64,000 bases of DNA. Origin: a virus. Both the position numbers and the translations under genes were made by a program. The notes beneath the pieces were generated by a model. That model had not been told where the DNA came from. It was given only the letters and a program-made list of their open reading frames with translations, and searched no databases. Positions 1 to 64,000 of this stretch are shown here, piece by piece. The DNA is taken from positions 1 to 64,000 of IMG/VR virus record IMGVR_UViG_3300027859_000009; one strand, written 5' to 3'. The stretch's first letter is position 1, and each line of letters opens with the position of its first letter.

Positions 1-126
1 GAACGAATCCTTAACAGTTCTAAAACCCATTTATTTTCGGAAGTTTAGAAAAACTTGCACTAAACCTGTAAAAAGACTTGCTATGAATCTTTACTGGACG
101 AGGGTTCGAAACCCTCCGGCTCCACA
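1..126 (+). ncRNA. ssrA: tmRNA, 3' portion (truncated by the window start)
   Basis: Ends GGACGAGGGTTCGAAACCCTCCGGCTCCA(CA): T-arm plus Ala-type acceptor strand, preceded by the typical ...TAAACCTGTA...GGAC tmRNA 3' signature. No upstream D or anticodon arm of a normal tRNA. Confidence 0.8.
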
Positions 127-189
127 TTATCGTTCTTTGAAATAATATGTTGGTAAACACGTGGATATATATAATAAATATAAACTTAT

Positions 190-624
190 ATGAATACTAA
201 AGATAGAAAATTAATAGAAGCAATAGAAGCATCTCAAACGATGTCAGAAGCTGCTGCTAGATTAGGTGTAGCTTTTAGTACTTTTAAAAGAAGAGCACTC
301 ATGTTAGGTGTATACACACCAAATCAAGGAGGAAAAGGTACTTATAAAACCAAGAAAAAATTAGAAGATGTTTTTTCTGGTAAAATACACCTGGTAACTT
401 CACAACTTAAGGCAAGGCTTTTTAGAGAAGGATATAAAGAAGAAAAATGCGAAAGTTGCGAAAGAACAGAATGGCTTGGAGAACCCATACCTTTAGAATT
501 AGACCACATCAACGGCGATAGATTAGACAATTCTTTAGAGAACTTAAGAACTTTATGTCCTAACTGCCATGCCAAAACGCCAACATATCGTAAGAAAAAT
601 TACATTGCTCGGGTGGCGGAATAG
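190..624 (+). CDS. Free-standing HNH endonuclease with N-terminal HTH-like region
   Basis: CESC...LELDHINGDRLDNSLENLRTLCPNCH HNH/Zn motif. Stop codon lies inside tRNA-Leu. Confidence 0.9.
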   Translation: MNTKDRKLIEAIEASQTMSEAAARLGVAFSTFKRRALMLGVYTPNQGGKGTYKTKKKLEDVFSGKIHLVTSQLKARLFREGYKEEKCESCERTEWLGEPIPLELDHINGDRLDNSLENLRTLCPNCHAKTPTYRKKNYIARVAE

Positions 625-690
625 GTAGACGCGTCAGATTTAAGCTCTGATTCCTAGATTGGAGTGCGGGTTCGATTCCCGCCCCGAGTA
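607..690 (+). tRNA. tRNA-Leu(TAA)
   Basis: Acceptor GCTCGGG/CCCGAGT; anticodon arm TCAGA-TT TAA GC-TCTGA; long variable arm; GGTTCGATT T-loop. Confidence 0.95.
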
Positions 691-695
691 CAAAT

Positions 696-769
696 GGACC
701 GGTAGCTCAGCTGGATAGAGCATCTGCCTTCTAAGCAGACGGTCGGAGGTTCGAATCCTCCCCGGTTCA
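696..769 (+). tRNA. tRNA-Arg(TCT)
   Basis: Acceptor GGACCGG/CCGGTTC; anticodon arm TCTGC-CT TCT AA-GCAGA; GGTTCGAAT T-loop. Confidence 0.95.
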
Positions 770-790
770 CTAAAACTTTTTTAAAAAAAG

Positions 791-840
791 TCACTCCAGA
801 TTTTTTTATGTCGTTTAAAATGATTATATTTATACTATAA
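791..840 (+). promoter_or_regulatory. Early-promoter repeat, copy 1
   Basis: TCACTCCAGATTTTTTTATGTCGTTTA-N6-TTATATTTATACT. Near-identical copies at 34749, 35402, 54469, 55933 and 58489, each directly upstream of an ORF. Confidence 0.8.
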
Positions 841-857
841 TCAAAACAACAAAAGAT

Positions 858-1343
858 ATGACAATTAATACAACAATTCTAGACTTCGCAACAGATGCAC
901 ATAGTGGTCAACTTCGAAAGTATACTGGAGATGCATACATCATCCATCCTATCGCAGTAGCACAGTTGGTTATTGACAACGGAGGAGACCAAAACATGGT
1001 AAATGCTGCTATTCTTCATGATGTATTAGAAGATACTGCAGTAACTCACAATCAATTACGAGCATTTTTGCACCAAACGCTTAGTCAAGCTGATGCTGAA
1101 GATACTTTAAGTTTAGTAGTTGCTTTAACTGATGTATACACGCATCAAGATTTTCCAAATCTAAACCGTAAAGCCCGTAAGCAATTAGAGGCTCAGCGTT
1201 TAGGCTTAGTATCTCAACGTGCAAAAGCAATTAAAAAATTAGATATGGTAGATAACACAAAGTCTATTGTAGATAATGACCCTAAGTTCTCTAAAGTTTA
1301 CTTAGCAGAGAAAGAAGTATTATTAACATTTTTAAATCAATAA
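858..1343 (+). CDS. HD-domain protein, RelA/SpoT hydrolase (Mesh1/SAH)-like
   Basis: RKYTGDAYIIHP, HDVLEDT and K..D..DN motifs. Confidence 0.85.
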   Translation: MTINTTILDFATDAHSGQLRKYTGDAYIIHPIAVAQLVIDNGGDQNMVNAAILHDVLEDTAVTHNQLRAFLHQTLSQADAEDTLSLVVALTDVYTHQDFPNLNRKARKQLEAQRLGLVSQRAKAIKKLDMVDNTKSIVDNDPKFSKVYLAEKEVLLTFLNQ

Positions 1344-1344
1344 A

Positions 1345-1566
1345 ATGACGACAGAAGAGAAAGATTGGTTTTTGGGTTTACCAGCAGAAATAAAACTCGA
1401 ACTTTTAGGTGATATGTTAAAAGAAGGAAATGCAGGTATGGCTTTAGCTACAGCAAAGATTTTGCTAGATGCCCCTTTTTCTGAAGGAGGAATATTAACC
1501 GAAGATATCAATAAAGTATTTGATAACAATCTAAACCAAAACAAAGAAGATGAGCAAGGAAATTAA
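1345..1566 (+). CDS. Hypothetical protein
   Basis: ORF track; tightly packed after the HD gene. Confidence 0.6.
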   Translation: MTTEEKDWFLGLPAEIKLELLGDMLKEGNAGMALATAKILLDAPFSEGGILTEDINKVFDNNLNQNKEDEQGN

Positions 1567-1681
1567 TATAAATTGGTGGGCAGAAGATGATTGGTATTTT
1601 ATACCAACGTTTAACCTACATATAGAATACAGATGCTTTAGTTTTTACTTTCTAAAATTTACTTTAGAATTAGCATATTAA
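1550..1681 (+). CDS. Micro-ORF, 43 aa (MSKEININWW...)
   Basis: Read manually; ATG is part of the junction motif TAAACCAAAACAAAGAAGATG. Confidence 0.5.
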   Translation: MSKEININWWAEDDWYFIPTFNLHIEYRCFSFYFLKFTLELAY

Positions 1682-1697
1682 AACCAAAACAAAAAAG

Positions 1698-1832
1698 ATG
1701 ATTAGATTTTTTAAAGCATTATTAGCACACCCATTTAGATTTAAGTTTTCAATAGATGAAGATGAAAGATTATTTTTAGATGTGGGAATTGTATGGATAG
1801 CGGTACCAGTATTCTTATATTGGTTTCTATAA
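1698..1832 (+). CDS. Micro-ORF, 44 aa, hydrophobic C-terminus
   Basis: Read manually (MIRFFKALL...VPVFLYWFL); ATG in a junction-motif variant. Confidence 0.5.
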   Translation: MIRFFKALLAHPFRFKFSIDEDERLFLDVGIVWIAVPVFLYWFL

Positions 1833-1867
1833 ACTAAATCAAAAGCAGAATTATTAAGACAAAAGAG

Positions 1868-2233
1868 ATGAAACACTTTAAGCCCCCTACTAAAATAGAA
1901 ATAAAAGGCTCCTCCAGAGGAGGATATGGCTGTTTTGCGACAGAGCATATTAATAAAGGTGAAGTTGTAGAAATAAGCAAAGTTTTACCCATAATGAAAA
2001 ACACCGAATTTCAAATTCATGCTTATCCCGATACTAGAGTAAATAGAGGAAGGGTGCTTTGTCTAGGTTATGGGTCTTTATACAATCATTCGGATAATCC
2101 TAATTTAGAACAGGAAGAGTATGAAAATAATCTATTTAGATTTATAGCAATCAAAGATATTCTTAAAGGAGAAGAATTACTAATAAAATACGGCAATGCA
2201 TATTTTTCTAGTAGAGATATAGAAAAAAAATAA
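1868..2233 (+). CDS. SET-domain protein (lysine methyltransferase fold)
   Basis: GGYGCFATEHI.KGE, NHSDNPN and ELLIKYG motifs. Confidence 0.9.
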   Translation: MKHFKPPTKIEIKGSSRGGYGCFATEHINKGEVVEISKVLPIMKNTEFQIHAYPDTRVNRGRVLCLGYGSLYNHSDNPNLEQEEYENNLFRFIAIKDILKGEELLIKYGNAYFSSRDIEKK

Positions 2234-2257
2234 ACTTTTCACAATTTTAACATATAA
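2231..2257 (+). promoter_or_regulatory. Putative middle promoter (T/G)AAAC-N17-TATAA
   Basis: Exact 17-nt spacing. Same motif at 3601, 7654, 8080, 14440, 25126, 32481, 36934, 48203, 53895 and 62374. Confidence 0.7.
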
Positions 2258-2262
2258 TAATT

Positions 2263-2547
2263 ATGAAGAAAAAGAGTATATTAAAAGAAGCTGATGAAAT
2301 AATCAATAACCGATCTGAAGAAAAAGAGAGACAATATGGTCCATTTTCAGAAGGCATGGATAGAGCGGCTTCAATATTTAACGGAATGACCGGCCTAGAT
2401 GTTACAGGTAAAGAAATGTATATGGCACTTATAGCACTTAAATTTTCTAGAGAAAGCTACAATCACAAAAGAGATAACCTTCTTGATGCAGTTGCATACA
2501 TAGGAGCATTAGATAATTACATAGAAGAAGAAGATAATACATTATAA
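2263..2547 (+). CDS. Small all-alpha protein, DUF6378/nucleotide-pyrophosphohydrolase-like
   Basis: IL.EA..II...R..QYG...ALK.SR......DN.LD..AY pattern, common in phage nucleotide-modification loci. Confidence 0.6.
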   Translation: MKKKSILKEADEIINNRSEEKERQYGPFSEGMDRAASIFNGMTGLDVTGKEMYMALIALKFSRESYNHKRDNLLDAVAYIGALDNYIEEEDNTL

Positions 2548-2549
2548 TT

Positions 2550-3602
2550 ATGAAAACACCAGTAAAAGATATTTGGGAATTAGGAACATGGGCTAAAATT
2601 GCTATTGACGATGTTGTAACAACATTTAGTAATAAGAAGGCATCACATAAATCTGCATGGACATACATGCTAAAAAACCAGTTAAATCAAGCTGGTTTAG
2701 ACTGTGATATATTAACAAAAAACGATAATGTTCATGATTATGACGCGTGGTTTATCGTACTTCCAATGGAATTTCAAGGAAGTTATAATCTTTTTGGAGG
2801 AGCACAAGATGATACTGCAATGAGAATGCAAAGACTATTAGATTTTAAAGGTCCTATATTTTGTATTAATAGAGAAATGCCAGATATTGGTAAATTTGCA
2901 GAAAGTAGAATGAAGTCATGTTCTCAAATGTGGTCAGAACTTGATACTGAAAAACTTTCAGAAATTTCAAAAAATATAAAAACAATAGACCTTACATTAG
3001 AATCTGATACTTTTGTATTGGGAGATAGTCATTCAGTTTCAGCATATAAACCTGGAGCAAATATCTCTAGAAATGATGGGAAAACACTTTATGGAGTTCT
3101 CAAAGAAGGAATGCAAAATTATATTCCAGAAGGGACAAAGCATCTTATTTCATATTTTGGAAATATAGATATTAGACACCATCTTGGTAGACAAAAAGAT
3201 CCTCTATTATCAACAATAACCCTCGCTGAAGATTATATTAAACACCTTGAAACTTTGAATATTCCAAAAATTACAGTGGTTGCTTTATTACCAATTGAAT
3301 ATGAAGAGAGAAGAATTCCAAAAACAGGATGGTATAAAGGAACTCCATTTACTGGAACCCAAGAGGCAAGAACAAAAATCATGATAGAGTTTAACCAAAT
3401 TGTTAGAAGACTTTGTGAAGAAAAGGGCTTTGAATTTAAAGAATGGCCAAGACATTGGTATACAACGCATCCAAAAGAATTTGCAGACACTTATATGGAA
3501 AAACCTGGAAGCGTTCATCTTTCAAGACAATATTATCACTATGATTTTGATAGCGGAGAAGAGAATGAAGAACTTAAACAAAAAGTTTTTGGTTTATTTT
3601 GA
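2550..3602 (+). CDS. Hypothetical protein with C-terminal SGNH/GDSL-like domain
   Basis: FVLGDSHS (block I), YFGNIDIRHH (block III-like) and SVHLS (block V-like). Confidence 0.55.
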   Translation: MKTPVKDIWELGTWAKIAIDDVVTTFSNKKASHKSAWTYMLKNQLNQAGLDCDILTKNDNVHDYDAWFIVLPMEFQGSYNLFGGAQDDTAMRMQRLLDFKGPIFCINREMPDIGKFAESRMKSCSQMWSELDTEKLSEISKNIKTIDLTLESDTFVLGDSHSVSAYKPGANISRNDGKTLYGVLKEGMQNYIPEGTKHLISYFGNIDIRHHLGRQKDPLLSTITLAEDYIKHLETLNIPKITVVALLPIEYEERRIPKTGWYKGTPFTGTQEARTKIMIEFNQIVRRLCEEKGFEFKEWPRHWYTTHPKEFADTYMEKPGSVHLSRQYYHYDFDSGEENEELKQKVFGLF

Positions 3603-3650
3603 AACAAAATAAAAAAATTAAGTATAAAGTATAAATAATAAAAATAAAAT

Positions 3651-4898
3651 ATGAGCAAAAGCAAAAAAATTAAAGTAGGAATTATTGGCGTTGGAAATTG
3701 CGCTAAGTCCTTAGTAGAAGGAGTACAATACTACTCTGAAAAGCAAACTTCAGCAAATGGTATGATGCGTGAAGATATCGGAGGATATACGGCTGAAAAT
3801 ATCGAATTTGTGTGCGGTTTTGACATTGATGAAAGAAAAGTAAATACTCCTCTTGGAGAAGCTTTAAAACAAAGACCTAATAGCGCTTATGATATTGTTG
3901 AAAAAATAAATTCAAAAGCTCCAGTTTATGAAGGTCCAGTAATTGATGGTTACGCGCTTCTTATGGATGCATATCCTGAAAAAGACAGATTTTTAGTTTC
4001 AGAAAAACTTAGAAATAGCTCTGAAATGAATAGAGTTTCTTGGACTAAGAAAAAAGAAAACGAATGGAAAGAAAAAATAATTAATTTAATTAACAAACAT
4101 GAAGTTGAGGTATTAATTAACTATCTTCCAGTAGGTTCTCAAAAAGCAACAGAATTTTGGGCTGAAATTTGTTTAGCAACTGGTGTAAGTTTTGTAAATT
4201 GCATTCCAGTATTTATTGCGTCAGACCCATCATGGGAAAAAAGATTCATCGATGCTGGAATTCCACTAGTAGGAGATGATATGAGAAGTCAATTTGGAGC
4301 ATCTATTCTTTCTCAAATGTTACAAGAACTTGCCTTTGAAAGAGGACATGATGTCAAAGCACATATTCAAAGAAATGTTGGTGGTAATACTGACTTTTTA
4401 AATATGGAAGATAAAGGAAGACTACAATCTAAGAAAATATCTAAAGAAAATGTTATTAGAGCACAAAACGATATTAGAGGTATTTCTACTGAAAATAGCT
4501 TTTTACATGCAGGACCTTCTGAATATATTGCATACTATGGTGATAACAAAGTTGCTAACTTCAGATTGGAACTTGAAGGATTTGGAGGAGCTCCAGTTCT
4601 TTTAGATGCTCAACTATCTGTTCAAGATAGCCCAAATTCAGCAGGCGTAGTAATAGATGCTTTAAGATATGTGAGAGTTGCAAGAGAAATGGGAATTGTT
4701 GGAGCGTTAAGAGGCCCATCAGCATTTACTCAAAAAACTCCCCCAAAACAAATGATGTTTGCAGATGCAGTTCAAGAATGTGAGGCATTAGCAAATAGAA
4801 AACTAACACCAACTACGAAAAAACAAGTAGTAGCTAAAAAAGTTAGTGAAGTTAGAAGAGGTACTTCTACGGTTCAAGGAACTTTAAATAAAAACTAA
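3651..4898 (+). CDS. ino1: myo-inositol-1-phosphate (inositol-3-phosphate) synthase
   Basis: GVGNCAKSLVEG Rossmann motif; NYLPVGS, VNCIP, GDD.RSQ.GA, NVGGNTDFLN and DSPNSAG motifs. Confidence 0.95.
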   Translation: MSKSKKIKVGIIGVGNCAKSLVEGVQYYSEKQTSANGMMREDIGGYTAENIEFVCGFDIDERKVNTPLGEALKQRPNSAYDIVEKINSKAPVYEGPVIDGYALLMDAYPEKDRFLVSEKLRNSSEMNRVSWTKKKENEWKEKIINLINKHEVEVLINYLPVGSQKATEFWAEICLATGVSFVNCIPVFIASDPSWEKRFIDAGIPLVGDDMRSQFGASILSQMLQELAFERGHDVKAHIQRNVGGNTDFLNMEDKGRLQSKKISKENVIRAQNDIRGISTENSFLHAGPSEYIAYYGDNKVANFRLELEGFGGAPVLLDAQLSVQDSPNSAGVVIDALRYVRVAREMGIVGALRGPSAFTQKTPPKQMMFADAVQECEALANRKLTPTTKKQVVAKKVSEVRRGTSTVQGTLNKN

Positions 4899-4900
4899 AA

Positions 4901-5377
4901 ATGTACAAATTGAGATTTAATTTTTTAAGAAAGCTTTTTCAAAATGAAAAAGTTAGTAAAAGCAAAGAGGTTAAAAAAGCTAAAAAAGCTAAAAAAACCA
5001 AGAAAATTGAAAAAGTATACGGTTATGACTTCGATGGTGTAATTTCCATCGGAGTCCATCCGCGAAATTCAAACGATGTTATTATAACTGGAAGATGTAT
5101 AGATGAGGCAGAACATGTTTTATCTGTCTTAGATAAAAAAGGAATAACAAATAGTGTCTATTTTAACCCAATGACTTTAGCAGAACGTGGAAATCATACA
5201 CTTAAAGCTAGAAGATTTTCTGGAGCTCACAAAGCAAAAACAATTACCAAACTAAAAAATAAAAAAATATTAGTTACTAGGTTTTTTGAAGATGATACTA
5301 CTCAAATAAAATGCATATCTAAAGAACACCCAGAATTAGATATAGTACACATCAAATCTAATTTAGTAGAAAAATAA
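4901..5377 (+). CDS. HAD-superfamily phosphatase with basic N-terminal extension
   Basis: YDFDGV (motif I), ITGR (II), K (III), FFEDD (IV). Confidence 0.8.
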   Translation: MYKLRFNFLRKLFQNEKVSKSKEVKKAKKAKKTKKIEKVYGYDFDGVISIGVHPRNSNDVIITGRCIDEAEHVLSVLDKKGITNSVYFNPMTLAERGNHTLKARRFSGAHKAKTITKLKNKKILVTRFFEDDTTQIKCISKEHPELDIVHIKSNLVEK

Positions 5378-5381
5378 AATT

Positions 5382-6056
5382 ATGGCACTTACAACATTAC
5401 AAAAAAACTTAAGAAAAGATTATATGCAATACTTGAATGCTACTGAAGATGTAGATAAGAGTATGATAACCGACTGTATTAAACACTATCAAATACCGGA
5501 AGTAGATTATAGAGATAAAATATGTTTAGACCTTGGTGGTAATGTTGGCGGTTTTGCTAAATTAGCAGTAGATAGTGGTGCATATAGAGTATACACTGTT
5601 GAATGTGATTCTAGAAACTTTTTAAAAATGCAAACGAGTTTTCAAAATGAAGAAAAGGTAAATGTTATACATGCTGCAGTTTCAGGAAGTAGAGAAGATT
5701 CACTCGATATATACAAAGGACAGAGCAAATCAAATCACTGTTCTACTTCCATTATCAAAAGAACAGGAAGATATCAAAATTACGAAAATGTTAAAAATAT
5801 AAATATCAAAGACCTTTTACATGTTTGTAAACCAGATATTGTAAAAATAGACGTTGAAGGAGCAGAATATGAATTAATTGATGATGTTTTAAATTACCAC
5901 CCAGAGTTCTTATTTATAGAACTCCACATGGGAAAAATGAAAGAACTTGCACAGCCAACTTTAGATAGATTAGATGCGTTATATTCAAGCAGCAGTGTAG
6001 AGCCAGTTATTGTGTTTCAAAGCGTTGCAGGTTACGATTGTTGGTATAAAAAATAA
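5382..6056 (+). CDS. FkbM-family SAM-dependent methyltransferase
   Basis: LDLGGNVG, VE, HAAV and KIDVEGAEY motifs. Confidence 0.9.
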   Translation: MALTTLQKNLRKDYMQYLNATEDVDKSMITDCIKHYQIPEVDYRDKICLDLGGNVGGFAKLAVDSGAYRVYTVECDSRNFLKMQTSFQNEEKVNVIHAAVSGSREDSLDIYKGQSKSNHCSTSIIKRTGRYQNYENVKNINIKDLLHVCKPDIVKIDVEGAEYELIDDVLNYHPEFLFIELHMGKMKELAQPTLDRLDALYSSSSVEPVIVFQSVAGYDCWYKK

Positions 6057-6060
6057 AAAA

Positions 6061-7101
6061 ATGCTAGACCAAGTTAACATGGAAGTAGTCAAAGATGTTG
6101 GCTACTTTTTTAATAAAGTAAATGAGAGAGCACTTTGGCAGCTCGGTATAAATGAAACATATAGCAGCGGAGGAGACGCTGCTTTAGGGGAAACTGTAGA
6201 ATATTTTCATCCACAATTAACGCTTGACGACAGAATGCGATACATCATGGAGAATATCGTTTATTCTGGTCTTGATATCGACAACATTATTTGCAATACA
6301 ATTATATCTCACTTTTATGGAGGTAGAGGAATTCATCAGATATTAACTAAAGAAAGAGACCCTAAAAAAGCTCTTGTAGATTTTAAAAGACTTTTAGTAG
6401 ATAAAGACTATGAAAATACTATTAGAAAGAATTTAGAACATGCTGTAGAGTTAGGTTTACCAATCTATGGAACTACAGAATTAAGAACAAGTTTATTTGG
6501 AGCAGCAAATACTTATATTGCTGAATCTAGAAATCAAGAACGTGATGCACATAAAATCAACATTTTATTATGGGTAGCAAGTTTTATACCAAGAGGAATA
6601 ACATCGAGAATGTCTCAGGCACAATCACTTAAAGAGATGTATGATATTATCACAAATATTGAAGGTGTAGGACAGTATTACGGTTATCACTGCTCAACGT
6701 CTAACTCGGTAAACCCGGCCATTAATATAAACCACGATGAAAGATTTTGCGTACCAGGACCTGGTGCTAGACTTACTTTAGATATTATGTTTGGTGAAGG
6801 TTGTAAAATTCCTTATGGAGACAGAGTAATTTGGTTTAGAGAAAACTATAAAGACCTTATTGGCGAAATCTATCTTCATCCATCAACACATAATGTCATT
6901 GTCAATGGAAATCGAGTTCTTGCCGAAGAGCAAAATGATTTAAAGGTTTACGGATGTGAAGTTGGGTTATGTCAATACGGAGTTTACCATAGGCTTAGAA
7001 ATAACCCACATTTAATTAATAGACGAAAAGTTGCAAGAGCAGATGGGGCATTAATGGAATCTTTTTTCAATAATAATTATAAACAACAAACGCTTTTTTA
7101 G
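6061..7101 (+). CDS. aGPT-PPlase / amino-acid:DNA-transferase-like (HhH) DNA hypermodification protein
   Basis: HhH-like IEGVGQYYGY, PGPGA..TL and EVGLCQY..Y motifs. True start is probably ATG 6061, not 6010. Confidence 0.7.
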   Translation: MLDQVNMEVVKDVGYFFNKVNERALWQLGINETYSSGGDAALGETVEYFHPQLTLDDRMRYIMENIVYSGLDIDNIICNTIISHFYGGRGIHQILTKERDPKKALVDFKRLLVDKDYENTIRKNLEHAVELGLPIYGTTELRTSLFGAANTYIAESRNQERDAHKINILLWVASFIPRGITSRMSQAQSLKEMYDIITNIEGVGQYYGYHCSTSNSVNPAININHDERFCVPGPGARLTLDIMFGEGCKIPYGDRVIWFRENYKDLIGEIYLHPSTHNVIVNGNRVLAEEQNDLKVYGCEVGLCQYGVYHRLRNNPHLINRRKVARADGALMESFFNNNYKQQTLF

Positions 7102-7126
7102 ATATATAAAATAAAATCTATTTAAA

Positions 7127-7624
7127 ATGAATCATACTAAACTGTTTGAACAATTTGTTAATGAGAACATTAAAAATATGACCATCGGTACACCTGCTAC
7201 AAATTCAGCTCAAAGGGAAACTGTTAAATTTGAATTATGGGCTTTAAAAGAAGGTCTTAAAAACACATACGGTAAAGATTTTTCTAAAGCTAAACAAACA
7301 AATCCTAAAAGCGCAAAAGGAAAGTTAGCAATATATGCGGTAACTGAAGAAAAAGAAAACCCATATACAACAAACGATAATTTTAAAACAATTGCAGCAA
7401 ATACAATAATTGCAGTATGCGACGGTAAAAAGCCTCTATATTTTCATAGAGAACCAATGTTTGGACCTCCTTATGAGGGCGAAATCACTCTAACACCAGA
7501 AAGAAGAACAAATCACGACAACCTTAATTTTGGTTATCACGACCATGAAGGTGGAAAATACGCAACAGGTATTAAGAACCTTAAAAGAATTATAGAATTA
7601 GCAGACGTAGCATATACTTTTTAA
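7127..7624 (+). CDS. Putative internal head protein
   Basis: GATATATA at 7101; N-terminus MNHTKLFEQFVNE resembles the T4 capsid-targeting sequence. Confidence 0.6.
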   Translation: MNHTKLFEQFVNENIKNMTIGTPATNSAQRETVKFELWALKEGLKNTYGKDFSKAKQTNPKSAKGKLAIYAVTEEKENPYTTNDNFKTIAANTIIAVCDGKKPLYFHREPMFGPPYEGEITLTPERRTNHDNLNFGYHDHEGGKYATGIKNLKRIIELADVAYTF

Positions 7625-7643
7625 AATAAATTAAACTAATTAG

Positions 7644-7672
7644 AAGGGAACCTTAAACAGTTCCCTTTTTTT
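7644..7672 (+). terminator. Intrinsic terminator overlapping a middle promoter
   Basis: AAGGGAAC/GTTCCCTT stem plus T-run. Confidence 0.8.
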
Positions 7673-7686
7673 ATCTATAAAAATAG

Positions 7687-8094
7687 ATGGAAAATTCAAC
7701 ACCAAAACCAGACCATATTGTATTTAATGAGGAAACTGGAGAATATGATGCTAATACAAAAGCATATCCAACAACAGCAAGTGCTCCTTCATTTTCACCA
7801 GTTATTTTTGATAATCATGAAAGTGTTAAAGCTTCTAAATATTTTCAGACAAAATTTAATGAAATCAAAAATGAGTATTTTCAACTTATTAATCATTGGG
7901 AGAATACTAAAAGGGTTTATGATGCAGATTGTAATTTTAAACCAATAACTGGAGAAATATATCACCTTTACACAAAAGATACTGGAGACTTTTTAAGCAT
8001 TATAGAACCTTCTCAATGGAATCAAAAATATGTTGGAAGTTTTAAATTAACAACTGATGGAAAATGGGAGTCCGTAAAGGAAACAAACGACTAG
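7687..8094 (+). CDS. DUF2452-like protein
   Basis: A..NFKP..GEIYHLY....FLSII.P..W pattern. Confidence 0.6.
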   Translation: MENSTPKPDHIVFNEETGEYDANTKAYPTTASAPSFSPVIFDNHESVKASKYFQTKFNEIKNEYFQLINHWENTKRVYDADCNFKPITGEIYHLYTKDTGDFLSIIEPSQWNQKYVGSFKLTTDGKWESVKETND

Positions 8095-8125
8095 AACCCT
8101 ATATAACTATTAAATATAATAAATT

Positions 8126-8593
8126 ATGGCAAACATTGATAACGAATGTAAAGATTTAGAAGTAAAAGACTTCTATGAAGAATCAACAACACACTTAGCA
8201 GACATTATGGAAAACCAAAAGAAAATGCAAGAGCAGACTTACGGTTTTAATTTCGAAGATATGACAATTAGAGAAATAATGGACTTTTGGCATTGCAACA
8301 CACATGCAGTTGTAGATGAAATTCACGAAATGACAGATGCTCTTGGGGGTATTAAAGATGGCTCTGGAAACGCAGTGTGGAAATATTGGAAAAAAGACTT
8401 TCCAAAATATGATAAATTAAAAATTTCTGATATGAGTGAAGATGATAAAAAAGAACTTTATATGGAGTGGGTAGATATTCTACACTTTTTTATTAATTAT
8501 GCTGCATCTATAGGACTTGACGCAAAAACAGCATATAATTATTACTTTGCAAAAGCAGAAGAAAATGTAAATCGTCAAAAAAGAGGATATTAG
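8126..8593 (+). CDS. T4 gp56-like dCTP/dUTP pyrophosphatase (all-alpha NTP-PPase)
   Basis: DEIHE..DALGG, WKYWK, EWVDILHFFIN and K..EN..RQ..GY motifs. Confidence 0.8.
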   Translation: MANIDNECKDLEVKDFYEESTTHLADIMENQKKMQEQTYGFNFEDMTIREIMDFWHCNTHAVVDEIHEMTDALGGIKDGSGNAVWKYWKKDFPKYDKLKISDMSEDDKKELYMEWVDILHFFINYAASIGLDAKTAYNYYFAKAEENVNRQKRGY

Positions 8594-8629
8594 TAGGTAA
8601 GTCCGTGTAACCGGTTATAAAAAATAAGT

Positions 8630-10036
8630 ATGATATTAGATATTGAGCAAAAAGAAAAAGAAGTAATAATAAGCTACTACGACAAAGAAGGAAAAGTAAG
8701 CTTTAAAAGATATCCAATTGATAAATTTGAAAATTGGGTTGTAACCGATGAAAAAGATAAATATAAACACCCACAACTAAAAAATTGGAATGGAAAGCCA
8801 ATTAAAAAAATTACTTCAAAAAGAGGATTTAATAAATTTAGTTTAGTATATTTCATTGAAAGTTTACCTGAAAAAGACCAAAAAGAGCTTTTTGAATCTA
8901 ACAGCCCTAAAACATATTTTATAGATATTGAAACAGAAATAGTAGACGGTTTTCCAAAAGCAGAAGACGCTAAAACTAGAATACTTAACTTTTCAATTAT
9001 AACGCCTGATAAAAAAGCAATAGTATTAGGCATTAAAGAGTTAGATATGAAAGGTCTTGAAAAAGACACTAATGAATATTTTAAATCTTTAGATGATGAT
9101 TGGTCCATATCATATTATAAGTTCGATAATGAGTATGATATGGTCTATAATTTTATTCATAAATTCATGCCTAAGTTTCCAATGATGACCGGATGGAACT
9201 TTATTAATTATGATTGGAAGTATATTGTAAATAGATGTAAAAGACTTCAAATAGATATTAGCGAAATGTCAGTTACTGGAAAAGTAGACAAAGTAGATGG
9301 TAGACCGTTACACATGGGAATTCTCGATTACATGCAATTATATGATAAGTATGATAAGTCTGTAAAAGTAAGAGAATCTAATTCTCTTGATTTTGTTTCA
9401 GGACAGATTGTAGGTCTTAAAAAGATTAAATACAATGGAGGATTACAAGAACTGTACGAAAACGATTATAAAAAATATGTTTACTACAATATAGTAGATT
9501 CTATTTTGGTATACTATATAGACCAAAAAATAAAGTCAATGGACGTTCTTTTAACATTAGCAAATATTACAAAAATGCCTCTGTATAAAGCAGCTAGCCC
9601 TGTTGCAATGACTGAAGCATTAATGGCTAGAAAATTAATGGAACAAAATAAAAGAATTGGAACAGAAAGAAAAGAAGATGTTGCAAAAGATGGAAAGTAC
9701 ACTGGTGCATTTGTTAAAGAGCCAATTTCAGGTTTTTATTCTGGTGTAAGTGCGTTTGACTTTGCATCTCTATATCCTTCAATTATGCGACAATTTAATA
9801 TTTCACCAGATTCATATATTGAACAAATTCCAAAAGAAGATATTGCAGAACGCAGGAAAGATAGTAATGTTATTGTATGTGAAAATGGAGTAGTTTACAA
9901 AAATAATGAATCAGTATTAAAACAAATTCAAAGTGATTTATACGCTCAAAGAAAAGAGTATAAAGCTATAGCTTATGATTATTTTGAAAAAGCAGCAATG
10001 GTTCAAAAAAAAATTAATTTAAAAAAGAACCCATAA
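8630..10036 (+). CDS. DNA polymerase B, N-terminal subunit (3'-5' exonuclease plus palm motif A)
   Basis: FIDIET, GWN...YD, YNIVD and DFASLYPS motifs. Ends in the fingers helix (LY.QRKEYK); lacks motifs B and C. Confidence 0.9.
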   Translation: MILDIEQKEKEVIISYYDKEGKVSFKRYPIDKFENWVVTDEKDKYKHPQLKNWNGKPIKKITSKRGFNKFSLVYFIESLPEKDQKELFESNSPKTYFIDIETEIVDGFPKAEDAKTRILNFSIITPDKKAIVLGIKELDMKGLEKDTNEYFKSLDDDWSISYYKFDNEYDMVYNFIHKFMPKFPMMTGWNFINYDWKYIVNRCKRLQIDISEMSVTGKVDKVDGRPLHMGILDYMQLYDKYDKSVKVRESNSLDFVSGQIVGLKKIKYNGGLQELYENDYKKYVYYNIVDSILVYYIDQKIKSMDVLLTLANITKMPLYKAASPVAMTEALMARKLMEQNKRIGTERKEDVAKDGKYTGAFVKEPISGFYSGVSAFDFASLYPSIMRQFNISPDSYIEQIPKEDIAERRKDSNVIVCENGVVYKNNESVLKQIQSDLYAQRKEYKAIAYDYFEKAAMVQKKINLKKNP

Positions 10037-10075
10037 TTAAGTGTGTTGATGATATATAAAACACATCAAACAATC

Positions 10076-10097
10076 AAAGGTCAATCGACCTTTTTTT
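10076..10097 (+). terminator. Intrinsic terminator
   Basis: AAAGGTC-AATC-GACCTTT plus T-run. Confidence 0.6.
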
Positions 10098-10172
10098 GGA
10101 CAAGTAAGGCAATTTTAGCTATTAATATCGTATTGCCTTTTTTTAGAAATTAACTAAAAATTATTTTAAAAC

Positions 10173-11171
10173 ATGAATTTATTTAAAGAAAGAATAGAAT
10201 ATAAACCATTTGAATTTCCTGAATATTATAGTGATGGATGGTTACCACAGGCACAGGCATTTTGGTTACATACTGAAATTCCTATGCAAAGTGATGTTAA
10301 AGACTGGAAAGAAAATTTAACAGAATCTGAAAAGAATTTAGTAGGTAATATACTTTTAGGTTTCGCACAAACTGAATGTGCAGTAAGTGATTACTGGACT
10401 ACAATGGTAACTAACTGGTTTCCAAAGCATGAAATAAAACAAATGGCTATGATATTCGGTAGCCAAGAAACAATTCATGCTACTGCATATTCTTATTTGA
10501 ATGAAACACTAGGATTAGATGACTTTTCTGCTTTTCTACACGAGCCTACTATAGCTGAAAAATTTGAACATTTATCAGGAGTAGATTCTAATTATACTCA
10601 TAAAGATTTAGCAGAAAATAATAAAGCTAGAAAAGAAGTGGCTAGAAGTTTAGCAATTTTTTCTGCTTTTGCAGAAGGCGTTTCGCTCTACAGTTCTTTT
10701 GCTGTTTTATACAGTTTTCAAATGAGAAATCTTTTAAAAGGAATTGGACAGCAGATGAAATGGTCAGTAAGAGACGAATCACTACACTCAAAAATGGGTT
10801 GTAGGCTTTTTAGACACATGTGCGAAGAATATCCTGGCTTAAAAGAAGAAGTAGAAGGTGATGTAAAAACAGCAGCAAAGTTAATGGTCGATATGGAACT
10901 TAAATTTATCGATAAAATGTTTGAAATGGGAGATTTAGAAAATCTTAAAAAAGATGATTTAAAAAACTTTATTAAAAGAAGAGCAAACGAAAAATTATCA
11001 GAAATAGGATATGAAAAAATATTTGAATTTGATACAATTAGTGCAAAAGAATTAGATTGGTTTTATCATTTGACAGGAGGCGTAGAACACGCAGACTTTT
11101 TTGCAATTAGGCCAACTGCTTACTCTAAAGCGGGTGAAGATGAAGTATGGGATGAATCAGAATTATTTTAA
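10173..11171 (+). CDS. nrdB: Ribonucleotide reductase class I, beta subunit
   Basis: ETIH...Y, AEG..LY.SF and RDESLH di-metal ligand motifs. Confidence 0.95.
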   Translation: MNLFKERIEYKPFEFPEYYSDGWLPQAQAFWLHTEIPMQSDVKDWKENLTESEKNLVGNILLGFAQTECAVSDYWTTMVTNWFPKHEIKQMAMIFGSQETIHATAYSYLNETLGLDDFSAFLHEPTIAEKFEHLSGVDSNYTHKDLAENNKARKEVARSLAIFSAFAEGVSLYSSFAVLYSFQMRNLLKGIGQQMKWSVRDESLHSKMGCRLFRHMCEEYPGLKEEVEGDVKTAAKLMVDMELKFIDKMFEMGDLENLKKDDLKNFIKRRANEKLSEIGYEKIFEFDTISAKELDWFYHLTGGVEHADFFAIRPTAYSKAGEDEVWDESELF

Positions 11172-11187
11172 AAAAGTATAAATAAAA

Positions 11188-13050
11188 ATGCAAAAAGAAA
11201 AACAAAGGGTAGAATTAATTTCTAAACAAACAAAAACCGATATTTTAGTAAATCAACTTAATTGGGAAAAAGGAGTAGATTACCCAGTATGGGGTCACAC
11301 CGAAATATACATTAAAACAATATCAAATGGTTATTTATTAGAAGGTGAAACTCCTAAAGATGCATATTGGAGAGTATCTACAACAATAGCTAGAAGACTT
11401 AAAAAACCAGAAATGGCAAGTAAGTTTTTTGATTATATTTGGAAAGGTTGGTTAAACTTAGCCTCTCCAGTTTTATCAAATACTGGAACAGAAAGAGGTT
11501 TACCAATCTCTTGTTTTGGAATTGATGTTGCTGATTCAATTCACGACATTGGTAAAAAGAATCTTGAAATGATGCTTCTTGCAAAGAATGGAGGTGGAGT
11601 AGGAATTGGTGTAAATCAAATTAGACCAGCGGGTTCTGAAATTACAGATAATGGTACTTCTGATGGAGTCGTTCCGTTTTGTAAAATATATGATTCTACA
11701 ATTCTTGCTACAAATCAAGGAGCTGTTAGAAGAGGAGCAGCTTCCGTAAATATAGATATTGAACATAAAGATTTTTGGGATTGGTTAGAAATAAGAGAAC
11801 CTAAAGGTGATATTAATAGACAGTGTATGAACATGCATCAATGTGTTGTAATTTCCGATGGGTTTATGGATAAAGTAGAAAACGGAGACAAAGAATCTAG
11901 AAAAAGATATGCTGCTGTAGTTAAAAAGCGTAAAGCAACAGGCCAGCCTTTTATGATGTATAAGGGCAATATAAATAGAGCAAACCCAGAGGCTTATGTT
12001 AAAAACGGTCTTAAAGTTTACATGACTAATATTTGTAGTGAAATAGCATTACATACCGATGAAAATCATAGTTTTGTATGTTGTTTAAGTTCTTTAAATT
12101 TAGCAAAATATGATGAATGGAAACATACAGATGTTATTCAAACTGCAACTTGGTTTCTTGATGGTGTTTTAGAAGAATTTATTCAAAAAGCAAAATATAG
12201 ACAAGGTTTTGAAAACGCTATTCGATCTGCTGAAAAAGGAAGAGCACTTGGTCTTGGTGTACTTGGATGGCATACTTATTTACAAGAAAGAGGAATTCCA
12301 TTTGAAGGATTACCTGCACAATTTGAAACCCGTAAAATATTTTCTCAAATTCAAATAGAAAGTGAAACTGCAAGTAGGCAGCTAGCAGAAGAATTTGGAG
12401 AACCTTTATGGTGTGCTGGAACTGGTATGAGAAACACTCATTTAAGAGCAGTTGCACCAACTGTAACAAATTCAAAACTTAGTGGTAATGTAAGTCCAGG
12501 TATAGAACCATGGGCGGCTAACGTATTTACAGAACAAACATCAAAGGGAACTTTTATTAGAAAAAATCAGTCTTTAGTCAAATTTTTACAAAAGATAGGA
12601 CATGATGATTCTCAAGTTTGGTCTAAAATTCTAGAAGACCATGGAAGTATTCAAGAAGTTAGTATATTAGATAACTACATGATGACTTCTGGAGTTCATA
12701 TAGATTCTGATGATTTTGAGGTGTTAACAATAAATCAATATAATTCTTTATCAGATGATATCAAAAAAGATATGTTCGTTTCACCTAAAGAAGTATTTAA
12801 GACCTTTAAAGAAATTAATCAGTTAGAATTAGTAAGACAGGCAGGGGTTAGGCAGCAATATATCGATCAGTCAGTTAGTCTTAATATGGCATTCCCAAAT
12901 ACTGCATCACCTAAATTTATTAATAAAGTACATTTAGAAGCTTACAAACAAGGAATCAAAACTCTTTATTATATGAGAACTGAATCAGTGTTAAGAGGAG
13001 ATATTGCAGCATCTGCAACTGATGAAGCTTGTTTAAGCTGTGATGGATAA
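11188..13050 (+). CDS. nrdA: Ribonucleotide reductase class I, alpha subunit (no obvious ATP cone)
   Basis: ISCF, GGGVG, RRGA, TNICSEI, APT, KTLYY and C-terminal CLSCDG. Confidence 0.95.
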   Translation: MQKEKQRVELISKQTKTDILVNQLNWEKGVDYPVWGHTEIYIKTISNGYLLEGETPKDAYWRVSTTIARRLKKPEMASKFFDYIWKGWLNLASPVLSNTGTERGLPISCFGIDVADSIHDIGKKNLEMMLLAKNGGGVGIGVNQIRPAGSEITDNGTSDGVVPFCKIYDSTILATNQGAVRRGAASVNIDIEHKDFWDWLEIREPKGDINRQCMNMHQCVVISDGFMDKVENGDKESRKRYAAVVKKRKATGQPFMMYKGNINRANPEAYVKNGLKVYMTNICSEIALHTDENHSFVCCLSSLNLAKYDEWKHTDVIQTATWFLDGVLEEFIQKAKYRQGFENAIRSAEKGRALGLGVLGWHTYLQERGIPFEGLPAQFETRKIFSQIQIESETASRQLAEEFGEPLWCAGTGMRNTHLRAVAPTVTNSKLSGNVSPGIEPWAANVFTEQTSKGTFIRKNQSLVKFLQKIGHDDSQVWSKILEDHGSIQEVSILDNYMMTSGVHIDSDDFEVLTINQYNSLSDDIKKDMFVSPKEVFKTFKEINQLELVRQAGVRQQYIDQSVSLNMAFPNTASPKFINKVHLEAYKQGIKTLYYMRTESVLRGDIAASATDEACLSCDG

Positions 13051-13098
13051 GATATGCGGCTCTTTGGAGTCGCCATTAGGACCGTTTAATTACGGAAC

Positions 13099-13133
13099 AA
13101 AAGGGAAGAGTATCGCTACGCTTCCCTTTTTTT
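13099..13133 (+). terminator. Intrinsic terminator (third of three hairpins after nrdA)
   Basis: AAAGGGAAG...CTTCCCTTT plus T-run. Confidence 0.75.
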
Positions 13134-13171
13134 AATAGATATATAAAACATAATTAAAAATAAGATTAAAA

Positions 13172-14431
13172 ATGATACTTAACTATGGAGAATTCCTAAA
13201 CGAAAAAGAATGGGCAGTTACAGACGCTAAAATTCTTAAAACAAGAAGAGCATTTTATGCTGAAGCATTTACTCAATTTTTAAACGAAGATGAATTGATA
13301 CAGGCTAACTCACTAATAAATGAAGGACTTTTTGACAAGTTCGGTTTTAGCAGAATAGAAAGATTAAATGAAAACGAACTTTATGAAAGTCTTCTATTAG
13401 AATGGAATCTTTTACAAAAATTGGCAGATAAAGCTAAACAGGCTGTTAAGGTTGTAAAAGACGAGGGTAAAAAAGCACTTTCAAAATTACAACAGGGTGT
13501 AATTTCAATAGGTGGTAAACTCACCGGTCTTATTAAGAAAATAGTAGAAAGTATAAAAAGTGTTGCTGGAAAAGCAATAGATGCCGCAAAAAAAGCAGCA
13601 GCTGCTGCTAAAAAGAAAATGACTGAAGCGTTTACTAAAGAACTTAATACGTTTAAAAGTGAAGGTGAAAAGGTAAAAGCAGAAAAAATAAAATCTCTAT
13701 CAAAAGATACTGGTAATGCTACAAAAGTTTCTAAACATGTTGTAAAATGGTGTACCGGTACTTTAGGAAAAGAAACAGCAGGTGCAATTGCTAAAGGATC
13801 TAAAGAAGAGGTACCTGGTACTAAAAAAGAAAGTGCTGCAAAAGAAAGTTTTAGTTATAGAAGTTTTGAATTAATGATGGAAAATTCATTATATTTAAGT
13901 TGTACAGATGCAATGAAAGCTGGAGAGCTGAAATTATCAGAAGTAGAAGAACAACTTAATATGCTAGAAGAAGGAGGAGGTCAAGAAGCACACAAACTTC
14001 CATTTATTTCAACAATAACAAAATTTATCAACAAATTCCCACCATTCAGCGTTTTAAAAACATTTAAAGAAAAAGGAGCTGAAGTAGCAGGAGGTCTGAT
14101 GGGCGCTATGTCAGCCAAGGCAACAAAGGTAATGGGAGCTCCAGGACCTTTTAAATTTTTAGCAATAGGAGCTTTTATGGGGATAGCATTTGAGCTAGCA
14201 ATGAAAGACACTTTGAAAGCAGCAACCGCAAGTTTGCTTTTTCCACCAGCAGCTCCTTTTATTACAATGGCATTTAACTTTGCCTATGTTTTAGTAGCAA
14301 TAGCAACATTAGAAGTATTGGTAGGAACGGTATTAGATGCTAAAGATGATTTTGCAAAAGCTAAAGAAGATACTATGAAAAACTTGTCTAAACAGGCAGG
14401 TAATGTTGGAAAAGACAAAGAAGAAGCATAA
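13172..14431 (+). CDS. Putative virion internal/ejected protein with C-terminal hydrophobic helices
   Basis: GATATATA at 13138; N-terminus YGEFLNE; several L/I-x-E sites; two hydrophobic segments near the C-terminus. Confidence 0.55.
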   Translation: MILNYGEFLNEKEWAVTDAKILKTRRAFYAEAFTQFLNEDELIQANSLINEGLFDKFGFSRIERLNENELYESLLLEWNLLQKLADKAKQAVKVVKDEGKKALSKLQQGVISIGGKLTGLIKKIVESIKSVAGKAIDAAKKAAAAAKKKMTEAFTKELNTFKSEGEKVKAEKIKSLSKDTGNATKVSKHVVKWCTGTLGKETAGAIAKGSKEEVPGTKKESAAKESFSYRSFELMMENSLYLSCTDAMKAGELKLSEVEEQLNMLEEGGGQEAHKLPFISTITKFINKFPPFSVLKTFKEKGAEVAGGLMGAMSAKATKVMGAPGPFKFLAIGAFMGIAFELAMKDTLKAATASLLFPPAAPFITMAFNFAYVLVAIATLEVLVGTVLDAKDDFAKAKEDTMKNLSKQAGNVGKDKEEA

Positions 14432-14490
14432 ATATTTTTGAAACAAAACACCAATTCATGATATAATTAACAAATAAAAATTATATCAAA

Positions 14491-15234
14491 ATGAAATTAG
14501 GAATTGCAAAAATTGACCAGCATGCTTTTATTAGCTTTATTAATCGATTAAAATTAATCGACTCTTTTATTTATTTTAAAATAAAAGATAATCAAGTTAT
14601 CTCAACATGCTATTTACCACAAAGAGATGCTGTGAAACACCACTCAGTATCAGTAGAAACATTATTTGGTGGAGTTGAAATGCCAGATAATTCTAAGGAA
14701 TATAAAATAGCATTCTTTGATGCTAATAGAATCATTGATGCTTTTAAACAATTTGAACACGACGCTATTCGCTGTGAAATTGAATTTATTCAAAATGAAC
14801 AAGACTTTGTAGCTTCTACCTTTAAAATCTTTAATGAAGAATTAGAAATCACATTATCATGTTCAGAACCTTCTCTTGGTTACCAAGATTTATCTACTGA
14901 GCAAATCGAAGGTATCTTTGAAAGAAGTCAAATGGACTTTCAATTCCCAATAGATAATCATTCAATCAATAGATTAAAATCGTTATTTAATTTAGAAAAA
15001 GAAGAAACGTTTGATATTAACTCAAATGGTTCTGGAGTACAAGTTAAAGGCAAAACATTTAACGTTGTAATTAGTCAAAGCGCAACTGGTAATGGAACAG
15101 CAACTCTTTACAAAAAATATTTAGCTCTTTTAGATAAAGAAGAATATAATGTACATGTTTCAAATAATAAAGTTGTATTTGATTCAACTGAATCTGAAAC
15201 TCTTTTAACTATTTCAACATGTAAAACTGCCTAA
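14491..15234 (+). CDS. Probable sliding clamp (gp45-like)
   Basis: Size (247 aa), beta/alpha pattern and position directly before the polymerase C-subunit; clamp loader present elsewhere. No diagnostic motif. Confidence 0.55.
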   Translation: MKLGIAKIDQHAFISFINRLKLIDSFIYFKIKDNQVISTCYLPQRDAVKHHSVSVETLFGGVEMPDNSKEYKIAFFDANRIIDAFKQFEHDAIRCEIEFIQNEQDFVASTFKIFNEELEITLSCSEPSLGYQDLSTEQIEGIFERSQMDFQFPIDNHSINRLKSLFNLEKEETFDINSNGSGVQVKGKTFNVVISQSATGNGTATLYKKYLALLDKEEYNVHVSNNKVVFDSTESETLLTISTCKTA

Positions 15235-16440
15235 ATGAAAGAAGTAATTGAAGAGGTAGATTACGACAGCATGTCTGTCGAAGAGTTAGAGCAGTTACAA
15301 AAAGAATACATAGTACTTGCTAATAAATATACTGCGTATGAACAGTCTGTTAAATTATCTCTTAATAGTATTTATGGTGCATTTGGTAATAAGTGGTTTC
15401 ACTTCTTTGATATACAAATGGCCGAATCAATTACTCTTCAAGGCCAAGATGCAATCCTTTACTCCGAAAGTATTTTAAATAAGTACTTTACGGAGTTTTG
15501 GCATAAAGATGAAAAATTACACGAAAGGTTAGGTGTAAAAGTAAAAAATAAACTCATTAAACCTGCTGTAATTTATATAGATACAGATTCTAATTATGTA
15601 CAGTTCGGTGAAATGTATGAATCTATTGAATGGTTAGATGAATCTAAAAAATTAGACGTAACAACTTTTACTTTAGAGGTTTACAATCTTAGAATTAAAG
15701 ATTATATTTCGATGGCTATGAAAAAATATGCTAAAGATAGAAATACTGATAACTTCTTAATGTTTGAATTAGAGTCAGTGGCATATTCTGGTATATTTAT
15801 GACTAAGAAAAAATACATACAAGATATATCATGGGACGATAAACTTCCTGTAAATGAAAGACACAATTCTCTTAAAAAAGTAAAAACAGTAGGATACGAT
15901 ACCATTCAAAGTTCGACACCTTTATTTGCAAGAAAGAAATTAACCGAAGCGTTAACTTTATTATTTAGCAAAGGAGTTACACCTGGTCCAAATGAATTGC
16001 AGGAAATTGTTTCTTTCATGAAAGAATGTAAGAAAGAATTTAAGTTAGTAGACTTAGACGATATTTGTTTCAATCGAAAAACAAATAATATTCACAAGTA
16101 TATAATTGATGATAATAAAGAATTTCAAATAGGTCTTAAATGTCCTCCTAACGTAAAAGCGGCAGGTTTTTATAATTATTTAATGAATAACAATTCAAAA
16201 TATAAAAACAAATATAAAATGATATCAAATGGTGAAAAGCTTAGAATATACAATACGAAGCACACTATATGTGATACATTTGCGTATTTACCAGGTGAAC
16301 ACCCTTATGAAATAGCTCCGGAAATTGATTACGATACACAATTCGAAAAGTGTATGATTGACCCTATAAATAGAGTTTTAAGAGCAACTGGTTTACAAGA
16401 ATTAGATACAAATTTAATTTACGCATCGGCTTTATTTTAG
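15235..16440 (+). CDS. DNA polymerase B, C-terminal subunit (motifs B and C, thumb)
   Basis: KLSLNSIYGAFGN, T..GQ, YIDTDS, KKKY and C-terminal clamp-binding-like ..ALF. Confidence 0.9.
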   Translation: MKEVIEEVDYDSMSVEELEQLQKEYIVLANKYTAYEQSVKLSLNSIYGAFGNKWFHFFDIQMAESITLQGQDAILYSESILNKYFTEFWHKDEKLHERLGVKVKNKLIKPAVIYIDTDSNYVQFGEMYESIEWLDESKKLDVTTFTLEVYNLRIKDYISMAMKKYAKDRNTDNFLMFELESVAYSGIFMTKKKYIQDISWDDKLPVNERHNSLKKVKTVGYDTIQSSTPLFARKKLTEALTLLFSKGVTPGPNELQEIVSFMKECKKEFKLVDLDDICFNRKTNNIHKYIIDDNKEFQIGLKCPPNVKAAGFYNYLMNNNSKYKNKYKMISNGEKLRIYNTKHTICDTFAYLPGEHPYEIAPEIDYDTQFEKCMIDPINRVLRATGLQELDTNLIYASALF

Positions 16441-16475
16441 ATATAAAAATTTAAACAAAAAAAAACAAAATAAAA

Positions 16476-17585
16476 ATGGCAAAAAAGAAAGAATTTAATT
16501 TTAGCGATTTAAACGCAGAATTGGCAAACATTAACCCTTTAGGGTCTGTCATGTCAGAAAGCGATTTTAGCGAAGTTACAGAATATATTGATACTGGAAA
16601 TTATCACCTTAATGCATGTGTAAGTGGTTCACTTTTTGGTGGATGGCCAAACAGTCGAACTTGTGCATTAGCTGGACCTTCCGGAACAGGTAAAACTTTT
16701 CTTATTTTAAATAGTATTAAAAGGGCAATCGATATGGGTTACAGCATCGTCTTCTATGATTCTGAAGCTGCAGTTGATAGACAATTAATGAAAAAGTTTG
16801 GAATTGACGTGAGTAAAGTTAACTACCAACCGATTAATACTGTTCAGGCATTTAGACATTCAGTAACTACAATTACTACAAAGATGCAAGAAGTCAAAGC
16901 AGCAGGTGGAGAAGTTCCAAAATTAATGATTATTCTTGATAGTGCTGGTAACTTGGCAACTCAAAAAGAAATTAATGATGCAGTAAGTGGAAGTGAAAAA
17001 GCAGATATGACAAGAGCAAAAATTCTTAAATCAATTTTTAGAATTATAATGACTCCATTAGCAGATCTGAAAATTCCTTTCCTATTTACAAACCACACTT
17101 ATATGTCGCAAGGTTTTATTGCACAGCAAATTGCAGGTGGTGGAACTGGACCAGAATACGCAGCATCAATTGTTCTATTTTTAAATAAAGCACAATTAAA
17201 AGAAGGTACTGAAAAAACCGGAATTATTGTTACAGCAAAACCAAATAAAAACAGATTTGCAAAACCAACACCAATCAAATTCCATTTACACTTTACAAAA
17301 GGAATGAATAGATATGTAGGTTTAGAACAATATGCATCATGGGATATTTGTGGAGTAGCAAGAGGAACTATTGTAAAAGGTGAAAAAGTATTAAAAGAAA
17401 CCGCAAGAACTTGGGTTTGCAAACATCTAGACACAACGGTTTCAAATGCTGACTTTTTTACAGACAAGGTTTTTACCAAAGAAGTACTAGAAAAAATAAA
17501 CGAACATATCCAGCCAATATTCAACTATAACGATATTTCACACGATGTTGATGTTGATGAAATCTTAGAAGAGACAACAGAATGA
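16476..17585 (+). CDS. uvsX: RecA-like recombinase
   Basis: GPSGTGKT, YDSE, ILDS.GNL and GGG.G..Y motifs. Confidence 0.9.
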   Translation: MAKKKEFNFSDLNAELANINPLGSVMSESDFSEVTEYIDTGNYHLNACVSGSLFGGWPNSRTCALAGPSGTGKTFLILNSIKRAIDMGYSIVFYDSEAAVDRQLMKKFGIDVSKVNYQPINTVQAFRHSVTTITTKMQEVKAAGGEVPKLMIILDSAGNLATQKEINDAVSGSEKADMTRAKILKSIFRIIMTPLADLKIPFLFTNHTYMSQGFIAQQIAGGGTGPEYAASIVLFLNKAQLKEGTEKTGIIVTAKPNKNRFAKPTPIKFHLHFTKGMNRYVGLEQYASWDICGVARGTIVKGEKVLKETARTWVCKHLDTTVSNADFFTDKVFTKEVLEKINEHIQPIFNYNDISHDVDVDEILEETTE

Positions 17586-17881
17586 TTTTACAGATAGACG
17601 AAGATAAATTACCCATAAAATATATTTTGGGAATACATGAGTCTTTACCAGAATATCCAACAGGTTTTGATATTTTATATGAAAAAATCAGAAGACATAT
17701 TGGTGAAGATAGCAGAGGTAATTTTACCAAACATGCTTCTATGAAATATCATTTAAAAGATGTAGAAGAATCTAAAGTAGATTTAGCATTAGAAGAATTG
17801 ATAAATGACGGTTGGATACGAACAATAAATGAAACAGAAGGCAAAGAGTCTTATAAAATACTTAAAAACCCATTTATATGA
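17582..17881 (+). CDS. Hypothetical protein (possible winged helix)
   Basis: ATGA-coupled between uvsX and the helicase. Confidence 0.65.
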   Translation: MILQIDEDKLPIKYILGIHESLPEYPTGFDILYEKIRRHIGEDSRGNFTKHASMKYHLKDVEESKVDLALEELINDGWIRTINETEGKESYKILKNPFI

Positions 17882-19194
17882 ATTTTAGTCAAGATTACGA
17901 AAAAATATTTTTTAGACTTTCTTTAGAAAAAACAAAGTACCTTACTACAATAAAATCAGGTTTTTACTCTTCTGAAGAAATTGATATATTGTCAAATCTT
18001 TCTTTAAAATTTTATAATAAATTTAATGAAACTCCTAAAAAAGACCAGCTTAAATTATTAGTTGACAATGCACCTGGAGCTAAAGATAGAATAAGTGATA
18101 ATATTATAAATATAATATTTGATGTAAGCCTAGAAGAATATGACGAGGAATGGTTATTATCTACTGCAGAATCATGGATAAAATGGAGAAATTTTGATAC
18201 AACTTTAAACGATACTATTGAATTTGTAAAAACAACATCAGTAACTCCAGAAAATACAGACCATATAATTTCAAAAGTAAAGACATTAATTAATGAAAGA
18301 AATAATCTTACTTTTAATAGCGATATAGGTTTAGATTTCTTTGATGTAGACTCACATGACCAAAAAAGTACTGAAAAAATCAGTTCCGGATATAACTTTT
18401 TAGATAGAGTTTTAGAAGGCGGTTATGATAAAGGCGGTAACTTGGTAGTGTATGCTGGAGAACAAAACATTGGTAAATCAATATATTTAGCAAATGATGC
18501 TGCTGAATTTGTTAAAGCAGGTACAAATACTGCTGTAATTACAGCGGAAATGGCAGCTCACAAATTTGTTAAAAGAATAGGTTCGAACCTCTTAAGCATT
18601 CCAATTAATGAATATACTGAAAAGTCTAAAAATAAAGACTATGTAAAAAGAAAATTAGAAACAGTAGGAAATGGTTTTACTCCTCCAGGAAGTTTATTTA
18701 TCAAACAAATGCCAACTTCACAGGCAACTGTATTGGATATTGAAGCACATCTTTCTCAAATAGAAGAAGAAAAAGGAATAAAATTAGGCGCTGTAGTTAT
18801 TGACTACATAAACATATTGTGTAATTATAGAAACCCAAATAGTGAAAATACTTACATGAAAATTAAACAAATTGCAGAAGACCTTAGGGCAATGGGTGTA
18901 AGAAATAACTGGCTAATAATAACAGCAACTCAGATAACAAGAAATGGTTATAATTCAACAGACATTACAATGAACGACATTGCTGAATCTGCAGGTTTAT
19001 CGCATACTGCAGATGTAATGTTAGGAATTATTCAAGATGATATTATGAGAGCAAATGACGAGTATTGGCTTAAAATACTTAAAATAAGAGATGGTGAAGG
19101 TAAAGGTACAAAGTGCAAGCTTGATATCAATTGGAACTATCTAAGATTAAATGAAACTGATGAAATAACAACAAGCAATATACATTCAATATGA
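17878..19194 (+). CDS. Replicative DnaB-like helicase (gp41)
   Basis: GEQNIGKS, TAEM, VIDYINI, TATQ and AES.GL motifs. Confidence 0.92.
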   Translation: MNFSQDYEKIFFRLSLEKTKYLTTIKSGFYSSEEIDILSNLSLKFYNKFNETPKKDQLKLLVDNAPGAKDRISDNIINIIFDVSLEEYDEEWLLSTAESWIKWRNFDTTLNDTIEFVKTTSVTPENTDHIISKVKTLINERNNLTFNSDIGLDFFDVDSHDQKSTEKISSGYNFLDRVLEGGYDKGGNLVVYAGEQNIGKSIYLANDAAEFVKAGTNTAVITAEMAAHKFVKRIGSNLLSIPINEYTEKSKNKDYVKRKLETVGNGFTPPGSLFIKQMPTSQATVLDIEAHLSQIEEEKGIKLGAVVIDYINILCNYRNPNSENTYMKIKQIAEDLRAMGVRNNWLIITATQITRNGYNSTDITMNDIAESAGLSHTADVMLGIIQDDIMRANDEYWLKILKIRDGEGKGTKCKLDINWNYLRLNETDEITTSNIHSI

Positions 19195-19631
19195 GAAAAA
19201 AGACAGACAAAATATTTGATAATAATTTTGATTCACCGGAAAGTGAATTTGGTGGAAAAATATCTTTTAATTTAGACCCTAGTTTAGCAAGCGCAGATGA
19301 AGAAGATACTATTTATAGAGTTATGCTACAAAAAGAAATTCATGATTTAATTAATAATTCTAGATTTAGAAAATTTAACGAAATAGATGAATTTGCAAAT
19401 GCAATAAAATTAAAAAAATTAGACATTAATGAGGTGTACGGTTTCATGTTAGATGAATTGCTAGCAAATTATTCTAGAATAGATATATTTTCTGAAATGT
19501 CGAGTTATTTTAATATTCATCCTACAAAATTTTACAATTCATTATCTAATATATTTAAAGAAGGTTTAATAGAAGAACTAGATAAAAAAACCGGAGTACT
19601 TTCTAGAAAAAACATTAATAAATTATTTTAA
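19191..19631 (+). CDS. Hypothetical protein
   Basis: ATGA-coupled ORF in the replication operon. Confidence 0.7.
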   Translation: MRKKTDKIFDNNFDSPESEFGGKISFNLDPSLASADEEDTIYRVMLQKEIHDLINNSRFRKFNEIDEFANAIKLKKLDINEVYGFMLDELLANYSRIDIFSEMSSYFNIHPTKFYNSLSNIFKEGLIEELDKKTGVLSRKNINKLF

Positions 19632-19632
19632 T

Positions 19633-20748
19633 ATGATAAATCAAAAAGATTTAAAAAAACCAGTAAAAAGGGTTTGGGTCTTAGGTGATTTACATTTTGG
19701 AGTCAGATCAAATTCTTTAGAATGGTTAGAAATTCAAAAAGACTTTTTTGAAAACCTATTTATTCCTACACTTAAGAAACACTATAGACCTGGAGATGTT
19801 TTAGTGCAAGTAGGAGATACTTTTGATAATAGACAGAGTATTAATATAAGAGTTTTAAATTATGCTATAAACTTATTTGAAAGATTAGGTGAAATTCTTC
19901 CAGTTCATATCATTGTCGGTAACCATGATATATGGGCTAAAAAATCAAATAGTGTAACTTCAATCGATAGTCTTAAATGGATACCCAACGTTCAAGTTTA
20001 TACTGATCCGGAGATGTATGATTGGAATGATAGAAAAATATTACTTATGCCATGGAGAAGAGATTCTGCACATGAAGCAGAGACTCTTGCTGATAACCCA
20101 ACAAGTGAAATAGTATTTTGCCATTCAGAAGTCCGTGGAATTTATCTTAATTCTAAAGTTAAGAATCAACATGGAAATGAAAGTAATATTTATGATAAAT
20201 ATACAAGGGTTTATAGCGGACATATTCATTACAGACAAGAAAAAAATAAACTCTTAATGGTTGGGGTTCCATATCAACTTACCCGATCAGACATGAATAA
20301 TACTAAAGGATTTGATTTGGTAGATTTAGAAACAATGGAAGAGACTTTCTTTGAAAATAATATCAGTCCTAAATTTTTAAGGTACAATATTAAAATGCTA
20401 TATGATATGAGTCTTGGTAATTTTAAAGAGCAAATAGAAAATAATTTTATAGACCTTTACGTACCATCTGATGTTGCAACAACCTCAGCACTCTCAAATC
20501 TTATTAATAAAGTACAAAAAATCGGTAGAAAAATAGAACCAAATATTTATCAAGAAGATAATATGATTGATAAAGACCTCTACGATATCGATGAAATAGA
20601 AGAAATGCAAAAGAATTATAGTGTTTTAGGTTTATGTGAGAAGTTTATAGATTCATCTCACTATGATAAAAAACTGAAAAAAGAAATAAAACAAAAATTA
20701 GAAACTCTCTATAACTCCTGCGTAAACAACTATGATACAGACCAATGA
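19633..20748 (+). CDS. Recombination nuclease gp47 (Mre11/SbcD-like)
   Basis: GDLHFG, GDTFD, GNHD and SGHIH motifs. Confidence 0.92.
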   Translation: MINQKDLKKPVKRVWVLGDLHFGVRSNSLEWLEIQKDFFENLFIPTLKKHYRPGDVLVQVGDTFDNRQSINIRVLNYAINLFERLGEILPVHIIVGNHDIWAKKSNSVTSIDSLKWIPNVQVYTDPEMYDWNDRKILLMPWRRDSAHEAETLADNPTSEIVFCHSEVRGIYLNSKVKNQHGNESNIYDKYTRVYSGHIHYRQEKNKLLMVGVPYQLTRSDMNNTKGFDLVDLETMEETFFENNISPKFLRYNIKMLYDMSLGNFKEQIENNFIDLYVPSDVATTSALSNLINKVQKIGRKIEPNIYQEDNMIDKDLYDIDEIEEMQKNYSVLGLCEKFIDSSHYDKKLKKEIKQKLETLYNSCVNNYDTDQ

Positions 20749-22415
20749 GAATAAATAGTATAGAATTTAAAAACTTTGCAAGTTACGGAAATACTATTCA
20801 AAAGATAGAATTTGGTGATGAAGCTCAACTATATTTAACGTTGGGAAAGAATGGTCACGGAAAAACTACAATTGCTAATAGTATTATTTATGCCCTTTAT
20901 GGAAAGGTAGAAGGTGTAAAATTGGCAGATCTGCCAAATAGAATCAATAAAGAATTATGGGTAAAAATCAATTTAACATGTAAAGACATGCAGGTTGAGA
21001 TTGAAAGAGGTCTTATGCCCGGAAGATTTAAAGTCATGGTAAATGGTGTTGAATTTGACAAGGCTGGAAAAAGATCGGTACAAGAGTATTTGGAAGATGA
21101 GATATTCGGTATACCCTACCACGTCTTTAAAAACATTATTATTTTAAGTATTAATGATTTTAAGTCTTTTTTAACCATGTCATCAGGTGATAAGAAACAG
21201 ATAATCGATAAAATGTTCGGCTTCTCTGTCTTAAATGATATGTTTAGAGAGGTTAAAGAAGAGAGAAAACAGATTAAAATGGAAGTTGACTCTTATAATT
21301 CTGAACTGAATCAGATTATGGAATCAATTTCTTCTGTAAAATATAAACTTAATAATCTTTTAGAAGAGAGTTCTAAAAAAGATAAGGCAAAAATAGAAGA
21401 GTTAAAAGAAAATCTTTTAGGTTATGGAGAAGATATTCAAAAGCTGAATGAAGCTAAATCTTCTATTTCTACAAAACTGGAAGAGTATTCTGAAGTTACT
21501 ACAAAAACTTCAAATGAAGAAGGAGACCTTGTCAGAGAAAATAGATATATTGAAGATAAAATAGAGCTTTATAAAAAGGGTAAATGTCCAACTTGCGAAA
21601 CAAGTTTAACTTCAACCGAGCATTTGAATAGACTTGCTGATTGGAAAGTTGACAAGGAAACAAATGAATCTAAAATAGATGAACTTAAAACTTTGATAAA
21701 AGATACTGAAGAAAAAGTATCAGCCCTTAAAACTAAAAAGAAACAAGTAGAGACCAGATCGACAAGCATCAAATATTCTATTAAAGAAATAAAGGACGAG
21801 CTGATTAAAATAAAAGAGACTACAAAAAACGCTAGTCAATTTCAGCATCTTAAACAGATAATAAAAGACTTTGAAAAAACAGAAAAAGAAAAAAGTAAAA
21901 AGAAGGTTGTTGTAGAAAAAGAAGACGCCTTTATGACTATTCTTGAAGAAGTTTTAGGAGAAGATGGAGTTAAAAACTTGGCAGTAAAAACTATCCTACC
22001 TGGATTAAATGCAAATATTGCAATGATGGTTCAAACAATGCACCTTCCATTCCATATTAAATTTGACGAAAAGTTCAATTGTATAGTAAATCATTTAGGA
22101 GAAGAAATTAACCCGTTAACACTGTCAACAGGAGAGAGAAAGAAAGCTGACTTTATAGTTATAATAGCTATTATAAAAATATTAAAACTGAGATTCCCTC
22201 AATTAAATCTAATGTTCTTAGACGAACTATTAAGCTCTGTCGACCAAGACGGAGTCTACAATATTCTCAAAATATTAAATGAGGTTATAAAAGAGAATGG
22301 ATTAAATACATTTGTAATAAATCACACTGAATTACCACATGAAATTTTCGACCAAAAAATACAAATATATAGAGAAAACGGCTTCTCTAAATTTGAGATA
22401 GAGAAGATTGATTAA
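20745..22415 (+). CDS. Recombination ATPase gp46 (Rad50/SbcC-like)
   Basis: GKNGHGKTT, CPTC zinc hook, LSTGE and FLDE motifs. Confidence 0.93.
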   Translation: MRINSIEFKNFASYGNTIQKIEFGDEAQLYLTLGKNGHGKTTIANSIIYALYGKVEGVKLADLPNRINKELWVKINLTCKDMQVEIERGLMPGRFKVMVNGVEFDKAGKRSVQEYLEDEIFGIPYHVFKNIIILSINDFKSFLTMSSGDKKQIIDKMFGFSVLNDMFREVKEERKQIKMEVDSYNSELNQIMESISSVKYKLNNLLEESSKKDKAKIEELKENLLGYGEDIQKLNEAKSSISTKLEEYSEVTTKTSNEEGDLVRENRYIEDKIELYKKGKCPTCETSLTSTEHLNRLADWKVDKETNESKIDELKTLIKDTEEKVSALKTKKKQVETRSTSIKYSIKEIKDELIKIKETTKNASQFQHLKQIIKDFEKTEKEKSKKKVVVEKEDAFMTILEEVLGEDGVKNLAVKTILPGLNANIAMMVQTMHLPFHIKFDEKFNCIVNHLGEEINPLTLSTGERKKADFIVIIAIIKILKLRFPQLNLMFLDELLSSVDQDGVYNILKILNEVIKENGLNTFVINHTELPHEIFDQKIQIYRENGFSKFEIEKID

Positions 22416-22429
22416 AAATATTTGATATT

Positions 22430-22741
22430 ATGAAAATATTAGAAACATTCAACCAGTTTATTAATGAATCAGTAAATGTTGATGAATTAATAAAAGGTCT
22501 AGAAAAAGAATTCTCTTGGAATCAAGGATCTGCTAAAGAAATGACAACAAGTCCTGATTTTGCTTTTAGAAGAGGTGCTAAAGATGATAAAAACATTTTT
22601 ATAACATATAGCGGTATGAAAGGCCAGTCAATTGCAAAAGATATTAGACAGTTTATCAAAGATTCCGGTGCAAAAGCATTACAAGTTGAAAAAGAAAACG
22701 GCGATAACGAGCACTATTACCATATAGAAATTAAAAGATAA
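22430..22741 (+). CDS. Putative internal head protein
   Basis: N-terminus MKILETFNQFINE (CTS-like). Confidence 0.55.
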   Translation: MKILETFNQFINESVNVDELIKGLEKEFSWNQGSAKEMTTSPDFAFRRGAKDDKNIFITYSGMKGQSIAKDIRQFIKDSGAKALQVEKENGDNEHYYHIEIKR

Positions 22742-22742
22742 T

Positions 22743-23507
22743 ATGGCAACTTATAACTTAAAGTTTAATAAAGATGATAGTGTGGTTAGACACCTTATTA
22801 TTGGCTTGCTTGCCGACTTAAATAAAAAAGTAACATTTTGGAGACAGTTAGACAATGAAACACGGTCATTAGTAGACGTTCCATTTTACTACTCAATAAC
22901 AGGCGATGAAAATTTTGTAAAAGATAATTTTTTATTTTCTACAGCAAATGGTCTAGATTGTGCACCCAATCCTGAAAAAGCAGATGGTAATTATGACGCT
23001 GTACCTAGAGGAGTAGTCAACATGTCGTCATTATCAATAGATGCTTCTAAATTAATTAATAAAAGGAATAGAGGTAATTTTTCTAAAATGACTGACCAGG
23101 GAATTTTAGAAGGTTATCAAGCTGAATTTGAATTAATTCCAATAACAGTAGGTGTAGATATTGAAATAATACTTTCTAGCCAATTAGATATTTTTAAATG
23201 CAGCGAAGAAATAATTAAAAGACTTTACAAATCAAATCAATATAATGTCGAAGTAGGTCACTTAGACGAAGGACTTTATAGAATGGCAGCATACTATGCA
23301 ATGCCAGATGAATATTCAAACGAAAGACCGGTAGAATTTTCTTTTGATGATAAAGGACAATATAAAATAACATTTAGTTTAGAAATTAACTCTTTTATTC
23401 CTTCTATAAACTTCGATACAGAACAACATGCTGGAAATAGGGTGTTTGGTTTTACTAGCGGATTGACTGACGGTAAAGAAATAGACCAACAACAAACAAA
23501 TCAATAA
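22743..23507 (+). CDS. Tail sheath stabiliser/terminator (gp15-like)
   Basis: VPFYY, VPRG and P..V...I pattern of the gp15 family. Confidence 0.6.
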   Translation: MATYNLKFNKDDSVVRHLIIGLLADLNKKVTFWRQLDNETRSLVDVPFYYSITGDENFVKDNFLFSTANGLDCAPNPEKADGNYDAVPRGVVNMSSLSIDASKLINKRNRGNFSKMTDQGILEGYQAEFELIPITVGVDIEIILSSQLDIFKCSEEIIKRLYKSNQYNVEVGHLDEGLYRMAAYYAMPDEYSNERPVEFSFDDKGQYKITFSLEINSFIPSINFDTEQHAGNRVFGFTSGLTDGKEIDQQQTNQ

Positions 23508-23547
23508 TTTTTAAAGGATATATAAAAAAAATAAAATAATATTAAAA

Positions 23548-24702
23548 ATGGCAAAAGTTACACAAAACATTATCTCGCCTATTCATGTTAATGAAGACGA
23601 ATCTACCTACATTTCTTTAGATGGTAAGGCGTTTTTAGTAAAAGAAAACGAGATTACAGAAGCAGAAATGACATCGGCACCAAACGAGTTTAAAAACCTA
23701 GTAGTGGCCCTTGATAAATTTAAAGTTACAAACGAAGGAGTTGCATGGTATCATGGAATTTCTAGATTTAGATATAATAAAGAAGATAATAAATTCTTTA
23801 TTTCTAACTCAGAAGTTTTAAGTGAAAGTTTTAAAAACCACTTATTAGCAACAGGACTTGTAAGCTACTCTTTAAATCCAATGATTGACTTATTTGAAAA
23901 TGCAGCTAAAAATCATGATAAATTTGTATCATTAGAATTTGCTAGTAAAATTTCAAATAAGAATATCCACTGCTATGTTATGGAGCAAAATGGAAATTTC
24001 TTTGTATATAAAATCAATGAATCAAATAAAATCTATAAGTTTGAAAAAATGACTGCTAGTGAATGTTTTGATTATGTTAAAGAGCAAACTGGCCACGAAT
24101 TAATAATGGCTTCAGAATTACTTGAGGGTGAAAGAGCTCAAGCAGCTGAAACTCACAAGAAAATAGAGATTTTAGAACAAATGATAGCATTCTTAAAAGA
24201 CCAAAGAGGAGTTATTGCAGAAGCTGATAAATCTATTGAAGAAATAAAAGAAGCAGATACTTTAATTAATTCAGAAATCAAAAGATTAGAAGAAGAAATT
24301 TTAAAAATAGAAGAAGCTAAAAACGAAGGAGAAGGAAATGACCCAGTAGAATTAGAAGATGAAACTAACGAAGTTGATTCTGACGAAGCTAGAGAAGAAT
24401 TAGGAGAAGAAGCAGATAAAGAAGTACCTGAAGACGAAGGAGAAGAAGGTGCAAAAGAAGTAGCTGAAAAAAAAACTAACGAGGCCGAGCTAGAAGAAGA
24501 CCACGTTAGCAGAACTAATGGTTATGTTCCTGGAACTCTTAAATTTGGAATCGAAAAATATGCTGAAGGAACTGAAGTAAAAGTAGATGCAGAAGGTTAC
24601 ACAACATCAGGTCAAGATGAATCAATTACTGTTTTTGTAGGAGATACTCCAGTAAAAGTTACTAAAAGAGAAGTTGCATTAGCAGATACTGAAACAATTT
24701 AA
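23548..24702 (+). CDS. Late hypothetical protein with acidic C-terminal linker
   Basis: GATATATA at 23517; coiled coil plus Glu-rich stretch. Confidence 0.7.
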   Translation: MAKVTQNIISPIHVNEDESTYISLDGKAFLVKENEITEAEMTSAPNEFKNLVVALDKFKVTNEGVAWYHGISRFRYNKEDNKFFISNSEVLSESFKNHLLATGLVSYSLNPMIDLFENAAKNHDKFVSLEFASKISNKNIHCYVMEQNGNFFVYKINESNKIYKFEKMTASECFDYVKEQTGHELIMASELLEGERAQAAETHKKIEILEQMIAFLKDQRGVIAEADKSIEEIKEADTLINSEIKRLEEEILKIEEAKNEGEGNDPVELEDETNEVDSDEAREELGEEADKEVPEDEGEEGAKEVAEKKTNEAELEEDHVSRTNGYVPGTLKFGIEKYAEGTEVKVDAEGYTTSGQDESITVFVGDTPVKVTKREVALADTETI

Positions 24703-24724
24703 AAAAATAGTCTATAATATACAG

Positions 24725-25093
24725 ATGAAAAAAGTAAACAATTTTGAAAGTTTTTTAAATGAAGGATTTAGCCAAGCTTACAACACCAGAACGCTAAAAG
24801 GTATTACATTTTCGTTACCACCATGGGAGCACGTAGATGATATGTTTAAAAAAGGAGATGAATTTGAAATAGCCTTTAATCAAAGAGCAGATACTGAAAA
24901 AATTTGGAATGACATTAGAAAGGCTCAAAAAGAACATAAAGCTGTTAAGGCAATGAATATTGGTTGGATGTCAAATGAATTTCATGATGCTATCATTTCA
25001 GTTAAAGATGGAAATTACCCAGGTTTGACATATCTTTTTAAAGCATTAGATAAACATTATGGTAAATTCGGCGCAGCGATGGGTTGGAGATAA
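24725..25093 (+). CDS. Putative internal head protein
   Basis: N-terminus MKKVNNFESFLNE (CTS-like). Confidence 0.55.
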   Translation: MKKVNNFESFLNEGFSQAYNTRTLKGITFSLPPWEHVDDMFKKGDEFEIAFNQRADTEKIWNDIRKAQKEHKAVKAMNIGWMSNEFHDAIISVKDGNYPGLTYLFKALDKHYGKFGAAMGWR

Positions 25094-25113
25094 ACACCAA
25101 ATAAACTTACTAC

Positions 25114-25145
25114 AAAGGGCTAAATGAAACATTTGGCCCTTTTTT
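25114..25145 (+). terminator. Intrinsic terminator overlapping a middle promoter
   Basis: AAAGGGCTAAATG-AAA-CATTTGGCCCTTT plus T-run. Confidence 0.8.
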
Positions 25146-25172
25146 CATATAATAAAGTAAAATATACAAATA

Positions 25173-25553
25173 ATGCCTAGAAAAAAGAATTATTTAAACA
25201 ACAAAGACCTTAGAGAGCAAATAATAATTTCTTTAGAACAAGATGAATTAACTAGAGAAGCTCAAAAAATGCTACAATTATTGGCTGAAAAAACAATTAA
25301 TAAATTAAGATATGCTAATGAGGATGATAGAAAGGATTGCCTTCAATTCGCTCTTTTAGACCTTTTAAAATATTGGAGAGGTTACAAGCCTCAATACCCA
25401 AATGCATTTGCATATTATACTGAAATAGCAAAAAGAGGTTATGCAAAAGGATGGAATAAACTTCATCCCCACAAATATAAAGGAACGCTTTCAATGGATA
25501 GAATTAATTCTAATGATAGCGATTCAGGAAATTCAGGAATGTTTAATATTTAA
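25173..25553 (+). CDS. gp55-like late-transcription sigma factor
   Basis: NYLNNKDL and NAFAYYTEI match the gp55 Y.NN / NPFAYFTQI motifs. Confidence 0.8.
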   Translation: MPRKKNYLNNKDLREQIIISLEQDELTREAQKMLQLLAEKTINKLRYANEDDRKDCLQFALLDLLKYWRGYKPQYPNAFAYYTEIAKRGYAKGWNKLHPHKYKGTLSMDRINSNDSDSGNSGMFNI

Positions 25554-25554
25554 A

Positions 25555-26028
25555 ATGTCCATAAAAAATAATAAGCCTTCTGGCAATTCCAACTGGAATC
25601 AGGGTTATTATAACCCTGTATATCCCCAAAAATACACTGGAAAAGGACCTATTATATATAGAAGCTCATGGGAGTTAAAATTTATGAAAATGTGCGATAA
25701 TAGAGAAGATATTGTACTATGGTCAAGTGAACCGGTAGAAATAAAATATTGGAGTTCGCTTGACAATAAAGAACATTCATATTTTCCAGATTTTTATATC
25801 AAAGTTAAAAAAGATGAAAGTTTTGAAGAAACTTTGATAGAAATTAAACCAGAAGAGCAAATAAAAAAACCACAACCACCTACAAAAAATAGTAAACAAG
25901 CTCTTAAAAACTATAAATTTCTTGCAGAGCAGTTCATAAAAAATAGAGATAAATATAAATATGCACAAGAATGGGCAAAGTCAAGAGGCTGGAGATTTGT
26001 AGTCATGACAGAAAAAAGTCTTAAATAA
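25555..26028 (+). CDS. Head completion nuclease (gp4, TnsA-like)
   Basis: P.KY.G....YRSSWE, WSSE, YFPDF and IEIKP motifs. Start at ATG 25555. Confidence 0.9.
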   Translation: MSIKNNKPSGNSNWNQGYYNPVYPQKYTGKGPIIYRSSWELKFMKMCDNREDIVLWSSEPVEIKYWSSLDNKEHSYFPDFYIKVKKDESFEETLIEIKPEEQIKKPQPPTKNSKQALKNYKFLAEQFIKNRDKYKYAQEWAKSRGWRFVVMTEKSLK

Positions 26029-26618
26029 TGGGTCAAGTTAGAAACGATATAAAAAAACTAATTAAAGAAAATGGAAGTTTAGCTAAGGCTTCTTCTGCTT
26101 CTCAAGATTGGTTTGATGCTGGTAAAAAATCTGTAAATGAAAAAGGTGCAAGTTTTACCTCTAAAAGGTTTTTTCCAGGAAAAATATACATTTTTAGATA
26201 TACGCCTTTAAATTCAAAAAATCTACCATGGTTTGATAAAAACCCAGTAGTTTTAGCTTTAGACCCTGCAGGTGCAAATGATGTTGGAATAAATTTAAAC
26301 CTTTTACCAAAAGATGTAAAAGAAAATTTATTAGATAAGGTATATAGTATGTTTGAGGCAGAAATTAAAAGTAATTCAGTAGGAGGTGCAGCAAATAACG
26401 TTAAAAGACAAAAGCATCTATCAATGACTTGGGAAAATATGAAAGGTTTTTTAAAAGGACCTGGATATGATTTTGCGTTAAGGCAATACATTGTTGGTAG
26501 AAAGTCTGCACAGGCATTTGTTAGTTATGAAAACTGGGCAAAAATAGTATTATGTGATTTTGCAGATTTGCAAGGAACTTCGTATGCTGAATTAGAAAGG
26601 CTTTTTAAAAAGAAATAG
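26028..26618 (+). CDS. DNA end protector (gp2-like)
   Basis: GKIY.F.Y, LPWFD..P.V and GINLNLLP motifs. Confidence 0.8.
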   Translation: MGQVRNDIKKLIKENGSLAKASSASQDWFDAGKKSVNEKGASFTSKRFFPGKIYIFRYTPLNSKNLPWFDKNPVVLALDPAGANDVGINLNLLPKDVKENLLDKVYSMFEAEIKSNSVGGAANNVKRQKHLSMTWENMKGFLKGPGYDFALRQYIVGRKSAQAFVSYENWAKIVLCDFADLQGTSYAELERLFKKK

Positions 26619-26657
26619 AATAAAAAGAATATATAAATTGAAAAAGTATTAAAAATT

Positions 26658-28259
26658 ATGGCAGGTTTTGCAGATAAGGACCCTAGAAATGGGCCTTTTA
26701 GTACAGGTAAAAGACCATTTAGTCTAAGTAATACACTAAAAAGATTATCTTCATTTGGTATGAGATATGATGATTTAGTACTTAGGCAATCACAGGCTAT
26801 TGGTCCTTTAGAAGATAAATTCGGATATGGCGACATTAACCCTATGGGTATTGACGATGATAATATGTATGCGGCATTTGCTGCATTATCAATGGCCGAT
26901 ACAACAATGCGAAAAAATGTACCTTTTTTCGATCAGCAATATGTTGTAAAAAGAGAAGAACTTAGAAGATTTTCAGTAAATGATGAAATTGAAGATATTT
27001 TAGATATTCTTTGTGATGAAACAATAGTATATGATAATAAAAATTTCTTTGGTTCTCCTGAAATATTAGGAGTTGAGGTTTCTGATGGAATTCAAAAAGA
27101 CTTAAATAGATATTTTAGACAAATATATCATGCATTTGGATTTAATTCAGATCAATCTGCTTGGTACTACTTTAGGAAATGGTTAATTGACGGATATCTT
27201 GCATTTGAAATTATTTATTCACCAGATCAATCAGAAATTATAGGTTTTAAAGAATTAGACCCAGTAAGTTTAATTCCTGGATATAATAAAGATGATGGTA
27301 AAAAAGTTTGGATTCAATTTAAGGATGACCCTGTAAAAGAAAGAACTCTTTATGATTCTCAAGTAATTTATCTTTCTTATTCTTCAATAACTACAGCCTC
27401 TAGAGTATCTTATGTTGAAAGATTAACAAGGTCATTTAACTTATTAAGAATTATGGAGCACACCAGGGTAATTTGGGCTGTTACTAATAGTTCATATAGA
27501 ATGAAATTTGTAATACCTGTAGGTGGTAAATCTAAGACTAGAGCAAAACAATCTTTAGCACAACTTATGAATTCGTATAAAGAAGTTGTTGATTTTGATT
27601 GGGAATCTGCTTCAATGCAAACAAATGGACAGCCAATGTTACAATTTAATAAAGAGTATTGGTTACCAAGTAAAGACGGAGATAGTCCAGAAATAGAAAC
27701 ATTAGATAGTTCAGGTCCGGACCTTTCAGACACAGAAGCATTAAAATATTTTAGTGATAAATTAAAACACGTTTCTAAAATACCGTATTCAAGATTTTTA
27801 TATGAAGATGGAGGTGGAGACTTTAATCTTGCTGCAGATGGAATGATTAGAGATGAAATAAAATTCAGTAAATTTGTTAAGAGACTTAGAGCAGCTTTCC
27901 AAGAAATTTTAGTTAAGCCTCTTTATTTACAAATGTGCATTAAATATAAAGACCTTTCTGAAGACCCACAATTTAAAACTCAAGTGGCTTTAAGATATTA
28001 TAAAGATAATGATTTTGCAGCATTAAAAGAAATGGAAATCATGGAACGTAGATTAGACTTCGTTTCAACAATGAGAGATTCATTGATGACAACAAATCAA
28101 GAAACTATGGAAGAAGAATACTACTTTGATATGGAGTTCTTAGTTGATAGATATCTGCAGCTTAGCCCAGATGATATTGCAGCAAATGCAGCGGCTAAAG
28201 CTAAGGAAGAAAGAGAAAAAGAAGAAGCACCTGAGCCAGAAGACCCAATGGCAATGTAA
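26658..28259 (+). CDS. Portal vertex protein (gp20)
   Basis: RKWLIDG, LRIME...IW, EYWLP..DG...EIETL, KIP.SR and IRDEIKF.KF motifs. Confidence 0.95.
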   Translation: MAGFADKDPRNGPFSTGKRPFSLSNTLKRLSSFGMRYDDLVLRQSQAIGPLEDKFGYGDINPMGIDDDNMYAAFAALSMADTTMRKNVPFFDQQYVVKREELRRFSVNDEIEDILDILCDETIVYDNKNFFGSPEILGVEVSDGIQKDLNRYFRQIYHAFGFNSDQSAWYYFRKWLIDGYLAFEIIYSPDQSEIIGFKELDPVSLIPGYNKDDGKKVWIQFKDDPVKERTLYDSQVIYLSYSSITTASRVSYVERLTRSFNLLRIMEHTRVIWAVTNSSYRMKFVIPVGGKSKTRAKQSLAQLMNSYKEVVDFDWESASMQTNGQPMLQFNKEYWLPSKDGDSPEIETLDSSGPDLSDTEALKYFSDKLKHVSKIPYSRFLYEDGGGDFNLAADGMIRDEIKFSKFVKRLRAAFQEILVKPLYLQMCIKYKDLSEDPQFKTQVALRYYKDNDFAALKEMEIMERRLDFVSTMRDSLMTTNQETMEEEYYFDMEFLVDRYLQLSPDDIAANAAAKAKEEREKEEAPEPEDPMAM

Positions 28260-28277
28260 AAAAAAGATATATAAAAC

Positions 28278-28664
28278 ATGAAAATACAAAGAATAACATC
28301 GTACGAACAATTTTCAAGAGTTTTCGGTCCTATAAGTGAGGAAAAGAAAGAATCTTTATCTTCTATTAAAGCAGGTGATGAAAGTAAAGTTGAAGTATCA
28401 GATCAAAAAACTTCAGATGGTAAAATTATTTCTGCACAGGAGATTCTAGGTCAAATAATTGCTTCTGAAACAGAAGGAGATTTTAAAAAATATTTTTATG
28501 ATAAGTATGGAACTACTAAATTCGATACTGAGACAATGGGACAAATGGTAACAACTTACCAGGAATATAATAAAGAACTTGCAGCTGAAGAAAAGGAAGA
28601 AGAAAAGGAAGGCGGTGAAGGTGAAGGAGGTGAAGAAGATCCACTTGCAGGACTAGATGTTTAA
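28278..28664 (+). CDS. Small acidic prohead-core-like protein
   Basis: Between portal and protease (gp67/68 position); GATATATA at 28266; SYEQF N-terminus. Confidence 0.55.
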   Translation: MKIQRITSYEQFSRVFGPISEEKKESLSSIKAGDESKVEVSDQKTSDGKIISAQEILGQIIASETEGDFKKYFYDKYGTTKFDTETMGQMVTTYQEYNKELAAEEKEEEKEGGEGEGGEEDPLAGLDV

Positions 28665-28710
28665 AAAATAAAATTTTATTAAAGATATATACAAAAAATA
28701 AGAAACAAAA

Positions 28711-30594
28711 ATGGATAAACTTATCGACAAGACAAGCAATTTTGATTTGTTAATAGTAGAGAAGTCCTCATCAATTTTAACAAAATCTGGTGATGACAAA
28801 GACTATGTTTTAGAAGGTACTTTTGGAGAGATTGATGTTAAGAATAAAAACAACAGAATTTATACAGAAGGAGAATATTTACCACAAATTGAATCATTGC
28901 AAAATAAAATTAACTCTTCTAAGTTATTAGGAGAATTAGACCATCCTCAGCAATTTGATATATCTTTAAAAAACGTATCGCATATTATTGAAGAATTAAG
29001 ATATGATAAAGAAAATAAAAAAGTAAAAGGTAAAATCAGACTACTTGATACCGACGCAGGAAGACAAGCTAAGGCTTTAGTAGACGCTGGTGTACCTTTA
29101 CACATTAGCTCTAGGGCAGCAGGTGAAGTATCAGAAGGAGGTAAAGTAAAAATAAAGCAATTATTTACTTATGACCTCGTTGCAGACCCTGGTTTTCAAA
29201 ATGCAGAATTAACAAGAGTAAATGAATCTTATGGATATTCAAATGACGAAAACTTATTTATTTACGAGTTATTTAAAAGAAAAGAAGAAAATAAAAACCA
29301 AAACATAATAGAAAATAAAAACAAAAAAGAAATGGAAGAATTTGTAAAAACAGATGATTTCAACAACTACACAAAGTATCTTGCTGAGCAGATCAAAGGT
29401 TTAAAATCGGTTATTTCTGAATTATCAGAAAAAACAAATAATGGTTCGGATGAAACAAATGAAACTATTGAAAATGTAACAGCACATAACGACAGTATTG
29501 TTGAACAATTAAACAATTTAACAGAGTACGTTAAATATGTTGCAGAAAAAACAGACCAAAACATCTCATACACTGAGCATGTTGCAGAAAAAACAGACCA
29601 AAGTATTCAATATGCTGAGTACGTTGCGGAAAAAGTAGACCAAGGAATCGGATACACTGAACACGTAGCAGAATCTTTAACATCTTTAAAAGAGTATGCA
29701 AACTACGTTGCAACATCTTACAACGAAGGTGCTGAAACAACAGAAAAATTAATAGAGTATGTTGAGTATTTAAGAGGTAATGTACAAAATATCAGTGAAT
29801 ATGCTAATTATATTGCTGAATCTATCAACGAAAATCTAGTAATAGAAGGCGATGATGAAACAGCAAAAGAATTCGATGAATCAGATGAAGATAACGAATT
29901 AGAAAAAGTAGGAGATAACTCTGGAGAAGCTAATAGAGCTGATGGTGGAGCTGGTCAAGAAAAAGAAGATTTAGATAACGATTTAAAAGACGTTACTACA
30001 CCTGATGAAAAAGAAGAAGCTGATAAAGAAGTTCCTAAAAATTCAGGAGCAGACGGTGCTGATGACCCGCTAGAATCATATAAAGATGAAATTTCAGGTA
30101 AATTAAGTAGTTTACTAGAAAAAGCAGCTACAAAAGAAAATAAAGACCCTCATTTCTTTAAATTAGTTAGTTCTACAACAGCAGAAAAATATAATAACTT
30201 AGATGAAAATTCTAAAACTGCAGCTAGAAAATCAATTACTGAATCAGGATTTTTAACAGAATCTCAAATTATCAGAATCATTGAAAACGTTAATGAAGTA
30301 TCAGGAAACGTTTCAAATGAGCCTTTATTTATTACAGCTATGCCGTCTGAATATAAAGATAAATGGAATTCACTTTCAGAATCTAAGAAAAGACAAATTG
30401 TTGCACAGTCTAAGACTCGTAAATTAGAAACAGAATATCAAGTAAGAAACTTCTGGCAAACTAGAGACCTTAGAGAATTTGCTCCAGTAATGGAAAAAGT
30501 AGAAATGATTAACGAAAGTAAAAAAGAAGAACCAAAATTACCTTATAGTCTAGATGGTGTACAAGAGGCATTATCAAAAAGATTTAATAAGTAA
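28711..30594 (+). CDS. Prohead protease (gp21) fused to a scaffold-like coiled coil
   Basis: N.NNRIY, GELDHP, VSH, ISSRAAG and YDLVADPGF motifs, followed by about 450 aa of helical/acidic sequence. Confidence 0.9.
   Translation: MDKLIDKTSNFDLLIVEKSSSILTKSGDDKDYVLEGTFGEIDVKNKNNRIYTEGEYLPQIESLQNKINSSKLLGELDHPQQFDISLKNVSHIIEELRYDKENKKVKGKIRLLDTDAGRQAKALVDAGVPLHISSRAAGEVSEGGKVKIKQLFTYDLVADPGFQNAELTRVNESYGYSNDENLFIYELFKRKEENKNQNIIENKNKKEMEEFVKTDDFNNYTKYLAEQIKGLKSVISELSEKTNNGSDETNETIENVTAHNDSIVEQLNNLTEYVKYVAEKTDQNISYTEHVAEKTDQSIQYAEYVAEKVDQGIGYTEHVAESLTSLKEYANYVATSYNEGAETTEKLIEYVEYLRGNVQNISEYANYIAESINENLVIEGDDETAKEFDESDEDNELEKVGDNSGEANRADGGAGQEKEDLDNDLKDVTTPDEKEEADKEVPKNSGADGADDPLESYKDEISGKLSSLLEKAATKENKDPHFFKLVSSTTAEKYNNLDENSKTAARKSITESGFLTESQIIRIIENVNEVSGNVSNEPLFITAMPSEYKDKWNSLSESKKRQIVAQSKTRKLETEYQVRNFWQTRDLREFAPVMEKVEMINESKKEEPKLPYSLDGVQEALSKRFNK
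29527..29712 (+). repeat. Degenerate 42-bp (14-aa) tandem repeat in the scaffold region
   Basis: YVKYVAEKTDQNIS / YTEHVAEKTDQSIQ / YAEYVAEKVDQGIG / YTEHVAESLTSLKE / YANYVA. Confidence 0.85.
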
Positions 30595-30616
30595 TAAAAT
30601 TCTATTTTTGTTTTTT

Positions 30617-30643
30617 AAAGCCCAGAATTTTCTGGGCTTTTTT
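30617..30643 (+). terminator. Intrinsic terminator
   Basis: AAAGCCCAGA/TCTGGGCTTT plus T-run. Confidence 0.85.
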
Positions 30644-30680
30644 ATGTTCCTAGAAAGATATATAATAAAAAACATCAGTT

Positions 30681-30872
30681 ATGATTAAACATATATTTCA
30701 CTTATTACCGGTTATTTTATGCTTAGGGTTTTCTATCCTTTGGCCTTTTTGGTTAGCAAACGGATATTTAGATACTTTATACCTTAAAGCAGCAACTTTT
30801 ATAGCGGCTTATGGTGGCTTTATAGGAGGTACTGTATGGTACATTCAATGGGTTAAAAGAAACAAAAGATAA
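30681..30872 (+). CDS. Small 2-TM membrane protein (late)
   Basis: Two hydrophobic helices and a basic C-terminus; GATATATA at 30657. Confidence 0.6.
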   Translation: MIKHIFHLLPVILCLGFSILWPFWLANGYLDTLYLKAATFIAAYGGFIGGTVWYIQWVKRNKR

Positions 30873-30973
30873 TCCTATAATCAAATACTCTACTTTTATT
30901 TAAAAAATATACAACTTTATTATATGATTCTAGTTATATAATATTAATGTAGTATTTTATTGAAAAATAAAAA

Positions 30974-30981
30974 GATATATA
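30974..30981 (+). promoter_or_regulatory. Putative late promoter GATATATA (MCP copy)
   Basis: Same octamer at 164, 7101, 10051, 13138, 23517, 28266, 28684, 30657, 32544, 40226, 44984, 47339, 49518 and 62881; variants at 26627, 40504, 42481 and 54181. Confidence 0.75.
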
Positions 30982-31067
30982 AAACATATTCGACGATTTG
31001 GCTAAAGAAGCAGAAAGCCATGTAAATAATGTCGAAAACTAAAACGCAAAAAAATAAATTTAACAAA

Positions 31068-32480
31068 ATGGCAAATTTAATTAACGAAGCGGAAATTAGA
31101 GATACATGGTCACCGATTATTGAATCGGCAACTGGTATCAAAGACGCTGAAAAATTATCATGGATGTCTGAGTACTGTCACAATCACAAACTTTACGAAG
31201 ACGCAAACATCATGTCCCTTAACCCAGGAATGAACTTAACAGGTATGGGTGCAGTAGCATTCCCATCAAACTTTGACGGTGCAGCTGACGGTTCAGGAGA
31301 CAAAGCTCCAACTTTACTTCCTTTAGCGATGCAAGTTGCAGCTCAAACAATCGGATTAGACTTAGTACCAGTTGTACCAATGGCTGGACCTATGGGTCTT
31401 TTATCTTACCTAGACTTCGTATACGAAGGAGGTACTTTAGGTGCTGGAGCTTCCGGTGCTGATGGTACTGTAGCACCTACATACATCAAATCAGGAGCAA
31501 CTGCTGCTTCTACTGGTGATACTATCGTAGGTACATCTAGAATTGACGGAAAATCAATCATCAAAATTGGAGCAACAACTGAAGCTGCAGCACCAGTAAC
31601 TAACACTTACGCTGACGCTGAATTAGTTGCTGCATTAGACGACCATATCCCTGGTTTCGTTGGAAATGATGATGGAACTCCATACACTAGAGAAGTTGGT
31701 GAATCAACTCCGGACAGAGTTATGGGTCTTTCATTGTTCAGTAAATCAGTAGACGCTAGAACTTATCAAGTTGCTGCTGCAGTTACTAGAGAGCAAGTAC
31801 AAGATTTAAAACAATTCGGTGTAGATGCAGTTGCTCAAGTAGAGGCTGTATTAACTAACGAGCTTACTCAAACAATCAATGATTTAATTATCAATAACAT
31901 CGATTCACTTGCTACTGCTAACATGGCAGCTGCTGGTATCGCTGGAAACTTAAACGTAGCTTTAACTCCTGTTGCATCTGCAGCTGGTGGTGCTACTGAA
32001 GGTTCACAACACAGAAAAGTATTAACAGGTATTCTTGCTGCTGCTAACTTAATTGCTAACAGAGGTAGAAGAGGTGCTGGTAACTTTGCTGTAGTTGGAC
32101 CACAGGTTGCTACATTAATTCAATCGGTTTCAGGATTTGTTCCTAACCCATTCGCTAACACGGCAAACCAATCAGCAGGTGCTATTTATCCTGTAGGTTC
32201 TGTTGCTGGTGTACAAGTTTATACTAACCCAAAATGGAATTGGTCTTACAATGAAGTATTAGTTGGTAGAAAAGGAGACGGAAACGGACCTGGATTAGTA
32301 TTCATGCCTTACTTAATGGCAGAATCAGTACAAACAATTGCTGAAGGAACTATGGCTCCTAAAGTAGCTGTTAAGTCTAGATTCAGAATCGTTGAAGCTG
32401 GTTTCCACCCAGAAACACAATATGCAAAATTTGCAATTACTGTTGCTGGTGGTGGTACTGATTTAGTAAACATCGCTTAA
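31068..32480 (+). CDS. Major capsid protein (gp23)
   Basis: V.V.PM.GP.G, EQVQDLK, IA..GRRGAGNF and G..F.PY motifs; strong high-expression codon bias. Start at ATG 31068. Confidence 0.95.
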   Translation: MANLINEAEIRDTWSPIIESATGIKDAEKLSWMSEYCHNHKLYEDANIMSLNPGMNLTGMGAVAFPSNFDGAADGSGDKAPTLLPLAMQVAAQTIGLDLVPVVPMAGPMGLLSYLDFVYEGGTLGAGASGADGTVAPTYIKSGATAASTGDTIVGTSRIDGKSIIKIGATTEAAAPVTNTYADAELVAALDDHIPGFVGNDDGTPYTREVGESTPDRVMGLSLFSKSVDARTYQVAAAVTREQVQDLKQFGVDAVAQVEAVLTNELTQTINDLIINNIDSLATANMAAAGIAGNLNVALTPVASAAGGATEGSQHRKVLTGILAAANLIANRGRRGAGNFAVVGPQVATLIQSVSGFVPNPFANTANQSAGAIYPVGSVAGVQVYTNPKWNWSYNEVLVGRKGDGNGPGLVFMPYLMAESVQTIAEGTMAPKVAVKSRFRIVEAGFHPETQYAKFAITVAGGGTDLVNIA

Positions 32481-32505
32481 TAAACTTTTAATAGTTTTAA
32501 GATAT

Positions 32506-32532
32506 AAAGGGAAACGTAAGTTTCCCTTTTTC
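32506..32532 (+). terminator. Intrinsic terminator after the MCP gene
   Basis: AAAGGGAAAC-GTAA-GTTTCCCTTT plus Ts. Confidence 0.85.
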
Positions 32533-32580
32533 TGATTTAAAAGGATATATACTATATTAATCTAAATAAAATTAACAAAA

Positions 32581-33606
32581 ATGAAAAGATTTTACCTAAA
32601 AGAAAATTTAAAAACATACAGTGAGTTTACATCACTTAATGAAGAAATCAATATTGAAAACCAACAAGAAACCTCTATATCAGGTCAAGATATTGAGGGC
32701 GATGTCATAACTGGAGATAATCTTTCCGGTGAAATTGATACCATCTTAGATAAATTAAAAGAATTAGAAGATGGAATAGAAGAAGAACTTGCGGTTAAAT
32801 ATTTAGGTCTTATAGAAGATAGAGACCTTTTTGAAGAAGAAGATGGCGCAATGGCCAAAATAAAAGATTTTGTATTTGTAGCACCTAAAGTTACAAAAAT
32901 GCAGAAAAAAGCTAATAAAATTAGACTTAATAAAGAGGTCTTAGATATGACTGTACAAAATCCTGAAATAGATGGTAAGAAAAAGAAATCGTTAGAACAA
33001 AAAAGAGACGGACTTAAAGACCAACTTAAAGATTTAGAAAATGCAGTTACCCAATATCAAAAAGATAACGGTGGAAAATATTCTGCTAGAAAACTTGCTA
33101 AAACAAAAATTGAAGGTCAATTAGCAGCTATTAAGAAAAAGACTGGTATGTCAGATGACCCAAAACAGCAAAAGTCATTAGCACAAGATGCTAAAGAACT
33201 TGCAGTAAGATACAAAGAAGAAGTTGCAGCAACAAAAGAAATTGCAGATGCTGATAAGCCTTCACCGGAAGAAGTAGCTAAAGCTAAAGCTGATGAAATC
33301 AAAACTCAAAGAAAAGAACTTATCGATAAGAAAGAGTCTACTGATGATAAAAAAGCACAAGCAACTTTACAAGTAGAAATAGAAACACTTAACGTAAAAA
33401 TAGCTGCATTAGAGAAAGAAGGTGAAGCAGAAGCTAAACAAGATTTAAAAGATGCTAAGGCAAAATTAGCAGAAATTGAATCTGGAGGAGCAGAAGCAGA
33501 AGCAGGAGCTGAAGGAGAAGCAGGAGCTGAAGGAGAAGCAGGAGCTAAAGGATATAATGAGTCTGAATTTGATGGTTCTGGTAGAAGTTTACCTATCGCA
33601 GAATAG
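32581..33606 (+). CDS. Late coiled-coil protein, putative internal head protein
   Basis: GATATATA at 32544; KTYSEFTSLNEE CTS-like motif. Confidence 0.6.
   Translation: MKRFYLKENLKTYSEFTSLNEEINIENQQETSISGQDIEGDVITGDNLSGEIDTILDKLKELEDGIEEELAVKYLGLIEDRDLFEEEDGAMAKIKDFVFVAPKVTKMQKKANKIRLNKEVLDMTVQNPEIDGKKKKSLEQKRDGLKDQLKDLENAVTQYQKDNGGKYSARKLAKTKIEGQLAAIKKKTGMSDDPKQQKSLAQDAKELAVRYKEEVAATKEIADADKPSPEEVAKAKADEIKTQRKELIDKKESTDDKKAQATLQVEIETLNVKIAALEKEGEAEAKQDLKDAKAKLAEIESGGAEAEAGAEGEAGAEGEAGAKGYNESEFDGSGRSLPIAE
33499..33546 (+). repeat. 18-bp tandem repeat (EAGAEG), about 2.7 copies
   Basis: GAAGCAGGAGCTGAAGGA repeated exactly. Confidence 0.9.
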
Positions 33607-33617
33607 TATTTTTTAAA

Positions 33618-34229
33618 ATGATACCTAAGATAATACACCAAATATGGATAGGAGATAAACCTATCCCAGAAAAATGTAAAGCTTTTAGTGCAAAAATGAA
33701 GCAACTACATCCAGACTGGAAATATGTTTTTTGGGACAATAATAAAATATTTAACGAAGTTTATAAAGAAGATGAATATCTGCAAAGCTACTACGAGGAT
33801 ATTAATACCCATTTTAAACCTGCCCATATTGCGGATAGAGCTAGACTTTTAATATTAAGAGATTTTGGAGGAGTTTACGTGGATATGGATGCTAACCCTA
33901 TAAAATCGTTTAATAATATTCATGAAAAACTAAACGAATCAATTACTTTTTTTGGAGGTGTTAGGCCTAAAAGTAAAGAAGAAAAAAGAGGAGCATTAAT
34001 AGACTGTACTGTTTTAGGAGCTGAAAAAAACTCAAGAATAATCAATGAGGTTTTAAAAATTTATAAGAGTAAAAATTGGGCATGGGGAGGAAGAGCACTT
34101 TCTGATAAAATGTTTGAAAATTTAGGACCTGATGTTGCACTTTTTAACTATAAAAAATTTTACGATACAGAAATAACAGAAGAAACTATAGTTTCTCATG
34201 ACTCAAATAGACTATGGTCTTGGTTATAA
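33618..34229 (+). CDS. Glycosyltransferase, GT32/OCH1-like DXD family
   Basis: MIPKIIHQIW and AD..RL.IL...GGVYVDMD motifs. Confidence 0.9.
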   Translation: MIPKIIHQIWIGDKPIPEKCKAFSAKMKQLHPDWKYVFWDNNKIFNEVYKEDEYLQSYYEDINTHFKPAHIADRARLLILRDFGGVYVDMDANPIKSFNNIHEKLNESITFFGGVRPKSKEEKRGALIDCTVLGAEKNSRIINEVLKIYKSKNWAWGGRALSDKMFENLGPDVALFNYKKFYDTEITEETIVSHDSNRLWSWL

Positions 34230-34230
34230 T

Positions 34231-34722
34231 CTAAGATTTCTTACCCTTTTTAACAATACGTATAAACTCTTGTTGGTCTTCCAGCAGGAGTTTTTTACAA
34301 TATTTTCGAAATTCAATACTGCTTTTAAGAATACGACTATCTACCATACTTTGTTTCAGGATATCAGAATACTCAGGGTGAATAAAATTTTCAAGCTGAA
34401 AGTTATTAAATTTAGCTTTAATGGGTTTACGACTTATTGCGCAGAACCAATCTATGGTATCATACGAATTAATTAGCTCTTCCATCTTAACAGGTGTTTG
34501 ATTTGTCCAATCATAATAAAACTTATCTCTTAAAACGGTGTTTTTTAGTTTTAACTCTTTTTGTTTAATTCTAAGAATTTGCTCCATAAAAACCATATCA
34601 TTTTTCCATCTACGTAGATTTCTGTGTTCTATCATAAATTTACGAAGAGTTCTAGGAAGGCCATCAAGTCTTACTCCATGCCGATGAGCCTGTTTAGGAT
34701 TGTTTGAGCGTTTTATTTGCAT
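34231..34722 (-). CDS. Hypothetical protein (the only convincing minus-strand gene)
   Basis: 163-aa ORF filling the gap; AATATATAAATA upstream on the minus strand. Confidence 0.7.
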   Translation of the reverse strand: MQIKRSNNPKQAHRHGVRLDGLPRTLRKFMIEHRNLRRWKNDMVFMEQILRIKQKELKLKNTVLRDKFYYDWTNQTPVKMEELINSYDTIDWFCAISRKPIKAKFNNFQLENFIHPEYSDILKQSMVDSRILKSSIEFRKYCKKLLLEDQQEFIRIVKKGKKS

Positions 34723-34748
34723 TTATTTATATATTTGTTAAAAATAAT

Positions 34749-34798
34749 TGCCCTCAGATTTTTTTATGTCGTTTATAATGATTATATTTATACTATAT
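34749..34798 (+). promoter_or_regulatory. Early-promoter repeat, copy 2
   Basis: CAGATTTTTTTATGTCGTTTA-N6-TTATATTTATACT. Confidence 0.8.
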
Positions 34799-34817
34799 TA
34801 ATCAAAACGAATAAATT

Positions 34818-35384
34818 ATGGAATTTTTACACTACTTAGGAAAAGGATTAGGATGGTTACTAATGTACGGTGCCATTGCGGCATCAATAATATACAGTGT
34901 ATTGCTACTATTCGGTTTAATAATATATTCTACTAGATATGTTATTTGGAAATTAATCTTAAGAAAAGAAACTTCAACTGAGTTTCTTGATAGACTTGCT
35001 ATAGAAAAAGGATATACGTCATATCAGGAGATGCGTGATATATGGAAGAACCAGTTCGGCTCACATTTTGAGTGGTCTTACTACGCAGCATCTGAACAGA
35101 ACCTTGAACCCTATCTTGAAGAAGAAGACAGGACTGATCGAGAATATAGCAAAATGTATGACAATTTGTATGATATTTATAGAAAACACAACGAAACTTA
35201 TAATAATCCATGGAAGAAAAGATGGTATATCTTAACTGATTACAAATTTACAGCTAATAAAGAATGGAAAGGCGAGGCTTTTGTAGTTGCAGCAACCACG
35301 TTCATTATTTCAATATCAGCATATATGATAGCAGCACTCACATATTATATGGAGCATGGACAAAAGATGCCTCTACTATTTTAA
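34818..35384 (+). CDS. Early membrane protein (TM segments at both ends)
   Basis: Hydrophobic segments at both termini. Confidence 0.65.
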   Translation: MEFLHYLGKGLGWLLMYGAIAASIIYSVLLLFGLIIYSTRYVIWKLILRKETSTEFLDRLAIEKGYTSYQEMRDIWKNQFGSHFEWSYYAASEQNLEPYLEEEDRTDREYSKMYDNLYDIYRKHNETYNNPWKKRWYILTDYKFTANKEWKGEAFVVAATTFIISISAYMIAALTYYMEHGQKMPLLF

Positions 35385-35401
35385 AAAAAGTGAAAAATAA
35401 A

Positions 35402-35451
35402 TCACTCCAGATTTTTTTATGTCGTTTATTTTTCTTATATTTATACTGTAA
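35402..35451 (+). promoter_or_regulatory. Early-promoter repeat, copy 3
   Basis: Same 50-bp element. Confidence 0.8.
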
Positions 35452-35470
35452 CAAATTAATAATAACAACA

Positions 35471-35638
35471 ATGAAATTACCTTTTGAACTTAAATTTTTA
35501 TTAACAATTATAATAATGGCAATCTTTATTATTTGGATTCCAGTATTATTCGCTTTGAATATTGAAGATATCAGAATTTTAATACCAATTTGCACAGTAT
35601 ATGGATTTTGTTTAGGTAAATTAATTGCAAATAACTAA
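35471..35638 (+). CDS. Small 2-TM protein (MKLPFELK...)
   Basis: ATG 35471 follows the early promoter; 3' part of the ORF-track 35264 frame. Confidence 0.55.
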   Translation: MKLPFELKFLLTIIIMAIFIIWIPVLFALNIEDIRILIPICTVYGFCLGKLIANN

Positions 35639-35641
35639 AAA

Positions 35642-36379
35642 ATGAATTTAGAAAACTTAAATTTCACATCACCTGAACAGCATATACCAGCTGTTACTAT
35701 CCCAGCAAAAACTTATATTTTTGCAGAAGAACTAGAAAAAGCAGTACTTAAGTACATGGAAGATAGATATCATTATCTTGCAGAAGGAAGACATATCCTT
35801 GATGACTTAAGTCCATCGTCTTATATTAAGAACCTCGCAAATATTTTCACAAAAGTATCATATCATGATATTGAAAAGCACTTTAATGCTCTTGGTGAAA
35901 AAATCACGGCTGAAAGATTAAAAAAAGAAAGAGAAGAGTATTTTGAACATCATGGCATTGATGTTAAAATAGACTCAGAAATGTTACTTCAATCATGTAA
36001 GTTTTTAAGAGAAAGGTTTCTTAAAAATAGACCTACGAAAGGATGGAATACAAATAAAATGGACAAATGGAGACTTCAAAACGAAGAACTACTCTATGAA
36101 GAACTTGGTTTAAAAACATATACAAAATCTGATAAAAATTGTTTAGACCTTAGAGGCTATGAAGACATAGACATCATAATTCACACTGATGGAATATTCC
36201 CAAGAAATGAGTGGGAGGCTGATAGAGGAATGGAATCTTTCTACATTAAAGCCCATTTTCCTAACGAATTTAGATGGGCAGAGCAGAAAAAACACGGTTC
36301 AGTAGGTATCTTAGAGATATACTACAGCAAGCGCAAAAATGAAATAAGAAATAATACAAACACAATAAAAATTAAATAA
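35642..36379 (+). CDS. Hypothetical protein
   Basis: 245-aa ORF in an early operon. Confidence 0.7.
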   Translation: MNLENLNFTSPEQHIPAVTIPAKTYIFAEELEKAVLKYMEDRYHYLAEGRHILDDLSPSSYIKNLANIFTKVSYHDIEKHFNALGEKITAERLKKEREEYFEHHGIDVKIDSEMLLQSCKFLRERFLKNRPTKGWNTNKMDKWRLQNEELLYEELGLKTYTKSDKNCLDLRGYEDIDIIIHTDGIFPRNEWEADRGMESFYIKAHFPNEFRWAEQKKHGSVGILEIYYSKRKNEIRNNTNTIKIK

Positions 36380-36380
36380 A

Positions 36381-36743
36381 ATGAGAAAAAGAAGAATAGA
36401 TTGGTTTAGAGTAACAATGGTAGGTACTTTTGTATTGGTAGCAGCAATAATACTAGGAGGTATTGGCTTAGAAGTAGCGTACTATCAAACATCAGATACT
36501 GTTACATTTACAGTAACGGATAAAGAAACAAAAGTAACATCAGATGGAGAACACGTATCTTCAAAGTATATTGTCTTTACAGAAAACGAAACCTTTGAAA
36601 ATACAGACCTTTTATTTGGGGGTAAATTTAACTCTTCAGATATCCAAGGAAAACTTAAAAGAGGAGAAACATACACTGCTGAGGTTTATGGATGGAGAGT
36701 TCCTTTCTTCTCAATGTACAGAAATATAGTAGTAATTAAATAA
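36381..36743 (+). CDS. Membrane-anchored protein (DUF1523-like)
   Basis: N-terminal TM; FENTD....KFNSSD..G and YGWR motifs. Confidence 0.6.
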   Translation: MRKRRIDWFRVTMVGTFVLVAAIILGGIGLEVAYYQTSDTVTFTVTDKETKVTSDGEHVSSKYIVFTENETFENTDLLFGGKFNSSDIQGKLKRGETYTAEVYGWRVPFFSMYRNIVVIK

Positions 36744-36753
36744 AATAATAAAA

Positions 36754-36936
36754 ATGACTAAACAAGAAGCATTAAATGAAATAATGAAAGCAGTGGAATA
36801 TAAAGTACCTGGATATGATAACACAGAATTAGTAAAGGCTATTCTAGGAGTTTTTGAAAAACAGGTAAGAATAGACCAGATAGAAAAAGACCGCGAAATG
36901 AGTATGAAAACCCTAAATATTACTAAAATTAAATAA
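36754..36936 (+). CDS. Hypothetical protein
   Basis: ORF track. Confidence 0.5.
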   Translation: MTKQEALNEIMKAVEYKVPGYDNTELVKAILGVFEKQVRIDQIEKDREMSMKTLNITKIK

Positions 36937-36974
36937 ACAAATCAAAGATTTTTTCTATAAAATAAAAATAAAAT

Positions 36975-37940
36975 ATGCAAGCAGTTCAACAACTTTTCAC
37001 AGAAAAATACAGACCAAAAAATCTTAGTGAACTTATTCTACCAGAAAGAGTGATGAATAAATTCAAAGACGGGTTAGTTCAAAACATGTTATTAGCGGGT
37101 AGTCCAGGTACTGGAAAAACATCAACAGCTAAAGCAATTGTTAATCAATTTAACATGCCGTATCTTTACATAAATGCATCGACAGATACTTCAGTAGACG
37201 TAATTAGAACAAGAATCACAGACTTTTGTTCTACAGTTTCTATTATGGACGGACCTAGTTCTATGAAGGTTGTAATATTAGATGAGGTTGATGGTGTATC
37301 AGATCAATTCTTTAAAGCACTTCGTGCTACAATGGAAACCTTCGCATCAAATAGCAGATTTATTGCTACATGTAATTATATAAATAAATTACCAGATCCA
37401 ATACTTTCAAGATTTGAAGTTATTAATTTTGATTTTGACAAAGAAGACGAAGCTGAACTAACTAAAAAATATATTAGAAGAGTTTACGAAATATGTCAAA
37501 ATGAAGGACTTGAAATAGAAAAACCAGCTCTATTAGAATTTGTAAGGCGAAATTTTCCAGATCTAAGAGATACTCTTAATAAACTGCAGGGCTTTAAATC
37601 TCAAGGAACTTTAGATATTAAAGTAGAAGACGTAAAAAGATTTAACTCTGTCTATAAAGACATATTTGAACTCATATTTAATGAAACAAATCCAGTAGTT
37701 AATTATAAAACATTAGTAAGCAATTATTCAAACAGAGTTGAAGATGTATTGCAGAGCTTAGGTAGCGATTTTATTGATTATATAAATCAAGAAAAAAGCC
37801 AGTACACAAAGCATATTCCAGAAATAACAGTGGAAGTTGCACAGCATCAAGCACAGAGACTTTCTGTAATAGACCCTGTAATTACAATGCTTTCATTAGT
37901 GTTTAAAATACAAACAATAATAAAAGAAACAAAGGTATGA
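36975..37940 (+). CDS. Clamp loader AAA+ subunit (gp44)
   Basis: EKYRP, GSPGTGKT, LDEVD and SRF motifs. Confidence 0.93.
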   Translation: MQAVQQLFTEKYRPKNLSELILPERVMNKFKDGLVQNMLLAGSPGTGKTSTAKAIVNQFNMPYLYINASTDTSVDVIRTRITDFCSTVSIMDGPSSMKVVILDEVDGVSDQFFKALRATMETFASNSRFIATCNYINKLPDPILSRFEVINFDFDKEDEAELTKKYIRRVYEICQNEGLEIEKPALLEFVRRNFPDLRDTLNKLQGFKSQGTLDIKVEDVKRFNSVYKDIFELIFNETNPVVNYKTLVSNYSNRVEDVLQSLGSDFIDYINQEKSQYTKHIPEITVEVAQHQAQRLSVIDPVITMLSLVFKIQTIIKETKV

Positions 37941-39169
37941 TGAAAAAAGGAGGACATACACTATTAATAGATGGCAATTATTTTTTGCACAGCAGACTTT
38001 TTGTTCTTCCAAGACCATCTAGTGGTAAAATGATGGAAGATGAAGAATCAAGAGCCAATCTTATGCGCAAATTAGCGATAGACTTAGCATCCGAAGTAAG
38101 AAAGATGAGAGACTTTATAGATAAAGTTGTAGTAACAGTAGATGCTAGAAGTTGGCGCAAAGACCTATTCCCACAAGCAGAATATAAAGGTACTAGAAAG
38201 CAAGATTCTAAAATAGATTGGACTGGCGTATATGGAATTTATGAAGAATTTCAAGCTATTTTACAAAAGCACGGTGTTATTGTACATAGAATAGACGGCG
38301 CAGAAGCAGATGATGTTCTTTTTGGTTGGTCAACTTACTTAAACAATAAAGGTAAAAATTGTATAATATGGACAGGTGATAGAGACCTTATTCAATTAGT
38401 AAATTATTCAATACCAAATGATGCATACACACTATGGTATTCAAGTGCTCATAAAAGTTTATATACTTTTCCTAACTTTGAAGAAGTTATTAATAGGAAA
38501 GAAGATATAGATAAAAATGACATGTTATTTAATATGAGTCACTATAAAGGTCTTTCTCAAGAATCTAGACACTCTCTTAAATTATGGATGGAAAATAATA
38601 AAGTAAAATTAACTGAAGTAGATTGTGACGAGTTTTTATTTAAAAAAATACTTGTAGGTGACAGTGGTGATAACATACCATCTGTTATTACTTGGCAAAA
38701 AGTAATGAAGAATGGTAAATTAAGAACTTATTCTATTACAGATAAAATGGCAGATAAAATATATGCTCAGTTTACAAAAGAATCAGATGGATTTGTTGTA
38801 GATACCTTATTTGTAAAAAGCGAATTAGAAAGAATGGCTGATGTTGTTTATAGGGTAGTAGGTAGAGAATCTGCAAAGATTATATCTAACAGGATATTTG
38901 ATAATATGTCTCTAATGATGCTTCACTCTAGAGTAATACCTGAACCTATTCAGAACGAAATATACAAAGCAGTAGAAAATGAATTTTCTTTGCTAGATAG
39001 AATGGACCTATCTAAGTTAACAAACAAAGATAAAATATTAGAAAATACAAAATGGTTAGATATTAAAAAATCTAAAAAAGCAGATATTTTCTCTAATTTA
39101 GATATAGAAGATAACCAGCCTAAAAAATTAAAATTAATAAATAAGAATAACAAAAATAAATTGTTCTAA
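37937..39169 (+). CDS. T4 RNase H-like 5'-3' exonuclease/flap endonuclease
   Basis: IDGN, SWRK...EYKG.R, EADD, TGD.D..QL and GDSGDNIP motifs. Confidence 0.9.
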   Translation: MMKKGGHTLLIDGNYFLHSRLFVLPRPSSGKMMEDEESRANLMRKLAIDLASEVRKMRDFIDKVVVTVDARSWRKDLFPQAEYKGTRKQDSKIDWTGVYGIYEEFQAILQKHGVIVHRIDGAEADDVLFGWSTYLNNKGKNCIIWTGDRDLIQLVNYSIPNDAYTLWYSSAHKSLYTFPNFEEVINRKEDIDKNDMLFNMSHYKGLSQESRHSLKLWMENNKVKLTEVDCDEFLFKKILVGDSGDNIPSVITWQKVMKNGKLRTYSITDKMADKIYAQFTKESDGFVVDTLFVKSELERMADVVYRVVGRESAKIISNRIFDNMSLMMLHSRVIPEPIQNEIYKAVENEFSLLDRMDLSKLTNKDKILENTKWLDIKKSKKADIFSNLDIEDNQPKKLKLINKNNKNKLF

Positions 39170-39594
39170 TGTTAGACGACACAAAACTTTTTGATTTTAT
39201 TAAAATAATGTTTACAAAACCGGAGCATTATAATAAATTAAAAAACTTTTCAAAGAAAAGGCATCATTTTATGGTAAATAGATTTATGTCAATTAAACAC
39301 CCAACAACTGCAAATTTATTTAATATAAATGGTATTGATGGCGGAAGAGTAATTGATTGTTGGCACAAAGTTACTAGTAGATTTAATAAAGTCCCAGGTT
39401 GGATATACACTAAGACTAAAAGTTCAAAGAAAAATATTAAAGAAAAATACCAACCAAGTGAAGAAGCTTTAAGAATTTATATGGAAAAAAATGAAATAGG
39501 AAAAAGAGAAATAGAAGAGTTAAAAAAATTTTGCAAAGAAGAGTTATATCAAGATTTAAAAACATTAGAAAATCAAATAAAAGTTTATGGCTAA
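39169..39594 (+). CDS. Probable clamp loader small subunit (gp62-like)
   Basis: LFD..., FMVNRFMS pattern; near gp44. Confidence 0.55.
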   Translation: MLDDTKLFDFIKIMFTKPEHYNKLKNFSKKRHHFMVNRFMSIKHPTTANLFNINGIDGGRVIDCWHKVTSRFNKVPGWIYTKTKSSKKNIKEKYQPSEEALRIYMEKNEIGKREIEELKKFCKEELYQDLKTLENQIKVYG

Positions 39595-40234
39595 CTATCT
39601 TTTTCCTGAAATTGTAGCTATAACTCTACAAAAACATAATTCAATAGACAATAAAATTTACACTCTTATAAAAAATAAAGGGTGTTTTACTAAACATGCT
39701 AATACTATTTTAGTAAAAAGCGAAGAATTATATTCCATTCTTAAAGAAAATTATGAATTAGAATTAGAAAAATTAAATACTATTTCTAATAAAAACCTAT
39801 ATAAAGGAGCAACTACAATTTACTTTCTTAATAAATTCATGAAAGACATGAAAAACTTAAGATGGTTTCAAATCACTTTATGTAAAAATATATCTTATAG
39901 TAGAATTAGTAGCAATCATCAGCCAGATGAAGAAAAAACTTTAAATTTTGATTTTAAAGTAATAAGAGGAAGTTTTAGAACTTTTGATTTATTTAAAGAA
40001 GAATTATTACCATCGGTTAATAAAATTTTAAAACTAGTAGGATGTGTTAACAAATCACACTACGCTGTAGTAAAACTAAAAAATTTAGAAAATAGAATTT
40101 TAAATTTTAAAGAATCTTCCAATGACTTAACAGAAGAAGAAAATAGTATATGTAGTACTTTAATCTATCATTTTTCAGAATGGTCAGATGATAATCCACA
40201 AACACTTATAGTCACAGATTTCTTAGATATATAG
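39587..40234 (+). CDS. Hypothetical protein
   Basis: ORF track; overlaps the previous gene. Confidence 0.65.
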   Translation: MANYLFPEIVAITLQKHNSIDNKIYTLIKNKGCFTKHANTILVKSEELYSILKENYELELEKLNTISNKNLYKGATTIYFLNKFMKDMKNLRWFQITLCKNISYSRISSNHQPDEEKTLNFDFKVIRGSFRTFDLFKEELLPSVNKILKLVGCVNKSHYAVVKLKNLENRILNFKESSNDLTEEENSICSTLIYHFSEWSDDNPQTLIVTDFLDI

Positions 40235-40253
40235 TAGAAATACGTATTATATT

Positions 40254-40499
40254 ATGAAAGATAACAAGACTTTTTTTGAAAAGTTGCTTTCTGATGTTGA
40301 TGGTCAGCCATCTTCTAAAAGATTAGTAACTTTAGTAGCATTCGTTTTAATTTCCGGAGCATTTGTTATAAATATTTTTGCTGAAATACCATTAAAAGAA
40401 TATATGTTTGAGGGTATGCTTTGGTTAACTGGAGCTGGAATAGGTTCAGCAACAGTTGAGAAGTTTAGTAGAAAAGGGTTTAAAGACGAATCAGAATAA
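40254..40499 (+). CDS. Small 2-TM protein, holin-like
   Basis: SSKRL plus two TMs and EKF; GATATATA at 40226. Confidence 0.5.
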   Translation: MKDNKTFFEKLLSDVDGQPSSKRLVTLVAFVLISGAFVINIFAEIPLKEYMFEGMLWLTGAGIGSATVEKFSRKGFKDESE

Positions 40500-40515
40500 A
40501 CTAGATAAATAAAAC

Positions 40516-42477
40516 ATGGTTACAAGTTACACAGCATCCGAAGTAGGAGATATTATCATTGCTAAATTAGTAGAACCTTACAAAGGGGCAGAGCAAATTT
40601 TAGATTGGGATATACAAGCCGGTTTTTCTAATGAGTTTACTGTTGGAAAAATAACTTTTGTACAAGGAAGTTCAACAGTTACTGGGATTGGAACAAATTT
40701 AGACCTTAATTCCGGAGATATTATTTTAGCAGCAGGTTATGAATTCGAAGTATCTTCTACACCTGACCCTAATACAATAGAACTATCTTCACCATCTCTT
40801 TATGATTTAACAGATGTTGAGTTTCATATAAAAGAAAACGAATGGAATTATTTTAAATACGAGTTTAGATGGTCGCAAAATGATGTAATAGAAAAAGGAG
40901 GAGAGCATAGTGAATGGCATCCCTTAAATAAAACAAATATTTTAGGAGATATTTTAACTTTAGATATAAATCCAGCAGCCCCTTTTTGGGTAGAAATAAA
41001 ATCAACAGTTCAGGATTTACAACCTCTCCATACTATTTCTTTTTTAAAAGTAACATACACTATTCAATATGAAAATGGTACAATAGAAGAATGTCCTCAA
41101 ATATGCGCAGAATGTGAACCTTATGATGTCATAGGATGTGCTAATATTTTAGTAGAATGTGACTCAGAAAATCTTTATAACCCCTATGGTTTAAGTAGGC
41201 CTGTAAAAATCTATAATAGTTTATCTAATTTAGCAAATCAAGTTTATGGTCATCCTGTAACATATTATAGAGTTGAACCAAATGTTAGGAGTAAAGATGT
41301 TATTTTAAAAGAATATTCGCTTTATGATGTTATTGAAAAGGCAACAATAAAGATAATGGTACCAGATAACGAATTTCCTACAGAAGCTGCAAGTTTTGAT
41401 ATTTTTGGGATGGGTTTTGAAGATTTTGAAATTCACATGTTAGGTTCTGAATTTAGAAAGCATTTTGGTGAAGGTAAAAGCCCCAGATCAAGGGACTATT
41501 TATTTATACCATACAATAATAGAATGTATGAAGTAAATTCAGTTTCTTTAGCCGACGAATTTAATAAAGAGCTAACTTATTTCAAACTACATTTGAAAAA
41601 ATATGAAAATAGAACTTCTACTAATAAAGGAGATTTTGCAGAAGATTTAACAGACTTAGTAGTAGGAGTAGAAGAAGTTCTAGGAGAAGACATAAAAGAA
41701 GAGTTCACAAAAGTTACAAAACCTTTACAATACCAAGCAACTCATCATGCATCACAGGACGGTGTTAGAAAATATGTTCATAAAGATTTAGAAATTAGAG
41801 ATATTAATTTAATGAATAAATGGACGGTTGTTTCTAGAAATTACTACGAAACATCAAGTATTTTAGGAGATGAATCTCAAAGTCCTGCTGTTATTTATAA
41901 TGAAATTTCTAAAAATGGAGTTGGTGAAAATCTTTCACTACACCACTGGTTTCAACCAACTAAAAGATTCGATTACAAAAAAGCTGAACAGTATACAACA
42001 TTAGATGGAACTGATATTGAAGGAAATGGACTTGCTTTAAAAATATCATCAAAGGGTATTATTGTTAGAATAAACAATCAAGATTATTTATTTAAACATA
42101 AAATAATATTTGGTTCAGATCATTGGTACTCAATAGTTGTTAACATGAGTAACACTTATAACGAAGTTTCTGTAAGTATTTTTAAATTAGATGGGCAAAA
42201 TAATTATAATAGCCCTACAGGTCCTATGGAACTTGAAGAAATGTTTTTTGGTAAATTAGATATGCTTTCAATTCAAACTTGGGAAACCGATGTTAATTGG
42301 TCTTTAAGAGGCAGCGAATTAAACATAACTAATGTTAGAATATTTAAAAAGACTATCGAAGACGAACAAAAAGTTCCAGTATTACACCAATATGTAGTAA
42401 GAGATGCACATCACCTTTTATTAGCAGATAATGCCATACCATCGTTAATGTTACAGAAGTATGGTCAATCTAGATAA
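40516..42477 (+). CDS. Neck protein (gp14-like core) with extra N-terminal and C-terminal LamG-like domains
   Basis: Central G..V.Y...D..L.EY, FDIFG, P..RDYLFIP..NRMYEV; C-terminal beta-sandwich pattern. Confidence 0.6.
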   Translation: MVTSYTASEVGDIIIAKLVEPYKGAEQILDWDIQAGFSNEFTVGKITFVQGSSTVTGIGTNLDLNSGDIILAAGYEFEVSSTPDPNTIELSSPSLYDLTDVEFHIKENEWNYFKYEFRWSQNDVIEKGGEHSEWHPLNKTNILGDILTLDINPAAPFWVEIKSTVQDLQPLHTISFLKVTYTIQYENGTIEECPQICAECEPYDVIGCANILVECDSENLYNPYGLSRPVKIYNSLSNLANQVYGHPVTYYRVEPNVRSKDVILKEYSLYDVIEKATIKIMVPDNEFPTEAASFDIFGMGFEDFEIHMLGSEFRKHFGEGKSPRSRDYLFIPYNNRMYEVNSVSLADEFNKELTYFKLHLKKYENRTSTNKGDFAEDLTDLVVGVEEVLGEDIKEEFTKVTKPLQYQATHHASQDGVRKYVHKDLEIRDINLMNKWTVVSRNYYETSSILGDESQSPAVIYNEISKNGVGENLSLHHWFQPTKRFDYKKAEQYTTLDGTDIEGNGLALKISSKGIIVRINNQDYLFKHKIIFGSDHWYSIVVNMSNTYNEVSVSIFKLDGQNNYNSPTGPMELEEMFFGKLDMLSIQTWETDVNWSLRGSELNITNVRIFKKTIEDEQKVPVLHQYVVRDAHHLLLADNAIPSLMLQKYGQSR

Positions 42478-42505
42478 AAGGAATATATAATCTAAATTAA
42501 TAAGA

Positions 42506-43156
42506 ATGTCAGAAGATAAAAAGAAGACTATTTCAGAACAAGCTGAATTTATTAGAAAAGACTTAGAAGACCTTTTAGGTCCAGATAATAGTATAGACGT
42601 AGAACAAGACCCGTCAGATTTACCTATTCCTAAATTTCATAATGCAAAACCAGCTGTAAATTATTCTGAAATGAAAGGTATTTCAGAAAAACAGGCTAAA
42701 AAAACTATCTCTAGCCTAATGGAATTTTACTTAGATTCAGAAATCATTGAAAAAGATGAATATTTACAAGCTAAGAAAAAAATGGATGAAATGACTATGG
42801 GCTCTCTTGTGTATCAGCTACAAGCAGGTGAAAGAGCACTAACAACATTATTAGAAACTATTGAAGGAGGAGAATTAGCACCCAGAATGTTTGAGGTATT
42901 AGCAACATTGCAAAAATCAATGTTAGATATTATTAAAAGCCAAACCATGTACCTTATGGCAACTGAAGAGAGCGCAAAAAGAATAGCAAGAGATATTGAA
43001 CTCTATAAAAAGAGAGATAGAGATGATGAACTAGAACAGGTTGGAGGAAAAGAAAATGGAAATATTCAAAGAGGTACAAAAGACCTTATGAATCAAATTC
43101 AAGCAGGTATAAATAAAGCTGACATAGAAGATATAGAACCAGAAACAGATGAGTGA
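42506..43156 (+). CDS. Terminase small subunit (gp16-like)
   Basis: PRMFEVLATL and G..DL motifs; overlaps the large subunit start. Confidence 0.75.
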   Translation: MSEDKKKTISEQAEFIRKDLEDLLGPDNSIDVEQDPSDLPIPKFHNAKPAVNYSEMKGISEKQAKKTISSLMEFYLDSEIIEKDEYLQAKKKMDEMTMGSLVYQLQAGERALTTLLETIEGGELAPRMFEVLATLQKSMLDIIKSQTMYLMATEESAKRIARDIELYKKRDRDDELEQVGGKENGNIQRGTKDLMNQIQAGINKADIEDIEPETDE

Positions 43157-44963
43157 TAACGTTTGGATTCCTAAAGAAACAGGCCAGGCAACTTCAGAAA
43201 GACTTGTTTGGACAACTAAAAAAGTAAATGATTTAGAAGTAGCACTTGACCAAGGTTATAAACCACAGGTTAAAATGCCATTTTATGAAGGAAAGCAATT
43301 TTTAAGAAGAGGTAATATTGTATTTGAATACACTGATGGAGAGATTCAAGAGCTGGCTAGATGCGCGTCAGATATTGTATATTTTGCAGAAAAATATGCA
43401 GTTGTTTTAACTGATGAGGGAATTCAGCAGGTAAAATTAAGAGATTATCAAAAGGAAATGTTGCGTAATTTCCAAAATAATAGATTTAATATTTGTTTAG
43501 CAGCCCGCCAAATGGGTAAAACAGTTATGGCAAGTATTTTTAATGCATGGTTCTTAACTTTCAATACAGATAAAAACACACTGTTATTAGCAAATAAATC
43601 TGACACAACAAAAGAAATTATCGATAAAGCAAAGGTTGTTATAGAAAATCTTCCATTCTTTATGAAACCTGGAATTACAAAATATGATGTAATGAACGTA
43701 AAATGTGACAATGGCTGCAGACTTGTAGGACAGAGCACGACAGCTAAAGCAGGTATTGGTTTTACAATTCATTTATTATTTTTAGATGAGTTTGCACATA
43801 TTCACCCTTCTATAGTTGACGCTTTTTACGAAAATGTTTATCCTACACTTTCTGCTTCTAAGGTGTCCAGGATTATTATCACAAGCACACCAAACGGCTT
43901 TAATAAGTTTTATCAAATATACACCGCAGCTGAAAGAGGAGATAACGAATATAATTCTATGAGAATAGATTGGTGGCAGCATCCCGATAGAGACGACGCT
44001 TGGTATAAAAGAGAACTTGGAAACTTAGGAACTGTTGAGGCTTTTAATAGACAATATGGAAATGAATTTGTAAGTTCATCAAATTTGCTTTTAGACCCAG
44101 GGTCTATGAAAAAGATGAGAAGTTCAATGAAAGAATATGTACATCATGAATTCGATTGTTTTACCGATAACCAAATAGATATAAAAGGTTTTTTAAGTTT
44201 TCACCCAGGCTTTGATGTAGAAACTTTAAAAGACAAAGATAAATATTGGCTTTTAACAGTAGATATTGCTGAAGGAAACGGAGGAGACTATTCTATTATT
44301 AATATATTTAGAATCGACCCAATGACTAAAAAACAGATAAAAAATGTTACAACACCAGGTGCAATGTATGACTTTTTTAAATTAAATCAAGTCGGTGTTT
44401 TTAGAAGCAATGAACATATTATTGAAGATTTTTCAAAAATACTTTATTTAGTAGGAGTAGAATTGCTATATAATGAAAACACAAAGATAATCGTAGAATT
44501 TAATACTTATGGTTCAGTTCTTTTAAAATATTTACAAACTGTATTCCCTAGAACAAATGATTTTGATGAAGAGATGATTTTAAGATTTAAACACAGGCAC
44601 GATAGTAAAGGTTTAAAACATGGAATAAAAATAAAAAATGATAATAAGCCAATATTTTGTCAAAATTTCAAATCTCTTTATGAAAATAATAAAATAAACA
44701 TTACTGAATTTCAAACAACAAACGAAATAAGTCTTTTTGGAACTTTACCCTCAGGAAACTATGGTGCTCAGATGGGCAATGATGACCTTGCAATGTCAAG
44801 TATTATAGCAACTGAATATTTTAATACAGCAGCATATGCTGATTCAGTAGAAGAATTGTTAGACTTAATTGACCCAGACTTGCATGATTTCATGGAAACT
44901 ACGTTATTTAAAGATAATCAAGACCAAGGAGACTTAAATTTCGACATTTATGACCTATTATAG
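43149..44963 (+). CDS. Terminase large subunit (gp17)
   Basis: LRDYQ, RQMGKT, LDEFA, STPNG, VD.AEG.G.DYS and NDD..M motifs. Confidence 0.95.
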   Translation: MSDNVWIPKETGQATSERLVWTTKKVNDLEVALDQGYKPQVKMPFYEGKQFLRRGNIVFEYTDGEIQELARCASDIVYFAEKYAVVLTDEGIQQVKLRDYQKEMLRNFQNNRFNICLAARQMGKTVMASIFNAWFLTFNTDKNTLLLANKSDTTKEIIDKAKVVIENLPFFMKPGITKYDVMNVKCDNGCRLVGQSTTAKAGIGFTIHLLFLDEFAHIHPSIVDAFYENVYPTLSASKVSRIIITSTPNGFNKFYQIYTAAERGDNEYNSMRIDWWQHPDRDDAWYKRELGNLGTVEAFNRQYGNEFVSSSNLLLDPGSMKKMRSSMKEYVHHEFDCFTDNQIDIKGFLSFHPGFDVETLKDKDKYWLLTVDIAEGNGGDYSIINIFRIDPMTKKQIKNVTTPGAMYDFFKLNQVGVFRSNEHIIEDFSKILYLVGVELLYNENTKIIVEFNTYGSVLLKYLQTVFPRTNDFDEEMILRFKHRHDSKGLKHGIKIKNDNKPIFCQNFKSLYENNKINITEFQTTNEISLFGTLPSGNYGAQMGNDDLAMSSIIATEYFNTAAYADSVEELLDLIDPDLHDFMETTLFKDNQDQGDLNFDIYDLL

Positions 44964-45023
44964 AATAATTCCCATAATTCTTAGATATATACTTTAACAA
45001 ACTAAAAAAAAATAATTTCAATT

Positions 45024-47276
45024 ATGGCACTAAGTCCTCAATTATTACAATTCAAATCAAGCGGTGTTTACCGTTTAGAATTTGATAAGTCTCAAGTATC
45101 TACAGTTACTGCAGAGACTATTAGGTTATTGGCAGGTCACTCTAAAAAAGGACCAATCAATACACCAGTATATTGCGAAGATACAGAATCTTTTACTCTT
45201 ATCTTTGGTAATATCGATAAAAAATTAGAAAAGAAAGGAATGTTCTTTCACAGAAGTTGTTTAGAAGCTCTTAAAAGAGGTCCTATTCTAGCTATTAATT
45301 TAGCAGACCTTTCATCAGCAGATAAAGCTGACTATTGGAAAATTTCAACAGATGCGACAGGAGCATCTGCTGCAGCATCTTCAACTTCAGATGATGAATA
45401 TGAATCATTCCACAACACTGACAAATTTATGTTTGCATCAGACTCTGAGTTTTTAGCAACTGTCGGAGAACACCCTGAAGAAGCATTAAACATTGTTAAT
45501 TTAGGTAATGATAATCTTTCAGTTATCGTAAGACAAGCACAAGATGTTAAAGCTTTTGAAGTACAGGCTAGAGATTGGTATGGAACAGGAAATATTCCAG
45601 AAGGAATTTCTGAACTAGACTATATTTCAGACTACATGGTCGATGTCTTTGTATTTAAAGGTAAATTTGACGCAGCTGCGTTAGATGCAGACCCTGTATA
45701 TGGAGATTACTTTACTTCAACTGGTCTTAAAAAAGATAAACTTAACGCTTTTGCAGATGAAAGACAAATCACTTTATTATCACAGTATACTGGTTCAATC
45801 ATACCAAACTTTCAAGATTTAGAAGGAAATGGTCTATACATTGAACAAATAATAAATGCAGAAACTAGAAGAACTGGTTTATTTTGTGCAGTTAATGAAG
45901 AAGCTGTAGAAGATTCAAAAGTAAATTTAGTAGGAATAAATGCTGCTGTTGCTATTGACGCTTTATCTTATCAGATTGGAGCTACAGCTAGAGCCATAGA
46001 TTTCTCAACAACTGATTTCGTTTATACTTCAAATGGTTCATCATTTGATTTCGAATCTGCATCAAATGATGATTTAGATTTAGTTGTAGGAGACTATTTT
46101 CCAGGAGCAACAGGTACAGATTTAGTTAAAGTAACTAGAATTTCACAACAAGGTACTTCACCGACAGTATATACTGTTACATGTTCAGGACCAGTTGATT
46201 CAGGTTTTACAGTATCTTCTGATGTTGCGTTTAAATCTCTTGAAAAAACAGCTACTGAGTACAGAATTTTTAATTTTGATGCAGCAACTTTAGCAGATCA
46301 GTCTATTTCAGATTGTTTAACTGCTATTTCATCAGATGGATTATTCTCTGCATTAACAGATAGAGACGTTATAGATTTAAGATATATTGTAGATACTTTT
46401 GGTTCAATAGATGGTTCAAACCTTTTAAATAAAAATGAATTTACAAGAATCGCAAAAGAAAGACAAAACGTATCTTGTATATTAAATGCACCTACAGTTG
46501 CTGAATTTAAAAAATCAACAGACCCGTCGTTTAAAGATGCTACTACAAAGAAATTTAATACAAGATTTGTAAAAGATGGTGGTGATTTATCACAAAATCC
46601 AACTGCAATTTATTCGCTACCTTCAATTGCTGAAGGAGCTAATTACGGTTTTTATTACGGACCTGGTTTAGAAGTAAGAGAAAACGGAAAAGTTAAAACA
46701 GTTGTACCAGCAGCTTACGTATCTAATAACTATATTGATAAATTTACAAATGCACTTCCTTGGTCTATTGTATCAGGACCTAGAAGAGGAGTTATTACAG
46801 GAACTAACGTTATTGGAGCTGAATATGCATTCGATAAAACAGACAGAGATAATTTAGAACCTTTTGGAATCAACCCAATTGTATTTGAAAGAGGAGTTGG
46901 ACTAAATATTAAAGGTAATAAAACAGGACAGCAAAGCGTAAAATCGGCTTTAAGTTCAGCTCACGTAAGAGAGGTATTAATCTTCATCGAAAATGGTTTA
47001 GCAGATATACTTAAAGATTACTTATTTGAGTTTAACACTGCACAAACTAGATTAGAAATTAAAACACTTGCTGATTCATTCATGGATGGTGTTTTAGCAG
47101 ATGAAGGTGTATTTGCATATAATAATGTAATAGACTCAACTAACAACACAAATGAAGTTATAGATGCTAATATGGGTATCCTTGATACATTTGTAGAACC
47201 AGTTAAAGGTTTAGAAATTATTGTACATAGAACAACAGTACTTAATACTGGAGATATAGCTTCAGGTAACTTCTAA
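45024..47276 (+). CDS. Tail sheath protein (gp18)
   Basis: SGVY..E.D, PW...GPRRG, INPI and FEFN...TR motifs. Confidence 0.93.
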   Translation: MALSPQLLQFKSSGVYRLEFDKSQVSTVTAETIRLLAGHSKKGPINTPVYCEDTESFTLIFGNIDKKLEKKGMFFHRSCLEALKRGPILAINLADLSSADKADYWKISTDATGASAAASSTSDDEYESFHNTDKFMFASDSEFLATVGEHPEEALNIVNLGNDNLSVIVRQAQDVKAFEVQARDWYGTGNIPEGISELDYISDYMVDVFVFKGKFDAAALDADPVYGDYFTSTGLKKDKLNAFADERQITLLSQYTGSIIPNFQDLEGNGLYIEQIINAETRRTGLFCAVNEEAVEDSKVNLVGINAAVAIDALSYQIGATARAIDFSTTDFVYTSNGSSFDFESASNDDLDLVVGDYFPGATGTDLVKVTRISQQGTSPTVYTVTCSGPVDSGFTVSSDVAFKSLEKTATEYRIFNFDAATLADQSISDCLTAISSDGLFSALTDRDVIDLRYIVDTFGSIDGSNLLNKNEFTRIAKERQNVSCILNAPTVAEFKKSTDPSFKDATTKKFNTRFVKDGGDLSQNPTAIYSLPSIAEGANYGFYYGPGLEVRENGKVKTVVPAAYVSNNYIDKFTNALPWSIVSGPRRGVITGTNVIGAEYAFDKTDRDNLEPFGINPIVFERGVGLNIKGNKTGQQSVKSALSSAHVREVLIFIENGLADILKDYLFEFNTAQTRLEIKTLADSFMDGVLADEGVFAYNNVIDSTNNTNEVIDANMGILDTFVEPVKGLEIIVHRTTVLNTGDIASGNF

Positions 47277-47291
47277 AAATAATTAAGATAA

Positions 47292-47319
47292 ATCAGGAAA
47301 GACTTCGGTCTTTCCTGAT
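47292..47319 (+). terminator. 12-bp hairpin with C(UUCG)G tetraloop between sheath and tube genes
   Basis: ATCAGGAAAGAC-TTCG-GTCTTTCCTGAT; weak U-tail. Confidence 0.65.
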
Positions 47320-47374
47320 AAATTTTAAAAAAGAATTAGATATATAAAACATAAATAAAAATAAAAATAAAGAA

Positions 47375-47929
47375 ATGGCATTACCACATTATTCAAACGA
47401 CCAAACTAGCAAGAAAGGTAAGAATTTTGAACCAGTATTAGCGAATATGTTTGAGGTAACTATTCTTCCACCAGCAGGAGTTGGAGGTCAAGAATTATTA
47501 ATTCAACATATTAACAGTATTTCAGGTTTAGAACTTCATAAAGATTTGGGAACAGTAACCCAAAAATTCAAATGGTCTACAAGGTCTTTTACAGGTGTAC
47601 CTGGAGATTCCTTCTTAGACGTTACCGTTAATTTCTCATTAAACTTAAACGATGCAAATCAAATGTACCTTTACAAAACATTAAGAGATTGGTACAGACT
47701 AGCATATAACCCAGAAACTGGAGAAACGGGTCTTAAAAAAGACTACGTTGGACAGATGGTTATAGTTCAATTCAACAGAAAAGGTGATATTTTTAGAAAA
47801 ATCACACTAGACGATTGTTTCGTATATTCACCATTGAATCCATTGGCTGAAAATAACTATGAAACAGGAGACCCACAAGCAATTGATTGTGTATGGAGAG
47901 CTGACGTATGGTCAGAAGAATTAGCATAA
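47375..47929 (+). CDS. Tail tube protein (gp19)
   Basis: N.FEV, W..L.YNP.TG..G.K.DY; position after the sheath. Confidence 0.85.
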   Translation: MALPHYSNDQTSKKGKNFEPVLANMFEVTILPPAGVGGQELLIQHINSISGLELHKDLGTVTQKFKWSTRSFTGVPGDSFLDVTVNFSLNLNDANQMYLYKTLRDWYRLAYNPETGETGLKKDYVGQMVIVQFNRKGDIFRKITLDDCFVYSPLNPLAENNYETGDPQAIDCVWRADVWSEELA

Positions 47930-47946
47930 CAGCATTAAATTTTAAG

Positions 47947-47978
47947 AAAGAGAAGGCAATAAAACCTTCTCTTTTTTT
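47947..47978 (+). terminator. Intrinsic terminator
   Basis: AAAGAGAAGG/CCTTCTCTTT plus T-run. Confidence 0.8.
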
Positions 47979-48010
47979 ACACTGAAAATATAATATAATA
48001 ATATTTTAAT

Positions 48011-48214
48011 ATGTCCAACAAAAAAGATTATTTAGTAGATAAGTTAATTAAAAAAATTCAAGTTTTATTAACAGAGCCGGAGTTTGAGGAGTTAAATAAT
48101 ATTATTTTAAGCGAAGCACTTCAAAATAAACAAAGACCTAGGTCTGTAAGTGCTTTTGTTAGAGAACTTGTTAAAAAAGAAATAAAAAGAATCGAAGATT
48201 CTGAAACAAAATAA
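48011..48214 (+). CDS. Small ribbon-helix-helix-like protein
   Basis: KIQVLL...E...L...SVSAFVREL pattern. Confidence 0.55.
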   Translation: MSNKKDYLVDKLIKKIQVLLTEPEFEELNNIILSEALQNKQRPRSVSAFVRELVKKEIKRIEDSETK

Positions 48215-48249
48215 ATTAAATTTATATAAACCTTAAAAATTCATTAAAA

Positions 48250-49269
48250 ATGAGCAAAGAAGAAAACAAAAATGAAGAATTTGATAAATTCTTAAACAAA
48301 AAAGAAGAAGGCAACGGATACGATTCTGTTGAAAACACTTCAACAGAAAAAGCTGGACCAGACTCAAACCCTGAGTTAGCCTCTTTTGAAGAAACAATCA
48401 ATGAAAAAGGATTGGGTTCTGTAGATATTTCAAACTATGGAAGAAAAAAGGCAGATTCTACAGATACTGTATTAGGTTATGTACCTCTATCTATGGAAAC
48501 ACTTTTTTCTAAAGGTAGATTTTATCCACAAGACGCATCTATTCATGTTAGATCTGCAAAAGTTGCAGAAATTAGACATTTTTCAACAATGAACGAGCAA
48601 AATATTTTGGACATTGAAGAAAAATTAAACAACATTGTAAAATCTTGTATTAGATTTGAATCAAAATCTAAAAAGCTTTCATATAAAGACCTTATGGAAG
48701 AAGATAGAATTGCAGTACTTTTAGCAATTAGAGACCTTACTTTTCCAGAGCCTGAAAACAAAATCATAGTTCAAGCAGAAAATAGTTATGGTCAAACTAA
48801 AGATGTTGAGATTGCTACAAATAATTTTGTTGCAAATGAAATTCCAGAAGAAATAGAAAAGTATTACGATGTAGTTTCAAGATGTTTTAGAATTCAAACT
48901 CGCTCATCTGGAGAAATATTAATGAGACCCCCTTCTATTGGAGTTATGGAAGAAGTTACTAAGTATATTAGAACTCAGCAGGAAAGTAAAAAAAGATGGG
49001 ACCAGGCCTTTATTCAAATCTTACCATATATTCAGTTAGATTGGAGAGGTTTTAGTTCAAAAGAAATCTTTAATCAAGAGATAGACTTCCAAGGTTGGAA
49101 TGAGAAAAAATACATGGTAGTATATAGATTAGCAGAAAAAATGAGAATTGGCGCACAGCCGGAAATGCAAGTAGATGTTGACGGGGAGGACGTTTCGGTC
49201 CCTCTCGATTTCCCAGGTGGAGTCAAAAGCCTTTTCATTATTTCAGATCTCGCTGGAGAGCTTCTTTAA
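48250..49269 (+). CDS. Baseplate hub / tail assembly chaperone (gp26-like)
   Basis: LFSKGRFY, DR..VL..IR..T and RPP.IG motifs; between tube and tape measure. Confidence 0.65.
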   Translation: MSKEENKNEEFDKFLNKKEEGNGYDSVENTSTEKAGPDSNPELASFEETINEKGLGSVDISNYGRKKADSTDTVLGYVPLSMETLFSKGRFYPQDASIHVRSAKVAEIRHFSTMNEQNILDIEEKLNNIVKSCIRFESKSKKLSYKDLMEEDRIAVLLAIRDLTFPEPENKIIVQAENSYGQTKDVEIATNNFVANEIPEEIEKYYDVVSRCFRIQTRSSGEILMRPPSIGVMEEVTKYIRTQQESKKRWDQAFIQILPYIQLDWRGFSSKEIFNQEIDFQGWNEKKYMVVYRLAEKMRIGAQPEMQVDVDGEDVSVPLDFPGGVKSLFIISDLAGELL

Positions 49270-49516
49270 GGCTAAATTCTATCTGGGTTTTCATTTGCAT
49301 CTCCAGCCTAGTGAAATTGATGCACTCGACTTTTATGAGTATCAGTATTATATACAAAATCTTACTGAGCATCTTAAAAAGCAAAATAAAGAAGAGGCTG
49401 AACAAAATGAACAGATGCAAGAGCAATATGGTACAAAAGCACCAAAAACACCAAAAATGAGTGATTATGGGGTAAATATGCCTAAAATTCCAAGTATGAA
49501 AATGCCTAAGTTTTAG
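49175..49516 (+). CDS. gp51-like chaperone C-terminal ORF (+1 frame, no ATG start; possible frameshift product)
   Basis: LESFFK..F.L..H....PSEID.L..YE..YY resembles gp51. The 5' boundary is uncertain. Confidence 0.6.
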   Translation: MLTGRTFRSLSISQVESKAFSLFQISLESFFKAKFYLGFHLHLQPSEIDALDFYEYQYYIQNLTEHLKKQNKEEAEQNEQMQEQYGTKAPKTPKMSDYGVNMPKIPSMKMPKF

Positions 49517-49544
49517 AGATATATAATAAAAATACTTAAGTTAG

Positions 49545-52500
49545 TTGGCAAGACCATTTTCATCCCCGTTTGAAAAATTATCAGTAGATAATCAGAAAGT
49601 TTTAATCGAACAGCTCTCCCCAGGAGGAGAGCTGTTTAGTTTGTTTGAAGAAATTTTAAATCAACTTCAAAGTACTGACGATCGCCAGCAAAAAGACGAA
49701 GCAAAAACAAAAGTAAGTTTATTTTCTGGTTTAACAATTAAAGAAGCATTAGCATGGAAACTGCTAGGAGAAAAAGGTCTTCAATCTATAGGTAAAGGTT
49801 TAGGAGCGATAGCTGAAGTTATTGACAAAATGACCACTGCCGGTAAAGAAGTTAAAGAAAGAATAGAAGGTATAGCGATGGGTATCGAAACGGTATTTGG
49901 CATTGCTCCTAAAATTCTTAAGTTTGCATTTACCATGGTGCTAGCTCTTCCACTTTTAATGCTTGCCGTAGTAGCAGTGCCTTTTATAGGGCTATTGCTA
50001 TTAGGTACTTTAGCAATAATGGGTATTTTAAGTAAAGTTGCAGAGAAACAAAAAGGAATGTATGAGAGTCTAGCTCTTTTAGGAGATGTAGGCGCTGCAA
50101 TATTAAAATTTGGAGGTTATTTAGCACTTTCTGCACTGGTATATCCAATAGCGTTACTTGGTATGATAGTAGTTATACCTACGTTGCTAATAATGTTAGC
50201 TGCGTTAACACTTATAGGACGTTTAGTAGACCCTAAATCTATGGAAAAATATAAAGGTTTAGAAGAAGTAGGTAAAGCAATACTTTTATTCGGTGGATAT
50301 TTAGCACTCTCTTTATTAATATATCCATTTGCTATATTAGCAACACCTATGGTTCTCGGAGTAATAGTTGGTTTTGCTGTAGTATTTGCTCTTTTAGATA
50401 GATTTGGTTTTGTAAAATCTGTAAATAAAGCTGGAAAAGCACTTAAACAAGTAGGAATAGCAATATTAGTATTAGGTGCCGCTTTATTTATTTTTGGACT
50501 TATTTTTCCACCTACCGTAGAAACATTTCAAACTTTAGGTTTTGTAATGTTAGTACTTGTAGGTATTTCTGCCGCTATGTGGTTAGTCGGTAAAATGTAT
50601 AAAAAAATGAGAAAAGGTGCAATAGGACTTGCCTTAACAGGTCTTGCTATTCTAGTATTAGGATATGCCCTTAAGAAATTTGAAGAATCTTTGCCTGCCA
50701 ATCCATGGGAATTCTTTGCTGAATTAGGAGTTGCACTTGTAGGTTTAGGTGTAATAATGTATGGTTATGGTTCACAATGGAAAAGTATAGCAAAAGGTGC
50801 ATTAGTACTTGCCGGATCTGGATTAGCCCTTGCACTTATGGGATATGGTATTTCAGAAATAGGAGAAGCTTTAAATAGTACAGGAGATGCTTGGATGTTT
50901 ATGGCTGAACTTGGAGTATTTCTTGTTGGTATGGGAGTTATGGCAGCAGGTTGGGGTGCAGCAGTAATGTTGATAGGTCCGGGTCTTTTAGCAATGGGTG
51001 GTGCAGGAGTTGCATTAAAATCAGTATCATGGGGTCTAGAAGGATTTATACCTATATTTAAAGGTTCAGAATGGAAATCTATGGTAGGCGAACATCATAA
51101 ATCTAAAGGTATTTTAGGAATGGGTGGTGGATCTGTATCTAATTTTCAAGCTCTAATGGAAGCTGTAGGTTATAGCTTTATTTGGAACCCTGTTTCGGTT
51201 GCCGGTATTTTAGGAGGAGCAGCAGCTCTTGGTGCAGCAGGATTGGCATTAAAGCCTCTTGCTAAAGGTATTAATGATATGATTCCTATATTTAAAGGAA
51301 AAGGTTGGAAAGAAATGGTTGAAACTAAAGGAAACCCTAAAGCCGGAGGTATTTTAGGATTTGGTGCTACTGAACAAACAAATATTCAACTTTTAATAAG
51401 TTCTATAGCAAACTCCTTTAAATTAGGCTTTGGTGTTATTAATGTAGGTGCAGGTGCAGGTGCAATGGCAATTGTAGGAAAATCTTTAAGTAAATTAGCA
51501 GTAGGACTAAATGATTTTATGAAATATAAAATAAGTAAAACTATTGCAAAGAATATTGCTTCTATGGTTGATGCAGTCGCCGGTACTTTTGGTGAGATAG
51601 GAAAAGAATATGGAGGTGCTGGCTTTTTTGGTTTGGGCGCAGGACCATTATATGATGGTATTGAAGCAACGATGGGAATGGGTGATGCTTTAACTAGCAT
51701 CGCAAAAGGTATGGCTGCTGTAGCAGAACTTAGATTTCCTACTTATGGAGACCCTAAAAACCCTGGTAAAATAACTGAATATATTACTTTAGATAAAGGT
51801 AAAATGAGAGACGTTTCAGCCAATGTTGCAGATATGGTTGATGCTCTTGCAAGTGCTTTTGGTGAAGTAGGAAAGAGATATCCTAATAAGCCTGCATCTG
51901 GTTTATGGGGCTTTTTTGGAGGAACAGAGAATCCTGTAAAAACAGGTCTATCTTCAGTTAGTGGTATGGGAAGTGCATTAGGAGGAATTGCACAGGGAAT
52001 GCAAGATTTCTCAACTCTTAAATTTCATAAATATGATGACCCTACTAACCCTGAAAAAATAACAGCAACAATTGACTTAACCCAAGGAGACGTACTTAGT
52101 GAAGTTACTGCAAACATAGTTTCGATGATCGATTCTTTAGCAACAGGTTTTGCTCAAATAGGTATAAGATATCCAAAAGTAAAAAAGAAAGGTTGGTTCG
52201 GTATAACTTATTCTACTAATGGACCTGTTGGTGTAGGTATTGAACAATCTTCAGGTATGGGTGCTATTGTAGCGGCAATAGGTCAGGGAATGAGAGATTT
52301 TTCAGAAATGAAATTTCCGGTATATGATGGAACTAAAGTAGTAGAATACATTGATTTGACAAAAGGAAATGCCCTTAAAAAAGTTACAAGCAATATTACT
52401 GAAATGGTTCTATCTTTAGCTGGAGGTTTTGCTGAAGTTGCAAGAAGGTTCCCTAGAAAAAAATACAAAACTTGGTGGGGAGCTACCAGATATGCACCGG

Positions 52501-53897
52501 ACGGTACAGTAGGTGAAGGGGTAAAACAGGCATCAGGTATGGGTGGTGTAATATCAGAATTAGGTTCTGGTTTAAAAGACTTTTCTACACTTAAATTTCC
52601 AATTTACAAAGGTACTAAAGTAGTAGGATATACCACTCTTACTAGTCAGACTATGGGTAAGACGACTGACAATATCGTATATATGATAGAATCTCTCATG
52701 AATGGTTTTGCTAAGATAGGAGATAAATACGGTTCTTGGCCAGGTACTAGAAGTTCAGTACAACAAGGTGTACAAGCTGCGCAGGGCGCAGGATTTGAAG
52801 TTGCAATGTTGGCTATAGGTTTAAAGTCAATGGCTATGTTAAGATTCCCAATTTATAAAGGTAAGAGAATTGTAGGTTATGAATCTCTTACGGGAGATGG
52901 TATAGAAAAAGTAGCAAGAAATATTTATATGATGATATCCTCTCCTTTAGATGCTTTCGGTAGGATTGGTAAAAAATATGGTGGAGAAGTCGTTAGTTTT
53001 ATGGGAGTTAGAAGCGGAGATGGAGGAGACGTAGGTAAAGGTATTCTAGCCGCAAAAGAATTACCTAAAGGATTAGGAACAGTAATGGGTTCTATTTTGG
53101 GAGTAGTAAGTCATAAAAACTTTAAAGAAGTTGTAAAAGCAACACCTATAGTTTCTAAAATGGTTACTATGATAGGAGAATCATTTGAACCACTTGCTAA
53201 AGCAGGCCCTGATGGCATTATGGCTTCTGCAAATGCAGTTAAATATTATTTTGAGCAGTTTGCAACTATAGAAACTCCAATCAAAAATTGGTTAAAGTTA
53301 TCAGATAATTATAGAACTATGCAACTAACAAATAGATATTTTGCAGGTATCGCTCGCTCAACTAAAGAAATTGGAGAAACTCCAGTATTTGGTGCAATGA
53401 TGCTTTCTAGATTAACTAAAACCCTACAAGATAGAAAATTAATGAAAACTGCCTTAGCAATGACACATATTGCAAATGCTTATAAAAAAATACAGGTATC
53501 TTCTACTGAAATGGAAATTGAGGCTTTAGAAAAGTCAACAGAGATGTTTAAAGCACTTTCTTATCTTACTGAACAGGGAGGTGAAACTGCAATAGAGGCA
53601 TTAGGAGATAATTTAATTGAAGCTGTAAAAGAATTAGCATCAATGATAGCTAATTTTGAACAGACTGTTGGTGACGCTAAAGACCAGAATGCTGATGTTG
53701 CTGAAAAAATGGAAAATACAGGAAGCATATTTGATAGAGTAGCAGCAGTATTTTCAGATAATCCTGCAACACCAATAGGTCAGCCAACTCCTTCAGCTGA
53801 TCCTTCACCATCTTCATCTTCTGGAGATATGCAAGAGTTAATAGATATATTGACTAGTGGTGACGCAATAGTTCAAGTACAAAAGACTTTTGATTAA
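49545..53897 (+). CDS. Tape measure protein (TTG start)
   Basis: 1450 aa, Gly/Ala/hydrophobic-rich with internal repeats; follows the chaperones; GATATATA at 49518. Confidence 0.75.
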   Translation: MARPFSSPFEKLSVDNQKVLIEQLSPGGELFSLFEEILNQLQSTDDRQQKDEAKTKVSLFSGLTIKEALAWKLLGEKGLQSIGKGLGAIAEVIDKMTTAGKEVKERIEGIAMGIETVFGIAPKILKFAFTMVLALPLLMLAVVAVPFIGLLLLGTLAIMGILSKVAEKQKGMYESLALLGDVGAAILKFGGYLALSALVYPIALLGMIVVIPTLLIMLAALTLIGRLVDPKSMEKYKGLEEVGKAILLFGGYLALSLLIYPFAILATPMVLGVIVGFAVVFALLDRFGFVKSVNKAGKALKQVGIAILVLGAALFIFGLIFPPTVETFQTLGFVMLVLVGISAAMWLVGKMYKKMRKGAIGLALTGLAILVLGYALKKFEESLPANPWEFFAELGVALVGLGVIMYGYGSQWKSIAKGALVLAGSGLALALMGYGISEIGEALNSTGDAWMFMAELGVFLVGMGVMAAGWGAAVMLIGPGLLAMGGAGVALKSVSWGLEGFIPIFKGSEWKSMVGEHHKSKGILGMGGGSVSNFQALMEAVGYSFIWNPVSVAGILGGAAALGAAGLALKPLAKGINDMIPIFKGKGWKEMVETKGNPKAGGILGFGATEQTNIQLLISSIANSFKLGFGVINVGAGAGAMAIVGKSLSKLAVGLNDFMKYKISKTIAKNIASMVDAVAGTFGEIGKEYGGAGFFGLGAGPLYDGIEATMGMGDALTSIAKGMAAVAELRFPTYGDPKNPGKITEYITLDKGKMRDVSANVADMVDALASAFGEVGKRYPNKPASGLWGFFGGTENPVKTGLSSVSGMGSALGGIAQGMQDFSTLKFHKYDDPTNPEKITATIDLTQGDVLSEVTANIVSMIDSLATGFAQIGIRYPKVKKKGWFGITYSTNGPVGVGIEQSSGMGAIVAAIGQGMRDFSEMKFPVYDGTKVVEYIDLTKGNALKKVTSNITEMVLSLAGGFAEVARRFPRKKYKTWWGATRYAPDGTVGEGVKQASGMGGVISELGSGLKDFSTLKFPIYKGTKVVGYTTLTSQTMGKTTDNIVYMIESLMNGFAKIGDKYGSWPGTRSSVQQGVQAAQGAGFEVAMLAIGLKSMAMLRFPIYKGKRIVGYESLTGDGIEKVARNIYMMISSPLDAFGRIGKKYGGEVVSFMGVRSGDGGDVGKGILAAKELPKGLGTVMGSILGVVSHKNFKEVVKATPIVSKMVTMIGESFEPLAKAGPDGIMASANAVKYYFEQFATIETPIKNWLKLSDNYRTMQLTNRYFAGIARSTKEIGETPVFGAMMLSRLTKTLQDRKLMKTALAMTHIANAYKKIQVSSTEMEIEALEKSTEMFKALSYLTEQGGETAIEALGDNLIEAVKELASMIANFEQTVGDAKDQNADVAEKMENTGSIFDRVAAVFSDNPATPIGQPTPSADPSPSSSSGDMQELIDILTSGDAIVQVQKTFD

Positions 53898-53942
53898 ACT
53901 TTTTAATTTTATCTTATATAAAAATAAAATAAAATAAAAATT

Positions 53943-54182
53943 ATGCCAAAATTATCAGAAACTGTAAAATATAATTCAAGTACCATAAAATCTTCTCACT
54001 ATAATTTTAAAGATAAAAATTTAGAAGTAATGTTTAAATCCGGTTCTGTATATGAATATAAGAGCGTTCCGATTATAAACTATACTTTTTTTAGAGATGG
54101 TGTTTCAACTGGAAAATCTTTTAACGAATATATCAAAGATTTTGATTTTACTAAAATTTTTGAAGAAGCAAAAGTTGATTAA
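53943..54182 (+). CDS. KTSC-domain protein
   Basis: SS.I....Y......L.V.F.SG..Y.Y..VP.......S.GK.FN..I pattern. Confidence 0.85.
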   Translation: MPKLSETVKYNSSTIKSSHYNFKDKNLEVMFKSGSVYEYKSVPIINYTFFRDGVSTGKSFNEYIKDFDFTKIFEEAKVD

Positions 54183-54207
54183 TATATACTTAAAATAAAT
54201 ACAAACA

Positions 54208-54339
54208 ATGGCAAAATCAATATCATCTAAAGAAAAGGTACAAAAAACAAAAAGACCAGGAGTTCATTCTAAAAACAACACATCTAGGTCTAAAGAATCC
54301 AAAAACTATAAAAAGAAGTACAGAGGACAGGGCAAATAA
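54208..54339 (+). CDS. 43-aa highly basic protein ending YRGQGK
   Basis: Read manually; Lys/Ser/Arg-rich; AATATATA variant upstream. Confidence 0.7.
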   Translation: MAKSISSKEKVQKTKRPGVHSKNNTSRSKESKNYKKKYRGQGK

Positions 54340-54348
54340 CCCGGTTAC

Positions 54349-54450
54349 ATGGACTTACCTACTAAAATGGTCACATTAATAGCAGTTCTTGCATTTTTCA
54401 TGATAGGCTTTGCCTTAAACCACATTGACAAAAAGTGGCCAAATAAATAA
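54349..54450 (+). CDS. 33-aa single-TM micro-ORF
   Basis: Read manually (MDLPTKMVTLIAVLAFFMIGFAL...). Confidence 0.4.
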   Translation: MDLPTKMVTLIAVLAFFMIGFALNHIDKKWPNK

Positions 54451-54468
54451 AACTTTTTTAAAAAAAAG

Positions 54469-54518
54469 TCACTCCAGATTTTTTTATGTCGTTTATTATT
54501 GTTATATTTATACTATAA
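54469..54518 (+). promoter_or_regulatory. Early-promoter repeat, copy 4
   Basis: Same 50-bp element. Confidence 0.8.
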
Positions 54519-54534
54519 TTAATTAATCAAAACA

Positions 54535-54819
54535 ATGACAAAAATGACAAAAGTTAAAGTAGGAGACAAAGTTAGAAGTTTCGACTTCGATAGTCACGAA
54601 GTAAAAGGAAAAGATGCTTGTTACGTTGAAGGCGTAGTAGAAAGCATAGAAGGTCACCCGATGAGCGGTGACGGAGAATACGCTAAATTCAAAATCACTC
54701 TTAAAATCTTCGGTGGAGAAGAGAGAACAGAAGCTGTTGGAGAATATAACTGGGTTCCTCAAAATGGCCAAGAAACTTGGCTCGGAAAATTAACTAATCA
54801 CTTAACAATAATAGCATAA
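54535..54819 (+). CDS. Hypothetical early protein (SH3-like beta pattern)
   Basis: KVGDKVRSFDF...YVEGVV. Confidence 0.65.
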   Translation: MTKMTKVKVGDKVRSFDFDSHEVKGKDACYVEGVVESIEGHPMSGDGEYAKFKITLKIFGGEERTEAVGEYNWVPQNGQETWLGKLTNHLTIIA

Positions 54820-54820
54820 T

Positions 54821-55033
54821 ATGTCAAACTCAAAGAAAAAATCATTTCCAGTATTTACAATAATATTTCTAATATTTTTAACTTTAAAGCTTGCTGAAAT
54901 TGGACAAGTAGCAGCTTGGTCATGGTGGTGGGTAACCGCACCTTTATGGCTACCTCTTATAGTAGGATTATTCGTAATAGGATTAACAATCACAGTAGGT
55001 GTAATTATAGCCTACATAAATAGTAAATTATAA
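54821..55033 (+). CDS. Small membrane protein (WSWWWV.APLW family)
   Basis: LTLKL....WSWWWVTAPLW motif. Confidence 0.7.
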   Translation: MSNSKKKSFPVFTIIFLIFLTLKLAEIGQVAAWSWWWVTAPLWLPLIVGLFVIGLTITVGVIIAYINSKL

Positions 55034-55053
55034 ACCCTTAAAAACCAAAAATT

Positions 55054-55515
55054 ATGCCATGTTCAGATGCAGGAGCCTACGATTACTTAAACGACCACAG
55101 GACTCAAAGACAGTTAAATGAAAACGAAGCTCTTAGAAAAGAAGTTTTAAGACTTGAAAAACGATTAGAAGAATCTAAAACTGAAAAAGAATTAAAGCTT
55201 GAAGCAGAACTTCAAACTGCAAAAATAGCAGCTAAAGATTTCGCACAAAGATTAAATAAGACAACAGAGCTTTTATGTAATGCAACCTTTATATTATTCG
55301 AAGAAGGATATTTGCACGGAAATTCAAAACTTCAAGAGTGGTTTAACAATCATACCGAAGAAGACGCTAAAAGAATGAAAACCGATTTAGATAAAATAAT
55401 GAAACGTAAAAACGGTACTATTCAAAGCCTTATTAAATGGTACGAAACCCTAGATGCAAAAGAGCAATGGGTATTTGAAACTCATAAAAATTTCAAAGGA
55501 TATAAATTAAACTAA
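55054..55515 (+). CDS. Hypothetical protein
   Basis: MPC.D start; coiled coil. Confidence 0.65.
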   Translation: MPCSDAGAYDYLNDHRTQRQLNENEALRKEVLRLEKRLEESKTEKELKLEAELQTAKIAAKDFAQRLNKTTELLCNATFILFEEGYLHGNSKLQEWFNNHTEEDAKRMKTDLDKIMKRKNGTIQSLIKWYETLDAKEQWVFETHKNFKGYKLN

Positions 55516-55516
55516 A

Positions 55517-55717
55517 ATGGAAATAACATTAAACAGAAAACACACAATAGACCAGATAGAATGGGTAACAACTGAATTCGAATGGCCTGAAGTAATGAGA
55601 AAAGAATGGGTTTCTTTTTTAAGAAGTAAAAAAGTTCATGAATTAAAAGATTTAAAAAGTTTACCTATGGAAGAATTAAACGAAATATACGGAGAAGCAT
55701 ATTCTCTATTAACATAA
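55517..55717 (+). CDS. Hypothetical protein
   Basis: ORF track. Confidence 0.55.
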   Translation: MEITLNRKHTIDQIEWVTTEFEWPEVMRKEWVSFLRSKKVHELKDLKSLPMEELNEIYGEAYSLLT

Positions 55718-55730
55718 AAACAAAATAAAA

Positions 55731-55925
55731 ATGAAAAATATTTTAGAATACAAATTAAGTAGAATGGTACAACTGGTCGCTTTATTTAGTCTTCCAATAA
55801 TTATATACGGCGAATGGATCGAACCTTACAGCCTTGAAAACAACATTTGGATAGGAATTAATGGAGCAGTATGGTTACACTTTTTAGACCGAGCACGAAA
55901 TGGTCTACCATCTAAAAAAGTTTAA
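55731..55925 (+). CDS. Small membrane protein
   Basis: ORF track; hydrophobic. Confidence 0.5.
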   Translation: MKNILEYKLSRMVQLVALFSLPIIIYGEWIEPYSLENNIWIGINGAVWLHFLDRARNGLPSKKV

Positions 55926-55932
55926 AAATAAA

Positions 55933-55982
55933 TCACTCCAGATTTTTTTATGTCGTTTATTTTTATTATATTTAACTATAAT
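55933..55982 (+). promoter_or_regulatory. Early-promoter repeat, copy 5
   Basis: Same element upstream of the ligase. Confidence 0.8.
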
Positions 55983-56005
55983 TAATTAATCAAAACAATA
56001 ACAAT

Positions 56006-57310
56006 ATGCTAGATAGACTACAAGAATTCGTAGAGAGGAGTAACTCAACAAACTCAAACACTGATAAATTAGATGTCTTAAGAGACTACTCGACAGATCA
56101 GGAGGTACTAGGAGCTCTTAGGTATACTTATTCACCATTTAAACAATATCATGTTACTTCAAAAAATCTTAAAAAGAGAAGTGACCTGGTTAGTCCAATC
56201 GGAAACCAATACGGTAGTATATTTACCCTATTAGATACGTTAAATGATAGAATAATCACAGGACATGATGCTATTGCAGCCGTAAACAGATTTATTCTCG
56301 AGAACAGACAATATGAAGAACTCATCTATAATATTATAGATCGAAATCTTAAGACCCGTTCTACAGCTTCAATGATTAATAAAGTTGTACCCGGTCTCAT
56401 ACCAGGATTTGATGTTGCATTAGCCGCAACCTATGATGAGAAAACAAAAAAGAAAGTCGATCTTGATACTGATGATTGGTACCTTTCTAGAAAATTGGAC
56501 GGAGTCAGATGTTTAGCATTCTTCGACAACTTCGGAACTGTTACTTTTAAAAGTAGAAGTGGCAAACCATTTGATACACTTGGAAAAGTTGCTAAAGAAC
56601 TTGAAGAACTGAAACTTTACAACGTCGTGATGGATGGAGAGATTTGCATTGTTGATGAAAATGGTGATGAAGATTTTCAATCAATCATCAAAGAAATCAA
56701 AAGAAAAGACCACACTATCAAAAACCCATTATTTCAAATTTTTGATATGATATCGTTAGAAGACTTTGAGAATAAGACTTCAAGGGAAAAATTAAGTGAA
56801 AGACTTGATAATCTTGAAATGGTCTTCCATCACTTCGACCCTAAATACACCAAAGTACTTGAACAAGACCTCTTAACCAGTTGGGATATGTTTGAGTCTA
56901 AGATGGACCTAGCCGTTCAGAGTGGTTGGGAAGGTCTAATGCTACGAAAAGACGAGAAGTACAAAGGTAAAAGAAGTACAGATATCCTGAAGGTAAAGAA
57001 ATTCTATGATGAAGAATATATCGTCGTAGACGTAGAGAACTCCCCCAATCGTGTAATTGTTGATGGAGTCGAAGTAGAAGAGATGATGCTAAAGAACGTC
57101 ATCATAGAACACAAAGGCAATAGAGTACAGGTTGGAAGTGGTTTTACAATTGATGAAAGAAGAAACTATTTTGAAAACCCTAATAAAATATTAGGAAAGA
57201 CCATAACAGTGCAGTACTTTGAAGAGACTACAAATCAAAATGGCACCCATTCATTGAGGTTCCCAGTGATTAAAGCAGTCTACCAAAACGGAAGAGTTGA
57301 TTATGTATAA
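56006..57310 (+). CDS. ATP-dependent DNA ligase
   Basis: KLDGVR, DGEI, FDM, EGLMLR, KVK, VGSGF and SLRFP motifs. Confidence 0.95.
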   Translation: MLDRLQEFVERSNSTNSNTDKLDVLRDYSTDQEVLGALRYTYSPFKQYHVTSKNLKKRSDLVSPIGNQYGSIFTLLDTLNDRIITGHDAIAAVNRFILENRQYEELIYNIIDRNLKTRSTASMINKVVPGLIPGFDVALAATYDEKTKKKVDLDTDDWYLSRKLDGVRCLAFFDNFGTVTFKSRSGKPFDTLGKVAKELEELKLYNVVMDGEICIVDENGDEDFQSIIKEIKRKDHTIKNPLFQIFDMISLEDFENKTSREKLSERLDNLEMVFHHFDPKYTKVLEQDLLTSWDMFESKMDLAVQSGWEGLMLRKDEKYKGKRSTDILKVKKFYDEEYIVVDVENSPNRVIVDGVEVEEMMLKNVIIEHKGNRVQVGSGFTIDERRNYFENPNKILGKTITVQYFEETTNQNGTHSLRFPVIKAVYQNGRVDYV

Positions 57311-57322
57311 ACCAAAACTGAG

Positions 57323-57490
57323 ATGAGTAAAGAAGAAAGATTTGAGTTATGGGTAAATAAATTCAGAAATGAATTAACAGAAGGACAAATAGAAGTTCTA
57401 CAAGATAGTTTATCTAATTTCGAATGGCCAGATGAATATAAAGAATTGATACAAGATAGAATAGAAGAACTTAAACCAAAACAAAGATGA
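57323..57490 (+). CDS. Micro-ORF, 55 aa (MSKEERFELW...LKPKQR)
   Basis: Read manually. Confidence 0.6.
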   Translation: MSKEERFELWVNKFRNELTEGQIEVLQDSLSNFEWPDEYKELIQDRIEELKPKQR

Positions 57491-57666
57491 GTCCAAATAA
57501 AGATGAAAAGAAATACTGGAATAGAATTTATGGTTTTTTAGGTAATAGTATTTATGAAATCTATGATACTGAAACGGCAGAAAAGAGAAAACTAAAAGGA
57601 CAGAAAGTTTTTAAAGAGTTATTAGAACAGAGATTAAACCGAAAAAAAGATGAAAGTAATAATTAA
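57487..57666 (+). CDS. Micro-ORF, 59 aa (MSPNKDEKKYW...LNRKKDESNN)
   Basis: Read manually. Confidence 0.6.
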   Translation: MSPNKDEKKYWNRIYGFLGNSIYEIYDTETAEKRKLKGQKVFKELLEQRLNRKKDESNN

Positions 57667-57826
57667 ATACAATCCAGAATATAAGACTTCAGTAAAAGTA
57701 CATGAAGTTAAAGAAGAAGAAGATGCTTGGGATCTAATAGATGAAGCCAAGCAAAGTTTTGGTCAAGGAATTATATTGACTGACCAGGAGTTTGCGCAAT
57801 TAATAAACCAAAACAAAGATGAGTAA
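57650..57826 (+). CDS. Micro-ORF, 58 aa (MKVIIKYNP...INQNKDE)
   Basis: Read manually. Confidence 0.6.
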   Translation: MKVIIKYNPEYKTSVKVHEVKEEEDAWDLIDEAKQSFGQGIILTDQEFAQLINQNKDE

Positions 57827-57923
57827 AATTTGGAAATACATTTTTAAAAAGAGATATAATTTTTTAGATGTAGTCATGGTTGCTATTATTAGTCAAATCA
57901 TATATGAATACATTATAAAGTAA
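57819..57923 (+). CDS. Micro-ORF, 34 aa, single TM (MSKIWKYIF...)
   Basis: Read manually. Confidence 0.5.
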   Translation: MSKIWKYIFKKRYNFLDVVMVAIISQIIYEYIIK

Positions 57924-57935
57924 ACCAAATTAAAG

Positions 57936-58475
57936 ATGATTTGTAAAAAATGTAACGAAATTATTCCACAGGCTAGAGTAGATTTAGGTTACTCTGTTTG
58001 TGTTGAATGCTCAGAAGTAGAAAAGTATGGATGTGTTGATGTTGTACAGCATAAGACTGGAAATACAATCGAAGTACTTTCTAGAAAAGATGCAGAACAG
58101 GCAAACAAATTAACTCAAAGGACTGGGTTTGGAACTCTAAGAAGTTTAAGATCTGGCACCACTAAAAAAGAAAAACATGTTGGTGGTCAATGTTGTTCAA
58201 ATGCTTTTGTAGGAAACGAAAAAAGTTTTGAAGAAGTTGGAAAAGACTGTATGTTATGGGTAGAACTTGAAGATTGGAATAAAGTAACTTATACTCTTCA
58301 AAAAGCTCTAGATAAAAGAGAAATTTCAAAAAGTCAATGGCATCAACTAACCCGAATATTTAAAGAGTTCATGCCGAAAGAAGAAAACAAAATACAAAAA
58401 ACGATTATAAAATCAGTAGATGAAGAAATCAACCATGTATTTAAAAATTGGCGAAATTCAAAAATTTATAAATAA
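57936..58475 (+). CDS. Protein with N-terminal DksA/TraR-type C4 zinc finger
   Basis: CKKC...IP.AR......CVEC. Confidence 0.65.
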   Translation: MICKKCNEIIPQARVDLGYSVCVECSEVEKYGCVDVVQHKTGNTIEVLSRKDAEQANKLTQRTGFGTLRSLRSGTTKKEKHVGGQCCSNAFVGNEKSFEEVGKDCMLWVELEDWNKVTYTLQKALDKREISKSQWHQLTRIFKEFMPKEENKIQKTIIKSVDEEINHVFKNWRNSKIYK

Positions 58476-58488
58476 AAGTTAAAATAAA

Positions 58489-58538
58489 TCACTCCAGATT
58501 TTTTTATGTCGTTTATTATGATTATATTTATACTATAA
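58489..58538 (+). promoter_or_regulatory. Early-promoter repeat, copy 6
   Basis: Same element upstream of the Prs-like gene. Confidence 0.8.
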
Positions 58539-58550
58539 CAAATTAAAGAT

Positions 58551-59414
58551 ATGCTACAACTTAACTTATATCCAAATCAGAAAAAAGGAATCAACTACGA
58601 AATTTATAAATTTCCAGACGGTCAACAATCTATTAAAATAGATGAATTTGCATTTCAACATGATCGATTTGAGGTAGAAATTGTAAGTCCTTTTACTTCA
58701 TTCCTAGATTTAGAATTAATAATCTGTGCAAATCAAGCTCTTAAAGAAATGGGAGTTCAAAAAGTCAGTTTATATACACCATATTTCTTAGGTGGTAGAA
58801 GTGATAGAAAATTCGAAGAAGGAACTTCAAACTATTTAAAAACAGTAGTTTGCCCAATTATTAACAGTCAAAACTTTCATAGAGTTACTGTTTTAGACCC
58901 ACATTCAGATGTAATAGAAGCGTGTCTTAATAACTTTAAAGGAATCGATACTGTTGATTTCGCTGAACAAGTTTTAAAAGATGTAAAAGCTCAATATTAT
59001 CCGGTACAAGATTTAGAATATCCTATCGTGCTTGTATCTCCAGATGCAGGTGCTCTCAAAAAAGTATTTAAAATTCAGAAAAGTACAGGTATTAAAAACC
59101 TAGTTATTGGTTCTAAGAATAGAGATGTCAAAGGACAAATAACACATACTTCTATTTCAGGACTGAAAGACATAAATATCTCAAACGCAACCTATATTAT
59201 CTTCGATGATATATGCGATGGAGGTAGAACTTTCCTTGAACTTGCTAAAGTTATAAAAAAGGAAAAAGAAAATGCTAGAATAGTTTTAGCAGTAACACAT
59301 GGTCTTTTTACTAAAGGTCTTCCGATCGAACATGTTGACCACGTATACACCACAGACTCTATTGTTCGTGAATTTGAATCAAAGAGTCTTACTATTATAA
59401 ATTGTAACAAATAA
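58551..59414 (+). CDS. Prs-like pyrophosphokinase (probable NARP1 Adps)
   Basis: FPDGQ, PY..G.R.DR, DPHS, SPDAGA and DDICDGGRTF motifs. Confidence 0.85.
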   Translation: MLQLNLYPNQKKGINYEIYKFPDGQQSIKIDEFAFQHDRFEVEIVSPFTSFLDLELIICANQALKEMGVQKVSLYTPYFLGGRSDRKFEEGTSNYLKTVVCPIINSQNFHRVTVLDPHSDVIEACLNNFKGIDTVDFAEQVLKDVKAQYYPVQDLEYPIVLVSPDAGALKKVFKIQKSTGIKNLVIGSKNRDVKGQITHTSISGLKDINISNATYIIFDDICDGGRTFLELAKVIKKEKENARIVLAVTHGLFTKGLPIEHVDHVYTTDSIVREFESKSLTIINCNK

Positions 59415-59425
59415 AAATCAATAAT

Positions 59426-60943
59426 ATGAAAATGAACAGCTTATTTTTAACAGATGGTTATAAAACTGGACACCATCAACAATATCCAAAAGGAACAAAC
59501 ACAGTTTATTCTAACTGGACACCAAGAGGAAACAAGTATGCACCGAGAGGTTGTGATAAAGTCGTTTCATTTGGACAACAAATGGTAATTCAATGGTTAG
59601 TAGACCATTTTAATGATAACTTCTTTAGTCAACCTAAAGAAAAAGTTTGCGGTCAAATGAAAGCTGAATTGTCAATGTACTTAAATACAGACTATGATGT
59701 AACTCATTTCGAAGAACTTCACGATTTAGGTTATCTTCCTATTGAAGTTAAATCTTTAGAAGAAGGAATCGAAGTTCCTTTAAGAGTTCCAATGTTGACA
59801 GTACAAAATACTGGAAACTTTGGATGGTTAACTAACTTTTTAGAGACTATTTTATCTAATATGTTATGGCAACCAATGACTTCAGCGACAATCGCTTTGT
59901 TATACAAGCGAATTTTAACTGAAGGTGCTTTAAAAACAGACAAAGATGCAATTGGTTTTGTAGACTTCCAGGGACATGATTTTTCTATGAGAGGAATGGG
60001 AGGATTTATGAGTACTATCTTAAGTGGACTAGGACATGCTGCCGCATTTAGTGGAAGTGATTCTTTGCCAGTTATTGCAGCAGCCAGAAACTACTACAAC
60101 GAATCTGGTTTCGTTGTCGGTTCAGTAAATGCCACGGAGCATTCAGTAATGTGTGCTGGAACTAAAGGAGATGAATTAGGAACCTTTAGAAGATTAATGG
60201 ATACCTATCCAACAGGAATATTAAGTATTGTATCTGATACCTGGGACTTATGGACAGTAGTCACTGATTATTTACCAGCATTAAAAGACGAAATTATGAG
60301 TCGAGATGGTAAAATAGTTATTCGACCTGACAGCGGAGACCCGGTAGATATTCTTTGTGGATATAACTCTCTTACGACAGACGAGTTCAAGGGCAAGGCA
60401 ATCACTGTGGGTGATGCACATCCTGCTAATAAAGGTTTAATTGAACTTTTATGGGAAACCTTTGGAGGAACTACAAATTCACAGGGCTACAAAGTCTTAG
60501 ACCAACATATTGGAGCAATTTATGGAGATAGTATTACTCCAGATCGAGCAAGACAAATTATTGAAAGACTTGCTAGAAAAGGATTCGCTTCTACAAACGT
60601 AGTTCTAGGTATTGGAAGTTACACTTATCAATATAACACTAGAGATACATTTGGTTTCGCAATGAAAGCAACCTATGTTGAAGTTGAAGGAAAAGGAAGA
60701 GAAATCTTTAAAGACCCTATCACAGATGATGGAACCAAAAAATCTGCAAAAGGTTTATTACATGTAAGTAAGAACCCAGAAACTGGAGAACTAGAACTAA
60801 GAGATATGGTTTCTAGAAAAACAGAAGCAGAAGGAGAATTAAAAACTATTTTCAAAGACGGTAAATTCTACAATAGAACTACCTTAACTGAAGTTAGAAA
60901 TAAAATCTCTAACTTGATTACAGACCCTAAATTGGTTAAATAA
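59426..60943 (+). CDS. NAMPT-like transferase (probable NARP1 Namat)
   Basis: TDGYK..H, HDFSMRG, ATEHS, SDT, RPDSG, YGDSI and K.PITD.G.KKSAKG motifs. Confidence 0.88.
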   Translation: MKMNSLFLTDGYKTGHHQQYPKGTNTVYSNWTPRGNKYAPRGCDKVVSFGQQMVIQWLVDHFNDNFFSQPKEKVCGQMKAELSMYLNTDYDVTHFEELHDLGYLPIEVKSLEEGIEVPLRVPMLTVQNTGNFGWLTNFLETILSNMLWQPMTSATIALLYKRILTEGALKTDKDAIGFVDFQGHDFSMRGMGGFMSTILSGLGHAAAFSGSDSLPVIAAARNYYNESGFVVGSVNATEHSVMCAGTKGDELGTFRRLMDTYPTGILSIVSDTWDLWTVVTDYLPALKDEIMSRDGKIVIRPDSGDPVDILCGYNSLTTDEFKGKAITVGDAHPANKGLIELLWETFGGTTNSQGYKVLDQHIGAIYGDSITPDRARQIIERLARKGFASTNVVLGIGSYTYQYNTRDTFGFAMKATYVEVEGKGREIFKDPITDDGTKKSAKGLLHVSKNPETGELELRDMVSRKTEAEGELKTIFKDGKFYNRTTLTEVRNKISNLITDPKLVK

Positions 60944-60960
60944 AAATCATAGATAAATAT

Positions 60961-60990
60961 AGCAGAGTGAAACTATTCACTCTGCTTTTA
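60961..60990 (+). terminator. Intrinsic terminator
   Basis: AGCAGAGTGAA-ACTA-TTCACTCTGCT plus TTT. Confidence 0.75.
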
Positions 60991-61000
60991 TATTAAAAGT

Positions 61001-61264
61001 ATGCAGTTAAAAGAACAAATTATATACGTTAAAAAAATTGTAAGTAGTTGCAAAACAGAAGAACAAAAAACTGTAGCGACTTCTTGGGCTGAAAACTGGG
61101 CTAAAAGAATGCAAAAGATATTTCCCAATGTTATAGATAATTGGGTAGATTTATTTATAGAGGTTATGCAAGTTAAATGTACATGTTCAACTGGAAAAGT
61201 TGTTAAGTCACATAACCCAAACTGCAGTTATATGAATGAAATCTTTGGAGAAAATGTGGGATAG
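61001..61264 (+). CDS. Hypothetical protein
   Basis: ORF track. Confidence 0.55.
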   Translation: MQLKEQIIYVKKIVSSCKTEEQKTVATSWAENWAKRMQKIFPNVIDNWVDLFIEVMQVKCTCSTGKVVKSHNPNCSYMNEIFGENVG

Positions 61265-61523
61265 AGATAGTAGAATTTTAATGGTATTTCTTTTATTCCT
61301 TTTAGGTTTAATTCTTTTAGCATCTTGTGGAACTAAAGTAATTACAATAAAAGAGCAATTTCCAGTAACTTTTAAATATGAACTAGAGATTCCCCACCAT
61401 AACTTAAATAATGAGTGTTTTCCTGAAAAAACCATAACATTTTTATGTAAAGATACCATTAAATTAGAATATGAATATGTTAGAAATTTTAAAAGATATA
61501 TAAGGAGAAATGGCAAAAAATAA
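61236..61523 (+). CDS. Putative lipoprotein
   Basis: Hydrophobic signal followed by lipobox LASC. The start may be ATG 61254. Confidence 0.55.
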   Translation: MKSLEKMWDRDSRILMVFLLFLLGLILLASCGTKVITIKEQFPVTFKYELEIPHHNLNNECFPEKTITFLCKDTIKLEYEYVRNFKRYIRRNGKK

Positions 61524-61833
61524 AAAGTCAGTGAAAAAGCTTAAAGTAATACATGAAGAGTATAAAACTCTAAAACCAGGTGAGTTTAGACACGTTATTT
61601 TAGAGAATTTCTTTTTTGGTTTAAGTGGAGCTATCATAGTCCCATTTATCGCAGTTAGGTTAGATATAGCTGTTCTTATATGTTATATGATTCACTATTT
61701 CTATATTAGTAAAGTTATTAATAGGCCTAAATATGTTACTAGCCTTGCAAAATTTTTATTATTTCCTATTCCTACTGCACTAGGAGGCTTTACAGGATAC
61801 AAACTAGCATATTATATAAGTACACTACTATGA
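61510..61833 (+). CDS. Membrane protein (about 3 TM)
   Basis: Hydrophobic segments. Confidence 0.6.
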   Translation: MAKNKKSVKKLKVIHEEYKTLKPGEFRHVILENFFFGLSGAIIVPFIAVRLDIAVLICYMIHYFYISKVINRPKYVTSLAKFLLFPIPTALGGFTGYKLAYYISTLL

Positions 61834-62009
61834 CGAAAAAAACAGCATCTCAGAAAGATTACGAGCACATTAATTTAATTTTAAATGAAGCTGAAAAGCA
61901 TGGTTTAAAATGGGAAGTAGAACACGATGCTATAAAAATAATGAAAGAGCACCCAACTATGGATATGGTAGACGCATTTACACATGCATTTAATAATTGG
62001 GTAAAATAA
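61830..62009 (+). CDS. Micro-ORF, 59 aa (MTKKTASQ...NNWVK)
   Basis: Read manually; ATGA overlap. Confidence 0.55.
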   Translation: MTKKTASQKDYEHINLILNEAEKHGLKWEVEHDAIKIMKEHPTMDMVDAFTHAFNNWVK

Positions 62010-62015
62010 ACTAAA

Positions 62016-62204
62016 ATGGCAAAATTAATAAAAACAGTAGTAATACAAAAAACAATTACATACGAGGCAGATCTTTCTAAACAAGAGATAGAACAGTATT
62101 TAGAAAATGAAGATAGTTGCGTACTATTTGACTTTAAAGAAACTGAAGCTAAAGAAAGACAAACAGAGTGGGTAAGAATTTACACAGACCAAACACCATA
62201 TTAA
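62016..62204 (+). CDS. Hypothetical protein
   Basis: ORF track. Confidence 0.5.
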   Translation: MAKLIKTVVIQKTITYEADLSKQEIEQYLENEDSCVLFDFKETEAKERQTEWVRIYTDQTPY

Positions 62205-62369
62205 ATGACAAGAAAAGAATACGACAATAAACTTAATCAACTTTTAGAAAAAATTGAAGAACTAGAAAACAGCTCTGAAAAAAATTCTTTAGAAAAATTA
62301 AAACAATTAAGAAACGAAGTAGCAAGACTTAAATTAGAAAATTTAAACTTTTCTAATATTTTAGGTTAA
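62205..62369 (+). CDS. Micro-ORF, 54 aa, coiled coil
   Basis: Read manually (MTRKEYDNKL...). Confidence 0.5.
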   Translation: MTRKEYDNKLNQLLEKIEELENSSEKNSLEKLKQLRNEVARLKLENLNFSNILG

Positions 62370-62405
62370 GTCATAAACTTTTTTTATTTTTTTAATATAA
62401 CATAC

Positions 62406-62879
62406 ATGAAAATTATTTTAGTAGGAAAAGCAGCAGCAGGAAAAGATTATTTAAGAGAAAGATTAGAAAATAAATCTTTTATTTCTGGTGTAAGTCATAC
62501 AACTAGACCTCCAAGAAAAACAGAAAAAGACGGTGTAGATTATCATTATACTACAGAAGAAAAGTTTATAGAACTTATAGATTCCGGAGAAATGTTAGAA
62601 CACATGATATTCAAAGGAACTTATTATGGTTTAACAAAAGAAGAGTTTGAAAAAGGAGATATACTTATTATGTCTCCAGAAGGTTTAGAGCTTTTACCAG
62701 AAGACCTTAAAAATAAGTGCTTAATAATCTATTTAGATATTGAACCTACTACCAGATTAGTCCGATTAATCTTACGTAATGATAAAAACGACACATTAGA
62801 ACGTAGATTCGAGGCAGATGAAAAGCAATTTAAAAACTTTCAAGAATTCGATTTAAGGGTAACGAATTCAGAATTTTAA
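62406..62879 (+). CDS. gmk: Guanylate kinase-like nucleoside monophosphate kinase
   Basis: GKAAAGKD, SHTTRPPR..E.DGVDYHY and YYG motifs. Confidence 0.85.
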   Translation: MKIILVGKAAAGKDYLRERLENKSFISGVSHTTRPPRKTEKDGVDYHYTTEEKFIELIDSGEMLEHMIFKGTYYGLTKEEFEKGDILIMSPEGLELLPEDLKNKCLIIYLDIEPTTRLVRLILRNDKNDTLERRFEADEKQFKNFQEFDLRVTNSEF

Positions 62880-62912
62880 AGATATATAATTAACACCCTA
62901 AAATTTATATAA

Positions 62913-63461
62913 ATGTCAAAACTAGAAGACTTAAGAAAAAGAAGAGATGAACTAGAAAAAGAAGCACAGAGACTAACAGAGCTAGAAGCATCTAAAATTT
63001 TCACAGTAAAAATCGATGATGTGAAAATGATTAAAACAATCCAAGACCACCTTAACAAAGGTTACACATGGACCACAAAAAACGCAGCAATTATCGTAAC
63101 TCTATACGATAAGTTGAAAACTGAAAGAACTAGAATTACTAAAGAGGTTGCTGAACTTGGAACAGACCAAGAGGTTACTGATTACCAATCAGTTCTTGAA
63201 TTAAAAGCCTATGAGCTTAATGGTTTGTATCAAGCTCTATTGAATGTAAGCGGAGAAGGTATCGAAAATGCTAGAAAATTTATTAGAATGCTAACACTTG
63301 TTGGCGAATCAGTTACCGGAGCAATGAATGAAATGACCGAATCTAATAAAGTTATTACAGACCTGCACGTTGAATTAAATGACCTAGATGGAACTATTCA
63401 GCACCTAGAAGAGTCAGAAAAAACAGAAGAACTCGAACCTACTTTGACTAAAGACGTTTAA
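62913..63461 (+). CDS. Coiled-coil hypothetical protein
   Basis: GATATATA at 62881. Confidence 0.65.
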   Translation: MSKLEDLRKRRDELEKEAQRLTELEASKIFTVKIDDVKMIKTIQDHLNKGYTWTTKNAAIIVTLYDKLKTERTRITKEVAELGTDQEVTDYQSVLELKAYELNGLYQALLNVSGEGIENARKFIRMLTLVGESVTGAMNEMTESNKVITDLHVELNDLDGTIQHLEESEKTEELEPTLTKDV

Positions 63462-63470
63462 TTTTTCTAA

Positions 63471-63998
63471 ATGAAAGGTAAAACTTATATCACATCAAAT
63501 ATGCAACTTGGAAGGCCTTCTGCCATTGGAAAATGGAAAAGGCCTTTTAAAAATGTTGATGAAATGACAGAAACTCTAATAAAAAATTGGAACGATACTG
63601 TCACAGAAAGAGATACTGTATATCATTTGGGTAATTTTGCATGGGACCCTAAAACAGCATACGACTCTATACAAGCATTAAAAGGATTAAATATTTACTT
63701 TATTCTTGCTGAAACTGATGAGCCTTTATTAGAATTATGGGATAAAAATACACTTCCTAAAAATGTAAAAATAATAGATGATATTTATTTCGATTCTGAT
63801 AATAATAGAGTTTATTCATATTGGCCTTTGAAAGAATGGAAAAATAAATCAAAAGGAGCGTATAATATTGTTGGATATCCCAATAGAAAATATAAAACTT
63901 TACCAAAAAATAAAGTTATCAATTGCAGTGTAGACCAGTGTAATTTTAAACCGCAAGACTTAGAATCAATATTAGGTCTTCTTAAAGAAATAGAATAA
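63471..63998 (+). CDS. Calcineurin-like metallophosphoesterase fold with degenerate active site
   Basis: RPF.NV.EM...LI.NWN..V...D.VYHLG framework, but the metal ligands are substituted. Confidence 0.75.
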   Translation: MKGKTYITSNMQLGRPSAIGKWKRPFKNVDEMTETLIKNWNDTVTERDTVYHLGNFAWDPKTAYDSIQALKGLNIYFILAETDEPLLELWDKNTLPKNVKIIDDIYFDSDNNRVYSYWPLKEWKNKSKGAYNIVGYPNRKYKTLPKNKVINCSVDQCNFKPQDLESILGLLKEIE

Positions 63999-64000
63999 AA

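Follow-up and report, generated by a model that had tools for sequence, protein, structure and literature searches.

We lean towards reading a cassette of six genes from an uncultured T4-like phage as a DNA-base hypermodification module that would yield cyclitol-decorated 5-hydroxymethylcytosine (hmC), on grounds of sequence comparison, structural models and analogy with characterized systems. A literature search gave no report of an inositol-decorated DNA base. The genes occupy positions 2263-7101 of the window, the 64,000-nucleotide stretch of phage DNA that we analysed, and are packed on the + strand with gaps of 0-50 bases in the order DUF6378, P0002, inositol-phosphate synthase, minimal HAD phosphatase, FkbM methyltransferase and P0003; every gene was found at the place, on the strand and with the tight spacing first described. 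The two promoter-like AAAC-N17-TATAA motifs described with them are also present on the + strand, 5' of the DUF6378 gene (2232..2257) and 5' of the synthase gene (3602..3627), one base off the 2231 and 3601 given earlier. This motif occurs 16 times in the window, 15 times on the + strand, relative to 3.3 copies expected, and a count of 16 was reached in none of 100 shuffles. The DUF6378 protein (94 aa; 2263..2547, + strand; PF19905, 44.6 bits) is encoded by the first cassette gene in the present clade, and in 27 of the 44 well-flanked loci compared its gene precedes that of P0002. Downstream of the cassette we found, as first described, a gp56-type dCTPase/dUTPase homologue (8126..8593, + strand; phrog_173), with 31-38% identity to annotated gp56 dCTPases by tblastn (E 1e-15 to 1e-17), and then a split B-family polymerase starting at 8630; the gp56 homologue adjoins P0003 in most close relatives.

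P0003 (346 aa; 6061..7101, + strand) is a helix-hairpin-helix (HhH) protein and a predicted DNA-base-directed transferase. It scored 52.6 bits against PF18723, for which the curated cut-off is 25 bits, with 228 of 281 profile positions covered, and is thus a member of the family now called HMUDK_hel and formerly aGPT-Pplase clade 1. The motifs GVGxYY, PGPGA and E-x3-C-Q-Y are invariant among 54 homologues, the last of them including Glu300-x3-Cys304-Gln305. The predicted model is helical (pLDDT 92), and the closest solved structure was PUGT (8z2n_B; Z 11.3, rmsd 3.7, 225 of 288 residues), followed by runners-up at Z 9.4 or lower; the tool advises caution with helical folds, which score high by chance, and a Z of 11.3 falls short of the mark it sets for them; Foldseek gave an E value of only 0.07. 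Glu300 and Cys304 align column for column with Glu243 and Cys247 of PUGT, which are catalytic (PMC11472151), and mutation of the aligned Glu and Cys kills amino-acid:DNA transferases (PMC8989533, PMC11472151). The metal-binding Thr244 of PUGT is replaced in P0003 by an invariant Val301. Membership of P0003 in the amino-acid:DNA transferase family PF18724 (ADDT, aGPT-Pplase2) was rejected, there being no match even at E 10; PaMx11 gp46 and Cr30 AGS81008 did match it, at 97 and 179 bits, respectively. Comparison of the P0003 and transferase profiles with hhalign (A1 vs A4) gave a probability of 1% and aligned the HhH hairpin region only, so neither Pfam nor profile comparison connects P0003 to PF18724. 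The original description of this protein as aGPT-PPlase-like holds with respect to clade 1 and to PUGT as the best fold, but not with respect to PF18724. As for a P-loop 5-hmdU DNA kinase beside or fused to P0003, there was no Walker A motif in the eight proteins encoded between 2263 and 8094 and no match to kinase families when the cassette proteins were searched against Pfam or NCBIfam profiles, in agreement with the earlier statement that the activating kinase is missing from the window.

The partner of P0003 appears to be P0002 (350 aa; 2550..3602, + strand), which had no match in a Pfam search. Its AlphaFold model (pLDDT 91) consists of an N-terminal alpha/beta domain and a C-terminal domain of SGNH/GDSL fold at residues 151-339 (Foldseek probability 1.0, E 4.5e-5). 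This domain matched VIA at Z 12.5 (rmsd 3.1, 153 residues aligned), and over 40 SGNH chains matched with Z scores of 9.5-12.7. The sequence motifs GDSHS (158-162) and GNID (204-207) are invariant, as is His323, which lies within S-x-H instead of the DxxH of SGNH proteins. Aeromonas phage 31 ORF233c and the metagenomic protein P0246 each join a P0002-like to a P0003-like part, and the metagenomic proteins P0245 and P0253 are fusions of FkbM, P0003 and P0002; the synthase and phosphatase are never part of such fusions. Because of these natural fusions we regard P0002 as an obligate partner of P0003, the two being halves of one predicted DNA-directed enzyme. The earlier placement of the SGNH-like protein as a late acylating step was not upheld.

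The synthase (415 aa; 3651..4898, + strand) belongs to the myo-inositol-1(3)-phosphate synthase family (PF01658, 80.8 bits) and, among solved structures, was most similar to Mycobacterium tuberculosis Ino1 (1gr0; E 1.8e-79, 271 bits), with which the NAD and catalytic motifs GVGNC, LPVGS, GDDxxSQ, NVGGNxDFLNM, SKxISK and DSPNSAG aligned. Its score against TIGR03450, 292.5 bits, is under the equivalog cut-off of 638, making it a family member rather than a proven equivalog. The family also makes other cyclitol phosphates, as exemplified by the second-best solved relative, the five-membered cyclitol-phosphate synthase 6k96 (E 4.7e-45, 158 bits). The adjacent gene encodes a minimal HAD-type phosphatase with a Lys-rich N-terminal tail (158 aa; 4901..5377, + strand), presumed to act on inositol phosphate. 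It had no match in Pfam, NCBIfam or PHROG profiles; HAD motifs I-IV (DFDGV, IITGR, SGAHK, FEDD) are kept in eight sequences from four phage lineages, and the gene next to the synthase has them in Mendera, Cr30 and RP13 as well as in distant loci. The third enzyme, an FkbM-family SAM-dependent methyltransferase (224 aa; 5382..6056, + strand), exceeded both curated cut-offs (PF05050, 36.4 vs 22.7 bits; TIGR01444, 57.9 vs 37.7 bits), as expected from its initial assignment.

Linkage of these genes was followed across relatives from two anchors. In the 44 well-flanked loci anchored on P0003, which span 40-95% identity to P0003 and 10 distinct gene orders, P0002 and the synthase were present in all 44 and the phosphatase in 43. 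The proposed synteny was strongly borne out; the FkbM gene is an optional member, found in 28 of the 44 loci. When the anchor was the synthase, 38 of 39 well-flanked viral loci adjoined DNA-modification genes and one did not; the neighbours were of the P0002/P0003 kind at 20 loci, an amino-acid:DNA transferase at 13, and 7-deazaguanine genes at 5. Among cultured phages, Cr30 has its sole PF18724 gene two genes away from the synthase, RP13 has its sole HMUD2 kinase 3 kb from it, and in Mendera the synthase lies amid FolE, QueC-like and QueE-like genes. None of the cultured phages in the collection searched had a cassette of the P0002/P0003-synthase kind. Aeromonas phages have the P0002-P0003 pair without the synthase, and a Crocinitomix chromosome island has a lone P0003 homologue, indicating that the chemistry of the pair is not always inositol-dependent. 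The recurrence in many viral contigs of inositol genes between base-directed enzymes points to an inositol-decorated base.

The target is probably hmC and not 5-hydroxymethyluracil (hmU), as judged from gene content in relatives. The original prediction placed the hydroxymethylase outside the window; indeed, no thymidylate-synthase-like gene (PF00303) was found there or in the whole 80.5-kb record, which is 28% complete by CheckV. A dCMP hydroxymethylase of the T4 gp42 type is present in the records of relatives (G001 and G002) and adjoins the cassette in many loci, which suggests hmC as the target. Several of these cassette-linked enzymes are 56-62% identical to T4 gp42, and the cassette-adjacent thymidylate-synthase homologues have L143D, D169 and N177D, the signature of hmdCMP synthases (PMC13326640). 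A gp56 homologue encoded in the window is evidence that dC is replaced in the phage DNA. Aeromonas phages 44RR, 31 and 25 have genes 42 and 56 and lack glucosyltransferase (PMC2993671).

Three other explanations were weighed against this one. P0002, P0003 and FkbM might modify hmC without inositol, for example by acylation or as a methyl-ether, with the synthase and phosphatase as auxiliary metabolic genes whose inositol would serve another purpose, such as an osmolyte, a lipid head group or an enzyme cofactor, and which merely share an early-gene block. The Aeromonas phages, the lone Crocinitomix homologue and the restriction of fusions to FkbM, P0003 and P0002 all fit this explanation, but we consider it unlikely, given that synthase and phosphatase accompany P0003 almost without exception, in 10 different gene orders and at identities as low as 40%, that the same two genes are also found beside DNA-modification genes of two further, unrelated types, and that a DNA-modification neighbour is missing at a single viral synthase locus. 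Alternatively, the principle might be the same and the adduct or target different: another cyclitol, a phosphate-linked inositol phosphate, hmU, or a non-DNA nucleotide pool. The relationship to 6k96, the sub-equivalog score against TIGR03450 and the lack of a hydroxymethylase in the 80.5-kb record would allow this. Since the synthase is much nearer to true Ino1 (271 vs 158 bits), a dedicated phosphatase favours a free cyclitol, and the cytosine-specific Asp of the adjacent thymidylate-synthase homologues together with gp56 in the window speaks against a different target, we think such a variant quite improbable.

It seems very improbable indeed that P0003 acts as an ordinary DNA glycosylase of the HhH type, in repair or anti-restriction, and that P0002 is an unrelated esterase. 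HhH glycosylases and a queuine salvage enzyme did match the P0003 model, at Z 7-9; against this, P0003 passed the PF18723 cut-off, shares the invariant Glu-x3-Cys with the transferases, is fused with P0002 and FkbM, and has PUGT as its top structural match. The glycosylase identity that had been named as the outcome that would undo the original prediction was accordingly not borne out. The overall proposal of a (methyl)inositol-nucleobase is supported in part, through the transferase-like fold and the synteny.

If the cassette does produce cyclitol-decorated hmC, we propose that C would be made into 5-hydroxymethylcytosine in the phage DNA, and that the synthase and phosphatase would convert glucose-6-phosphate to myo-inositol, or a closely related cyclitol, in free form. 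P0003 would flip out the hmC; Cys304 would attack C6 and Glu300 aid departure of the C5 substituent, as in the amino-acid:DNA transferases, and a cyclitol hydroxyl would join the exocyclic methylene to give an ether-linked inosityl-oxymethylcytosine. A hydroxyl nucleophile has precedent in ViI gp247, which uses a serine side chain (PMC8989533). P0002 would stand in place of the P-loop kinase of the thymidine pathway, and our guess is that it most likely acylates the hydroxymethyl group to create a leaving group or, alternatively, removes such an ester. FkbM, where encoded, would O-methylate the DNA-borne cyclitol. Against this scheme, acyl activation on DNA has no precedent, and the clade 1 member M6 gp55 is dispensable in vitro, transferase activity being reported for no member of the clade (PMC8989533).

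The predicted pathway resembles the thymidine hypermodification systems, in which a 5-hmdU DNA kinase and an amino-acid:DNA transferase act together (PaMx11 gp49/gp46, M6 gp54/gp51, ViI gp67/gp243/gp247; PMC8989533, PMC11472151), in that a 5-hydroxymethylpyrimidine would be decorated after replication by an enzyme of HhH fold whose active site is Glu-x3-Cys, PUGT being the best structural match of P0003, and in that the genes lie near nucleotide-pool genes. It differs in having a PF18723 protein rather than PF18724, an SGNH-fold partner instead of a P-loop kinase, probably hmC rather than hmU as the base, a presumed phage-made cyclitol rather than a host amino acid or polyamine as the donor and, relative to PUGT, Val in place of the metal-binding Thr. 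PaMx11 gp50 and M6 gp55 are in the same Pfam family as P0003, and gp50 also has the Glu-x3-Cys; they share little identity with P0003 (hhalign E 0.0015 across 83 columns) and, unlike it, adjoin or are fused with a P-loop kinase.

The T4 hmC pathway (gp42, gp56, and alpha- and beta-glucosyltransferases) is matched by the gp56 homologue in the window and the gp42-type hydroxymethylases in relatives, and in both cases the hydroxymethyl group is, or for the cassette is predicted to be, decorated after replication. In place of glucosyltransferases the cassette has the HhH and SGNH pair, and a free cyclitol would serve as donor instead of UDP-glucose; no glucosyltransferase homologous to the TAGT-like gene of Cr30 was found among the loci compared. 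Stretches that match ORF233c of Aeromonas phage 31, whose 795 aa combine both parts of the pair, occur in 44RR2.8t and further T4-like phages of Aeromonas; these proteins are only 21-37% identical to P0002 and P0003, and their neighbour is a sodium:solute symporter, the synthase, phosphatase and FkbM being absent. In RB69 and DLP3, which contain arabinosyl-5-hydroxycytosine, synthases with D169N make 5-hydroxy-dCMP and glycosyltransferases decorate it (PMC13326640). There too, in T4-like phages, a thymidylate-synthase homologue prepares a cytosine hydroxyl for later decoration; unlike the D169N enzymes, however, the cassette-linked homologues retain Asp169.

The 80.5-kb IMG/VR viral record of which the window forms the first 64 kb (completeness 28% by CheckV; GC about 31%) belongs to a T4-like phage, with a gp20 portal, a gp23 capsid protein, a clamp loader, a UvsX-like recombinase, ribonucleotide reductase and a split B-family polymerase. 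Six plus-strand genes separated by gaps of 0-50 bases make up the cassette at 2263-7101. The first encodes a DUF6378 protein (PF19905) and the second P0002, a protein of 350 aa without a Pfam match (2550-3602); these are followed by a myo-inositol-1(3)-phosphate synthase family gene (3651-4898; PF01658), whose product matched M. tuberculosis Ino1 at E 1.8e-79 and lined up with it at the NAD and catalytic motifs, by the gene for a HAD protein of 158 aa (4901-5377), which has no Pfam match and all four HAD motifs, by an FkbM methyltransferase gene (5382-6056; PF05050, TIGR01444), and by the gene for P0003, an HhH protein of 346 aa (6061-7101, ATG at 6061; PF18723). The AAAC-N17-TATAA motif, read as a promoter in the original prediction, was present in 16 copies in the window versus 3.3 expected, those at 2232 and 3602 among them, and the gene at 8126, which had been called gp56-like, encoded a homologue of the T4 gp56 dCTPase (31-38% identity). 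No cultured phage matched the cassette by megablast, and PDB sequence searches with P0003, the profile of its homologues (A1), P0002, the gp56-like protein, the DUF6378 protein and FkbM yielded nothing useful.

For the linkage between this cassette and inositol synthesis we used two anchors. With P0003 as anchor, 80 viral loci at 40-95% identity were fetched, of which 44 had enough flanking DNA. All 44 carried both P0002 and the synthase, 43 carried the phosphatase, 28 FkbM and 27 the DUF6378 gene, and the genes were arranged in 10 different orders. With the synthase as anchor, the Cr30 protein serving as first query to sample other lineages, relatives were found to be encoded in at least 322 viral stretches, 80 of which were kept. 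The neighbours were a cassette of this kind in 47, a PF18724-like transferase in 21, FolE/QueC/QueE genes in 6, only a kinase or dUMP hydroxymethylase in 2, and nothing of the sort in 4; among the loci with at least 3 kb on each side, 38 of 39 had a DNA-modification neighbour. The expectation of the original prediction that synthase, phosphatase and transferase genes would stay together across related phages was thus borne out from both anchors. Cultured phages fit this pattern: Caulobacter phage Cr30 has a single PF18724 gene, two genes upstream of the synthase, Ralstonia phage RP13 has a single HMUD2 kinase gene, 3 kb downstream of it, and in Stenotrophomonas phage Mendera the synthase and phosphatase genes lie among FolE, QueC-like and QueE-like genes; in all these lineages, as in the window cassette, a small HAD gene is located 3' of the synthase. 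Between the transferase and synthase genes of Cr30, AGS81007 (L002:4907-5833) gave a weak match, under the cut-off, to the TET-associated glycosyltransferase family PF20691 (E 8.5e-4).

P0003 scored over the cut-off of PF18723 ("HMUDK_hel" in Pfam), with 52.6 bits. This family is also strongly matched by PaMx11 gp50 (141 bits), whose gene adjoins that of the PaMx11 5-hmdU DNA kinase, and the characterised glycine:DNA transferase of PaMx11, gp46 (PUGT), falls in a separate family, PF18724; from these memberships we place P0003 in clade 1 of the aGPT-Pplases, a clade without demonstrated function, in which M6 gp55 was dispensable in vitro (PMC8989533). The AlphaFold model of P0003 (pLDDT 92; 54 homologues used) had PUGT (8z2n) as its best solved match, at Foldseek rank 1 with a probability of 0.97 but an E of 0.07; by VIA the two structures gave Z 11.3 and rmsd 3.7 over 225 residues, and next came the queuine salvage enzyme (Z about 9) and HhH glycosylases (Z about 7). 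P0003 homologues keep Glu300, Cys304 and Gln305 without exception, and in a four-sequence alignment Glu300 and Cys304 share columns with PUGT Glu243 and Cys247, residues which function in metal coordination and clamping of the flipped base and whose mutation abolishes activity (PMC11472151, PMC8989533). Val occupies the P0003 position at which PUGT has Thr244. Profile comparison of A1 with PUGT, and with a 17-sequence transferase profile, detected no significant homology, and comparison with PaMx11 gp50 gave only a short match in the HhH region. The case for homology between P0003 and the transferases, a relationship that profile comparison did not detect, therefore comes from fold and motif and draws nothing from sequence statistics.

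Some P0003 homologues of 520-560 aa (P0059, P0063, P0067, P0070, P0072, P0074, P0080 and P0082; 60-66% identity) have an extra 180-200 residues at the C terminus, which matched no Pfam family. At loci L157-L175 (for example L164:10573) the protein in the place of P0003 is only 26-29% identical to it, versus 45-82% for the neighbouring genes, so that the HhH gene looks to have been replaced inside an otherwise conserved cassette.

The model of P0002 (pLDDT 91) has an SGNH/GDSL fold at residues 151-339, and GDSHS, GNID and S-x-H are invariant among its homologues; for the N-terminal domain of 145 residues, the protein atlas gave no usable match. Aeromonas phage 31 ORF233c (795 aa) contains a P0002-like and a P0003-like half in one protein. 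A search for longer P0002 relatives found 21 proteins, among them P0246, which combines P0002 with P0003, and P0245 and P0253, which each combine FkbM, P0003 and P0002. The domains of these fusions come in two different arrangements. We regard this as strong evidence for joint action of P0002, P0003 and FkbM, and for action of FkbM at the DNA-bound stage and not on free inositol. Prediction of a complex of P0002 with P0003 was uninformative (score 0.00).

A thymidylate-synthase homologue was not found in the 80.5-kb record, a fragment that begins 2 kb ahead of the cassette. A divergent homologue is present in two longer relatives (139 and 149 kb), and many distant loci have a gene of this type directly adjoining the cassette, a frequent order being hydroxymethylase, dCMP deaminase, synthase, phosphatase, P0003, P0002 and a C5-methyltransferase-like gene. 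In the cassette-linked homologues Asp takes the place of both Leu143 and Asn177 of E. coli ThyA, and Asp169 is retained, which is the signature of 5-hydroxymethyl-dCMP synthases, Asn177 being that of dUMP hydroxymethylases and D169N that of 5-hydroxy-dCMP synthases (PMC13326640); several of the homologues are 56-62% identical to gp42, the T4 dCMP hydroxymethylase. From this signature, the identity to gp42 and the gp56 homologue in the window, we concluded that the substrate of the cassette is likely to be hmC in DNA. A 5-hydroxycytosine route was rejected because Asp169 is kept in the linked homologues, and hmU as target was ranked low on account of Asp, in place of Asn, at the specificity position. 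The C5 cytosine DNA methyltransferase-like gene (PF00145, 72 bits) lies directly 3' of P0002 in distant relatives (L092:10194-11405, and also L099, L088, L109, L121, L149, L166, L180 and L181) and is absent from the window cassette; its presence is odd in phages in which no unmodified cytosine is expected.

Inositol-phosphate synthase makes inositol phosphate from glucose-6-phosphate, HAD enzymes strip phosphate, and in amino-acid:DNA transferases a Cys adds to C6, the C5 leaving group is expelled, and the nucleophile joins the exocyclic methylene. In the ViI transferase this nucleophile is a hydroxyl (PMC8989533). We propose that P0003 would run transferase chemistry on hmC, the nucleophile being a cyclitol hydroxyl, that P0002, whose role is among the weakest points of the scheme, would replace the missing kinase, probably via acylation of the hydroxymethyl group, and that FkbM would methylate the cyclitol once attached. 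We regard the cassette with fairly high confidence as a module for DNA hypermodification, and we incline slightly towards a cyclitol ending up on the base. Only tentatively, and with more doubt than confidence, do we put forward the joint reading, in which the product would be an ether-linked (O-methyl-)inosityl-oxymethylcytosine made by a kinase-free route, an SGNH-fold enzyme would activate the base instead of a P-loop DNA kinase, the PF18723 clade 1 aGPT-Pplase would be the catalytic transferase, and the synthase and phosphatase would form a portable donor-supply module, feeding also thymine and 7-deazaguanine hypermodification in other phages.

Literature searches for inositol and phage DNA modification returned no report of an inositol-bearing DNA base, the sole matches being glycosyltransferase fold names. 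We place the cassette within a known frame, in which the aGPT-Pplase superfamily decorates hydroxymethylpyrimidines after replication; relative to it, the donor class, the partner enzyme and probably the target base would be new if the joint reading is true. Cyclitols would then join sugars, amino acids and polyamines as a chemical class of phage DNA decoration, the PF18723 family would gain its first function, and there would be a second way of activating hydroxymethylpyrimidine in DNA. Such bases are relevant to restriction evasion, to the sequencing and cloning of phage DNA from the environment, and to enzyme tools for hmC labelling.

The P0002-P0003 pair is present without the synthase in Aeromonas phages. 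Phages 44RR, 31 and 25 have genes 42 and 56 and no glucosyltransferase, and the decoration of their DNA was left open in 2010 (PMC2993671); all three carry a fused P0002-P0003 protein, and the joint reading, if true, may explain how DNA is finished in such T4-like phages. Directly upstream of the fused gene in Aeromonas phage 31, ORF234c (L041:5366-6889) encodes a sodium:solute symporter (PF00474), whose nearest NCBIfam, under its cut-off, was PRK10484 (YidK-like; YidK/SGLT-like) and which may import the co-substrate in phages without the synthase. A lone P0003 homologue (54% identity) was found in a chromosomal island of a cultured bacterium, Crocinitomix algicola strain 0182, contig17 (L176:7965-8996), with no synthase, phosphatase or P0002 beside it; its neighbours are a tyrosine integrase gene and a Schlafen/AlbA_2 plus HATPase_c_4 gene, and it may have been captured into a mobile or defence island.

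Phages seldom carry lysine methyltransferase domains; immediately upstream of the cassette, window positions 1868-2233 encode a SET-domain protein (PF00856, 52.6 bits), which in close relatives is kept at no more than 59% identity. Two small genes, at 7127-7624 and 7687-8094, separate P0003 from the dCTPase gene, one encoding a DUF2452 protein and the other without assignment; they hold this position (7127-8094) only in the closest relatives, L005-L007, and elsewhere the DUF2452 gene is located between those for DUF6378 and P0002. Two genes about 5 kb apart (8630-10036 and 15235-16440) encode the split B-family DNA polymerase, and between them lie the small and large subunits of ribonucleotide reductase and two ORFs without assignment. 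At its N terminus the HAD phosphatase carries a Lys-rich tail of about 38 residues (4901-5020), which the Mendera, Cr30 and RP13 homologues lack, and its identity to the closest relatives is 58-71%, versus 91-95% for the neighbouring genes.

Follow-up and report, generated by a model that had tools for sequence, protein, structure and literature searches.

A short joint with stop codons in three frames and a start codon borders exchangeable mini-genes of uncultured marine phages

The mini-gene array and its joint

The window analyzed here is a stretch of 64,000 nt from an uncultured marine giant phage (positions 1 to 64,000 of IMG/VR record IMGVR_UViG_3300027859_000009). Between an ATP-dependent DNA ligase gene and the gene of a 179-aa protein it carries four mini-genes, each headed by a copy of a short repeat that we call the joint, and the array is flanked by two copies of a promoter-like repeat. 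The features of the unit, all on the + strand, are the following.

55915-56008, +, copy of a promoter-like intergenic repeat of about 48 nt (alignment of five window copies)
56006-57310, +, ATP-dependent DNA ligase, upstream of the array (Pfam DNA_ligase_A_M, 8e-18; DNA_ligase_OB_2, 1e-10)
57308-57331, +, joint 1, two mismatches to the 18-mer, stops at offsets 0, 16 and 20
57323-57490, +, mini-gene ORF1, 55 aa, its stop being the TGA of ATGA in joint 2
57472-57495, +, joint 2, exact 18-mer
57487-57666, +, mini-gene ORF2, 59 aa, third-frame read-through of joint 3
57635-57658, +, joint 3, two mismatches
57650-57826, +, mini-gene ORF3, 58 aa, its stop being the TAA at offset 20 of joint 4
57804-57827, +, joint 4, exact 18-mer, all three stops present
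57819-57923, +, mini-gene ORF4, 34 aa, hydrophobic, its stop being the TAA of joint 5
57921-57944, +, joint 5, two mismatches
57936-58475, +, 179-aa protein with N-terminal CxxC...CxxC, final gene of the unit, conserved in relatives
58462-58553, +, next copy of the promoter-like repeat (same alignment as the copy at 55915)

The first-pass annotation had described five copies of an 18-mer at 57308, 57472, 57635, 57804 and 57921, spaced by 164, 163, 169 and 117 nt, and this description was confirmed. The terminal ATG of each copy opens an ORF (55, 59, 58, 34 and then 179 aa) and lies exactly 15 nt past TAAACC in all five. When up to three mismatches were allowed, the window contained 7 matches, compared to 0.39 expected from dinucleotide shuffles, none of which reached 7. 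Use of the joint is restricted to these 7 of the approximately 120 gene starts in the 80.5-kb record, the remaining starts having varied A/T-rich leaders. The joint is A-rich and asymmetric, and inspection of its sequence found no inverted repeat, self-complementarity or hairpin; AGGAG, the Shine-Dalgarno core, is not present in it.

Conservation extends beyond the start codon. The extended consensus of about 24 nt consists of the 18-mer plus A-G-T-A-A-A after the ATG, and it holds a stop codon for each of the three frames, at offsets 0, 16 and 20. The stop at offset 0 lies 12 nt before the ATG, that at offset 16 forms an ATGA overlap, and that at offset 20 gives an 8-nt overlap. The annotation was correct that upstream ORFs enter the repeat in any of the three frames. 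The ligase and ORF4 terminate at its TAA; ORF1 ends in ...KPKQR at the TGA of ATGA; ORF3 ends in ...NQNKDE at the TAA 2 nt past the ATG; and ORF2 translates across joint 3 as ...NRKKDESNN. These readings support the view that it is the DNA, not the peptide, that is conserved at the repeat. The ORFs of the array were also rightly called unrelated, as no paralogy was detectable (z <2 in all pairs).

The mini-genes have no family match in Pfam or PHROG. ORF1 has a 90.6% identical protein in a 380-kb contig (L036). ORF2 has 30 metagenome homologues of 48-74 aa and 62-82% identity (the window's own entry excepted), most of which read ...NQNKD(E) and then have variable tails, and ORF3 has 14 homologues of 76-93% identity with a likewise read-through C-terminus. 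A search for related loci with ORF2 found none; the same search with ORF3 found one distant relative (L172), which retains only the 3' half of the joint. The 179-aa protein is 86% identical in L120-L122; it has no match in Pfam or PHROG and only a weak atlas lead, zf-dskA_traR (score 0.89).

The five window copies of the promoter-like repeat align with 77% mean column identity and a long invariant core. The copy at 55915-56008 is probably the start of the transcription unit containing the array, and the copy at 58462-58553 probably the start of the following one, which holds a phosphoribosyl-pyrophosphate synthetase-like gene and NAMPT (Pfam). No terminator-like sites were found within 55500-59000. 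The arrays of relatives also lie 3' of the ligase, directly in L120 and L034 and about 1.3 kb further on in L037.

Distribution of the joint and exchange of cassettes

More than 119 uncultured viral stretches contain the exact 18-mer, arrayed on one strand in up to 25 copies. With up to three mismatches, 119 viral stretches gave 400 copies, and no stretch had them on both strands. In whole records, 14-28 copies were counted, almost all of them on the same strand and grouped into one or two arrays, and a control with the reversed pattern gave 0. Downstream of viral copies the ORF has a median length of 61 aa, and the median spacing within arrays is 204 nt, with a wide range. The cargo headed by the joint is diverse: 324 ORFs fall into about 219 families, unrelated and mostly tiny.

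In viral contigs, 96-97% of 318 copies have an A directly after the ATG, mostly followed by GTAAA, and the fixed C and G positions are retained at 86-95% in copies heading unrelated genes. All three stops are in use: 69 copies end their upstream ORF at offset 0, 76 at offset 16 and 103 at offset 20. Regardless of the frame needed, the respective stops are present in 84%, 96% and 64% of the copies.

Carriers are marine uncultured phages that are distant from one another, with major capsid proteins 26-47% identical to that of this phage, and some have a family A polymerase replication module. By terminase, their closest cultured relatives are phages of Tenacibaculum and Flavobacterium. Candidate cultured carriers (Tenacibaculum phage PTm1, Flavobacterium phage MaF61 and Sphingomonas phage PAU) were discarded with matches at control level only, as was a 462-kb uncultured phage, and a search of 50,697 GenBank phage records with a 41-nt query detected no arrays. 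In 596 Gb of cell genomes the exact 18-mer was at chance level, with 49 stretches, mostly single matches that do not start an ORF. The few multi-copy matches are on short contigs of metagenome-assembled genomes and look like mis-binned phage DNA. The suggestion that the joint is a general Bacteroidota initiation signal was not borne out, because its occurrence in cell genomes does not exceed chance.

At the level of aligned contigs, gene swapping at the joint among relatives is demonstrated, and the proposal that small genes are gained, lost and replaced whole at the repeat is upheld. Compared to L120-L122, whose flanks are 89-94% identical, similarity stops at 57329 and returns exactly at 57936, and the interval holds four other ORFs; in L120, the replaced block lacks a full joint at its right-hand border. 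Compared to L034, similarity stops at 57330 and at least nine other cassettes follow. Single cassettes also reappear elsewhere: DNA similarity of ORF1 to L036 spans 57308-57513, joint to joint, and the ORF4 cassette (57804-57947) is found in L075 at 74.5% identity, again joint to joint. The difference between L096 and L059 is exactly one cassette between two joints, with flanks 98.6% and 94.5% identical. In L120, two adjacent 28-aa membrane mini-genes resemble paralogues.

The prediction that breakpoints map to the repeat also held. Of the similarity ends, 17% lie no more than 15 nt from a joint, vs 1.5% of random positions, and inside arrays the values are 42% vs 6.6%, although clustering of similarity ends at a shared repeat arises partly by construction. 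Identity of the joint is about 86-90% whether cassette interiors are 66% or 95% identical. Logan contigs that appeared to connect one copy to another (57337 to 57633, 57797 or 57804; 57492 to 57798-57804) were rejected as deletions or circles. Because their sides are only 21-30 nt long, they are taken as other cassettes sharing the joint.

Readings of the joint

With its anatomy, its use in three frames, its spread across phages and the breakpoints at it, the joint is probably a portable stop/restart connector for translation within an operon that is also used as recombination homology. We infer that translation restarts at the joint and that homologous recombination causes the breakpoints. 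On a polycistronic mRNA, the joint would terminate the upstream mini-gene in any incoming frame, and would then present the following start codon, preceded by an A-rich leader that lacks a Shine-Dalgarno sequence. Each mini-gene would thus be translated, close to the upstream stop, by restart or by direct initiation. Termination-reinitiation requires a stop-to-start distance under about 20 nt (PMC10666635), and the distances in the joint (+12, -4 and -8 nt) are all inside this range. The positions at which A was measured to favor initiation in Flavobacterium johnsoniae are -3, -6, -12 and -13 (PMC6847099), and the joint carries A at all four of these positive determinants.

The joint is common to all cassettes and to many phages, and it would therefore offer short homology for crossovers. 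Such crossovers could delete, duplicate, insert or replace whole genes without creating fusions, and would be made by the phage's own recombination proteins, either within an array or between co-infecting phages. A RecA/UvsX-like protein and an SbcC-like nuclease are encoded at 16476-17585 and 20745-22415 of the record. Breakpoints at gene borders could alternatively result from random illegitimate recombination and selection for intact genes.

More than 100 other genes here have A/T-rich leaders that differ widely in sequence from the joint. The idea of an especially open mRNA at the joint was dismissed, with a predicted unpaired probability of 0.64 vs 0.60 at other starts (p = 0.29). Therefore, translation alone does not account for the fixed C and G positions. 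Base pairing between the joint and 16S rRNA, in the manner of calicivirus-type restart, was likewise dismissed (-9.9 vs a shuffled mean of -11.3 kcal/mol, with the 16S of Dokdonia, which may not be that of the host). A phage or host factor might bind the joint as a recognized signal, co-regulate the mini-genes and drive their exchange among unrelated phages that share a host group, which we hold to be doubtful. Such a factor would be an RNA-binding protein that promotes or represses restart, or an annealing or recombination protein, and the phages would then possess a gene-cassette system built on a standard connector of its own.

T4 RegA binds around start codons. In that manner, the joint might be mainly the operator of a sequence-specific regulator, either an RNA-binding translational repressor or activator or a DNA-binding protein, so that the whole mini-gene set would be under common control, with recombination at the joint as a by-product. 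The retention of the C and G positions ahead of unrelated genes fits this reading, as do the confinement of the joint to one or two arrays per genome, unused by most genes, and its chance-level occurrence in cell genomes. The start-associated sequences of Cluster K mycobacteriophages were read likewise by their authors (PMC3203893). We consider it unlikely, though to be taken seriously: no candidate factor was found, no family of at least 90 aa lies beside arrays in more than 7 of 54 loci, very distant phage types would all need the phage or host factor, and stops in all three frames are left unexplained. The three-frame stops, in fixed register with the ATG, suggest a role in translation and also argue against a dedicated, integron-like site-specific recombination in which the joint is the site and the enzyme is encoded elsewhere in the genome. 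Promoterless cassettes that share a repeated border, their reappearance in unrelated contexts and the clean one-cassette difference on record are what such a system would produce. However, a border with the asymmetry and base composition described above and no inverted repeat or hairpin is not what it would be expected to use, there is no Phage_integrase (PF00589) or Resolvase (PF00239) match in the 80.5-kb record, and no recombinase is among the recurrent neighbors of arrays. The record is only about 28% complete, so a recombinase could lie outside it; even so, we regard such a system as very improbable.

It is also very improbable that the repeat is a phage-specific promoter giving each mini-gene a separate transcript with a very short leader. 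Repeated one-strand elements upstream of genes in an accessory region would agree with it, and the closest known shuffling elements, the PeSLs, are promoters (PMC2839356). Yet the register to the ATG is exact, conservation extends into the coding part, upstream ORFs overlap the repeat in three frames, copies are as close as 117 nt, and the unit is bracketed by a separate promoter-like repeat. A sigma-70-type scan of 55500-59000 gave 15 sites vs 15.6 expected, none of them tied to joints, and, as weak evidence, an RNA-library contig spans the ligase, the joint and a relative's cassette. Three near-equal spacings (164, 163 and 169 nt) and the paralogue-like neighbors in L120 would suit a relic of tandem duplication of one gene of about 165 nt, in which the coding part diverged and the border was kept. 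This we judge to be extremely improbable, as no pair among ORF1-4 or the ORFs of the second array (below) scores above shuffles in protein or DNA, ORF1-4 each have their own conserved family elsewhere, one joint heads 219 families in many phages, and spacings in other arrays vary widely around their median of 204 nt.

Related systems and a second array

The closest known systems are the promoter-early stem-loops (PeSLs) in the hyperplastic regions of T4-type phages (Arbiol et al., 2010, PMC2839356; Comeau et al., 2014, PMC4122927) and the start-associated sequences (SAS/ESAS) of Cluster K mycobacteriophages (Pope et al., 2011, PMC3203893). Phage gene shuffling at a repeated sequence is thus already known, and the form of the joint is a new variant of it. 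PeSLs, too, are short conserved repeats that separate small orphan accessory genes; changes between related phages by insertion, deletion or replacement map to them, as found for the joint, and they are interpreted as homology through which the phage's own recombination shuffles modules. However, a PeSL consists of a sigma-70-type promoter and a terminator hairpin, and the joint has neither. It is intra-operonic, locked to the ATG, equipped with three-frame stops and only 18-24 nt long, and it is common letter for letter to very distant phages. Recombination between PeSL copies yields excised mini-circles; the joint was examined in assembled contigs. An SAS resembles the joint as an asymmetric short repeat a few nt before starts, in one orientation, at non-structural genes of different families; it is not in the host genome, and the upstream stop is often inside it. 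In contrast to the arrayed joint without a Shine-Dalgarno sequence, SAS are GC-rich, contain a Shine-Dalgarno core and are scattered in one phage cluster, and cassette swapping is not the feature reported at them. No publication containing the 13-nt core of the joint was found, and a keyword literature search returned nothing relevant.

Overlapping or closely spaced gene pairs can be coupled by termination-reinitiation (Huber et al., 2019, PMC6728339; 2023, PMC10666635). Like those, genes at the joint are co-directional in one operon, with an ATGA overlap or less than about 20 nt from stop to start, but ordinary pairs share nothing beyond the overlap, and the joint is a conserved 24-nt module for three frames. 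The likening of the locus to an integron or a CRISPR array is sustained only for the architecture. As in integrons, unrelated small and mostly promoterless cassettes with a repeated border lie behind a common, here putative, promoter, and close relatives differ in cassette content. The analogy fails in that neither an IntI-type recombinase nor an attC-like inverted repeat or hairpin was found, no enzyme recurs next to arrays, and the border would belong to the translation signal; moreover, the intervals are not non-coding spacers as in CRISPR but ORFs with conserved protein homologues. The remark that no dedicated enzyme is evident agrees with the lack of any tyrosine or serine recombinase among the genes found in the record, which is about 28% complete.

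Most phage genes without known function are tiny accessory genes, and little is understood of how they pass from phage to phage. In the present case, a single short sequence connects more than 200 unrelated mini-gene families, from giant myoviruses to polymerase-A phages. With three-frame stops followed by a start, any crossover within the joint would yield two intact genes, which amounts to a simple, testable rule for modular gene exchange. The joint may also serve as a marker for accessory-gene arrays in viromes, likely places for host-takeover or counter-defense genes, and suggests itself as a compact connector of genes for hosts in which ribosomes disregard Shine-Dalgarno sequences.

A second small array, absent from the first-pass annotation, lies at 1532-1700 and contains ORFs of 43 and 44 aa.

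1345-1566, +, 73-aa ORF upstream of the second array, reading through joint B1 (...NQNKEDE...)
1532-1552, +, joint B1, AAG variant (motif scan)
1550-1681, +, mini-gene, 43 aa, with relatives in L042 and L087
1678-1700, +, joint B2, degenerate copy (motif scan)
1698-1832, +, mini-gene, 44 aa, no family match (Pfam, PHROG)

The joint of this array is a variant longer by 3 nt, with an additional AAG ahead of the ATG, which is also present in G001, G002, G004 and G005. The 43-aa gene has 84-90% identical proteins in L042 and L087, and its DNA similarity covers 1520-1694, again from joint to joint.

Joint arrays in the window and their phage

Five copies of the repeated 18-mer, hereafter the joint, had been placed at 57308, 57472, 57635, 57804 and 57921 by the first-pass annotation, and all were confirmed exactly. 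As it had also claimed, each supplies the start codon of an ORF: the ATG lies 15 nt past the start of TAAACC in every copy, opening ORFs of 55, 59, 58, 34 (mini-genes ORF1 to ORF4) and 179 aa. At up to three mismatches the window holds seven matches vs 0.39 expected, and the remaining two belong to a second small array whose joint is a variant with three extra bases ahead of the ATG. The joint is used at 7 of about 120 gene starts, in the two arrays only. The mini-genes of the window are not detectably paralogous to one another. The features to which the text refers are:

1532-1700, + strand: second small array, heading ORFs of 43 and 44 aa
770-860, 34730-34820, 54440-54537, 55915-56008 and 58462-58553: promoter-like intergenic repeat of about 48 nt with a long invariant core (alignment A1)

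The promoter-like repeat precedes several units. An ATP-dependent DNA ligase gene, the four mini-genes and the 179-aa gene form a gapless run between its copies at 55915-56008 and 58462-58553, and no terminator-like site was found between these flanking repeats. The array therefore looks like the interior of one operon. The unit 3' of it (58551-60943) encodes an NAD salvage pair: a weakly recognized ribose-phosphate pyrophosphokinase-like protein, for which every Pfam match falls under the cut-off, together with a nicotinamide/nicotinate phosphoribosyltransferase (NAPRTase 2e-37, NAMPT_N 8e-8). Genes for tRNA-Leu (anticodon taa) and tRNA-Arg (anticodon tct) lie at 607-770, just 5' of a promoter-like repeat. 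The AAG-insert joint variant (1532-1552) also occurs in several distant records (G001, G002, G004 and G005), and may stem from repeated slippage or from common descent.

The viral record to which the window belongs is 80.5 kb long (31% G+C, about 28% complete according to CheckV), and the window covers its first 64 kb. Every long ORF is on the + strand, and the leaders at gene starts are A/T-rich and lack a Shine-Dalgarno sequence. Genes for a tail sheath, portal, prohead protease, major head protein and large terminase are present; the closest cultured terminases are those of Tenacibaculum phage PTm1 (33%), Sphingomonas phage PAU (31%), Flavobacterium phage MaF61 (29%) and Prevotella Lak phages (29%). 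The record is thus a piece of a large uncultured marine myovirus, and its host is likely a member of the Bacteroidota. The runs containing window DNA are sea-water metagenomes.

Anatomy of the joint

Conservation extends beyond the ATG, the next base being A in 96-97% of copies and then mostly GTAAA, so that the consensus has a stop codon in all three frames: TAA at offset 0 from the first base of the joint, TGA at offset 16 (ATGA overlap), and TAA, TGA or TAG at offset 20. Among 318 copies, the upstream ORF ended at these offsets in 69, 76 and 103 cases, respectively. Regardless of the frame required, 84%, 96% and 64% of copies carry the respective stop. The repeated protein tails ...KPKQR and ...NQNKDE arise because upstream ORFs run into the joint in its different frames. 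In agreement with this anatomy, most ORF2 and ORF3 homologues from protein-seeded metagenome searches end in ...NQNKD(E), followed by tails that vary with context.

The resulting stop-to-start distances are +12, -4 and -8 nt; in experiments with E. coli and Haloferax, termination-reinitiation coupling was nearly gone at about 20 nt (PMC10666635). In addition, the joint leader has A at -3, -6, -12 and -13, the four positions measured as positive determinants of initiation in Flavobacterium johnsoniae (PMC6847099), an organism in which ribosomes disregard Shine-Dalgarno sequences. Spacing and A positions are compatible with a restart or initiation signal, short of proof. Predicted mRNA openness at the joint was no higher than at other starts, and nothing special was found in its pairing with a Dokdonia 16S rRNA. 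A distant ORF3 relative (65% identity) in a 112-kb contig (L172:1440-1720) is followed by only the 3' half of the joint (GAAACAAAGATGA) and preceded by a different leader; the TAAACC half can thus be lost while the gene remains.

Gene replacement at the joint and its distribution

In three near-identical relatives (L120-L122) with flanks 89-94% identical to the window, similarity is lost at 57329, inside the first joint, and returns at 57936, where the 179-aa gene has its ATG. Between these breakpoints lie four genes linked by the joint or its variants: two membrane mini-genes of 28 aa each, one gene of 143 aa and one of 50 aa. The 28-aa hydrophobic mini-genes are adjacent (L120:9183-9371), resemble paralogues and would represent a tandem duplication between joints. 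In another relative, L034, with a ligase 88% identical, similarity stops at 57330 and no fewer than nine different cassettes come next. Contigs of relatives from further sea-water runs span 56744-57304 and the region from 57936 on. Single cassettes also recur joint to joint in otherwise unrelated surroundings: that of ORF1 (57308-57513) in a 380-kb contig (86.6%), that of ORF4 (57804-57947) in L075 (74.5%) and that of the 43-aa gene (1520-1694) in L042 and L087.

Across all stretches compared, the segment beyond the joint was unrelated in 474 of 594 comparisons. The suggestion that breakpoints coincide with the repeat was borne out, since 17% of similarity ends lie no more than 15 nt from a joint vs 1.5% of random positions (42% vs 6.6% within arrays). 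The clearest case is L096 compared with L059, where L096 has exactly one additional cassette; it is about 150 nt long, lies between two joints and is flanked by shared cassettes 98.6% and 94.5% identical. Among homologous cassettes joint identity is 86-90% whether interiors are 66% or 95% identical, as expected if joints are kept near consensus and exchanged independently of cargo.

The exact 18-mer occurs in at least 119 IMG/VR stretches. In the 119 listed, 400 copies were found at up to three mismatches, never on both strands of one stretch, with three or more copies in 53 stretches among the matches listed and 25 copies within 6.5 kb in one of them. ORFs following the joint in these stretches have a median of 61 aa (88% below 100 aa), and median joint spacing is 204 nt. 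Five whole records of 61-380 kb carry 14-28 copies each at up to two mismatches, grouped in one or two arrays and all but one copy on one strand per record (0 copies with the reversed-pattern control). These carriers are distant from the window phage, to whose major capsid protein theirs are 37-47%, 27% and 26% identical; further carriers have a different replication module adjoining the array (family A DNA polymerase, primase-helicase and SF2 helicase). The cargo is highly varied: the 324 ORFs that begin at a joint were grouped into 219 families, of which 160 have a single member. No enzyme was found to recur next to arrays at the 54 loci compared. In the 380-kb record G002, two arrays about 285 kb apart (89.7-92.3 kb, L036; 375-380 kb, L030) have common cassettes 97-100% identical and differing intervening ones; G002 could result from over-assembly of a circular or terminally redundant genome and hold two population variants of one array.

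Among bacterial and archaeal genomes totalling 596 Gb, the 18-mer was found in 49 stretches, nearly all single matches opening no ORF, and no array turned up among 50,697 GenBank phage records. Together with its restricted use in the window, this indicates that the joint is a general start signal of neither host nor phage and is a property of mini-gene arrays.

Probable function and relation to known elements

Given the observed anatomy, spread and breakpoints, the joint is most likely a portable stop/restart connector within an operon that doubles as short homology for recombination. Because it carries a stop for every incoming frame together with the start codon, a crossover inside the joint would always leave two intact genes, which would explain why it is common to so many unrelated genes and phages. 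We infer from sequence that translation restarts at the joint and that homologous recombination takes place there. A RecA/UvsX-like recombinase and an SbcC-like nuclease are encoded in the record; no tyrosine or serine recombinase was found in its 80.5 kb, about 28% of the genome. The main rival, a sequence-specific regulator binding the joint, is compatible with the connector reading. It gains from the fixed C and G positions, which translation alone fails to explain as more than 100 other genes in the record are served by other leaders, and regulator binding has likewise been proposed for the start-associated sequences of Cluster K mycobacteriophages.

Among described systems, the PeSLs of T4-type phages come closest, followed by those start-associated sequences. 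PeSLs share a role in gene shuffling, although they are promoter-plus-terminator cassettes. The start-associated sequences share position and orientation with the joint but differ in sequence, have a Shine-Dalgarno core, form no arrays and are not known to be swapped. The joint core had no match in the literature searched. The likeness to integrons and CRISPR arrays drawn in the first-pass annotation fails on the defining features of both. Its observation stands, and its interpretation is supported in part only. The joint is a new variety of phage gene-shuffling element, a type already known; what sets it apart is the three-frame design and its letter-for-letter spread over distant phages. L120-L122 match the promoter-like repeat at several places, and in them the 94-aa gene directly 3' of one copy (54535-54819) is replaced (similarity gap 54551-54830). 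This repeat may be a more PeSL-like shuffling point than the joint.
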